Below are positions 1 to 39,942 of a stretch of DNA of 39,942 nt, in pieces. The notes below the pieces were generated by a model. That model was not told where the DNA came from. It was given only the letters and a program-made list of their open reading frames with translations, and did no database searches. The stretch covers positions 1-39,942 of the IMG/VR virus record IMGVR_UViG_3300044268_002096, one strand, 5' to 3'. The position numbers were made by a program, and so were the translations under genes. The stretch is from a virus (lineage: Duplodnaviria > Caudoviricetes). Position 1 is the stretch's first letter, and each line of letters opens with the position of its first letter.

Positions 1-237
1 CCAAAAGAAAACGTAGTACACATTGACGATACCGAGCTAAAAGAATCGGAAATGTCTAACGACCAAAAATATTTTTTTAAACAAATACACGATTTAAGAA
101 ATAAAAAAGCACGCTTACAATTTGAATTAGATCAAATACAAGCAAGTTTGTCGGTGTTTGAAAACTCTTTAGTACAAAGCACAAAAGCTCAAGCCGAAGA
201 GGTTTTAACTTCGGAAACAAAGATATTAGAAAATTAA
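1..237 (+). CDS. hypothetical coiled-coil phage protein, 5'-truncated
   Basis: Frame is open from base 1 (PKENVVHIDD...) to the stop at 237. The ORF track start at 52 is probably internal. Confidence 0.6.
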   Translation, partial: PKENVVHIDDTELKESEMSNDQKYFFKQIHDLRNKKARLQFELDQIQASLSVFENSLVQSTKAQAEEVLTSETKILEN

Positions 238-242
238 GGTAA

Positions 243-419
243 ATGCCGAAAACAACAGTGAGTGAAGTAGAAGCTAATTTATCTAGGCATGAAGCGGTTT
301 GTGCTGAACGTTGGTTAGAAATATTACATCGAGTAAAACGATTAGAAACTTTTGTTATAGGAGCTAATGTAACCATACTGCTCGGTATGGGAGGAATTTT
401 AACTAATTTAATATTTTAG
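243..419 (+). CDS. small membrane protein, XhlA/holin-like (58 aa)
   Basis: Read manually, not in the ORF track: MPKTTVSEVEANLSRHEAVCAERWLEILHRVKRLETFVIGANVTILLGMGGILTNLIF. Coiled coil plus C-terminal hydrophobic helix, with AAGGT upstream. It fills the gap between its neighbours. Confidence 0.65.
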   Translation: MPKTTVSEVEANLSRHEAVCAERWLEILHRVKRLETFVIGANVTILLGMGGILTNLIF

Positions 420-427
420 GAGAAGCG

Positions 428-2305
428 ATGCCTTTTCAAAAACTATTATTTAGACCAGGAATTAATAAAGAAGCTACCGCTTATGCTAATGAAGGTGGCT
501 GGTTTGATAGTAATTTAGTTCGTTTTAGAAAAGGTTTACCTGAAAAAATAGGTGGTTGGATAAAAGCTACTGCGGACACCTATAAAGGCACAGGTAGAGG
601 ATTACACGCTTGGGTAGCTTTAGATGGAACTAAATATATAGGGCTAGGTACAACAGTAAAATATTATATATTAGATGGTACAACTTTTGCAGATATTACT
701 CCAATTAGAAAAACCAGTACTGATTCAATAACTTTTGCAGCAACTAATGGTTCTTCTACTTTAACCGTTACTGATTCTAGCCATGGTGCTGTTATAGGAG
801 ATTTTGTAACGCTTTCTGGAGCAGCTACTTTAGGCGGTAATATAACTGCGGCAGTGCTTAATCAAGAATATGAAATACTAACTATACCTACAGCCAATAC
901 CTACACTATTACTGCTAAAGATACAACAGGAGCTATTGTTACAGCTAATAGTAGTGACTCTGGTAATGGCGGTTCTGGAGTAGATGGACTTTATCAAATA
1001 AACGTAGGTTTAGATGTTTACGTACCTGCTACAGGTTGGGGAGCAGGAACTTGGGGAGCAGGAACTTGGGGCAGTGCTTCACCATTAGGTAACGTTAGTC
1101 AATTACGTCTATGGTCACATGATAATTTTGGCGAAGATTTATTAATAAATGTTAGAGGGGGTGGTGTTTATTATTGGGATGAATCTAATGGTACAAACAC
1201 TAGAGCAGTAGCTTTAAGTGATTTAGCAGGAGCTAATTTACCACCTACGTTAGCATTACAAACTATGGTTTCTGATATAGATAGACACGTTATTTGTTTT
1301 GGAGCAGACCCATTAAATGCTTCAGGTACCGCTAGAACAGGGGAAATAGACCCTCTGTTTATAGCTTTTAGTGATCAAGAAAACGTTGCTGAATGGGAGC
1401 CAAAAATAACCAATACCGCAGGTTCATTAAGACTTTCGTCAGGTTCACAAATAGTAGGAGCAACTAGAGCAAGACAAGAAATATTAGTTTGGACAGATAC
1501 GGCTTTATATTCTATGACATTTATTGGACAACCGTTTACTTTTGGTGTAAATTTAGTAAATGAAGGCGTAGGTTTAGTAGGTCCTAATGCTATGATAAAT
1601 TCTCCTAAAGGGGTTTTTTGGATGGATAAAAAAGGTTTTTATACTTACTCAGGAGCAGTACAAAAATTACCTTGTTTAGTAGAAGAACACGTATTTAGTA
1701 ATATAAATCAAACACAAAGTTATCAAATATTTGGTTTTTTAAATAAAGCCTTTAGTGAAGTTGGTTGGTTTTACTGTTCAGCAGATGCTACGGTAATAGA
1801 TAAATACGTAACGTATAATTACGAAGAAAATGTTTGGATGATAGGCGAGCTTTCTAGAACAGCATGGTTAGACGAAGGAGTCTTTGCTCAACCTAAAGCA
1901 ACATCTTCTAATTATTTATATGACCAAGAAAGCGGTAATGATGATGATGGCACAGCAATGACTAACGTGTTTATAGAATCTAGTGATTTCGATTTAGGTG
2001 AGGGAGAGGAGTTTCAATTTATAAGTAGAATAATACCTGATGTAACTTTTAATGGCACAGGAAGCACAGGAGCAACAGGACAAAAAGTAGATTTAGTTTT
2101 AAAAAAGAGAAATTTCCCAGGAGAGAGCTTAACAACGGGAGTAACAGGAGCGTGTACTTCAACGACTACTAAAATAGATACCCGAGTTAGAGGAAGACAA
2201 GCTGCGTTAAGAGTACAATCTGATGATACCGATACTACAGTTTTAGGAGTAGGTTTTAGATTAGGAGCTACTCGTATTGAAATACAACCTGACGGCAAAA
2301 GATAA
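428..2305 (+). CDS. tail structural protein (tail tubular/nozzle or stabilisation-like)
   Basis: 625 aa, beta-rich, with a Thr/Gly-rich insert and GWGAGTWGAGTWG repeat. AGGAG RBS. Resembles podovirus tail proteins. Confidence 0.6.
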   Translation: MPFQKLLFRPGINKEATAYANEGGWFDSNLVRFRKGLPEKIGGWIKATADTYKGTGRGLHAWVALDGTKYIGLGTTVKYYILDGTTFADITPIRKTSTDSITFAATNGSSTLTVTDSSHGAVIGDFVTLSGAATLGGNITAAVLNQEYEILTIPTANTYTITAKDTTGAIVTANSSDSGNGGSGVDGLYQINVGLDVYVPATGWGAGTWGAGTWGSASPLGNVSQLRLWSHDNFGEDLLINVRGGGVYYWDESNGTNTRAVALSDLAGANLPPTLALQTMVSDIDRHVICFGADPLNASGTARTGEIDPLFIAFSDQENVAEWEPKITNTAGSLRLSSGSQIVGATRARQEILVWTDTALYSMTFIGQPFTFGVNLVNEGVGLVGPNAMINSPKGVFWMDKKGFYTYSGAVQKLPCLVEEHVFSNINQTQSYQIFGFLNKAFSEVGWFYCSADATVIDKYVTYNYEENVWMIGELSRTAWLDEGVFAQPKATSSNYLYDQESGNDDDGTAMTNVFIESSDFDLGEGEEFQFISRIIPDVTFNGTGSTGATGQKVDLVLKKRNFPGESLTTGVTGACTSTTTKIDTRVRGRQAALRVQSDDTDTTVLGVGFRLGATRIEIQPDGKR

Positions 2306-2631
2306 TGGCTAAAATATTAGAAACTAAATTACCGTTCGCTCAAAATGAATTATCTCCAGAACTATTTAATAGATTAGTTAGAGTTTTAGAACTTAGTTTA
2401 AATAAAGTAGATATAGGTTCTACTAATAATTTTACGGAAACACAAAGAAATTCTACAAGTTTTAGAACGGGAGATTTAATTTGGAATTTATCAACAAACC
2501 AAATACAACTTTGGACAGGAGAACAATGGGTTGATATTTATACAGGTACAGAAAAAGGTACACAAGGTACAACGGCACTTGGTAAAGTAACAGTTTCTTT
2601 AGCAGGAGCTACAACTATACCTATAGGTTGA
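2305..2631 (+). CDS. hypothetical tail-associated protein
   Basis: TAATG coupling to the tail gene. Contains a GDLIWNLSTNQIQLWTGEQW motif of the kind seen in tail fibre proteins. Confidence 0.5.
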   Translation: MAKILETKLPFAQNELSPELFNRLVRVLELSLNKVDIGSTNNFTETQRNSTSFRTGDLIWNLSTNQIQLWTGEQWVDIYTGTEKGTQGTTALGKVTVSLAGATTIPIG

Positions 2632-2633
2632 TT

Positions 2634-3077
2634 ATGGATATAGAAAAACTTAGAAAAGAATTAAAACTAGATGAGGGATGTATAAACGAAATTTATTTAG
2701 ATCATCTAGGATATCACACTTTTGGTATTGGTCATTTAATAACTGATCAAGATAAAGAATGGGGCAAACCTGTGGGAACAAAAATATCAACAAAAAGAAT
2801 TAACGAGTGTTTTAAAAACGATATAGAAATAGTTTTTAAAGAGTTAGATAGAAGTCTGTCTTGGTGGCGTGAGTTACCAGACGATCTACAATTAGTGTTA
2901 GCTAATATGTGTTTTAATTTAGGTATTACACGATTAAAAAAATTTAAAAATTTTTTAGGTGCTTTATCTAAACAAGACTGGGAACTTGCTGCTACGGAGA
3001 TGATGGATAGTCGTTGGGCTACACAAGTCGGACAAAGAGCAGTAAGATTACAAAAACGTGTACTAAAAGGAGGTTAA
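2634..3077 (+). CDS. lysozyme/endolysin, GH24 T4-lysozyme-like
   Basis: DEG-x5-YLDHLGYHTFGIGH catalytic motif, NMCFNLG, and EMMDSRWATQV..RAVRL. Confidence 0.9.
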   Translation: MDIEKLRKELKLDEGCINEIYLDHLGYHTFGIGHLITDQDKEWGKPVGTKISTKRINECFKNDIEIVFKELDRSLSWWRELPDDLQLVLANMCFNLGITRLKKFKNFLGALSKQDWELAATEMMDSRWATQVGQRAVRLQKRVLKGG

Positions 3078-3079
3078 TT

Positions 3080-3223
3080 ATGCCAATGCACAAAAGTAAA
3101 AGAAGTAAGGGCGGTATGATGAGAAAAATGTCTAAAGGCGGTTCTCTCAGAAAAATGTCTAAGGGTGGTTCAGTAAAAAGAAGGTCTAAAAAACGTAAAA
3201 CTACTAAAAAGAAAAAGAAATAA
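3080..3223 (+). CDS. small Lys/Arg-rich protein with RKMSKGG repeats (47 aa)
   Basis: AGGAGG RBS ahead of ATG 3080 (same frame as track ORF 3014). MPMHKSKRSKGGMMRKMSKGGSLRKMSKGGSVKRRSKKRKTTKKKKK. Confidence 0.7.
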   Translation: MPMHKSKRSKGGMMRKMSKGGSLRKMSKGGSVKRRSKKRKTTKKKKK

Positions 3224-3226
3224 GCT

Positions 3227-3901
3227 ATGTCTTATTTAATTAGTAATATCCCACATTTTAAATGTTGGGTCAGACGAGAATTTACTAAGAATCATGAAGA
3301 ATACCAAGATGAGTATATTCATGCACTAGCGATAGCGGTTACTACTATTCCCGACAGATCGTTAAGTTTTCAAGTAGTTTTTACTGGCGAAGAAGCTAAT
3401 TGTGAAGATAATGACGAAGGTAATATTCACGGTGGTGCTATGTGGGCTAGAATGCCAATACAAGCATTAGTTGCTGACATCCCTAGTGAAGACTTTCCAG
3501 AACCTATGGAAGATCATATTGCTCAACCTTGGGATTGTGAATCAAGAGAACACTCAGTAGTTATTATGGATAGAGTTAGTTCTAGTCCTTGGCTTTGTAA
3601 AATAGACGGTGAATTTTATACAGGACGTTATATGTTTACCGTAGATTATACCGATAGCGATATTGCTGATGATCCTGCTCAACATAAACAATCCCATGTT
3701 TTATATATAACTGAAGATTGTAAATGGAAAGGTAATTTTGTTGCTTTACCTAATAACAGAGTAAGAGCTACTAGCCCTGCTTTATGGGTAACTGGTGATG
3801 GAGCACCTGATTTTAAACCCTCTCAGTGGGTTCATTCAGCAGAAGGTCATGAAAGTTATCTAGACCCTGCTATTACATTTAATAATTTATACGAAGATTA
3901 A
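3227..3901 (+). CDS. conserved hypothetical phage protein (acidic, His/Cys-containing)
   Basis: 224 aa, with GAMWARMPI, QPWDC, HKQSH and ALPNNRVR motifs familiar from marine phages. Function unknown. Confidence 0.7.
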   Translation: MSYLISNIPHFKCWVRREFTKNHEEYQDEYIHALAIAVTTIPDRSLSFQVVFTGEEANCEDNDEGNIHGGAMWARMPIQALVADIPSEDFPEPMEDHIAQPWDCESREHSVVIMDRVSSSPWLCKIDGEFYTGRYMFTVDYTDSDIADDPAQHKQSHVLYITEDCKWKGNFVALPNNRVRATSPALWVTGDGAPDFKPSQWVHSAEGHESYLDPAITFNNLYED

Positions 3902-3902
3902 A

Positions 3903-4073
3903 ATGCCACATTACACTAAAGATTTAAATGAGATTGTAAAAGCGTTAAAAAAAGCTAGTAAGTTACACGCAGAACAAGCTAAAAAACTAGAAAAGATTAA
4001 TAAAGATCAAAAAACTAGATATAGTTCAGCAAAAAAAGTAACTAAAAGAAAACCAATTAAAAAGAAGAAATAA
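3903..4073 (+). CDS. small Lys-rich protein (56 aa)
   Basis: Read manually: MPHYTKDLNEIVKALKKASKLHAEQAKKLEKINKDQKTRYSSAKKVTKRKPIKKKK. Confidence 0.7.
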   Translation: MPHYTKDLNEIVKALKKASKLHAEQAKKLEKINKDQKTRYSSAKKVTKRKPIKKKK

Positions 4074-4076
4074 ATT

Positions 4077-4256
4077 ATGGCGGCTAAAAAGAAAAAGAAA
4101 ACTACTAAAAAGAAAAAAGGAGCTACGCCAACTAATCCTGCATTATACGCGAGAGTAAAAGCCGAAGCTAAACGTAAATTTAAAGTTTACCCAAGTGCTT
4201 ATGCTAACGGTTGGTTAGTAAGAACGTATAAAAAACGTGGTGGTGGTTATAGGTAA
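4077..4256 (+). CDS. small basic protein (59 aa; DUF5872-like)
   Basis: Read manually: MAAKKKKKTTKKKKGATPTNPALYARVKAEAKRKFKVYPSAYANGWLVRTYKKRGGGYR. TAATG overlap with the next gene. Confidence 0.75.
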   Translation: MAAKKKKKTTKKKKGATPTNPALYARVKAEAKRKFKVYPSAYANGWLVRTYKKRGGGYR

Positions 4257-4552
4257 TGCCTAAGAAAAAACGCGACCCGAAAAAAGGCACAGGTAAAAAA
4301 CCAAAAGGTTCTGGTAGAAGGTTATACACTGATGAAAATCCAAAAGACACGGTTAGAATTAAGTTTGCAACACCTGCTGATGCTAGAGCAACAGTGGCTA
4401 AAGTTAAAAAAGTTAAAAAACCTTTTGCTAGAAAAATACAAATACTTACTGTTGGTGAGCAACGAGCTAAAGTTATGGGTAAAACACAAGTAGCTAGTAT
4501 TTTTAAACGCGGTAAAGAAGCGATTAGAAAAGCGAGGAAAAAAAGTGGCTAA
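4256..4552 (+). CDS. basic hypothetical protein
   Basis: 98 aa with a GTGKKPKGSGRRLYTDENPKDTV motif. Coupled to both neighbours. Confidence 0.75.
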   Translation: MPKKKRDPKKGTGKKPKGSGRRLYTDENPKDTVRIKFATPADARATVAKVKKVKKPFARKIQILTVGEQRAKVMGKTQVASIFKRGKEAIRKARKKSG

Positions 4553-4853
4553 ACCTAAAGGCGGTTTATCCGAATGGTTTGGTAAAGGACCTAAAGGTGA
4601 TTGGGTAGATATTGGTGCTCCTAAGAAAAAAGGTAAGTTTCAAAAATGTGGACGTAAATCCGCTAAAGGTAAATCTAAAAGAAAATATCCTAAATGCGTA
4701 CCTAGAGCTAAAGCTAAACGTATGACTGCAGCACAAAGACGTAGTGCGGTTAAAAGAAAAAGAGCAGCAGGTAATCCAGGAGGCAAACCTACTAACGTAA
4801 GAACGTTTGCTAAAAAGAAAACTACTACAAAAAGGAGAAAAAGACGTGCCTAG
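4545..4853 (+). CDS. basic hypothetical protein
   Basis: GTG start after GAGG. GGLxxWF...WVD and CGR...YPKCVP motifs. Confidence 0.75.
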   Translation: MAKPKGGLSEWFGKGPKGDWVDIGAPKKKGKFQKCGRKSAKGKSKRKYPKCVPRAKAKRMTAAQRRSAVKRKRAAGNPGGKPTNVRTFAKKKTTTKRRKRRA

Positions 4854-5130
4854 AAAAAAGGCAAAAATGCCTAAACGTAATAAAAAGAATTTTAGAGCGA
4901 CTAAAAAAGGTGCGGGCATGACGGCAGCAGGAGTAAAAGCGTATAGACGTATGAATCCTGGAAGTAAATTAAAAACTGCGGTTACAGGTAAAGTTAAAAA
5001 AGGCAGTAAAGCCGCTAAACGTCGTAAATCATTTTGTGCTAGGTCAGCAGGACAAATGAAAAAGTTTCCGAAAGCCGCAAAAAATCCTAATTCTAGGTTG
5101 AGACAAGCAAGAAAAAGATGGAAGTGTTAA
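4846..5130 (+). CDS. basic hypothetical protein (DUF6321-like)
   Basis: GTG 4846 follows AGGAG (same frame as track ORF 4807). NPGSKLK...RRKSFCARS...ARKRWKC motif. Confidence 0.7.
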   Translation: MPRKKAKMPKRNKKNFRATKKGAGMTAAGVKAYRRMNPGSKLKTAVTGKVKKGSKAAKRRKSFCARSAGQMKKFPKAAKNPNSRLRQARKRWKC

Positions 5131-5310
5131 ATGCCAAAACATAGTAAAAAAGGTAAAAGTAAACGTCCAGGATTGTGGGCGAATATACATGCTAAACGTA
5201 AACGTATAAAAGCAGGCAGTAAAGAACGTATGCGTAAGCCAGGATCAAAAGGGGCACCGACTAAAAAGAATTTTAAACAAGCTAGGTCAACTACTAAAAA
5301 ACGAGGTTAA
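5131..5310 (+). CDS. small basic protein (59 aa)
   Basis: Read manually: MPKHSKKGKSKRPGLWANIHAKRKRIKAGSKERMRKPGSKGAPTKKNFKQARSTTKKRG. Confidence 0.75.
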   Translation: MPKHSKKGKSKRPGLWANIHAKRKRIKAGSKERMRKPGSKGAPTKKNFKQARSTTKKRG

Positions 5311-5311
5311 A

Positions 5312-5737
5312 ATGTATGAATATAGTTGTACAGTAGAACGTGTTGTTGATGGAGATACTATAGACGTAATTTTAGATTTAGGTTTTGATGTTTCTTTTAA
5401 AAGTAGAGTTAGGTTATACGCTATAGACACTCCAGAATCTAGAACTAGAAATAAAGACGAAAAAGCTAGAGGTAAATTAGCTGCAGCATTTTTACAAAAC
5501 GCTATAAATACTGCAGAGCAAGTAGTTATTAGAACAGAATTAAAAGATTCCCGTGGTAAATACGGTAGAGTATTAGGCACCGTAGTTTGTGATGGAATAG
5601 ATATAAATAAAACTATGGTAGAACAATATTATGCCGTAGCATATTATGGACAAAACAAAGAAGAAGTAGAGGAAACTCATTTACTTAACAGAGCTAAACT
5701 TATTGAGTTAGGTGTGTTTACTCCAGTAGAGGTTTAA
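5312..5737 (+). CDS. thermonuclease (staphylococcal nuclease-like)
   Basis: VVDGDTID, RVRLYAIDTPES and GKYGRVLG motifs. Confidence 0.9.
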   Translation: MYEYSCTVERVVDGDTIDVILDLGFDVSFKSRVRLYAIDTPESRTRNKDEKARGKLAAAFLQNAINTAEQVVIRTELKDSRGKYGRVLGTVVCDGIDINKTMVEQYYAVAYYGQNKEEVEETHLLNRAKLIELGVFTPVEV

Positions 5738-5738
5738 T

Positions 5739-6086
5739 ATGGAAGAAAAAGTTATAGAAGATAATATTATTGTTACTAAAGAAGAACCAATAAAAAAGAA
5801 ATTAGAATTAGATATAGACGTTACGCCTAATAACACAGGAACAAATCCTTTTCAAAAATGGGTACATTTAGCTAAAACTATAGATGCTTGGCGTATCTTT
5901 CCTAGAATTTTTGTAAGTGTTTATATCGTACTCCTTTACAAAGTTGTTATTTGGTTTATGGAACTACCCGAACCAAACTTAGAACAATCAGCGTTAGTAT
6001 CAATAGTAGTAGGGGCGATGGCGGCAGTCTTTGGTATTTACGCTGGCACTTCAGGGCAAAGTAAAAACTTTAAAGGCGGTGATTAA
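5739..6086 (+). CDS. two-TM membrane protein, holin-like
   Basis: Two hydrophobic helices after WRIFPRI. Located in the lysis neighbourhood. Confidence 0.5.
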   Translation: MEEKVIEDNIIVTKEEPIKKKLELDIDVTPNNTGTNPFQKWVHLAKTIDAWRIFPRIFVSVYIVLLYKVVIWFMELPEPNLEQSALVSIVVGAMAAVFGIYAGTSGQSKNFKGGD

Positions 6087-6274
6087 TGTCTTTAAAAATA
6101 TTTCTTACAGAATTTAGATTTAAAGGAACTATTCACGAAGGTCCTAATATAGTTGCCGAATCTTTTGAAGACGCAGAAGAACAAGCAGAAAGCTATGGCG
6201 TAATAGTAGTAGGTATGTTAGACGGGATAATATCAGTTGAGGATTTAGAAGAATGCAAACCTATTTTACATTAA
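6086..6274 (+). CDS. hypothetical protein
   Basis: 62 aa, acidic, TAATG coupled to the previous gene. Confidence 0.6.
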   Translation: MSLKIFLTEFRFKGTIHEGPNIVAESFEDAEEQAESYGVIVVGMLDGIISVEDLEECKPILH

Positions 6275-6534
6275 TAGCTGAAGTTGGTTTTCCTATAGCT
6301 ATGTCACTATTAGGTGGATTTTTTATTTTTCTCACCGTTAAATATATTTTAGAAAGTGTTGTTGCTCAAGTAGACGGTATTCATAATATCGTTACAGCGT
6401 TAGATAATCGAGTAAAAACTATGAATCACGATATGATTCGGGTTGATGCAACTATGTGTTCGGTTTTAGGTATAAGACCTGATTTAGAACGTATTGCTAG
6501 AGCAGACGGTAAAAACGACGCTCGTAGAGATTAA
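6253..6534 (+). CDS. single-TM plus coiled-coil protein, paralog A
   Basis: IAEVGFPI-TM-...ALDNRVKTMNHDMIR. Clearly similar to the next gene. Confidence 0.7.
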   Translation: MQTYFTLIAEVGFPIAMSLLGGFFIFLTVKYILESVVAQVDGIHNIVTALDNRVKTMNHDMIRVDATMCSVLGIRPDLERIARADGKNDARRD

Positions 6535-6797
6535 TGGATAATATTGCAGTAATTATTAGTGAGTACGGTTTTCCAATAGTAGCTACCGTTGGGTTACTAT
6601 ATATTCTTTATTATATCTGGAACTTTATTACTAAAAATATAAAAGCTAAATTAGCAGACGCAAACGTTACCTTAATTGCTTTAATTGATCGAGTGCGTAT
6701 GTTAGATAACGATTTAATAAGATTACAACAGAAACTAGATACCGTGATTGAATTACGGGAGTTAAAAGATGAAGAGCCGAAAGAAGACGAAGAATGA
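6534..6797 (+). CDS. single-TM plus coiled-coil protein, paralog B
   Basis: ISEYGFPI-TM-...ALIDRVRMLDNDLIR. TAATG coupling. Confidence 0.7.
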   Translation: MDNIAVIISEYGFPIVATVGLLYILYYIWNFITKNIKAKLADANVTLIALIDRVRMLDNDLIRLQQKLDTVIELRELKDEEPKEDEE

Positions 6798-7266
6798 AAT
6801 AGCGTTCGAAAATATTTTTGCTTTAACAGGCATGTTTTTTATTATTTTTACAATAATTTATTCTTCTTTTAGCCAAGCCGATGAAATGAAATTTACTTTT
6901 AAAAGTCCTAGTTTTTCAGGAATAGCAACTTCAGCACATTATTTAACGATAGAAAACCAAGAAAATACTAGAAAACAAAGTATTACTGATGCGTTAAAAG
7001 CTGCTGCTGATGAAGCAGAACGAGATTTAAATAATAGCACTTTAGCTCGTTTTATTAGAAATTTAGAATCTAGAGTATATGCTAAATTATCACAACAATT
7101 AGTAGATAATTTATTTGGCGAAACGTCTTCTACCGCAGGTACTATTGAACTAGAAGGAAACAAGATAGACTATGTCTCTGATGATACTACGATTACACTT
7201 ACTATCACTGATGCCGACGGCGGCGAAACAATTATTACTTTTCCTCTTGATAGTTTTACTTTCTAG
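6769..7266 (+). CDS. csgF: curli secretion accessory protein CsgF
   Basis: Signal peptide (SQA-DE), then FTFKSPSFSG...YLTIENQE, like the CsgF N-terminus. FIRNLESRVYAKLSQQLVDNLFG follows. Directly upstream of CsgG. Confidence 0.8.
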   Translation: MKSRKKTKNEIAFENIFALTGMFFIIFTIIYSSFSQADEMKFTFKSPSFSGIATSAHYLTIENQENTRKQSITDALKAAADEAERDLNNSTLARFIRNLESRVYAKLSQQLVDNLFGETSSTAGTIELEGNKIDYVSDDTTITLTITDADGGETIITFPLDSFTF

Positions 7267-8017
7267 TTGTACTTTATTACAAACAGAACAAGCTATTGAA
7301 AACTTACAACCTTCAAGATTTGCTGAAGTTTCTGAAGTTATTAATGAAAACTTAGCTAATTTAGGTTTACCTAATATAAAACCTGTAGTGGCGGTATACC
7401 CTACCGCGTTCACTGATCAAACAGGACAACGTAGAAGTAATAGTACTTATGCTTCTTTTAGCACGGCAGTAACTCAAGCTCCTTATGCTTTATTAATAAA
7501 AGCGTTAAAAGATACTAGCAACGGTAATTTTTTCGAAGTAGTAGAACGTGTGGGTTTAGATAATTTAACAAAAGAACGACAATTAATCCGTAGTACTAGA
7601 AAAGATTTTAAAGAAGAACAAAAACTAAAACCTTTGTTATTTGCAGGTATTTTAATGGAAGGGGCAGTGGTTGGTTACGAAACTAATACACGTTCTGGCG
7701 GTTCTGGTGGTAGAGTATTAGGGATTGGGTTAAGTAAAGAATACCGACAAGATACCGTAACAATAAGTTTACGCACGGTCTCTGTACTCACGGGGCGAAT
7801 ACTTACCGAAGTTACGGTGACCAAAACTATTTTAAGTGTAGGTATTAACGAAGATATTTTTCGTTTTGTAAAAGATAATACTAGGTTAATCGAAATAGAA
7901 AACGGTAACGTAGAAAACGAAGGCGTAACCATAGCACTACAAGCAGCTATAGAAACAGCGGTTTACAAAACTATCATGGAAGGAATACAATATGATTATT
8001 GGAGTTTAAAACAATGA
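7211..8017 (+). CDS. csgG: curli secretion channel lipoprotein CsgG
   Basis: Lipobox LLSSC. FTDQTGQRR...FSTAVTQ, FEVVERVGLDNLTKERQLIR, EGAVVGYETN..SGG and YRQDTVTISLRTVSV motifs. Start at 7211 is inferred (track gives 7172). Confidence 0.92.
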   Translation: MPTAAKQLLLFLLIVLLSSCTLLQTEQAIENLQPSRFAEVSEVINENLANLGLPNIKPVVAVYPTAFTDQTGQRRSNSTYASFSTAVTQAPYALLIKALKDTSNGNFFEVVERVGLDNLTKERQLIRSTRKDFKEEQKLKPLLFAGILMEGAVVGYETNTRSGGSGGRVLGIGLSKEYRQDTVTISLRTVSVLTGRILTEVTVTKTILSVGINEDIFRFVKDNTRLIEIENGNVENEGVTIALQAAIETAVYKTIMEGIQYDYWSLKQ

Positions 8018-8724
8018 AAAAACAATTAATTTTATTAATAGTTTTATCTAATGTGCTTTGGTCAGCAGATAACGAAATATCTATTGACCAATCAGGTGCA
8101 ACGCTTAATGCCGATATAGAACAATTAGGTTCGGGTAACTTAATCGGTGGAGCTTCAGCAGTAGCAGGGACGATGACACCATTAGATTTAGACGGAACTA
8201 GCATGACTTTAGATATTAATCAAATAGGTTCTAGTAACTTATTTAAAGGAGATATCAACGCCGATAACTATATTGGGTTCTTTGAATTTTCTGGTTCTAG
8301 TAATATTTTTGATATTCAAACAGACCCTACTAATACTTATTCTACTGACGGTTCTAACGTAAATATTTCAGTAACGGGAACGGCTAACGATATGTCTTTA
8401 GACCAAGGCACCGCAGCAATAGCAACTACCTTAGATTTAGATTGGATTATAAACGGCTCAAACAATACTATTGATTCCGATATCGATGTAGACTTAGCTA
8501 CTAATTATATGAACGTTGATGGTTCTGATAATACTATCAATTATAACGGCGATGGTTATCAAGGCGGTCATTTTCACCTGAACCATACAGGAGGCTCTAG
8601 AGCTATAAATGTTACACAAGCTTCAACACTCGATAACGATTGGCTACGTGTCATTTCTAATGGTTCTAATGGTACTTTCTGTATCATCCAAAACGATCAA
8701 GGCACAGCAACTAGCTGCCCTTGA
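8014..8724 (+). CDS. secreted curlin-like (CsgA/CsgB-type) beta-solenoid protein
   Basis: Signal peptide, then about 8 repeats of hydrophobic-x-(Q)-x-G-x-x-N (IEQLGSGN, INQIGSSN, FSGSSN, VTGTAN, INGSNN, VDGSDN). Asn/Ser/Gly/Asp-rich, follows csgG, GGAG RBS. Confidence 0.7.
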   Translation: MKKQLILLIVLSNVLWSADNEISIDQSGATLNADIEQLGSGNLIGGASAVAGTMTPLDLDGTSMTLDINQIGSSNLFKGDINADNYIGFFEFSGSSNIFDIQTDPTNTYSTDGSNVNISVTGTANDMSLDQGTAAIATTLDLDWIINGSNNTIDSDIDVDLATNYMNVDGSDNTINYNGDGYQGGHFHLNHTGGSRAINVTQASTLDNDWLRVISNGSNGTFCIIQNDQGTATSCP

Positions 8725-9763
8725 GATAGGAGCTATCGAAGAAGTATCTGGTTACGGACAAATAAGCCGCGATAAGGATTATAAAGCGGTAGTAGCATTT
8801 AATTTACAAGCTAACGATGAAGCTAAAACCGAACAAGGTAGATTAGGTTTACGTTTTGCTGATGATAGTAAAGTTAAATTAACTGAACATTCTACGTTAA
8901 TTATTGACGAATATATTTACGACCCTAATCCGACTAAAAGTAAATTAGCGTTATCTTTTGCTAAAGGTACGGCTCGTTTTGTAACAGCTAAATTTAGTGC
9001 TATCCCTAAAGAAAATATGACGATTCGTACCGATTCAGCTACGGTAGCGATTCGTGGTACTGATTTTACTATTACGGTAGAACCCGATACAGGCGAAAGT
9101 TTATTTATTTTATTACCTGATGAGTTCGGTAATCCTTCAGGAGAAATATCGGTAACTACAGCTATGGGTGAGGTAATTTTAAATCAAGCATATCAAGCAA
9201 CTACGACTACTACATTAGAAGCTAGTCCTAGCCCGCCTGTAATTTTAGATTTGTCGTTAGAGTTTATTGATAATATGTTAATTGTTACGCCACCTAAAAA
9301 AGCAGTACGTGTAGAGGAGGAGGAAAAACAAGAATTAAAAGACCCTATTTTAGATTTTAACGATTTAGATTTTGATTATTTAGCCGAAGAAAATTTAAAA
9401 GAAGATGAACAATTAGATTTCACTGAATTAGATTACGACGCATTAAACGTAAACTTTTTAGAAGATTTATTAAATATTTTAAATGAATTAGATAGTTTAG
9501 CTGACGATGATCAATTAGATCAATCAGCTACGTCTTCAACTATTCAAGGCACTAATATTGGTCAAGATACAAAAACTCAAATTACTACAGTAGTTTCAGG
9601 AGCACAAATAAGTTTAAATAGAACCGTAGGACAAGGTGCTACTTTAAATATTGATAGCGATAATAGTTATACGGTAATTTTAGAACAAGACGGTATTATG
9701 AACGAAGTTAAAGTAAACGGTGGTAGTGATTCAACAATAAATATTAGACAGGGGTCGGGGTGA
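8609..9763 (+). CDS. FecR-domain periplasmic protein with acidic linker
   Basis: LRFADDSKVKLTEHSTLII, GTARF and TDSATVAIRGTDF are FecR-family motifs. N-terminal hydrophobic stretch. Exact start uncertain. Confidence 0.8.
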   Translation: MLHKLQHSITIGYVSFLMVLMVLSVSSKTIKAQQLAALEIGAIEEVSGYGQISRDKDYKAVVAFNLQANDEAKTEQGRLGLRFADDSKVKLTEHSTLIIDEYIYDPNPTKSKLALSFAKGTARFVTAKFSAIPKENMTIRTDSATVAIRGTDFTITVEPDTGESLFILLPDEFGNPSGEISVTTAMGEVILNQAYQATTTTTLEASPSPPVILDLSLEFIDNMLIVTPPKKAVRVEEEEKQELKDPILDFNDLDFDYLAEENLKEDEQLDFTELDYDALNVNFLEDLLNILNELDSLADDDQLDQSATSSTIQGTNIGQDTKTQITTVVSGAQISLNRTVGQGATLNIDSDNSYTVILEQDGIMNEVKVNGGSDSTINIRQGSG

Positions 9764-11517
9764 AATATTTAAAAATTATTGCAATTATAGCAGTATTAAG
9801 TTTGCCGTTAGTTTTTAGTTTAGCTCCGCAAGAAATATTAAAATTAAAAACTTTTGATACGTTTGTTAAAACTCCTGAACCTTCAGGTAATTTTGTTGTG
9901 TTAAATATTACCGAAGAAGACGTTGATAATGAAGGTGGTTATCCTTTTCCTAGACAAAGATTAGCAGAAATACAAGTAGAATTATTAAACCAAGGAGCGT
10001 TAGGCGTTGGTTGGGTTATTGGTTTTCCTCATAAAGATCGTTTTGGTGGTGATAGTAATTTTAAAACTGCTCTTAGTTATGCTCCTTCGGTATTAGCATT
10101 GTTTGAAAATCCTAATGGTGAATACCCCGATACCGTAGGCACTGTTATTATGGGAGAAGGTAACGGTGGTTATTTAGCTCAAGGTACTATAAGAAATATA
10201 CCCGAACTAAAAGCGAATGAAGGAATAGCTACCGCTCCCGTAGACGTAGATAACTTAGTTAGACGTATACCGCTTCTATATAGGACGCCTAACGGGTGGT
10301 TACCCGCTTTCGGTACCGAAGTACTAAAAGCTCTAACAGGGGCTAATACGTACGTTATTAAGACTAATACGAACGGTATAGAAGAAGTACGGGTAAAAGG
10401 TTTACCTGCCGTTAAAACGGATGGTTTAGGACGTAAGTGGGTAAGTTGGGTAGATACTCCAGAAACTAATTTGCAAGAGTTAGCCGTACAAAATAAATTT
10501 GTTTTTGTAGGCGTTACTGCTAAAGGCGTAATGCCGCAGTTAGCTACCCCAGTTGGATTACTTGAACCACACAAGGTACAAGCAGCACTAGCAGAATCAA
10601 TATTGGTAGAAAATAGTCCATTTATCCCCGACTACAGTTTAGCCGTTGAAGTTTTAATATTAGTTATATCCCTGCTTTTAGTTTGGGTTGTGTTGAGCAA
10701 CTTAGGCGTTACTGCAGGGGTTCTTTGTTTTAGTGCTATTATGTCTAGCACCGCTATCGGAGGATATTATGCCATACAACAAGGACTATTAATAGATACA
10801 ACGTGGACTTTAATTAGTGAATTTATAACAGGAACGATTGCTTTTTATTTACGTTTCCGTGAACAATATAAATTACGTTTAGAAATTAAAAAACAATTCG
10901 AACATTATCTAGACCCTAGACAAGTAAAACAACTACAAAAGAACCCTGAGTTATTAAAATTAGGTGGTGAAAAAAGGTACGCTACTTTTTTATTTACTGA
11001 TGTACGAGGTTTTACCGCTTTATCAGAAGCCGTAACCCCAGAAAAAGTAACTTATATTATGAATAAAGCTCTTACTGCTCAACAAGCCGCAGTACAAAAA
11101 CACGGTGGTATGGTTGATAAATATATTGGTGATGCTATGATGGCTATATTTAATGCTCCTTTAGATATATTACATCATGAACAAATAGCGGTAGATTGTG
11201 CTAAAGATATTTGGCAAAATATGGCTGAACTTAATATAGAACTCCAAGCGGAAGGACTTCCTGCAGTAGCCATAGGCATAGGAGTAAACACAGGAGAAGC
11301 AGTAATCGGTAATATGGGTTCTTCTTCACGATTTGATTATACTGCTATTGGTGATGCGGTAAATACTGCGGCTAGGTTAGAATCAGGTACAAAAGATGCA
11401 GGAGTAGATATTTTAATAGGTGAAAATACGGAAAGTAGGTGTGGTTATCATTTAAAACCATTAAAACCTATAAAAGTAAAAGGCAAAGAAAAACCTTTAA
11501 AAATATATACTGTATGA
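9760..11517 (+). CDS. CHASE2-domain membrane adenylyl cyclase (class III)
   Basis: N-terminal TM, CHASE2 motifs (GGYPFPR, DVDNLVRRIPL), three more TMs, then cyclase motifs FTDVRGFT, DKYIGDAMM, GIGVNTG and DYTAIGDAVNTAARLE. Confidence 0.92.
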   Translation: MKYLKIIAIIAVLSLPLVFSLAPQEILKLKTFDTFVKTPEPSGNFVVLNITEEDVDNEGGYPFPRQRLAEIQVELLNQGALGVGWVIGFPHKDRFGGDSNFKTALSYAPSVLALFENPNGEYPDTVGTVIMGEGNGGYLAQGTIRNIPELKANEGIATAPVDVDNLVRRIPLLYRTPNGWLPAFGTEVLKALTGANTYVIKTNTNGIEEVRVKGLPAVKTDGLGRKWVSWVDTPETNLQELAVQNKFVFVGVTAKGVMPQLATPVGLLEPHKVQAALAESILVENSPFIPDYSLAVEVLILVISLLLVWVVLSNLGVTAGVLCFSAIMSSTAIGGYYAIQQGLLIDTTWTLISEFITGTIAFYLRFREQYKLRLEIKKQFEHYLDPRQVKQLQKNPELLKLGGEKRYATFLFTDVRGFTALSEAVTPEKVTYIMNKALTAQQAAVQKHGGMVDKYIGDAMMAIFNAPLDILHHEQIAVDCAKDIWQNMAELNIELQAEGLPAVAIGIGVNTGEAVIGNMGSSSRFDYTAIGDAVNTAARLESGTKDAGVDILIGENTESRCGYHLKPLKPIKVKGKEKPLKIYTV

Positions 11518-11519
11518 AG

Positions 11520-11525
11520 TATAAT
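11520..11525 (+). promoter_or_regulatory. possible -10 box for the cupin/ejection-protein operon
   Basis: Perfect TATAAT at the start of the only sizeable intergenic gap in the late region. The -35 match is weak (TTTAAA). Confidence 0.35.
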
Positions 11526-11601
11526 CGAACTGTCAGTATTGAACTGCAGCTTACGAGACGGGCTTTAACTCGCTAATACGTTAATAAACGCAGAGGAAAT
11601 A

Positions 11602-12147
11602 ATGAGTTTAAGTTTAATTAAAACTCCAGAACTAACTTACCAAGAAGCGTGTGAGTTTTTTGATTATAAGAAAAACAAGCTAGAGTTTCAAAACAAAATA
11701 AAACAGTTTGAAGAAGCTGTTGCTAAACATTGTATTGAAAACAACAATCAAGAATTAAATTTACAAATAACAGGAGAAACTGAAGGAGCTGTTAGCCATA
11801 ATTTTGCAGACGGTCAATATATACGTAAAATTGTTATGCCTAAAGGTTTATTAGTAACAACTAAAATACACGCCAAAAACCACCCTTATTTCATTTTATC
11901 AGGCGAAGCCTCAATATTTAGTGATAAAGGCGTAGAACGTATAAAAGCACCACATCACGGTATAACAGAAGCAGGAACTAAAAGAGCACTCTATATTCAT
12001 GAACAATGTACTTTTATAACTGTACATAGAACAGATTGTATTAGTGTAGATGACGTAGTAAATGAAGTAGTCGTTGATGATTTTACAGAACTTAAATTAA
12101 AAGGTTTCGATATAAAACAAATAGATAAAATTATGGAGCAGTTTTAA
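11602..12147 (+). CDS. cupin-fold protein
   Basis: HNFADGQYIRKIVMPKG...KIHAKNHPYFILSG...GTKRALYIHE...TVH motif. GAGG RBS. Confidence 0.7.
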   Translation: MSLSLIKTPELTYQEACEFFDYKKNKLEFQNKIKQFEEAVAKHCIENNNQELNLQITGETEGAVSHNFADGQYIRKIVMPKGLLVTTKIHAKNHPYFILSGEASIFSDKGVERIKAPHHGITEAGTKRALYIHEQCTFITVHRTDCISVDDVVNEVVVDDFTELKLKGFDIKQIDKIMEQF

Positions 12148-13238
12148 TGTCCTTTGCAGGAATAGCAACAGCAGTAGCTGTAGGAGTAGCAACAAACGTT
12201 ATTACTAGCAAAATTGCTGGTAAACCTGACGCTCCTGAATCAATTTCCATTGGAGGAGGCACTGCACCTAGTTTAACTCCTGGACCTGATGCAGAAATTA
12301 CTCCTGTAGAAGGTAGTCAAGTACAAGAATTTGGAGAGTTTACTTATGATGATCCTGCTAAACCTGTAGGAGAAGAAGATATTTTAGCTATGTTACAAGG
12401 CGTAGGAGTAAACCCTGCTGATCTAGATCAATTCGGTATCGCAGGAATGTATGTTGGGGGAGCGTTAAATGCTGCTAACGGCGGTGAATTAAATTTAAAA
12501 GAACTTTTAGCTAAAATTGATGAAGAACGTGGTTTGTTAGATTTAGATGCTAAACAATTAGAAGAATTTAAAACAAGTTTATTTGCAAAAGGACCTGAAA
12601 AAACAGGTATTATGGATTTAATTCCTGACATCGATTTTAAACAAACTAAAGACGTAACTTTATACGATAGTACTAGCCCTATGCCTATGCAAATAGATGG
12701 TGATTTAATGAAGGAAACTGGTTTAGCTTCTTTAGACGCTACTTTAAATCCTACACTAACAGAACGTTACGATAGCTTTATGAGTGGTTTTTCACCTCAA
12801 ACACAAGAATTATTTGCAGGTTCTATAAATCAAATAGGTGCCGCATTAGGAAAACGTTTAGCTAGTGAACTTTTAGGGGATGACGAGCCTGCTCGTAGAG
12901 TTAGTATACAAAGAACACAAACACTACCGACAGGTGGTTTAGGTGCAAAACGAGATTATTTAAGAAATATACGACCAATAGACGGTACTGCTTTTGCGGG
13001 TAGTAGAGGTTTTAAAGACGGTGGGGTTTTAGATAGACCTATGTTTACACCTATGTTAGACGGTGGGGATATCGAAGGTCCAGGAGGTCCTAAAGATGAT
13101 TTAATACCTGTTATGGCTAGTGACGGTGAATTTATGTTATCTAACGCCGCGGTTAAACACATGGGTAAAGGCAATCATCAGAAAGGTATCGCTATGTTAG
13201 AAAAATTTAATAAACAAGGTAATAGGAAATATGGCTAG
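12147..13238 (+). CDS. putative internal virion/ejection protein
   Basis: N-terminal hydrophobic Gly/Ala helix. C-terminal GPGGPKDDLIPVMASDGEFM matches a motif typical of tape-measure and ejection proteins. Confidence 0.55.
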   Translation: MSFAGIATAVAVGVATNVITSKIAGKPDAPESISIGGGTAPSLTPGPDAEITPVEGSQVQEFGEFTYDDPAKPVGEEDILAMLQGVGVNPADLDQFGIAGMYVGGALNAANGGELNLKELLAKIDEERGLLDLDAKQLEEFKTSLFAKGPEKTGIMDLIPDIDFKQTKDVTLYDSTSPMPMQIDGDLMKETGLASLDATLNPTLTERYDSFMSGFSPQTQELFAGSINQIGAALGKRLASELLGDDEPARRVSIQRTQTLPTGGLGAKRDYLRNIRPIDGTAFAGSRGFKDGGVLDRPMFTPMLDGGDIEGPGGPKDDLIPVMASDGEFMLSNAAVKHMGKGNHQKGIAMLEKFNKQGNRKYG

Positions 13239-14622
13239 TAGAGAAGAACAAGAATATTCAACCCAAGCCCCTGCGGGTTATATAGGCGATTTTTTACAAC
13301 GGGATATTTTTCCGTATGCTCAGTCATTTTTAAAACAACAATTTGGACAATTAGGCGGAGACGACACTAGCCCGTTTACCTATACGGGTGATCGAGTAGC
13401 AGATTTTGACCCTAGAGAAACGAGAGGTATGCAATTAGCCGATCAAGCGATTGGGAGTTATAAACCATTTTTAGGTACGCAAGCTGATTTATTATCTGAG
13501 GCTGCAGGGACTATGCGTAGTGCTGCTGATATAGGCGGACAAGGTATTACGGCGGGATTAACCGCAGGACGTGGGCTAACAGGAGAAGCGGCAGGATTTA
13601 CTAGAGGAGCAGGTCCTGATTTTTCTGCTGCTCGTGGTGGTTTAGGTAGAGCAGAACTTAGCGGTTACGGGGCGACAGGAATGTTTGACCCTAGTAGACA
13701 AGTTAGTAATTTTTATAACCCTTTTGAAGAACAAGTAGTACAACAAACGTTAGACGATATTAGCGAACGTTTCGGTAAAGCCGATATTGGGTTACGCGAT
13801 CAAGCAATAGGAGCAGGAGCTTTTGGTGGCTCTCGTTCTAGATTAACCCAAGAAGAATTAGCTGAAGATGCCGCTAGAGGTGCTGCTCAACAAGTAGGAG
13901 CAATTCGTAGTCAAGGGTTTGAAGGAGCTAGAAATGCTGCTCAACAAGCGTTTGAAGCTCAACAACGTAGAGGTTTAGGATTAGCGGGTTTACAAGGACA
14001 ATTAGCGGCTAGAGAGGGACAATTTGGCAGTGCTGAAGCTCAAGCGGCGTTAAGACAAGGGCAACAATTAGGAAGACTTGGACAAGCTGAATTTGGTATG
14101 GGTTTACAAGGCGGCACGGGTATTGCTAATTTAGGACAACGTTTAGGTCAAGGATTAGGAGCGTTAGGACAACAATATCAAGGATTAGCTACCACATTAC
14201 CTGCGTTACAGCAACAAGATATAAGTCAACAAATGGCTCTTGGTGGATTAGGTAGAGGTAGAGATCAATCATTATTAGATTTAGCTTACCAAAACTTTGT
14301 TGGTCAATACAATTTACCAATGCAAACGTTACAAAATGTTGGAGCATTAACCGCTTCGTTAGGACCGTTAGCAGGTGGTTACGGTTATGCTGGCGGAGCA
14401 CAACCAGCAGCAGGAGCTTTCGCTCCTAATACAGGCGGTCTCCCTGGAATAGCGAGTCTTCCTGGAAGTGTAGGTGCTCCTTCTGCAGGATTACCCACTA
14501 TAAATCCGCCAATACAACCACCGATAACAACGCCGCCTGTGCCATTAGGACCATTTCCTCAAATAGGTATTTTTGGTTTAGGCGGTTTTGATATAGGTAA
14601 CGCGGGGTACTCCATTTATTAG
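13231..14622 (+). CDS. putative internal virion/DNA ejection (pilot-like) protein
   Basis: Gly/Ala/Gln-rich helical protein with FYNPFEEQVV and AGAFGGSR motifs and a Pro-rich tail. Confidence 0.6.
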   Translation: MASREEQEYSTQAPAGYIGDFLQRDIFPYAQSFLKQQFGQLGGDDTSPFTYTGDRVADFDPRETRGMQLADQAIGSYKPFLGTQADLLSEAAGTMRSAADIGGQGITAGLTAGRGLTGEAAGFTRGAGPDFSAARGGLGRAELSGYGATGMFDPSRQVSNFYNPFEEQVVQQTLDDISERFGKADIGLRDQAIGAGAFGGSRSRLTQEELAEDAARGAAQQVGAIRSQGFEGARNAAQQAFEAQQRRGLGLAGLQGQLAAREGQFGSAEAQAALRQGQQLGRLGQAEFGMGLQGGTGIANLGQRLGQGLGALGQQYQGLATTLPALQQQDISQQMALGGLGRGRDQSLLDLAYQNFVGQYNLPMQTLQNVGALTASLGPLAGGYGYAGGAQPAAGAFAPNTGGLPGIASLPGSVGAPSAGLPTINPPIQPPITTPPVPLGPFPQIGIFGLGGFDIGNAGYSIY

Positions 14623-14624
14623 TT

Positions 14625-16241
14625 ATGGCTAACGGTATAGCAGGTTTACGTCCTTTTCCAACGTTCGGTGGCGATAAAGCAGGTGGTATTACACCTGTTA
14701 CTTTAGCACCTACTACTCCTAGATTTCCTAACGTTAGTGGTAGAACATTTACTACTCCGCCGAGAGACGATATAAATCCGTTAGCGTATCTTGCACCAGT
14801 AGGTTTAAGTTTTTTAGCTGATAAATTATTTTCTGGTAAAACAGAACCACTACCTGTTCCTGATAAAGATGCTAGTGATTTAGTACAAGCAGAATATTTA
14901 GCTGAACAAATTTACGGTCCTAGAAGAGAACAAACCACAGGGCAACGTATTGGGGAATTAGCTACGCAATACTTACCTGCATTACTTACTGACAATGATA
15001 AAGAATTAGCCGCATTTATTAATACCGCTAGTTCTTTTGATAAAGCTAGAAGCGACCGTGCTAAACTCACTGATACTGCTAGACAAACTTTTATAGCACA
15101 ACAATTAAAAGATGAACCTGATCAACGAGTAACTTTAATAGATTTAGATAAACAAAAATTAGGTATACAAGATATTCGTCAAGGTAAATTTGATCCTAAA
15201 AAAGGTTATTTTGTATTAAATGATGATAAAACTGATTACATAAATGTTTTAGATTTACCAAATACAAATTTTGTAGACGTAAAAGTGTTAGGAGAAACTC
15301 CTGATTTTACTAAATTACGTGGTAAAGGTTTAACAAAATTTGACGAATTAGATAAAACAATACAAGAACAAGATACTAATACTTTAAGATTTTTAACGAG
15401 TACTAATAGAACATTAGATTTTTTAGAAGAAGGTATTAAAAGTCCTGATAAAAATCCTGTTACTTTAGTAGCTAATATGGCAAATGCGGCTAATAGCGTA
15501 GCTTCAAATTTTAATCAAATTTATGTAATGTCAGGAGGCGATGCTTTATTTGCTACTCCAGAAGATGTAAAAAATAATACTGCAGGAGGAGACGGTAGAA
15601 CAGGTACAGGACAAAATGCTTTAGCATTAGTTCAAGCATTACAAAGCGGTAATCAAAATGAAATAGACGCAGCAATAAAACAGTTTGATGAATCAGGAGC
15701 AATGGCAGCAACGGGTCAATACGGTACTATAAAAGAAGCATTAGGAGATATAGCGTTTGCTAATGTTAGAACTAGAAGTTTATTATTACAATTAGCTTAT
15801 AGTGCCGCAGCTACTGCAGGACAAACTGGTAGAACATTATCAGATAAAGATTTAGCGTTCTTTTTACAACAAATAGGTTTTGGAGCTACGCAAGATGCTG
15901 AGGTTTTATATAGTAATTTAGTAGATTTTGCAGAAACAACAATAAAACAAAATGATGCAGGATTAGCTTCGACTTTAGCACTTGGTCGTTTACCAAGATT
16001 TAAAACAGGAGATAAATATTCTGACGAAATGTTAAATCTTTTTGAATTTTATTTTAATTTCGAAGACGGTCAAAACACAGAAACATATACGCGTAAAAAC
16101 TTTGCAGACCGTTATGGAAATGAAGAAGTTTATAAAAATTTTATAGAACGACCAAGATATAGAAAAACTGATGGTTCGACAACAACAAAAGATCAACCAG
16201 AAAATATTTTAGATTTTCAACTAAACGTAGAAGATATTTAA
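14625..16241 (+). CDS. putative internal virion protein
   Basis: 538 aa, helical, lies between other ejection-type genes. GRTLSDKD motif. Confidence 0.5.
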   Translation: MANGIAGLRPFPTFGGDKAGGITPVTLAPTTPRFPNVSGRTFTTPPRDDINPLAYLAPVGLSFLADKLFSGKTEPLPVPDKDASDLVQAEYLAEQIYGPRREQTTGQRIGELATQYLPALLTDNDKELAAFINTASSFDKARSDRAKLTDTARQTFIAQQLKDEPDQRVTLIDLDKQKLGIQDIRQGKFDPKKGYFVLNDDKTDYINVLDLPNTNFVDVKVLGETPDFTKLRGKGLTKFDELDKTIQEQDTNTLRFLTSTNRTLDFLEEGIKSPDKNPVTLVANMANAANSVASNFNQIYVMSGGDALFATPEDVKNNTAGGDGRTGTGQNALALVQALQSGNQNEIDAAIKQFDESGAMAATGQYGTIKEALGDIAFANVRTRSLLLQLAYSAAATAGQTGRTLSDKDLAFFLQQIGFGATQDAEVLYSNLVDFAETTIKQNDAGLASTLALGRLPRFKTGDKYSDEMLNLFEFYFNFEDGQNTETYTRKNFADRYGNEEVYKNFIERPRYRKTDGSTTTKDQPENILDFQLNVEDI

Positions 16242-16242
16242 T

Positions 16243-19200
16243 ATGACTTTTGAAGAAAGATTAAATTTAACTGCAACGGAAGTTGGTAATCGAGCGTTAG
16301 TAGTTAACCCTAATTTAACTTTTTCTTCTATTTTTTCTCCCGATGAATTAAAAATTGCAGCTTTAAAAGCTGACCCCGAACTACAAGCATTAGCTAGAAC
16401 CCAACTCGGCGACGAAATAGTCGATAAACAATTAACTGATTTTCAAATTATTAGAGATAGAAAAATACCTAAATATGATTTACCCCCTATTAATTATGAT
16501 ATGGCTGTTCGACACCCTGCTTATACCACAAGATTAAAACAATACGAACAAGCGTTAGAAGAAGGTCCTAGTTTAAGAAATTTAAATCCTTTTACCGTAA
16601 ACCCTAGTTTAAGTCCAGGACAAAATTTAATTAATATGAAACCTAGTGAACCTTTTGGTATTAATAATGCAAGAGAGATAGCTAGTTATGGTATTGATCC
16701 TGCTAAAGAAATAGATTTTGATGGTTTAATAAAATTTAAATCAGGTTTAGCTTTTGGAGGTCCTAGAACCTATACCCCTAAACAATTAAATTATGCTAAA
16801 AATTATATGGGACTTAGCACGTTAGCTATAAAAGAAAACCCTGAATTAAAAGGAGAGTTTGCTAATAAACTTCCTGGAACATTTAGTTACGTAAACCCCA
16901 GTAAACCAGAATTAGGTATACGTTATGACGAAGAGGGTAAAGCTCCTGTTATGTTTGATTCACCTTTAGTTGGCGGTATAGATTTTTTAGAGTTTGGTTT
17001 ACAAGAAGGTCCCGTTTTAGCTGCTGAAATATTTATTGGAATGAAAGGTTTGAATAGGTTTGATGATTTTTTAAAACAATTTCCTAATATTAATACAGGT
17101 CCTATTAAAAAAATAGGAGAAAGCGTTGCAGGTAATTTAATATTAGCAGGAGGAGCAGCAGGCACGCAATTAATACAACGTTTTGTTGGAGCTAGTTATA
17201 ACGCTCACGATATGAACTTTACTGATATGTTAGAGGAAGCAGGTTGGATTGGTTTATTAGCATACGGAGGAAACCAAACTATTGACGTATTTCTAAACGG
17301 TGTGCCTAAAATCTATCGAGCAATAGCAGGTAAAGACGTAGGTGCTGCAGAGATTAAAGAAATTAGAGCAGCGATAGAACGAGTACGAGCTAGTAAAAAA
17401 GGTGAAAAAGCTACGACTGTTGCGGGTAAACCAGAAGAAATTACTTTGTTAGATGTTGATGAAGCTATTGAAGAATTAAGTTTAGAAATCGGCGAAGATT
17501 TACCTAAATATAACCCTACTATAGGTAAAGGTTCAAAAGTACAATTTATAAATGATATAGAACAATTATTAATAAGTAATTCTAGTAATCCAAAATACAC
17601 AAAATTCTATAATGAAGTATTTAACGGTAATGAAAAAACAATACAAAAATTTTTTTCAGGCTTGTTTGATAATTTACAAAATAGCCGTACCGCTAACGAA
17701 ATAGGTAAAGATTTAACACAACGTTTTGAAGCTAATAAATTAGATTTTATTGAACAAGGTAACGATATTGTAAACCGTTTAGCCCAATCTTTAGATAATA
17801 TAAACTTAGCAGGTAGTCCTAAAGGTGTTAATTTATTAAACGAAGTTTTTGATGAACAAGCTAGTAGTAAATTATATAACCGATTTACTACTGAAATTAA
17901 TGCTGCGTCTAGAGAATATAAAGAACAATTAGCTAATAATGTAAACGAAGCTATTAATATACCAGAATTAGGCGGTACGATTTCTGCTAGAGAAATTAGA
18001 AAAGAAATGTCAGCTTTTGAAAATATTAATAAAAGTAAATTGTTTACTGCTGGGGGTAAAAAAACTGAAAATACTTATTATGAACTTTTTTCTGAAGAAG
18101 CTAGAGACCGTTTAACTAGATATAACAATGGCGATATTACTTTACCTGAATTAAATCAATTAAGAATGGATTTAAATAGTTATATGAATACATTAAATCC
18201 ACAAAAAGCGGTAGATCAACGAGTTTTCCAAGCGACTAAAAATTTACAAGACGCTATTGAAGGAGAAATTTATAACTTTATGAAAAGAAAAATAGGAGTA
18301 AGACAAGCAGACGAAATACAAAATATTTTTCAAGCACAAAAAACAGGTACAGAATTAGCTAATCAAGAAATTATTGTAAATTTAAGTAGACAACAACCAG
18401 AATCTGTAGTTAATTATATTTTTTCTACTAATACAAAAAACGCAGACAGTAATAGTAGAGTAAAAAGTTTAGTAGAATTTTTTAAAAAGTCAGGTAATCA
18501 AGGACAATTAGCTAATTTACAAAAACGAACGTTAGATTATATTAGGACAAATTTTTTAGATTTAGCTGACGATACCGCAGGTAATTTAGCGGCAAATTAC
18601 AAAACTTTTTTACAAACTAATAAAGGCACTTTAAGAGAATTGTTCGGTAAAGATATAAGTGAGTTTAGTGCGGCTAATATACAAAAACAAGTTATACAAC
18701 CTATAGAAAAATTAGAACGTGGTTTACGTTTAGCTGAACAAAGGTTTGGTACGGGTGAACCCATAAATATTGTTACTAGAATTTTAGGAGCGGGACCTGA
18801 TCAAAAAGCTAGTGGTGAACTTATTGATGATATTAAATTTATTGAAGATTTAATTGCGGATAATGCTGAATTAAAAACAGAAATAGCTGATGCTACTAAA
18901 TCTTATTTAGCAATACGTTTAACTGATGCCGATGGTTTATTTAATTTAAATAAATTAGATCAATTACTAGAAGGTGGTTTTGGTTCTAAAGATTTAGTTG
19001 GTTTAGATTTATCTTTTGATGGAGTTTACGGGCGATTATTAGGTGACGAAAGTCCTAAATTTATTAAAAATTTAAAAGTTTTACGAGATATGGCAACTAG
19101 AGAGTCAGACCGTATGACTTCAGAAGTATTCAATAGAGCTGAGTTAGCTGCACAATTAGGTGATCCACAAATAAACTTTTTAAAACGAATGATTATTCCA

Positions 19201-19518
19201 CCGTTAACGAGAATAGGTAGACAAACTACGGCAATAGAAGGTTCTATAGGTCAAAGAAACCAAGCATTTTTAGGTGAACTTTTAATGGACGAGAAATTAT
19301 TTGATGCTTATATAGGAGCAATTACCAGTAGAAAGAAAATTAATAATTTTATTAGAATAGCTAATACTCATCACTCAGTTATGGTTAATGATATTGGTAA
19401 TGAATTAAAATATTACGACCCTGTAGAAAAAAGAGATAATAGACAACCGCTACCTACAAGAGATACATTAAATATCCCAGAAGAAATAATAAAAGCATAC
19501 AATCAATTGGTAAATTAA
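16243..19518 (+). CDS. large putative internal virion protein
   Basis: 1091 aa, mostly helical, with Gly/Ala hydrophobic segments. Size and position match the largest podovirus ejection protein. Confidence 0.55.
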   Translation: MTFEERLNLTATEVGNRALVVNPNLTFSSIFSPDELKIAALKADPELQALARTQLGDEIVDKQLTDFQIIRDRKIPKYDLPPINYDMAVRHPAYTTRLKQYEQALEEGPSLRNLNPFTVNPSLSPGQNLINMKPSEPFGINNAREIASYGIDPAKEIDFDGLIKFKSGLAFGGPRTYTPKQLNYAKNYMGLSTLAIKENPELKGEFANKLPGTFSYVNPSKPELGIRYDEEGKAPVMFDSPLVGGIDFLEFGLQEGPVLAAEIFIGMKGLNRFDDFLKQFPNINTGPIKKIGESVAGNLILAGGAAGTQLIQRFVGASYNAHDMNFTDMLEEAGWIGLLAYGGNQTIDVFLNGVPKIYRAIAGKDVGAAEIKEIRAAIERVRASKKGEKATTVAGKPEEITLLDVDEAIEELSLEIGEDLPKYNPTIGKGSKVQFINDIEQLLISNSSNPKYTKFYNEVFNGNEKTIQKFFSGLFDNLQNSRTANEIGKDLTQRFEANKLDFIEQGNDIVNRLAQSLDNINLAGSPKGVNLLNEVFDEQASSKLYNRFTTEINAASREYKEQLANNVNEAINIPELGGTISAREIRKEMSAFENINKSKLFTAGGKKTENTYYELFSEEARDRLTRYNNGDITLPELNQLRMDLNSYMNTLNPQKAVDQRVFQATKNLQDAIEGEIYNFMKRKIGVRQADEIQNIFQAQKTGTELANQEIIVNLSRQQPESVVNYIFSTNTKNADSNSRVKSLVEFFKKSGNQGQLANLQKRTLDYIRTNFLDLADDTAGNLAANYKTFLQTNKGTLRELFGKDISEFSAANIQKQVIQPIEKLERGLRLAEQRFGTGEPINIVTRILGAGPDQKASGELIDDIKFIEDLIADNAELKTEIADATKSYLAIRLTDADGLFNLNKLDQLLEGGFGSKDLVGLDLSFDGVYGRLLGDESPKFIKNLKVLRDMATRESDRMTSEVFNRAELAAQLGDPQINFLKRMIIPPLTRIGRQTTAIEGSIGQRNQAFLGELLMDEKLFDAYIGAITSRKKINNFIRIANTHHSVMVNDIGNELKYYDPVEKRDNRQPLPTRDTLNIPEEIIKAYNQLVN

Positions 19519-19520
19519 TA

Positions 19521-19901
19521 ATGACTAATTTTTATAATAATTTATTCGATACTCTAGCGGTTACAGACCTTAGGCGAGAAGCTAACAATGCTCGTAATAC
19601 CGCTACTGATCAATACGAAGCAGACGTTGCTAATTATTTAGACCGTGAAGTTGGGGCTATAGAAAAAGGTATTGCAGGTTTATTAGATGAAAAATTAGAG
19701 TTTTCTAGGAATTTAGGCGATAACGTAACTAGTACTTTTACTTATGATTTTGGCGATAACCAAGCTAATTTAGGTATAGAAAAAAGGTTTGCTAACGGTG
19801 GTCAAATAGCTAATAATGGTATTATGCAGTTGCCGATGAGCGAACAAGGTGATAAAATGACAACACAAATGTTTCAAAACGGTTTTAGACCCAGGAGATA
19901 A
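19521..19901 (+). CDS. hypothetical protein (probably virion-associated)
   Basis: 126 aa, with FANGG and GIAGL/GIMQL motifs shared with neighbours. Confidence 0.55.
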   Translation: MTNFYNNLFDTLAVTDLRREANNARNTATDQYEADVANYLDREVGAIEKGIAGLLDEKLEFSRNLGDNVTSTFTYDFGDNQANLGIEKRFANGGQIANNGIMQLPMSEQGDKMTTQMFQNGFRPRR

Positions 19902-19903
19902 CA

Positions 19904-20617
19904 ATGGCAGGTATAGAAGATTTAACTAATATGATGATGACAGGCACTAGAACTGATGTACCGCCTGTACAAGGACCTCCAGTACCTGCTGGTGGACCTC
20001 CGCCTATGGCAGGACCTGTTTCTATGGGCGAACCTAGAATGGCTGCTAATGAACCACGTATGGACCCTATGGAAGGTGAGATGAGTATAGAAGGTGATGC
20101 AACAGCTTTAGCTCAGGCAGTCGTTGGTAGAACAGGTGGTGATATAGCTTCCGCTCGTGCCGTATTAGCTCAAGCTGATATGTTGTTAGCTCAAGCTGAT
20201 AATCGTCAACCACGTATGGCAGCTGATGGTGGTGAATTAAAAGTTGTTCCTGAAGATAATCCAGGATTAAGTAAACTGCCTGAGGAAGTACGAAACCGTA
20301 TGGGCTATAAGAGTATGGGTGGACCGTTGTACGCGGCTGAAGGCAGGGAGATATCTGATGCTGATTTATCTAGATTTCTTATTCCGCCTTTAACTCAATC
20401 TTTAACTCAATCAGGTAGAGCAATGTCTGCTAAAGATGCTGATATGTTACGTCAAATGATAATGAATAGTGTTGGTCAAACAAAAAGAACTTTTTCTAAT
20501 AAAGACATATCAGAAATTATGAAAAATGCAAATGTATTAAAAGAATCAGGTAGAGATATGTCTGATAAAGATAGAGAAATAGCTTTAGAAAGTATGCGAA
20601 ACTATAGAAGAAACTAG
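19904..20617 (+). CDS. Met/Pro-rich hypothetical protein with RxxSxxD repeats
   Basis: AGGAG RBS. Last gene of the + strand late block. Confidence 0.6.
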   Translation: MAGIEDLTNMMMTGTRTDVPPVQGPPVPAGGPPPMAGPVSMGEPRMAANEPRMDPMEGEMSIEGDATALAQAVVGRTGGDIASARAVLAQADMLLAQADNRQPRMAADGGELKVVPEDNPGLSKLPEEVRNRMGYKSMGGPLYAAEGREISDADLSRFLIPPLTQSLTQSGRAMSAKDADMLRQMIMNSVGQTKRTFSNKDISEIMKNANVLKESGRDMSDKDREIALESMRNYRRN

Positions 20618-22056
20618 CTGATCCAGTCTTTCCACTTTTCATCGCCTAAGACTTCTTGAGCAAGATTTAATTTATTACGTAACGCTTTTACGATTTTTTC
20701 GTCAACCGTACCTTTAGCAACTAAATCAATATACGTTACTTTATTTTCTTGTCCTATACGATGAGCACGGTCTTCAGATTGTAAACGTTTTTCTAAGTCG
20801 TAATTATTACTGTAATAAATAACATTACTTGCGGCAGTTAAAGTAATACCATAACCGCCTGTTTGTACATTACTAATTAAATACTGTAGTTTAGAGTTAG
20901 GGTCTTGAAAACGATTAATTATTTGTTGACGTTCTTCATCTGGTGTTTCACCGTAATAAGTAGCCACTGCTTCAACACCTACAAATTCTTGTAACGTTTT
21001 TAATATCCTTTTTATATCATATTGATAATTAGCCCAAATAATAGTTTTACCTTGTGTTTCTGCTAATACATCAATGAGAGCATCTAAACGATTATTTTTT
21101 ATTTCTACTTCTTCGCCTTGGTCGTGTTTAACGAAACCACAAACTACTTGATGTAATCTTAATATCTGGGTTAAAATAGAAGTAACGCTTACTAATTCAT
21201 TTGATTCTAATTCCGCTATCGCATAATCTTTTAGTTCTTTATAAACTTTCTTTTGTTCAGGAGTTAGTTCTACTTCCCTACGTTGATAAACTTTAGCAGG
21301 TAAATCTAAACATTCTTTTTTCAAAACTCTGTAAGAAAACCCATTTACTTTAGTAGTTAGTTCTTCTAAGTTTTGATAACCGATAACTTGTCTAAATGTT
21401 CTAGCCCCCATATTCCTATTAATAAGTTGAGCGTAACGATTTTGAAAAGAATAAAAAGACGTATACCCTAGTAATTGGTCTGATAAAAAAGCACTTTGAC
21501 TATATAAATCTAATGGTGATTGTGTAACGGGAAAACCTGTTAAAATCCTACGGTATTTTGTATTGATAGCTAATTTCAATAAGTTCTTAGTCCGTTGGGC
21601 TTTAGGGTTTTTTATGGTAGTAGATTCATCTACGGCGATTAAACAGTTATGTCCCATAATAAATTTTTCTACAAAAGTTACCCCTTTTTTAGTACTAAAC
21701 GCTTCAACGTTTACAATTAATATTTTTAAATCATCGCTAGGTAGAAATAAATCAGTAAGGTTTTTCTTTTGTTGTTTAGTAGGAGCAGGATTCCATACCG
21801 CTATTTGCCGTAGTACGTGTTCGGGCATATGTGTAGGTATTTCTTTTTCTGACCAATTACGATATACACCTTTAGGAGCGACAATAACTGCGGCATTAAT
21901 ACCACCTTTATCATAAAGTACGGAAATATTATCGATCAATACTTTCGATTTACCCGTACCCATTTCCATAAAGTACGCGTATTCTTTTTTATTCCAAGAA
22001 CGTTTTAACGCTTCTAGTTGGTGCTCGTACGGCTCCGTTTTAAATTTATATTGCAT
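20614..22056 (-). CDS. SNF2-family (SF2) helicase/ATPase
   Basis: EMGTGKS Walker A, VDES Walker B, LTGFP, GGYGITLT and QSEDRAHRIGQ motifs. Confidence 0.92.
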   Translation of the reverse strand: MQYKFKTEPYEHQLEALKRSWNKKEYAYFMEMGTGKSKVLIDNISVLYDKGGINAAVIVAPKGVYRNWSEKEIPTHMPEHVLRQIAVWNPAPTKQQKKNLTDLFLPSDDLKILIVNVEAFSTKKGVTFVEKFIMGHNCLIAVDESTTIKNPKAQRTKNLLKLAINTKYRRILTGFPVTQSPLDLYSQSAFLSDQLLGYTSFYSFQNRYAQLINRNMGARTFRQVIGYQNLEELTTKVNGFSYRVLKKECLDLPAKVYQRREVELTPEQKKVYKELKDYAIAELESNELVSVTSILTQILRLHQVVCGFVKHDQGEEVEIKNNRLDALIDVLAETQGKTIIWANYQYDIKRILKTLQEFVGVEAVATYYGETPDEERQQIINRFQDPNSKLQYLISNVQTGGYGITLTAASNVIYYSNNYDLEKRLQSEDRAHRIGQENKVTYIDLVAKGTVDEKIVKALRNKLNLAQEVLGDEKWKDWIS

Positions 22057-22059
22057 GTT

Positions 22060-22337
22060 CTTTCTAATTTCTAAAGTTGATTATATATTACAATTTATAA
22101 AAAATATAATCCAAAACTAATAGATTCCCCATGCCCTCTAATAGCTTTTACCTAAAAGTAATATTGACGAATCCTTTTATAACGGTAAAAATTTAAGATC
22201 AATATTAGTTTATTAACGATATTAGTAGCTTTTTATTATTTTGTTTAGTAAATTTTTATTTTAAAAAACATAATATCCGTAATAACTTTACTTTGTCGTT
22301 ACTGATATATATTATTTAATTACTAGAAATTAGAAAG
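22060..22337. repeat. 14-bp inverted repeat flanking a divergent AT-rich intergenic region
   Basis: CTTTCTAATTTCTA (22060-22073) is the exact reverse complement of TAGAAATTAGAAAG (22324-22337). Each copy lies just before a start codon. Confidence 0.8.
22287..22315 (+). promoter_or_regulatory. sigma70-like phage promoter, replication operon
   Basis: TTTACT-N17-TATTAT, followed by AGAAAGGAG RBS. Confidence 0.7.
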
Positions 22338-22344
22338 GAGAAAC

Positions 22345-22671
22345 ATGACAGTATATGTTGTACAAGAAGTTCCAGGACGAAATATCGCCTCTGCTCGGCA
22401 GTACGGTGACTTCGAAGTCTTATTACCTTCTAACACACAAATTATGTTAAGTGCCTCTCCTTCGGTACGTAGGATGAAAAAAATCTTACAAGATTACAAG
22501 ACAGAAGATTATTTACTTCTAATTGGTGATCCTGCGGCTATAGGTGTAGCGTGTTCAATCGCTGCGTATTTTAATCGAGGAAGATTTAATATTCTTAAAT
22601 GGGATAGACAAGAGGGTATTTATTATCCTGTTGAAATCGACCTACATCAAAAAGGAGAGTTAGATGACTAA
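22345..22671 (+). CDS. conserved hypothetical protein
   Basis: Strong RBS. DYLLLIGDP and LKWDR motifs. Confidence 0.7.
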   Translation: MTVYVVQEVPGRNIASARQYGDFEVLLPSNTQIMLSASPSVRRMKKILQDYKTEDYLLLIGDPAAIGVACSIAAYFNRGRFNILKWDRQEGIYYPVEIDLHQKGELDD

Positions 22672-23236
22672 ACCTACGTTCGAAGAACTTGTTGGGGAAG
22701 ACGGCGTCCAGGAATGGAATAACGAAGTTTCCGATAGCGAGTTATCTACCGTTTCTGTTTTAGCCAATAAACAACTACAACTAGCTAAAGAATTAGAACA
22801 GTTAGAACTAGATGTAAAAGCTAAAAAAGAAGAACTTAGATTAACTGCAGAACAAGAGCTACCTGATGCTATGGCAGCAGCAGGGCTAAATGAGATTACT
22901 CTTAGTACGGGTGAAAAAATATCCGTCGGAGAATTTTATAGTGCTCATATTTCTAAAGCTAATCAAGAGATAGCGTATAGGTGGTTGATAGATAACGGAC
23001 ACGAGGGTTTAATTAAAAACGAAGTTTTAGTTAAATTTAATCGTGAAGAAAGCCAAGCGGTTGATCAAACCGTAGAAGCTCTTAAAACCCGTGGACTAGA
23101 CCCACAAATAAAACAAAGCGTTCATCCTAGTACGTTAAAAGCGTTCGTAAAAGAACAACTTACTACGGGGAAGGACATTCCATCAGAACCATTTGGTATC
23201 TATATAGGTACTAAAGCAACTATAAAAAAGGATTAA
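22664..23236 (+). CDS. coiled-coil hypothetical protein of the replication module
   Basis: ELPDAM...WLIDNGH..LIK...VHPSTLKAFVKE motif. AGGAG RBS. Confidence 0.7.
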   Translation: MTKPTFEELVGEDGVQEWNNEVSDSELSTVSVLANKQLQLAKELEQLELDVKAKKEELRLTAEQELPDAMAAAGLNEITLSTGEKISVGEFYSAHISKANQEIAYRWLIDNGHEGLIKNEVLVKFNREESQAVDQTVEALKTRGLDPQIKQSVHPSTLKAFVKEQLTTGKDIPSEPFGIYIGTKATIKKD

Positions 23237-23237
23237 T

Positions 23238-24014
23238 ATGCCTGAAGAAAAAACTCAAATAGCTGAGAGTCAAAAAACAGCAATAGCTACTTTCGATGAT
23301 ACTTTATTATCGGGTGGCACAGGACTAGAAGAAACTACTACGGAAGATTTTGCAATACCGTTTATTCGCGTATTACAACCTATGTCTCCGCAGTTAATAA
23401 AGTCTAACGGTAGCTATGTAGAAGGAGCTAGTGCAGGAGATTTATATAATACTGTTACTGGTGAAACTTACGACGGTGAGAAAGGTATAAATATTGTACC
23501 TTGTGCTTATAATAAGAAATTCATCGAGTGGATTCCTAGAGAAAAAGGTGGTGGTTTAGTAAATGCTGGACACGATATGTCTATACTTAGTAAGTGTAAA
23601 CGTGATGAAGAGTCTAGAAGATACTATACTTCCGAAGGTAATGAGATAGTAGAAACTGCACAGTTTTTCGTATTAATTACCGACCCTACGCCACAACAAG
23701 CAGTGTTGGCATTTACATCTACTCAATTAGGCGTGGCTAGAAAATGGCTAACTATGTTACGTATGGCTAGAGTACAAAACTCTAAAGGAGAGTCCGTTGA
23801 GGCACCTATGTTCGCGTTTACTTATAATCTAGCGTCTACTACTCAATCTAACGATAAAGGTACGTGGCATGGTTATAGTGTTAATCAAACAGGGGCTACT
23901 GATTTAACAACTGCAAAAATAGCTAAAGAATTTATGTCAGCGGCTAGATCAGGTGAAGTTAAAGTTAAAGAGGAGCTACAAGCAGACGACGTAACGTTAA
24001 ATGAAACTATCTAA
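23238..24014 (+). CDS. putative single-stranded DNA-binding protein
   Basis: DFAIPFIRVLQPMSPQ N-terminus, NDKGTW, acidic C-terminal tail. Located before the primase. Confidence 0.55.
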   Translation: MPEEKTQIAESQKTAIATFDDTLLSGGTGLEETTTEDFAIPFIRVLQPMSPQLIKSNGSYVEGASAGDLYNTVTGETYDGEKGINIVPCAYNKKFIEWIPREKGGGLVNAGHDMSILSKCKRDEESRRYYTSEGNEIVETAQFFVLITDPTPQQAVLAFTSTQLGVARKWLTMLRMARVQNSKGESVEAPMFAFTYNLASTTQSNDKGTWHGYSVNQTGATDLTTAKIAKEFMSAARSGEVKVKEELQADDVTLNETI

Positions 24015-24028
24015 TCGGGAGATAACTT

Positions 24029-25552
24029 ATGTCGTTAGCAGAGCAATTTGCTATACGATATGCGGGGCTACGCCAAGCATACGGGACGTTCACAGCTACT
24101 GATGATCTGCGAGAGGACGGTAAAGCAAACGGAAAAAATGTAACTATCTCTAAAGAGTTATCTGACGATGATCTTCTAAAATTATGGGAAGGTCATCTGT
24201 CGGGTGAGCAAAGTGTAGGGATTGTACCTATAGACGAAAACAACATGTGTGTTTGGGGTGCTATAGACGTTGATGAATATCAACTAGATTTAAAAGGTTT
24301 GGCTAAAAAATTAGTTAAACATAAATTACCGTTAGTGCTTTGTCGTAGTAAAAGTGGTGGAGCACATATTTATCTTTTTATAGAAGAACCTGTTTCAGCT
24401 AGTTTATTACAACGTAAGTTACGGCAGTTAGCGGCTTCTATTGGCTTCGGACAAGCAGAGATATTTCCTAAACAAACACAGTTGTTGTTAGAACGTGGCG
24501 ATAGAGGTAGCACTTTAAATATGCCTTACTTCGGAGGTGAAAACTCTACCCGTTATGCTTACGGTAATAAAGGTCAAGCTCTAACTCCTGAGGAGTTTTT
24601 AAAATACACCGAAGAAATTACGTTTACTAAAGCTGATTTAGAAAAATACGAAGCGACACCTTTAACCGAGTCCGTTGATTGGTTAGACCAAGCACCGCCT
24701 TGTTTACAGCATTTAGTTGTACAGGGTTTTCCTAAAGGTACAAGGAACTCTGGTTTATTTAACGTAGGTGTGTTTTTACGTAAGAAATACCCAGACGATT
24801 GGGAAAAACGTTTAGAAGATGTAAATATGCAATACATGCAACCGCCGCTAGGAGCACAAGAAGTATTAACGATAGGCAAACAATTACAACGTAAAGATTA
24901 TTTTTATCGGTGTAATGATCAGCCGATAGCTAGTCATTGTAATAGTCCTTTATGTAGGACTAGAAAGCATGGCATAGGGGCTAATGGTGGTACGCCACTA
25001 TTTAGTAATTTAACTAAACAAGACAGTGATCCGCCTATTTGGTTTTTAGATGTAGAAGGGGGTAGATTAGAATTAGAAACAGATGATTTATTAAATCAAA
25101 ATAGATTTCAACGTAAATGTATGGATGCGTTAAATAAAATACCGCCGAAAGTAAAAGAAAACGTTTGGCGACAAATAATACAACAGTTACTAGATTCGTT
25201 GACCGTAGTAGAAGTACCTAAAGAATCTTCTACCGAAGGACATTTTATGGAGTTGTTAGAAGCGTTTTGTACAGAAAGACCTGCTAGAGAACGTGATGAA
25301 TTATTATTACATAAACCTTGGACAGATAAAAATAAAACTTATTTTAGGTTAGCAGATTTGATGGAGTATTTACATAGACATAATTTTAAAGAATACCAAC
25401 GTAATAGATTAACTTCTAAATTAAAACAATTAAATGGTGAGCCATACTTTTTTAATATTAAAGGCAAAGGTATTAATGTTTGGTACATAGATGAATTTGT
25501 AGCTCAAGACGAAGAACACGACTTACCTAATTTTGATGATAGTTTATTATGA
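24029..25552 (+). CDS. primase, AEP/Prim-Pol type with C-terminal primase domain
   Basis: WGAIDVD (DxD), RSKSGGAH (SxxH), EIFPKQ, LNMPY, PPC and GTRN motifs. Confidence 0.8.
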   Translation: MSLAEQFAIRYAGLRQAYGTFTATDDLREDGKANGKNVTISKELSDDDLLKLWEGHLSGEQSVGIVPIDENNMCVWGAIDVDEYQLDLKGLAKKLVKHKLPLVLCRSKSGGAHIYLFIEEPVSASLLQRKLRQLAASIGFGQAEIFPKQTQLLLERGDRGSTLNMPYFGGENSTRYAYGNKGQALTPEEFLKYTEEITFTKADLEKYEATPLTESVDWLDQAPPCLQHLVVQGFPKGTRNSGLFNVGVFLRKKYPDDWEKRLEDVNMQYMQPPLGAQEVLTIGKQLQRKDYFYRCNDQPIASHCNSPLCRTRKHGIGANGGTPLFSNLTKQDSDPPIWFLDVEGGRLELETDDLLNQNRFQRKCMDALNKIPPKVKENVWRQIIQQLLDSLTVVEVPKESSTEGHFMELLEAFCTERPARERDELLLHKPWTDKNKTYFRLADLMEYLHRHNFKEYQRNRLTSKLKQLNGEPYFFNIKGKGINVWYIDEFVAQDEEHDLPNFDDSLL

Positions 25553-26130
25553 TTAAATTTTATAAAAGTAAATTTAACGGATTTAACCCATTGATAATGG
25601 AGTGGGACGAACCTGTAAATAGAAGGTTTAACGGAAAAGAAATACAAGGTAGAAGAACTAAAGCGTTTGGCACTGCTGATTTCGAATACGCAGGTAGACT
25701 GTATAAACCTGTGCCTTGGACACAACCTATGAATTATATCAAAGGTAATTTAGAAACTTTTATAAAACAAGAATTTGGTAGAACCGTTGATTTTAATTTT
25801 TGTTTATGTGGTTATTATGGTATTGATGGTAAAGGTATACCACATCATTCTGATACTGTACCAACGTTAGATGATTTAGTTGTTTCTATATCGTTTGGTT
25901 CGCCTAGACTATTTCAGTGGCAAGAATATAAACGTAATATTAAAGAACATACTGCAACAAGTAAAATCAACACACACTACATACCTAAGAAAAGATTGAC
26001 TAATTATTTAATGGAAAATGGTGATACTTTCGTATTTGATGGTCGCTCACAGATGAAAGCTACTCATGCAGTACCTGATGTTATAGGTGGTGGAGAGCGG
26101 GTTAATTTAACTTTTAGGACAGGGATATGA
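25549..26130 (+). CDS. AlkB-like 2OG-Fe(II) dioxygenase
   Basis: HSD...H iron triad (PHHSD, THAVP), SISFGSPR and terminal RVNLTFR. Confidence 0.85.
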   Translation: MIKFYKSKFNGFNPLIMEWDEPVNRRFNGKEIQGRRTKAFGTADFEYAGRLYKPVPWTQPMNYIKGNLETFIKQEFGRTVDFNFCLCGYYGIDGKGIPHHSDTVPTLDDLVVSISFGSPRLFQWQEYKRNIKEHTATSKINTHYIPKKRLTNYLMENGDTFVFDGRSQMKATHAVPDVIGGGERVNLTFRTGI

Positions 26131-27623
26131 CGTTACCTGTTCATACTCAAGTAATTCTTGGACCTCCTGGAACAGGTAAAACTAGCACTTTATTAGGGTT
26201 AATAGAAGATGAATTAGAAAAAGGTACAAAACCAGAAAGTATTGGCTTTTTTACATTTACTAAAAAAGCCGTAAACGAAGGTAAAGAAAGAGCGATGCAA
26301 CGTTTTAATATCGCTAATAAAGACTTACCGTTTTTTAGAACTTTACATTCATTAGCGTTTAGACAATTAGGACTGAGTAGAGAAAGTGTTATAAGTCATT
26401 CAGATATATTAGATTTAAATGAGAAACTAAATATTCGTTTAACGGGTCGTACTAACTCAGACGATGGACATTTATTTGCTATGACCCATGATGATCGTTT
26501 AGCGTTTATAGAAAATTTAGCTCGTATGCGAGAAATACCATTAGAGCAACAATGGCATGAAGTAGAAGACGCAGTAGGGTGGTTTGAGTTAGAACGTTAC
26601 GCTAGAGGGCTACGTTTATTTAAAGAAGATAGATTGTTAGTAGATTATACAGATATGTTACAACAGTTTTTGTTACGTGGTGACGTGCCTAAACTAGATG
26701 TTATGTTTGTAGATGAAGCTCAAGATTTATCACCGTTACAGTGGGCGGTAGTACGTAAATTAACAGAACAAGCTGACCGTATTTATGTTGCGGGTGATGA
26801 TGATCAAGCTATTTATAAATGGGCGGGAGCAGACGTAGATTATTTAATTAAAAATTCTAGTAATGCTATGGTGTTAAAACAATCGTATCGTGTGCCGTTA
26901 GAAGTTCATGAAGTAGCTAAACGTTGTATCGATCAAGTACGTTCTAGAATCTATAAAGAATGGACACCTAGAAAAGATCAAGGCACCGTACGTTGGGAAC
27001 CAACTATCGAATTAGTAAATATGGAAGAAGGTGAGTGGTTAGTGTTAGCTAGAACTAATTACCTGTTAGAAGAAGTAGATGAGTATTGTAGAAACCAAGG
27101 TTGGTTTTTTGAAGTAAAAGGTAGACCAAGTATTTCTGAAAAGAAAATTAGAGCAGTAATAAATTGGGAACGATTAAACCAAGGTAGAGCAGTGCCGATA
27201 AATGAGTGTATTAATATTTTAAAATATATGCGAATTAAAGACGATAAAAAACTAGATGAGGTTGACGCAGATTTAACAATACAGTATCAAGATTTAAAAA
27301 ATATGTTTCCTGATCTACCTGAAGGTCGTTGGTACGATGCTTTTACTATGTTAAGCGTAAAAGAAATAAGTTATATACGAGCAATGTTACGTAGAGGAGA
27401 AAAAATAACAAAAGAACCACGTATACGTTTATCTACTATTCATGCAGCCAAAGGTGGAGAAGCAACTAATGTAGTGTTATTAACGGATATTACGGCACGA
27501 GTTTATAAAAATTACCAACGTAATCCTGATGATGAAAACAGAGTATTTTATGTAGGTATTACTAGAACGAAAGAAAATTTATATTTGATTGAGCCTAAAA
27601 CAACACGCTGTTATCAAGTATAA
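26127..27623 (+). CDS. UvrD/Rep-like SF1 helicase
   Basis: GPPGTGKT, TLHS, VDEAQD, GDDDQAIY, QSYR, STIHAAKGGE and YVGITR motifs. Confidence 0.92.
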   Translation: MTLPVHTQVILGPPGTGKTSTLLGLIEDELEKGTKPESIGFFTFTKKAVNEGKERAMQRFNIANKDLPFFRTLHSLAFRQLGLSRESVISHSDILDLNEKLNIRLTGRTNSDDGHLFAMTHDDRLAFIENLARMREIPLEQQWHEVEDAVGWFELERYARGLRLFKEDRLLVDYTDMLQQFLLRGDVPKLDVMFVDEAQDLSPLQWAVVRKLTEQADRIYVAGDDDQAIYKWAGADVDYLIKNSSNAMVLKQSYRVPLEVHEVAKRCIDQVRSRIYKEWTPRKDQGTVRWEPTIELVNMEEGEWLVLARTNYLLEEVDEYCRNQGWFFEVKGRPSISEKKIRAVINWERLNQGRAVPINECINILKYMRIKDDKKLDEVDADLTIQYQDLKNMFPDLPEGRWYDAFTMLSVKEISYIRAMLRRGEKITKEPRIRLSTIHAAKGGEATNVVLLTDITARVYKNYQRNPDDENRVFYVGITRTKENLYLIEPKTTRCYQV

Positions 27624-27629
27624 AAGTTC

Positions 27630-27659
27630 TTTACTTTGCACGTAAAAGTAAAGGATAAT
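27630..27659 (+). promoter_or_regulatory. phage promoter for the base-modification/PolA operon
   Basis: TTTACT-N18-GATAAT, then AGAAAGGAG RBS. Confidence 0.6.
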
Positions 27660-27694
27660 AAAATATATGATTAATTTTTTAGAAAGGAGAATAT

Positions 27695-28546
27695 ATGTCA
27701 TCAATTAGAAAGAAACTTACTGTTAATGAGAACGACAGTAAAAATACTAGAATGGACCTTGCTTCGGCAGGGGTGTTAGGTAACTGGCGACCTGATGAAC
27801 TAGCTCATATGAGTCGGTTTGATAAAATCGCTAGTTTAGCTATAGATGAAGCTAAAGTTTTAGATAGACCGCTAGATACTTTAGAAGTTGGTTGTGGGGA
27901 ATGTTGGGCGTTACGTTGTTTATATAAAGCATACGTAGTTAAAAAATCCGATATTATAAGTTCGTATTATGGTTACGATATTGATCCTGCTTGTGAATTA
28001 GAAAATAAGTTTTGGTCTAATGCAGGTGGTAAATTAGAAGAATCGACTTGGTTTAAAAACTTTAACGGACAAATAAGAATACAAGATTTAACAGTAAATC
28101 CTGTGTTTGATTTACCTGATGAAAGTATAGACTTTTTCTGGTCTACCGAAGTTATTGAACATATGGGTAGAGAGTTTGTACCCGCGTGGTTAGATGATGT
28201 AGCTAGGGTTATGCGACCCAATGCACTAGGTTATGTTTCTACACCTAACCATGACGGGTCAAACGATAAATTACCTGAAGACCACGTTTATGAGTGGGGT
28301 TTCGAAGAACTAAAAGAAGAACTAGAACGTAATTTTAATATTGAAGCGGTTACGGGTACGTTTATACAGATGCCTAATTTAAAGAAAGCTAGGTTTGATG
28401 GTACGCGTGATAAATACTTAGAGTGGACAGACCAACAAATGATTATGTTAACTGAACGTTTCGGCAAACAGTTCTTACGTATGGCAGCAGCAACTATGTA
28501 TCCTGAACATGCTAATAACTGTGCTTGGAGACTAACTAAGAAGTAA
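27695..28546 (+). CDS. class I SAM-dependent methyltransferase (small-molecule type)
   Basis: LEVGCG motif I, GYDID motif II, IQDL, DFFWSTEVIEHM and STPN. No DPPY/NPPY or PC motif. Confidence 0.85.
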   Translation: MSSIRKKLTVNENDSKNTRMDLASAGVLGNWRPDELAHMSRFDKIASLAIDEAKVLDRPLDTLEVGCGECWALRCLYKAYVVKKSDIISSYYGYDIDPACELENKFWSNAGGKLEESTWFKNFNGQIRIQDLTVNPVFDLPDESIDFFWSTEVIEHMGREFVPAWLDDVARVMRPNALGYVSTPNHDGSNDKLPEDHVYEWGFEELKEELERNFNIEAVTGTFIQMPNLKKARFDGTRDKYLEWTDQQMIMLTERFGKQFLRMAAATMYPEHANNCAWRLTKK

Positions 28547-29463
28547 TGTTTATTGCAGAAGAACTTGATAGATATTTTTACTGGCAAGAAGAACGGGAAA
28601 GTATTCGTAAAAAGAAAGAAAATGATTTACCGCCCCCTTGGACTAATGATCCTATCTTACAAGAGTTTAAATTCTGTCAAGTTTATCGAGAAGAAGATAG
28701 AACTACTCGGTGGCTTAGAAAACATATTAGAGAACCGTTACGAGACGACCCTAGAGTTTTTATGGCAGTAATAATTTTTAGGTGGTTTAATTTAATAGAA
28801 ACAGGAAGGACATTAATAGAAAATGATTTATTGTTTAATTGGAATAGAAAGAAAGCTATTGAACTTATTAGACAACAACCTAAATGGATTACTGGTTCTT
28901 ATATTATTAAAACCCCTAATCGTATGGATAAAGTTACAGGAGTATCTGAATGTATAAGTCATATGTGGAACGACAGAGATTATTTGGTGACTAAATTAGA
29001 AAATGAAAAAGCATTAAACAATTCTTCTTTAGAGTTTTGTTGGGAAACTCTACGAGATTATCCTTACATGGGTCCATTTATGGCGTACGAGGTTGTTACT
29101 GATTTAAGACATACTTATTTATTAGATGAAGCTAATGATATTATGACTTGGGCTAACGCAGGTCCAGGAGCTATGCGAGGTCTTAACCGTTTGACAGGTA
29201 GACCATTAGAGTATTGTTTACGTAGTCATGATTGGAACGGTGAGATGCAAGAGTTATTAAAAATAGCTTTTGAAAGAAACTCTTGGGTTACTAAAAGAAA
29301 CTCTGTTAACTATGAATTAAGGGAGATAGAGGGAGGTTTGTGTGAGTTTGATAAATACTCACGTATTCTTAAAAAAGAAGGTAGAACACGCTCTATCTAT
29401 AAACAAAACGACTTGCCTATAGTTGAAGATGTAGTAGCAGGTAAAAGCAAATACGAACTATGA
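28546..29463 (+). CDS. 5-hydroxymethyluracil-DNA kinase-like protein (aGPT-pyrophosphorylase clade 1 family)
   Basis: ERESIR...PWTNDPILQEFKFCQVYREEDRTT, FRWFN, GPFMAYEVVTDL, GPGAMRGL and EIEGGLCEFDKY motifs. Adjacent to a thymidylate synthase homolog. Confidence 0.78.
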   Translation: MFIAEELDRYFYWQEERESIRKKKENDLPPPWTNDPILQEFKFCQVYREEDRTTRWLRKHIREPLRDDPRVFMAVIIFRWFNLIETGRTLIENDLLFNWNRKKAIELIRQQPKWITGSYIIKTPNRMDKVTGVSECISHMWNDRDYLVTKLENEKALNNSSLEFCWETLRDYPYMGPFMAYEVVTDLRHTYLLDEANDIMTWANAGPGAMRGLNRLTGRPLEYCLRSHDWNGEMQELLKIAFERNSWVTKRNSVNYELREIEGGLCEFDKYSRILKKEGRTRSIYKQNDLPIVEDVVAGKSKYEL

Positions 29464-30530
29464 AAGTAATAACCGCACGAAATATAAACGACGCTTTTAG
29501 ATTAGGTGTCGATTTCTTTTTAGAAAAAACTAATTATCGAGAACAAGAAAGTAGAAACGGGTTGACGTTAGAAGCAGTAGAACCAGTAGCTACGGTCTAT
29601 CAAAAACCTACGGAACGTGTATTGTTTTGTGAAAAACGCGACGCTAATCCTTTTTTCCATTTTATAGAAGGGCTATGGATGTTACATGGACGTAAAGATT
29701 TAAGACCATTGACTTTTTTTGTAGAGTCTATGCGAGATTTTTCTGATGATAATGAGACTCTATGGGGGGCTTACGGTTGGCGTTGGCGAGATTATTTTGA
29801 TAAAGATCAATTAGAAATTATTATCGCTATGTTACATCGTAACCCAGACGATAGACGGGCAGTATTACAGATGTGGGACGTTAAAGAAGATTTAGATAGA
29901 GACGGTAAAGACGTACCTTGTAATACGAATATTTATTTTAAAGTTAGAGATAAAAAACTAAATATGACTGTTTGTAATCGTTCCAACGATATGCTTTGGG
30001 GAGCTTATGGTGCTAACGCAGTACATATGTCGATGTTACAAGAGTACCTTGCTTCGAGATTAGAAATAGCTGTTGGTGAATATACTCAAATTAGCGATAG
30101 TTTTCATGTTTATCAAAACGATGTTTGGGAGCGTTGTAAAGAGTTAGGGGTTATTGATATTTATAGTTGGCGTTCTACTAAAAACGATTATGAATATATT
30201 AAACAAAAAGACCTTGTGCCTTTAATAACTCATTCTAAAACTTTTCAGTGGGAATTAGATTTATTTTTTGCGGCGTTTGATGATGTTATAACTACAGGTA
30301 AAACGTTCTCAACTAAAGAATATACAGGACCGATAAAAACTTTTCAAAATCCGTCTATACGAGATATAGCAATACCTATGGTTAATGCTTATCTTTTTCA
30401 TAAGCGTAGACGTTACGAGGATTCTTATGCTTGGATTAATAAAATTAAAGCATACGATTGGATGAAAGCGTGTTTCGAATGGGTCCGCAAACGAGACACT
30501 ACTTTTACATTAAAACTTGCGGACAACTAA
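29460..30530 (+). CDS. thymidylate synthase homolog, probable dUMP hydroxymethylase
   Basis: DDRRAV, DVPCN (catalytic Cys), RSND-x9-N (uracil-specifying Asn) and SFHVY. Divergent from canonical ThyA and next to the 5hmU kinase-like gene. Confidence 0.8.
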   Translation: MKVITARNINDAFRLGVDFFLEKTNYREQESRNGLTLEAVEPVATVYQKPTERVLFCEKRDANPFFHFIEGLWMLHGRKDLRPLTFFVESMRDFSDDNETLWGAYGWRWRDYFDKDQLEIIIAMLHRNPDDRRAVLQMWDVKEDLDRDGKDVPCNTNIYFKVRDKKLNMTVCNRSNDMLWGAYGANAVHMSMLQEYLASRLEIAVGEYTQISDSFHVYQNDVWERCKELGVIDIYSWRSTKNDYEYIKQKDLVPLITHSKTFQWELDLFFAAFDDVITTGKTFSTKEYTGPIKTFQNPSIRDIAIPMVNAYLFHKRRRYEDSYAWINKIKAYDWMKACFEWVRKRDTTFTLKLADN

Positions 30531-30540
30531 GGAGCAAATT

Positions 30541-30897
30541 ATGGCGATTAGTAATTGGGAAGCTATGAAAGATATAGCCCAAAACGACCTAGAAGCGTTA
30601 AAAAGAGCTGAAGTTTCTTACGGTGACTCTTGGAAACGTAGAGGTGGCGTAGGGGCTTTTATGATGTTAGCACGTAAGTTCGATAGGATAGAACACCAGT
30701 CTGAAAAACACGGGTGGGATATCTTTGAAGCAGGTGAAGCATTTAAAGGCGAAGCAGGACTACTAGATGATATCCGCGATTTACGTAGATATTTATTATT
30801 AGTAGAAAACGATATTTTAATAAATGATTCTGAGCAAGAGAGTAAAGCAGTTTATTCTGAAACAGTAACCTCAGAAGGCATACCAACAGGAGATTAA
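30541..30897 (+). CDS. nucleotide-modification-associated all-alpha protein, putative dNTP pyrophosphatase
   Basis: SYGDSWK...RKFDRI...DDIRDLRRY resembles DUF1599/MazG-like folds. GGAG RBS before ATG 30541. Confidence 0.55.
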   Translation: MAISNWEAMKDIAQNDLEALKRAEVSYGDSWKRRGGVGAFMMLARKFDRIEHQSEKHGWDIFEAGEAFKGEAGLLDDIRDLRRYLLLVENDILINDSEQESKAVYSETVTSEGIPTGD

Positions 30898-30899
30898 TT

Positions 30900-31187
30900 A
30901 TGAGTTTATGGCAAAGCATTAAAAATTTATTTTTTACAGACAATACTAAAAAACCTGTAGAAACTAAAGATGAAAAAGTTTTAGCAGAAGCTATAGAAGA
31001 AGCTACGGTGACTTTAGATAAATTTGAAGAGGAAGTAGCGGAAGTAAAACGAGCACGTGGTAAAAAAGGTAAGTTCATTGCAGACGACCCTAATACCCCT
31101 GATGTAAACGAAGCATGGGTAGGTGGTAAAGCTCCAAAGAAAAAGAAACCTAAAGCTAAAGTTACTAAGATCGTTAAGAAAAAGTAA
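30900..31187 (+). CDS. hypothetical protein with basic tail
   Basis: RARGKKGKFIADDPNTPDVNEAW motif. AGGAG RBS. Confidence 0.7.
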   Translation: MSLWQSIKNLFFTDNTKKPVETKDEKVLAEAIEEATVTLDKFEEEVAEVKRARGKKGKFIADDPNTPDVNEAWVGGKAPKKKKPKAKVTKIVKKK

Positions 31188-31189
31188 TT

Positions 31190-33049
31190 ATGCAACAACC
31201 ACTTTTTGCTCCTGAGAGTTCTTGGTCTGTGCCTGAAGTGTTTCCGCAGTTTTCGGAAACAGAAACAGTAGCAGTAGACTTAGAAACTTACGATCCACAT
31301 CTAATGACTTGTGGTCCAGGCTGGGCTACAAGTCGTGGGTATATCGTAGGTATTGGGGTAGCTACTGAAAAGTGGTCTGGTTATTTTCCTATTCGTCATC
31401 AAGGCGGTGGTAATTTAGATGAAGATATTGTTTTACGTTGGCTACGTAATCTACTTAGCTCTACTAAACGAGACGTTATATTTCATAACGCCCTCTATGA
31501 TGTAGGTTGGTTAAGGCGAGAAGGCGTAGAAATAAAAGGCAATATTCTAGATACTATAGTTGCCGCACCGCTAGTTGATGAACATCGCTATTCTTATTCG
31601 TTAGATAATCTAGGTGAGTTTTATTGTAACGAAAAGAAAGATGAATCGTTATTACGTGATGCTGCTCTAGCTTTCGGTATCAATCCTAAATCAGAGATGT
31701 ATAAACTACCTGCAAAATATGTTGGTCCTTACGGGCAACAAGATGCAGCGTTGACTTTAAAACTTTGGCATAAATTAAAAGCTGAAGTCGTTGCTCAAGA
31801 TTTAGAAAAGATATTAGCTATGGAGTGTCGTCTAATACCGTTGTTATTAGAAATGCGATGGCGTGGCGTTAGAATAGATGAAGAACGAGCCGAGCAAGTT
31901 AGTAAACAGCTCTCTACCGAAGAACAAAAGTTACAAGTAGAAATAAAACGTAAGTATGGTGCTGAAGTTAATCTTTGGGCTAACGCTTCGTTACAAGAGA
32001 TATTTGATAAGAATAAACTTTGGTACCCGCATACTGCAAAAGGTATGGCTAGTTTTCAAAAAGACTGGTTAGAAGGACATGAGCATGAACTACCGCAGTT
32101 GATCGTTAGGGCTAGAAAACTAAATAAAGCTAGAACAACGTTTATTGAAAAGATGATTCAAGAACATTGTTTTAACGGCAGGATACACGCGGAAGCCCAT
32201 GCTATGCGTAATGATCGTGGCGGCACGGTTAGCGGTCGGTTTAGTTATAGTAATCCTAATCTACAACAAGTACCTGCTCGTGATCCTGAGATAGGCAATC
32301 TTATTCGTTCTTTATTTATTCCTGAAGACGGTTGTCAGTGGGGGGTATTTGATTATTCTCAACAAGAACCTAGACTTACCGTACATTATGCTGATCAGAT
32401 GAACTTAACAGGAGCAAAAGACGCAGTAGCTCAGTATACTAACGATAATGCTGACTTTCATCAGATCGTAGCAGATATGGCAAAAATACCACGTAAACAA
32501 GCTAAGACGATAAATCTAGGACTTAGCTATGGTATGGGTAAAGAAAAACTAATTAAAGAACTAGGTGTTGATGATTTAGAAGCGGAAGCTCTATTTCTAC
32601 AATACCATGAGAAAGTACCTTTTATTAGAGCTTTACAAGATTATTGCACTCGCGTAGCTATGGATAGAGGATATATAAAAACTTTTGCAGGTAGACGATG
32701 TCGTTTTGATTTATGGGAAAATAAATACGAACGCTCTACTCCGTTGCCTTTAAAAGACGCACAAGAAAAATACGGAGATAATTTAAAAAGATCATTTACA
32801 TATAAAGCCCTTAATAGATTAATTCAAGGCTCAGCAGCTGATATGACTAAATTAGCGATGTTAGGTCTATGGGAACAAGGTATTGTTCCGCACCTACAAG
32901 TACACGATGAAGTTGATGTTTCGGTAGTTGATCAAGAACAAGCTCTACTTATTTCTAAAACAATGCAAGATTGCGTAAAATTAGCAGTGCCGTTGTTAGT
33001 AGATGTAGAACTTGGTAAATCTTGGGGTGAAACAAAGGAGATACTATGA
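31190..33049 (+). CDS. polA: DNA polymerase family A (3'-5' exonuclease plus polymerase), Leu762 type
   Basis: Exo motifs DLET, HNALYD and YGQQD. Polymerase motifs SGRFS..NPNLQQ, DYSQQEPR (A), KTINLGLSYGM (B) and VHDE (C). No 5'-3' exonuclease domain. Confidence 0.95.
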   Translation: MQQPLFAPESSWSVPEVFPQFSETETVAVDLETYDPHLMTCGPGWATSRGYIVGIGVATEKWSGYFPIRHQGGGNLDEDIVLRWLRNLLSSTKRDVIFHNALYDVGWLRREGVEIKGNILDTIVAAPLVDEHRYSYSLDNLGEFYCNEKKDESLLRDAALAFGINPKSEMYKLPAKYVGPYGQQDAALTLKLWHKLKAEVVAQDLEKILAMECRLIPLLLEMRWRGVRIDEERAEQVSKQLSTEEQKLQVEIKRKYGAEVNLWANASLQEIFDKNKLWYPHTAKGMASFQKDWLEGHEHELPQLIVRARKLNKARTTFIEKMIQEHCFNGRIHAEAHAMRNDRGGTVSGRFSYSNPNLQQVPARDPEIGNLIRSLFIPEDGCQWGVFDYSQQEPRLTVHYADQMNLTGAKDAVAQYTNDNADFHQIVADMAKIPRKQAKTINLGLSYGMGKEKLIKELGVDDLEAEALFLQYHEKVPFIRALQDYCTRVAMDRGYIKTFAGRRCRFDLWENKYERSTPLPLKDAQEKYGDNLKRSFTYKALNRLIQGSAADMTKLAMLGLWEQGIVPHLQVHDEVDVSVVDQEQALLISKTMQDCVKLAVPLLVDVELGKSWGETKEIL

Positions 33050-33381
33050 GAGGTATAGATACATATAAAGCAGAACAAAACGCTAAACGTTATCGAGCAA
33101 TCTATGACGATTGGAAAGCTGCAGAAGAAACGTTAGCAGAATTAGGCGAGAAATACGAGTTAACTAAACAAAGAGTTTGGCAAATAGTAACCCGTTGTAA
33201 GTTAGGTGACGGTGATTATTATAGGGGCGTACAAATTGCCCGTAATAAATGGACAGAATTTATGCAACTCTATCAAGATAATGAACAAAGCAAAAGGGCT
33301 TACGATGAGTGGCTAAAAGAAGTTGATGTCAAATTAGCTTCCGATAATCAAAAAGTAGCACCGCATACGGGATGGTTATAA
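33046..33381 (+). CDS. HTH protein, sigma70 region 4-like
   Basis: TLAELGEKYELTKQRVWQIV. Confidence 0.65.
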   Translation: MRGIDTYKAEQNAKRYRAIYDDWKAAEETLAELGEKYELTKQRVWQIVTRCKLGDGDYYRGVQIARNKWTEFMQLYQDNEQSKRAYDEWLKEVDVKLASDNQKVAPHTGWL

Positions 33382-33525
33382 AATTACTAAATTTTTTAAA
33401 ATCGGTTCCCAGAAACCGCACGTACGGCGTTTTTCAAAAGACCCCGAAGGTTTTAGTTAAGAACTATCTAAATACGCCCAGATCGGCTTATTTTAGCTTA
33501 TATGCGTTTTGCTCGTCTGTACTCC

Positions 33526-33554
33526 TTTACTTAACTTATATTGACCTTTATTAT
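33526..33554 (+). promoter_or_regulatory. phage promoter
   Basis: TTTACT-N17-TATTAT. Confidence 0.6.
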
Positions 33555-33561
33555 AGTTATT

Positions 33562-34317
33562 ATGACTAATTTTGTACTGCAGTACCCATTACTAGAAGAT
33601 AAAAGCGATAGACCGTATGAGTGTGAATGGTGCGGAGATAATTTTGGCGGTCATAAACGTAAATATTGTACGCCTAAATGTCGTGAAGAAGAAAGACGGT
33701 ACGATGCTTATAAAGAAAAACAAGAAAGGTACAAGAAAAGAGAGATAAAAAAGGTAGAACGAGAAAAAGAAAAACAAGAAAAGCGTATTGCTAAATTAGA
33801 TAAAGAATTAGCTAAACTACGTCAAGAAAATAAAAAATTTAAGTGTGTGGTTTGCGATAAAGAACTTACAGGTAGTCAAACATTGTATTGTAGTGATGAG
33901 TGTAGCAAATTAACTAGATTAGATGAACGTAAAAGACTTACTCCCGCAGAAAGTATTTTTTCTGAGGCTGGTAAATGGCATGAAGGGTATTACGGTAAGT
34001 GCAATGTAAATATTGTTGAGTCAAAAAACTGTTTAGAAGTTATAGATTTAACACCGTATACTTATGAAAGTGATTATTATATTGAAAAGTGTATTATAGA
34101 AGATTTACCAGAAGCTCGTTATACAGACGGTTCATGTCATATTAATCAAATACATAAAGGACTAGAATTCTACTATGGTCCACACTACCATGAAAAAGCA
34201 TTTAATAAAGACCGAAAAAAGAGTGCAATAATAAAACTTGTAACTCTATTAAAACAAAGAATAACACAATTAGAAGATGGCGAAAGAAAAGAACCTATGG
34301 TTGTTAATGCGGACTAA
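33562..34317 (+). CDS. Cys-rich zinc-binding protein
   Basis: Two CxxC-x10/11-YCxxxC units (CEWC..YCTPKC and CVVC..YCSDEC) joined by a charged coiled coil. ATG 33562 preferred over TTG 33541. Confidence 0.7.
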   Translation: MTNFVLQYPLLEDKSDRPYECEWCGDNFGGHKRKYCTPKCREEERRYDAYKEKQERYKKREIKKVEREKEKQEKRIAKLDKELAKLRQENKKFKCVVCDKELTGSQTLYCSDECSKLTRLDERKRLTPAESIFSEAGKWHEGYYGKCNVNIVESKNCLEVIDLTPYTYESDYYIEKCIIEDLPEARYTDGSCHINQIHKGLEFYYGPHYHEKAFNKDRKKSAIIKLVTLLKQRITQLEDGERKEPMVVNAD

Positions 34318-34666
34318 TCTACCGTTTATACATCTACAACGAATCGAAACAGGTATGACAGGAGCAGGAGTGCCTGATGTAAACGGTTGTGCGAAAGGTA
34401 AAGAGTTTTGGGTAGAACTAAAAGAAATACATTCAGGTAATGCTCTTACTCTACGTCCTATGCAAGTAGCGTGGTTGGGTAAACGAGCAGCTCATGGTGG
34501 TCAAGTGTTTGTTTTAGCTAGAAAAAATGCTGAACTGAAACTCTACCATATAGACAGTTTAACAGGAATAAAAGAATTGATGAAGGGTGGTTATAACTCT
34601 CCCGCGTTGCTTACGTTAAACGTTCCTTACGATTGGGAGGCTCTTGGTAGTGCTTTACTTTCTTAA
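34277..34666 (+). CDS. PD-(D/E)xK nuclease, VRR-NUC/Holliday junction resolvase-like
   Basis: RIE..GVPDV...FWVELK...LRPMQVAW. Confidence 0.8.
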   Translation: MAKEKNLWLLMRTNLPFIHLQRIETGMTGAGVPDVNGCAKGKEFWVELKEIHSGNALTLRPMQVAWLGKRAAHGGQVFVLARKNAELKLYHIDSLTGIKELMKGGYNSPALLTLNVPYDWEALGSALLS

Positions 34667-34683
34667 AGCTGTGCTTTTAAATA
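34654..34683 (+). promoter_or_regulatory. phage promoter (weaker -10)
   Basis: TAGTGCTTTACTTT core shared with the 37265 and 38402 copies. AT-rich -10 region at 17-18 nt spacing. Confidence 0.5.
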
Positions 34684-34738
34684 TACGGGTAGCTAACAAC
34701 TACGATCATTATAACAGTGCAAACAAAACGGAGGTTTT

Positions 34739-35773
34739 ATGGCACATCAAGTAGAAACGATGGCGTGGGCTAATCAAGTACCTTGGCACGGATTAGGTGT
34801 CGAAGTAAGTGATGATCTTACACCATTACAAATGCAGGAGGCAGCAGGTCTAGACTGGACAGTTAGTAAACGTCCTAGTTATACGCTTGACGCACCTGAG
34901 TGGGGCGACGATGTTGGTTTAATCCAAGCGGAAAATACTTTCCACATCGTTCGCGATTCTGATAACCGTGTTCTTAGTCATTGCGGTAGGGATTATATCC
35001 CTGTCCAAAATAAGGACATATTTGAGTTTTTTAAACGCTTTACTGAAGCGGGTCACATGAAAATGGAAACCGCAGGTAGTTTAAAAGACGGTGGAGAAAT
35101 TTGGGGCTTAGCCAAAATTTCTGAGGATTTCGAACTTGCGGGCGAAGACCATATTAAAGGGTATCTTTTAATACACCAACCGCACGTAGTAGGTAAGTCG
35201 ATGACTATTAAACTTACACCAATAAGAGTTGTTTGTAACAACACTCTTACTTTTGCGTTAGGCGAGAAAGGTACAGCATCTTTCCGTATGCCACACGTTA
35301 AAGAGTTTGGGGCAGACGTCATGGAAGCTGCTGAGGAGGCGTTAGGTCTATCAGCAGAGAAGATGTCTAAGTTTAAAGAAGCGGCGGAGTTTCTTTCTAA
35401 TAAGAAAGCTAAACACCCGCAGTTTTTAGACTTTGTAGGTGAGTTATATCAACCTAATACTATGTTGACGTATCGTCATGAAGCTAAACTAAAAGCTGAT
35501 GGTAAGTTAATTGGTGAACAAGCACCACTTATCGAGCAGTTCAATAAGTACCCTAAGTTAGTAGTAGATGCTCTTGAGCAACAGCCAGGAGCCAATCTAG
35601 CTTCTTCTAAAGGTACTTGGTGGGGTGCATTAAATGCAGTTACCTACGTAGAAGATCACTTACGTGAGTCTCACGAAAAAGGTAACAGCTTACACAGCTC
35701 TTGGTTCGGCGTGGCGGCTAACCGCAAAGCTAAAGCATTAGATTTAGCTATTAAATATGCGGAGACTGCCTAA
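34739..35773 (+). CDS. DUF932/DUF945-family phage/plasmid protein
   Basis: MAHQVETM..VPWHGLG, AGLDWTV, ETAGSL..G, TPIRVVCNNTL and GTWWGALNAVT motifs. Confidence 0.85.
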   Translation: MAHQVETMAWANQVPWHGLGVEVSDDLTPLQMQEAAGLDWTVSKRPSYTLDAPEWGDDVGLIQAENTFHIVRDSDNRVLSHCGRDYIPVQNKDIFEFFKRFTEAGHMKMETAGSLKDGGEIWGLAKISEDFELAGEDHIKGYLLIHQPHVVGKSMTIKLTPIRVVCNNTLTFALGEKGTASFRMPHVKEFGADVMEAAEEALGLSAEKMSKFKEAAEFLSNKKAKHPQFLDFVGELYQPNTMLTYRHEAKLKADGKLIGEQAPLIEQFNKYPKLVVDALEQQPGANLASSKGTWWGALNAVTYVEDHLRESHEKGNSLHSSWFGVAANRKAKALDLAIKYAETA

Positions 35774-36021
35774 TGTCTGATAACCCTACACACTACAAAT
35801 TTGACCACGAGGTCATGAGTATGATATGGGTTGCTCTACATGAGTCAGGTCTAGAAGACTTGGCTCAGGTAGTGTCTGACACTATGATTACGCAAGGTTG
35901 TCAAGAACTATCAGGTGTCGCCGATGGTGATGCTGTTACGGTCTTGGCTTTTTGGAAAAACTTTTTAGAAGATAAGGGCTTAGTCCATTTTTCTAACCCA
36001 GAGGAGGATTTAAATGGCTGA
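35773..36021 (+). CDS. hypothetical protein
   Basis: TAATG coupling, 82 aa. Confidence 0.6.
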   Translation: MSDNPTHYKFDHEVMSMIWVALHESGLEDLAQVVSDTMITQGCQELSGVADGDAVTVLAFWKNFLEDKGLVHFSNPEEDLNG

Positions 36022-36298
36022 TTTAGAAATTAAAATAGATAAAGGCGTACCCCTTCCTGAAGATACTAGGAGTAGATCAAACTACCCTTTTGCTGATATG
36101 GAAGTAGGTGACTCTATCTTTATACCGTTGGAAGAAGGTGATAACGCCCAACGTATGAAAAACCGTTTATCACAAGCTACTCGGACGTTTGGTAAAAAAC
36201 AAGACCCCGAGCAGCATTTTATAATTAGATACCGTCTAGAAAAGATAGGTGTTGGCGATAGAGAACTATCAGGAGTAAGGATATGGAGAAAAGACTAG
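36014..36298 (+). CDS. small conserved phage protein, putative DNA-binding
   Basis: IDKGVPLP..YPFADMEVGDSIF...GVRIWR motif. GAGGAGG RBS. Confidence 0.7.
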   Translation: MADLEIKIDKGVPLPEDTRSRSNYPFADMEVGDSIFIPLEEGDNAQRMKNRLSQATRTFGKKQDPEQHFIIRYRLEKIGVGDRELSGVRIWRKD

Positions 36299-36486
36299 AC
36301 CCTGAGCAATACGTAAAAGACTTAGAAAAACACGTAAATAAATTAGCTGACGATTTAGTGAAGGCTCGAACTCTACTAGAATTAAGTCTTACGGTTATCA
36401 GTCCTGTAGACGATACGAAAGGCGTAAAAGATAGTATTGAAGATTATCTTTATGGGGCTACTCGTAATTACGTTGATCAAGACTAA
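36283..36486 (+). CDS. hypothetical protein
   Basis: AGGAG RBS, 67 aa coiled coil. Confidence 0.55.
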   Translation: MEKRLDPEQYVKDLEKHVNKLADDLVKARTLLELSLTVISPVDDTKGVKDSIEDYLYGATRNYVDQD

Positions 36487-36497
36487 TCTTATACTGC

Positions 36498-36526
36498 TTT
36501 ACTTTCGTTTTACTCTAAGGCAGAAT
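36498..36526 (+). promoter_or_regulatory. phage promoter
   Basis: TTTACT-N17-CAGAAT. The leader has a TCTACC-GCAA-GGTAGA hairpin (36538-36553) and an AGAAAGGAG RBS. Confidence 0.6.
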
Positions 36527-36582
36527 AGGTACTATGTTCTACCGCAAGGTAGATAATTTTAACAACTAGAAAGGAGAAAGAT

Positions 36583-36939
36583 ATGCAAACGCAAACTTCA
36601 ACTTCATCTTCTGTAAAAAGAAGACCTGCTGTCAAAAAGACAGCAAAAAGCAAGGGGATAACTATCCCTGAACCAAAACAAGCCAGTAAAGGCTCAGCAC
36701 GTACTTTATATAAGTACAGTGGTAAAAAAATCGAGTGCAAAACTGCACAGATGATAGCTTTAATCAAAACTGTACAAGAAGCTAAAAAAGGTGAGCTTGA
36801 CTCGTCTAGCTTTACAGCACAGGATTTGGTTAAACTTGCTGTTAAACAAGGTAATTTGATTACTGGTCAAGAACCTATGCGAATCTTTAGGTTTTATACT
36901 AAAAGATTGAAAGACGAAGGTTACTTTTCGAAGGTATAA
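36583..36939 (+). CDS. basic hypothetical protein, possible winged-helix DNA binder
   Basis: Lys-rich N-terminus and helical C-terminal domain. Own promoter and strong RBS. Confidence 0.6.
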   Translation: MQTQTSTSSSVKRRPAVKKTAKSKGITIPEPKQASKGSARTLYKYSGKKIECKTAQMIALIKTVQEAKKGELDSSSFTAQDLVKLAVKQGNLITGQEPMRIFRFYTKRLKDEGYFSKV

Positions 36940-36945
36940 TTACCC

Positions 36946-37008
36946 GTGAGTGTGCGAACACTGTAAATAGTCCCGATGTTACACTATTGTTCGTACACTC
37001 ACCTTTTT
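36946..37008 (+). terminator. long hairpin plus U-tract (terminator or RNA processing site)
   Basis: GTGAGTGTGCGAACA (36946-36960) pairs with TGTTCGTACACTCAC (36988-37002): 15 bp with one GU. Inner TGTAA/TTACA helix, followed by CTTTTT. Confidence 0.6.
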
Positions 37009-37019
37009 AGGGGAAGAAA

Positions 37020-37226
37020 ATGAAAATACAATTTATTAAAGATAACGGCGAAGTTATTGAAACTACGGTCACGGAACTAAGTAGAGCAATCTATAGTTTC
37101 GGTTCAGCATTTACTAGCGAGGAGTTTAGTAATGCACTCTACGATTTTATAGAAGAAAAACAACAAGAAGATGAAAATTCTTTACACGCTAGATTGCGTA
37201 ATGTACAACACGATGATACCAGATAG
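37020..37226 (+). CDS. hypothetical protein
   Basis: 68 aa, purine-rich RBS. Confidence 0.55.
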   Translation: MKIQFIKDNGEVIETTVTELSRAIYSFGSAFTSEEFSNALYDFIEEKQQEDENSLHARLRNVQHDDTR

Positions 37227-37257
37227 TTTTTATGTCTTGGTTTTTACGTGGTGTCTA

Positions 37258-37332
37258 ATAGTGCTTTACTTTGCTAATATTGGCGTTTAATATAAATACT
37301 ATAACTAAACAAGAAAGGAGAAAGTTATGAAT
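37258..37332 (+). promoter_or_regulatory. phage early promoter and leader, copy 1
   Basis: TTTACT(37265)-N17-TAATAT. A 22-bp and a 25-bp block are identical to the copy at 38395-38470. Confidence 0.75.
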
Positions 37333-37464
37333 AAAAAAGACGATAAACCATTATCACCAGAGGAGCGTAGACGCATTAGTAGTCAATACACTATTGCCCC
37401 TGCGTATAATAAAGGAGCCTATCAGGTTATCCCTAAAGACGATATTAAACATATAGGGAGGTAA
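37327..37464 (+). CDS. small conserved phage protein (45 aa)
   Basis: Read manually: MNKKDDKPLSPEERRRISSQYTIAPAYNKGAYQVIPKDDIKHIGR. AGAAAGGAG RBS. The APAYNKGAYQV motif is familiar from marine phages. Confidence 0.75.
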   Translation: MNKKDDKPLSPEERRRISSQYTIAPAYNKGAYQVIPKDDIKHIGR

Positions 37465-37466
37465 TT

Positions 37467-37898
37467 ATGGGTTTAGATTGTTATGTAGTTCACAGCAATG
37501 ATCGTGAAAAAGCATTTACTCATGAAGATGACGACCGTATCAAAGATATTAATTTATGTGGAGGCATGATGAGTGGTCATGGTGCCGATGGTTCGTTTAG
37601 AGGTAAAGTTTATGAACCATTAGTAGGTGAACTTATGGACGAACCAGGACTCTGGCATATTGAAGGCGAAGACGCTCATATTACTAGCCAAGAATTAAAA
37701 CAACAAGCCGACGCGTTAGGTCAGCTGATTACGGCTAAGTTAGAAGATGCAGACGAACTTGATGAAGTGGTTGAAGACGATACTATTATTTATCAAAGTA
37801 GCATCGGTTACGAATATACTTTTAAAGAAGTTTGTGATTTAGAGACTTTGTTTCGAGTAGCTTCAGAGCGTGGTGCAGTAATGACGGTATGGTGGTAA
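37467..37898 (+). CDS. hypothetical protein (MGLD N-terminus, WW C-terminus)
   Basis: GGAGG RBS, acidic, 143 aa. Confidence 0.7.
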   Translation: MGLDCYVVHSNDREKAFTHEDDDRIKDINLCGGMMSGHGADGSFRGKVYEPLVGELMDEPGLWHIEGEDAHITSQELKQQADALGQLITAKLEDADELDEVVEDDTIIYQSSIGYEYTFKEVCDLETLFRVASERGAVMTVWW

Positions 37899-37899
37899 T

Positions 37900-38202
37900 A
37901 TGAAAAAGATTAAATACGCAACAATTCCAATATTAGAAAAGCTAGTAGAACAAGCAGAACGTGCCGATAAAAACCAATATCCTGATATGTATAAAATTAA
38001 CGAAACGATTAGCGAGTTAGAACTAGATCATGAAACGGTTAAGTTTCCGATTGTAATGACTCTTGATCATAACGATATCGAAGTACGAGCCGTATTTAAT
38101 ATCCCAAATATAGATGACCCTACCGTTATGGATAGGTTTTTATTAGATATGGAATATCAAGATTATAACGAACTACCTGCCGTGGTGATGAGCGATGAAT
38201 AG
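37900..38202 (+). CDS. hypothetical protein
   Basis: 100 aa, tightly packed between neighbours. Confidence 0.6.
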   Translation: MKKIKYATIPILEKLVEQAERADKNQYPDMYKINETISELELDHETVKFPIVMTLDHNDIEVRAVFNIPNIDDPTVMDRFLLDMEYQDYNELPAVVMSDE

Positions 38203-38398
38203 TAAGAAAGCTAAATTGTTACGCAAAGTTTTGAAAAAAGGTGGGGTCGATTGGCGGCAAGCTAAACACGTACAACGGATAACTAAAGATCACCAAGGTA
38301 ACGAGCAACGTGAGCCGACGATATTTTTAGACCCTAAATGTGGTCGTGCAATTTACCGTATGTCAAAACGTATGGCTAAAGTCAGGGGCTTGGTATAG
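38195..38398 (+). CDS. basic hypothetical protein
   Basis: MNSKKAKLLRK...CGRAIYR. Overlaps the previous stop. Confidence 0.6.
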   Translation: MNSKKAKLLRKVLKKGGVDWRQAKHVQRITKDHQGNEQREPTIFLDPKCGRAIYRMSKRMAKVRGLV

Positions 38399-38470
38399 TG
38401 CTTTACTTTGCTAATACTCGTAACTATAATTTAATAATAACTAATAACAAGAAAGGAGAAAGTTATGAAT
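38395..38470 (+). promoter_or_regulatory. phage early promoter and leader, copy 2
   Basis: TTTACT(38402)-N17-TATAAT(38425). Duplicate of 37258-37332. Confidence 0.8.
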
Positions 38471-38686
38471 GAAAAAATGATGATCGAGTTACTTGACAAA
38501 CTTACGGAGACTTTACGTAAAGTTGTCGAAACTCAAAAGTCACAAGAGGAAGTCAATAAACAACTTGTTGACGAAATACTAACCTTGAAAAACCGCATAC
38601 TTATGCTAGAAATGGAAAAGCAGACAGTTGAGCGTGTAAAGACGCTGCTAAGTAAAGAGGAGGTTGATGATGTTGACCACAAGTGA
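38465..38686 (+). CDS. coiled-coil hypothetical protein
   Basis: Strong RBS, heptad pattern. Confidence 0.65.
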   Translation: MNEKMMIELLDKLTETLRKVVETQKSQEEVNKQLVDEILTLKNRILMLEMEKQTVERVKTLLSKEEVDDVDHK

Positions 38687-38951
38687 TATTAAAAACCAAG
38701 CGTTGAAATATGTTACTGAGCATTTACAATACGATAACTTTACTGAGCAACAGATAGCAGATGCTCACAACTGGGTGGTCGAGGTCTTACTCGACTTTGA
38801 AAAAGTTTATGGACCTTCGGATAAACTCTATAAGAGTGACGTTTTGAGGTTTCTAGAACAGTATTTAGAAAGTAATTACTCGCACGTGGCAGAGGGTCCA
38901 GCAGAAGATTACAGTCCTGAATACGTAAAACAACATACACTAAGGAGGTAG
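38664..38951 (+). CDS. hypothetical protein
   Basis: GAGGAGG RBS. Exact start within 38664-38670 uncertain. Confidence 0.6.
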   Translation: MMMLTTSDIKNQALKYVTEHLQYDNFTEQQIADAHNWVVEVLLDFEKVYGPSDKLYKSDVLRFLEQYLESNYSHVAEGPAEDYSPEYVKQHTLRR

Positions 38952-38953
38952 TG

Positions 38954-39232
38954 ATGCAAGATAAAATAAATATGGGAGGTGAAGTGGCAACTTTTGTCTG
39001 TGATAATGCTGAAGAAATAATATTGAATTTAATTACAGATCACGAAGTTGTATCAGACGAAGTTCTAAATAAAATACATACTAAGATTGTTAAAGAAAAA
39101 ACACTTAGAAGAGGACGAGCTGCGGACGCTACTCCTGAGGAGAGAGAAAAAGCGGTTTGTCTGCAAATTGAAGATGTGTTTTCTGACGAAAATTTAGAGA
39201 GGTTGGAGAGAGAACATCAGGAGGAAGTATGA
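38954..39232 (+). CDS. hypothetical protein
   Basis: AAGGAGG RBS. Confidence 0.6.
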   Translation: MQDKINMGGEVATFVCDNAEEIILNLITDHEVVSDEVLNKIHTKIVKEKTLRRGRAADATPEEREKAVCLQIEDVFSDENLERLEREHQEEV

Positions 39233-39456
39233 CGGATAGAACAAAAAACTTACCGAAAGGTTTAGCTATCGGAACAACTGAACAAACGGTTACTAATCCA
39301 TTTTCAGGAGAAAGTGTGTTATTGAAACCTGACGCTATTGCAGTCTATGATTTTATCAAAGGTAGCGAAGCCTTAAAACAATACGACGATATGCGAGAAG
39401 GTTTAGATTGGTTTATGCAACACGAACCTGAAGCGTATATGACGTTATTAGATTAA
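39229..39456 (+). CDS. hypothetical protein
   Basis: ATGA overlap. NPFSGES...AYMTLLD. Confidence 0.65.
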   Translation: MTDRTKNLPKGLAIGTTEQTVTNPFSGESVLLKPDAIAVYDFIKGSEALKQYDDMREGLDWFMQHEPEAYMTLLD

Positions 39457-39540
39457 TTATGAAGGTTAGCGGAAAAGAGGATAGCTATTAAAGACCAAAT
39501 CCTGTTTGGCTGAGATGTCATATGAACAACGCCTTTATAA
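39457..39540 (+). ncRNA. candidate structured RNA (multi-stem junction with loop-loop pairing)
   Basis: Closing stem TTATGAAGGT/GCCTTTATAA, hairpins TAGC/GCTA and CCAAA/TTTGG, and complementary loop segments AGGA/TCCT. Confidence 0.4.
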
Positions 39541-39553
39541 CTAGGAGCAAATT

Positions 39554-39754
39554 ATGGATATAAAAAAATTAAATCAAGAATACAGTTACTCATGGTCGGA
39601 TAAACGTAGCCCGTACGAAATCTTTTTTGATAATATGTACAAAGCATATCTACTCGAAAAAGAAGCGTATGGTGAAAAAGATGTTTTGAGTAAAACAGAT
39701 TATTTCGAAGCTAATCAAGATTTTTTATTACAAAAGTTTAAGGAGGAAGCATGA
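39554..39754 (+). CDS. hypothetical protein
   Basis: AGGAG RBS, 66 aa. Confidence 0.65.
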   Translation: MDIKKLNQEYSYSWSDKRSPYEIFFDNMYKAYLLEKEAYGEKDVLSKTDYFEANQDFLLQKFKEEA

Positions 39755-39942
39755 ATGAAGAACATATTTATGCAGATGCAAGTGAAGTTGATTATGATAC
39801 AGTCAGCTATAAAAAGTTTTATTGGTATGACACACAAGCATACAGTTGGTGGGGAGACGATAACGAGGGTCTTATATATGGCTATGTTGAATGGTATGGA
39901 GACCAAAGACTAGATGATGCTTGTGAAATTGATGATGGAACA
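39751..39942 (+). CDS. hypothetical protein, 3'-truncated
   Basis: AGGAGG RBS and ATGA overlap. Frame MNEEHIYADASEVDY... is open to the window end. Confidence 0.6.
   Translation, partial: MNEEHIYADASEVDYDTVSYKKFYWYDTQAYSWWGDDNEGLIYGYVEWYGDQRLDDACEIDDGT

Follow-up and report, generated by a model that had tools for sequence, protein, structure and literature searches.

A SAM methyltransferase in a predicted, kinase-free thymidine-modification cassette of marine phages points to an undescribed DNA base

Two Pseudomonas phages, M6 with 5-NedU and PaMx11 with 5-AcNmdU, are known to carry thymidine hypermodification clusters (Lee et al., PMC5889632 and PMC8989533). In these clusters, variable genes lie directly upstream of a gene for a clade-1 aGPT-Pplase, which is followed by a thymidylate synthase (TS) homolog and PolA. 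The window analyzed here (the whole stretch of phage DNA, 39,942 nucleotides, a genome fragment estimated to be 65% complete) shares this arrangement, including a synthase of the same group. However, a single methyltransferase (MT) takes the position of the variable genes, there is no dCMP deaminase, and homologs of the P-loop kinase, clade-2 transferase, PLP and radical-SAM proteins are absent (157 loci). The locus raises the question of which base such a phage would place in its DNA. It likely makes 5-hydroxymethyluracil (5hmU) DNA, and MT points to a base that has not been described. The reading that we favor, at a probability of about one half, is O-methylation of 5hmU to 5-methoxymethyl-uracil, without a phosphorylation step.

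The cassette is encoded on the + strand and begins after a UvrD helicase gene. The intervening 71-nt gap (27624..27694) contains an AGGAG ribosome site (27685-27689), upstream of MT, and a weak promoter-like match (27630-27659) scoring 9/12. The original prediction described one promoter, four genes and PolA. Its reading frames and overlaps were recovered, but the promoter was not: promoter-like sites in the region (14) did not exceed those in shuffled sequences (20.0 +/- 4.2), so the match is no better than chance. In addition, five ORFs rather than four precede PolA, a 95-aa one having been missed. The genes are those for MT (283 aa, 27695..28546, PF13489/PF08241, with a Hen1-type E152xxE155H156...H197 motif), a clade-1 aGPT-Pplase orthologous to M6 gp55 (28546..29463, PF18723, E 4.7e-43), a TS-fold enzyme of the M6/PaMx11/phiJL001 group (29460..30530, PF00303), a conserved 118-aa protein found in 76/80 relatives (30541..30897, with an ATG at 30541 after AAGGAG; tool start TTG 30517), the Lys/Glu-rich 95-aa ORF (30900..31187), and a family A DNA polymerase with a 3'-5' exonuclease (PolA, 31190..33049, PF00476 and PF01612).

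The order MT-PF18723-synthase-small protein-PolA is kept in 74 of the 80 relatives, the remaining 6 loci ending early, and persists unchanged in relatives whose MT identity falls to about 53-56%. MT and the PF18723 gene overlap or abut in 70/77 loci. In the window they are joined by a TAATG overlap (28544-28548), in agreement with the translational coupling proposed earlier, and an ATGA overlap (29460-29463) joins the PF18723 and synthase genes. The 95-aa ORF, present in 54/80 relatives, is not part of the core cassette. For the 118-aa protein, the earlier pyrophosphatase label was weakly supported: a Pfam search gave no match; an atlas feature (score 0.97) links it to a viral cluster in which 11% of members carry DUF1599, and a DUF1599/MazG-like nucleotide pyrophosphatase is a possible identity. 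Two neighbors were rejected as pathway members: an optional 160-aa gene before MT, which is a pyrimidine-dimer glycosylase (PF03013), and an upstream AlkB-like 2OG-Fe(II) oxygenase, which is not core because it occurs in just 57/80 loci. RNA-library contigs, drawn from 4 runs in 3 studies, match stretches of every cassette gene, although such contigs cannot show transcription or modified bases.

By gene content alone, the window phage is a putative HTVC023P-type pelagiphage. It shares with this type the curli/FecR/adenylate cyclase block and a pair of TS and aG/PT-PPlase1 genes near PolA, as described in the available parts of Wittmers et al. (PMC9599517). The synthase and clade-1 pair in pelagiphages is thus already published. 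In those parts of the account, the pair is treated as M6-like, the missing kinase and transferase are not discussed, and MT is absent, the string 'methyl' occurring nowhere in the main text.

The product of the second gene had been considered a 5hmU-DNA kinase-like protein, an assignment that we reject. It matched PF18723 only (148 bits against a cut-off of 25), contains no P-loop, and is 36.5% identical to M6 gp55, which matches the same family. The demonstrated 5hmU-DNA kinases, typified by M6 gp54 (5-HMUDK) and of family PF18748, are all P-loop proteins (Table 1 of PMC8989533), and the SP10 kinase works without the clade-1 domain according to the same source. The kinase name of PF18723 in Pfam likely stems from the SP10 fusion, and it misleads annotation. 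The structure model (pLDDT 91.9) is all-helical, lacking strands of 3 or more residues, and its fold matches included DUF2419 (Z 10.8), an 8-oxoG glycosylase (Z 9.8), and the PaMx11 gp46 transferase (Z 9.5; 221 residues superposed at an rmsd of 4.3). The top 25 matches consisted of HhH glycosylases, DUF2419 and gp46, with a maximal Z that is modest for a helical protein, and Foldseek returned zero matches at E 0.001. E262 and C266 are invariant. Cys266, within an E-x-x-x-L-C motif, lines up with Cys247 of PaMx11 gp46, which is catalytic (PMC11472151), although the sequence alignment is weak (E 0.38). From sequence and model, the protein is assigned as a clade-1 aGPT-Pplase with an HhH glycosylase/transferase fold and as a paralog of the clade-2 transferase.

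The shared fold and the aligned cysteines would also fit a kinase-independent transferase, in which Cys266 attacks C6, water is expelled from 5hmU, an amine or amino acid is added, and MT methylates the adduct. SP10, which makes glutamyl-T and shows a clade-1 domain only, raises the possibility that clade 1 has transferase activity of its own; the tight coupling of MT to the clade-1 gene and a distant contig (L319) that pairs MT with a clade-2 transferase are consistent with this idea. Nevertheless, we consider it unlikely, if still a serious contender. In addition to the weak alignment with gp46, the glycine adduct did not need M6 gp55 (PMC8989533), AXL3-type phages retain MT without either transferase clade, and clade 1 is also found with glycosyltransferase modules. 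Our own guess is that the clade-1 protein would use its cysteine to convert remaining 5hmU to T. Such a conversion occurs in M6-type phages, and the available parts of the literature on it name no enzyme for this step.

The synthase would provide the hydroxymethyl handle for O-methylation. Its Cys154 and Asn186 are invariant in 72/72 distinct relatives, and Asn186 (E. coli N177 position) aligns with the Asn of TS and the Asp of CMP hydroxymethylase. At this position Asn is uracil-type and Asp is cytosine-type, and the uracil-type Asn noted in the original prediction was confirmed. The best solved match was CMP 5-hydroxymethylase (E 1.5e-19 vs 3e-13 for true TS), and the protein scored far under NCBIfam cut-offs for ordinary TS. 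Full-length identity to the M6, PaMx11 and phiJL001 synthases was 41-43% (41.5% to M6 gp58 and 43% to phiJL001 gp24). The enzyme is predicted to be a dUMP hydroxymethylase giving hm-dUMP rather than dTMP. To our knowledge, the TS fold alone cannot distinguish methylases, hydroxymethylases and hydroxylases, which leaves some room for another product: 5-hydroxy-dUMP, yielding 5-methoxy-uracil after methylation, or dTMP, with MT acting elsewhere. The absence of dCMP deaminase from 21 relatives would be consistent with such a product, and no direct assay of M6 gp58 was found in the available parts of the literature. We regard it as quite improbable, given the identities and profile scores above and the description of phage M6 as replicating with 5hmdU (PMC8989533).

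MT, proposed earlier to be a SAM methyltransferase, was confirmed as one of class I (PF13489, E 2e-8; structure model pLDDT 94.9). In an alignment of 80 family members, H156, H197 and G221 are invariant, and E152 and E155 are conserved in at least 90%. The best solved matches of the family profile were the O-methyltransferases HEN1 (7e-14) and UbiG (1e-13), and in this profile search the EhhEH, STPN and H-x-x-EW motifs of the family aligned with the HEN1/UbiG chains. MT residues E152, E155, H156 and H197 align with the equivalents of HEN1 E796/E799/H800/H860, which have a metal-binding role. The three motifs comprise conserved HEN1 active-site residues (PMC1397878). MT thus resembles HEN1 small-RNA 2'-O-methyltransferases and UbiG in its class I fold and motifs, but differs in being a stand-alone domain in a DNA-base synthesis context and in falling below the NCBIfam Hen1 cut-off (no match for the window MT; 28 bits for AXL3 gp31 vs a cut-off of 340). 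HEN1 did not stand out in the fold search, where it ranked 20th (Z 16.0, rmsd 3.0, 191 aligned residues): the best match (Z 17.5) was among many near-tied N-, O- and C-methyltransferases, including CmoA (Z 16.1). Foldseek retrieved nothing specific (500 generic methyltransferases, plus an uncharacterised protein from a phage, TM 0.72), and a narrow MT alignment retrieved just one solved chain at E 0.001. Scanning bacterial genomes with one MT yielded six partial matches at 25-32% and no full-length member.

The Hen1/UbiG-like site suggests that the transferred group would be methyl and the acceptor atom oxygen. Class I folds include enzymes that transfer other SAM-derived groups, the CmoA match being a case in point, and carboxymethyl-cytosine is reported from a phage (PMC12783734). 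On these grounds, MT might place a carboxymethyl or aminocarboxypropyl group on the hydroxymethyl oxygen; we consider this very unlikely, as HEN1 and UbiG, the nearest solved profile relatives, are plain methyl donors. In the O-methylation pathway, the synthase would make 5-hydroxymethyl-dUMP, PolA would build DNA with 5hmU replacing T, and MT would move a methyl from SAM onto the 5-hydroxymethyl oxygen to yield 5-methoxymethyl-uracil, each of these activities being predicted from sequence. Methylation on DNA is preferred over methylation at the nucleotide level because MT occupies the place of DNA-level enzymes. The modified base would presumably protect DNA from host nucleases. With neither dCMP deaminase nor dNMP kinase found in relatives, nucleotide supply would rest on the host.

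The lack of a kinase was analyzed in 21 genomes that are 94-100% complete. PF18723 and MT were present in 21/21, whereas profile searches that detected the positive controls M6 and PaMx11 identified the kinase and the clade-2 transferase in 0/21; TAGT glycosyltransferase (over cut-off) and sister-clade glycosyltransferase were likewise found in 0/21. An unfiltered kinase profile, whose leave-one-out control succeeded (E 5e-31), had no match, whether in the window, in either of two whole relatives, or in any of 80 loci; PF18748 was absent from the window. When 107 selected proteins, the bulk of them encoded by two whole relatives, were searched against Pfam, one of these relatives showed MazG and its counterpart dUTPase, but no kinase or glycosyltransferase was detected; the majority of the proteins had no match, and the sole Walker A motif was that of UvrD. 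As stated in the original prediction, no clade-2 transferase was recognizable in the window (PF18724, no match; custom profile, E 0.36). That such a transferase or a dNMP kinase might lie in the rest of the genome had also been envisaged, but neither turned up in relatives. The clade-2 search is insensitive, having missed the gene of L319, so a divergent clade-2 transferase may still be encoded elsewhere in the genome. The absence of the kinase is firm and that of the clade-2 transferase weaker, the window itself being incomplete.

The anticipated co-occurrence of MT with a kinase failed in the 21 genomes and 80 loci and held only in two distant contigs, L221 and L319, in which a true kinase directly precedes MT, so MT is not always exclusive of the kinase route. 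L319 also encodes an Asp-type synthase. The two contigs would agree with phosphorylation of 5hmU on DNA followed by methylation of the phosphate. Of the two end products suggested originally, however, O-methylated 5hmU is now the best reading, and the methyl-phosphate ester has only the slimmest chance, as it lacks its first enzyme: the true kinase was found in neither the 21 genomes nor the 80 loci, the supposed kinase has no P-loop, and the SP10 kinase is active without the clade-1 domain (PMC8989533).

Among 78 scored PF18723-anchored loci, which are related phages and not independent events, 41 had MT, 16 the kinase, 8 TAGT and 13 none of these, and the three modules were never mixed. Next to PF18723, MT, kinase and glycosyltransferase modules thus take one another's place, and the clade-1 protein belongs to the constant core, outside the variable module. 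phiJL001 has the same kinase-free core of clade 1 and synthase, but with a TAGT glycosyltransferase where the window has MT.

The MT family also occurs in AXL3, in PW916 and in two further GenBank phages, as well as at 27 IMG/VR loci, where its neighbors are MazG, a dNMP kinase and an Asp-type synthase (26/27), as they are in these phages. The AXL3/PW916 cassette additionally includes a dCMP deaminase, and its layout is that of the T4 hydroxymethylcytosine pathway. Its MT shares 28% identity and all motif residues with the window MT, but the synthase is cytosine-type and there is no clade-1 gene. The kinase and both transferase clades are absent from four GenBank AXL3-type genomes, and the kinase is absent from five complete AXL3-type IMG/VR genomes. 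The steady partner of MT is a hydroxymethylase-type synthase, uracil-type here and cytosine-type in AXL3-like phages, so the shared possible substrate is the 5-hydroxymethyl group, and MT is a predicted 5-hydroxymethylpyrimidine O-methyltransferase. AXL3 DNA, whose modification was reported as unknown, resists 35/37 restriction enzymes and is cleaved at A/T-only sites only (PMC7504290). Cleavage limited to such sites is predicted by the Asp of the synthase, and the resistance is equally explained by unmethylated 5hmC. The HEN1 profile match, and one contig (L222) with MT but no synthase within its 26-kb, 33% complete fragment, might suggest that MT works outside the base pathway, as a Hen1-like RNA 2'-O-methyltransferase or on small molecules. 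This is hardly credible given that MT is linked to a modified-pyrimidine synthase across three distinct branches of its phylogeny.

We tentatively suggest that one MT family O-methylates hydroxymethyl pyrimidines, giving 5-methoxymethyl-uracil in marine phages and 5-methoxymethyl-cytosine in AXL3-type phages, with clade 1 turning leftover 5hmU into T on DNA. These families were reportedly defined by Iyer et al. in 2013, in an account that may mention such methylases; our literature searches found no 5-methoxymethyl base in phage DNA. At least half of the window is contained in 14 seawater runs, all of which are possible sources of the stretch itself. Cultured AXL3 makes the MT family testable, and an enzyme methylating 5hmC or 5hmU would serve as a reagent to map those bases. 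The kinase-free core isolates the role of clade-1 aGPT-Pplases and the return of 5hmU to T in M6-type phages. If O-methylation is correct, widespread marine phages would have a natural base and a DNA-modifying activity that are both new, and a third way to cap the hydroxymethyl handle would stand beside sugars and kinase-driven transfer.

Between the UvrD helicase and PolA genes, the window contains five ORFs on the + strand: a class I SAM methyltransferase (MT; 27695-28546), a 305-aa protein (28546-29463), a thymidylate synthase-fold protein (29460-30530), a small protein (30541-30897) and, before PolA, a 95-aa ORF (30900-31187). The four genes of the original prediction are present, but their count falls one short. 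MT and the 305-aa gene overlap by TAATG as described, the latter and the synthase gene likewise by ATGA, and the supposed promoter ahead of MT matches no better than chance. The record is 65% complete and includes CsgG, curlin repeat, FecR and CHASE2-adenylate cyclase genes (6769-11517), a curli block known from HTVC023P-type pelagiphages according to the accessible text of PMC9599517. By this likeness, the host is predicted to be that of such phages. For clades V, VIII and IX, the same text already reports the pair of synthase and aG/PT-PPlase1. Flanked by primase and helicase genes, the window also has an AlkB-like 2OG-Fe(II) oxygenase (25549-26130; that position in 57 of 80 relatives), and elsewhere it has three small, very Lys/Arg-rich ORFs after lysozyme (4256-5130), whose equivalent region in one relative matches DUF6321. 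An optional pyrimidine-dimer glycosylase (PF03013) directly precedes MT in many relatives (e.g., L014:9516-10001) and is missing from the window.

The 305-aa protein had been taken for a 5hmU-DNA kinase, which is not borne out. It matches PF18723 (aGPT-Pplase clade 1; Pfam title '5-hmdU DNA kinase, helical domain'), the family of M6 gp55, with which it shares 36.5% identity; sequence comparison gave no match to the M6 kinase gp54 (PF18748) or transferase gp51 (PF18724, clade 2). Its structure model is helical throughout and resembles HhH glycosylases and DUF2419, as well as gp46, a transferase of PaMx11. Every demonstrated 5hmU DNA kinase is a P-loop protein, and SP10 gp186 kinase is active minus its C-terminal part (portions of PMC8989533). 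A Pfam scan identifies the C-terminal part as PF18723, joined to PF18748 in one protein (L228:17383-19296), and this fusion is the likely source of the kinase name in Pfam. The clade labels of gp51 and gp55 are swapped in Table 3 of PMC5889632; we follow Pfam and the later paper.

We analyzed gene presence in 21 relatives that are 94-100% complete, with M6 and PaMx11 as positive controls. PF18723 and MT each occurred in all 21; profile searches found kinase, clade-2 transferase, dCMP deaminase and above-cut-off TAGT glycosyltransferase in none. An unfiltered custom profile, which passed a leave-one-out control, likewise detected no kinase, whether in the window, in two whole relatives or in 80 loci. 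The same control failed for the transferase, so its absence, which agrees with the earlier claim, is the weaker one.

In 74 of 80 loci, MT is followed by PF18723, the synthase, the small protein and PolA in this order; the remaining six loci break off early. Among 80 PF18723-anchored loci, MT was present in 75; upstream DNA was too short in four and a full ORF missing in one. A wider scan took the best 80 of 300 PF18723 matches; 78 were scored, two lacking a full ORF. MT occurred in 41, kinase in 16, TAGT in 8 and none of these in 13, and no locus mixed them. Several of the 13, of which two were scanned, have an FkbM methyltransferase and a GT-B glycosyltransferase. Clade 1 and synthase thus form a constant core with a swappable module. 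The loci in all these sets are related and some nearly identical, so they do not count as independent observations. In a sister pelagiphage-like clade, FkbM and GT-B lie between the clade-1 and synthase genes (L236:8816-11096, L241:8902-11236, similarly L239-L247), possibly giving a methylated sugar on 5hmU. Some PaMx11-like clusters carry a low-molecular-weight phosphatase (PF01451) directly before the kinase (L250:2325-2795, L305:4701-5183), which could reverse or limit 5hmU phosphorylation.

A profile search with a cut-off of E 1e-10 gathered 121 representatives of the MT family, and an 80-row alignment retains H38, the GCG motif, ExxEH, STP, H197 and E200. The MT model has a generic class I fold. 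The solved structures that best match the family alignment, used as a profile, are human HENMT1, UbiG and the Hen1 proteins of bacteria and plants; the EhhEH and DHxxEW motifs line up. These residues are conserved in the HEN1 active site, and HEN1 itself resembles a small-molecule enzyme (PMC1397878, in part); the small-molecule look of MT is thus compatible with a nucleic-acid substrate.

The only cultured phages matched were AXL3 and PW916. In these and 27 IMG/VR loci, MT heads a block of MazG, dNMP kinase, synthase and dCMP deaminase; AXL3-type genomes contain no recognisable modifier other than MT. The synthase has Asp, aligned with that of CMP hydroxymethylase, in 26 of 27 AXL3-type loci, whereas window-type loci have the uracil-type Asn in 75 of 80 (misses lack the synthase gene in the fetched stretch). 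According to the available text of PMC7504290, just two enzymes out of 37 cut AXL3 DNA, and the sites of both consist of A/T only.

A predicted 5-hydroxymethyl pyrimidine is common to nearly all MT contexts and, given an O-methyltransferase-type site, a methyl ether is the simplest product. We predict from sequence, with a probability of about one half, that MT would methylate the hydroxymethyl oxygen of this base. Three cases run against this reading: a third MT branch, SP10 clade 1, and an unrelated 33% complete fragment (L222), where an MT 56% identical to that of the window (L222:5119-5970) adjoins primase and AAA genes and no synthase was found in 26 kb.

The foremost alternative, still doubtful, is transfer by clade 1 followed by methylation of the adduct. 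Clade-1 Cys266 is invariant and aligns weakly with gp46 Cys247, catalytic in PaMx11 (PMC11472151, in part). SP10 makes glutamyl-T, and an insensitive search found no clade-2 gene there ('none detected' in PMC5889632), which leaves clade 1 as a possible transferase, in SP10 that for glutamate. However, M6 formed its glycine adduct without need for gp55 (PMC8989533, in part). It is less probable that the synthase makes something other than a hydroxymethyl product, and slightly less again that MT transfers another SAM-derived group. The phosphate ester originally envisaged is very improbable: a true kinase directly precedes MT in two members of the third branch (L221, L319), but the window's second gene is no P-loop kinase and none was found in the 21 near-complete relatives. 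An MT role unrelated to the base pathway is equally improbable.

That branch (L221, L319, L320; 100/100 support) pairs MT with an Asp-type synthase. One run (L319:7480-11154) holds clade-2 transferase, 5hmU-type kinase, MT, a kinase-like ORF and the synthase; L221:2-2566 is a comparable run with the kinase before MT, the clade-2 transferase being found in L319, and the sister L320 has neither kinase nor transferase beside MT. This arrangement suggests kinase/transferase hypermodification on 5hmC rather than 5hmU.

Virion DNA of M6, ViI, SP10 and phiW-14 lacks 5hmU, which becomes modified base or T (PMC8989533, in part). As clade 1 accompanies every module and its cysteine suits exocyclic-methylene chemistry, our guess is that it would use this cysteine to convert 5hmU to T in DNA.

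A search of mostly open-access literature turned up neither a methoxymethyl base nor this MT in connection with phage DNA; the portions consulted of PMC13458397, PMC13092281, PMC13697223 and bioRxiv 2025.10.29.685425 held nothing bearing on it. The base made by the window cassette is probably previously undescribed, and the cultured phage AXL3 provides a test case for the MT family.
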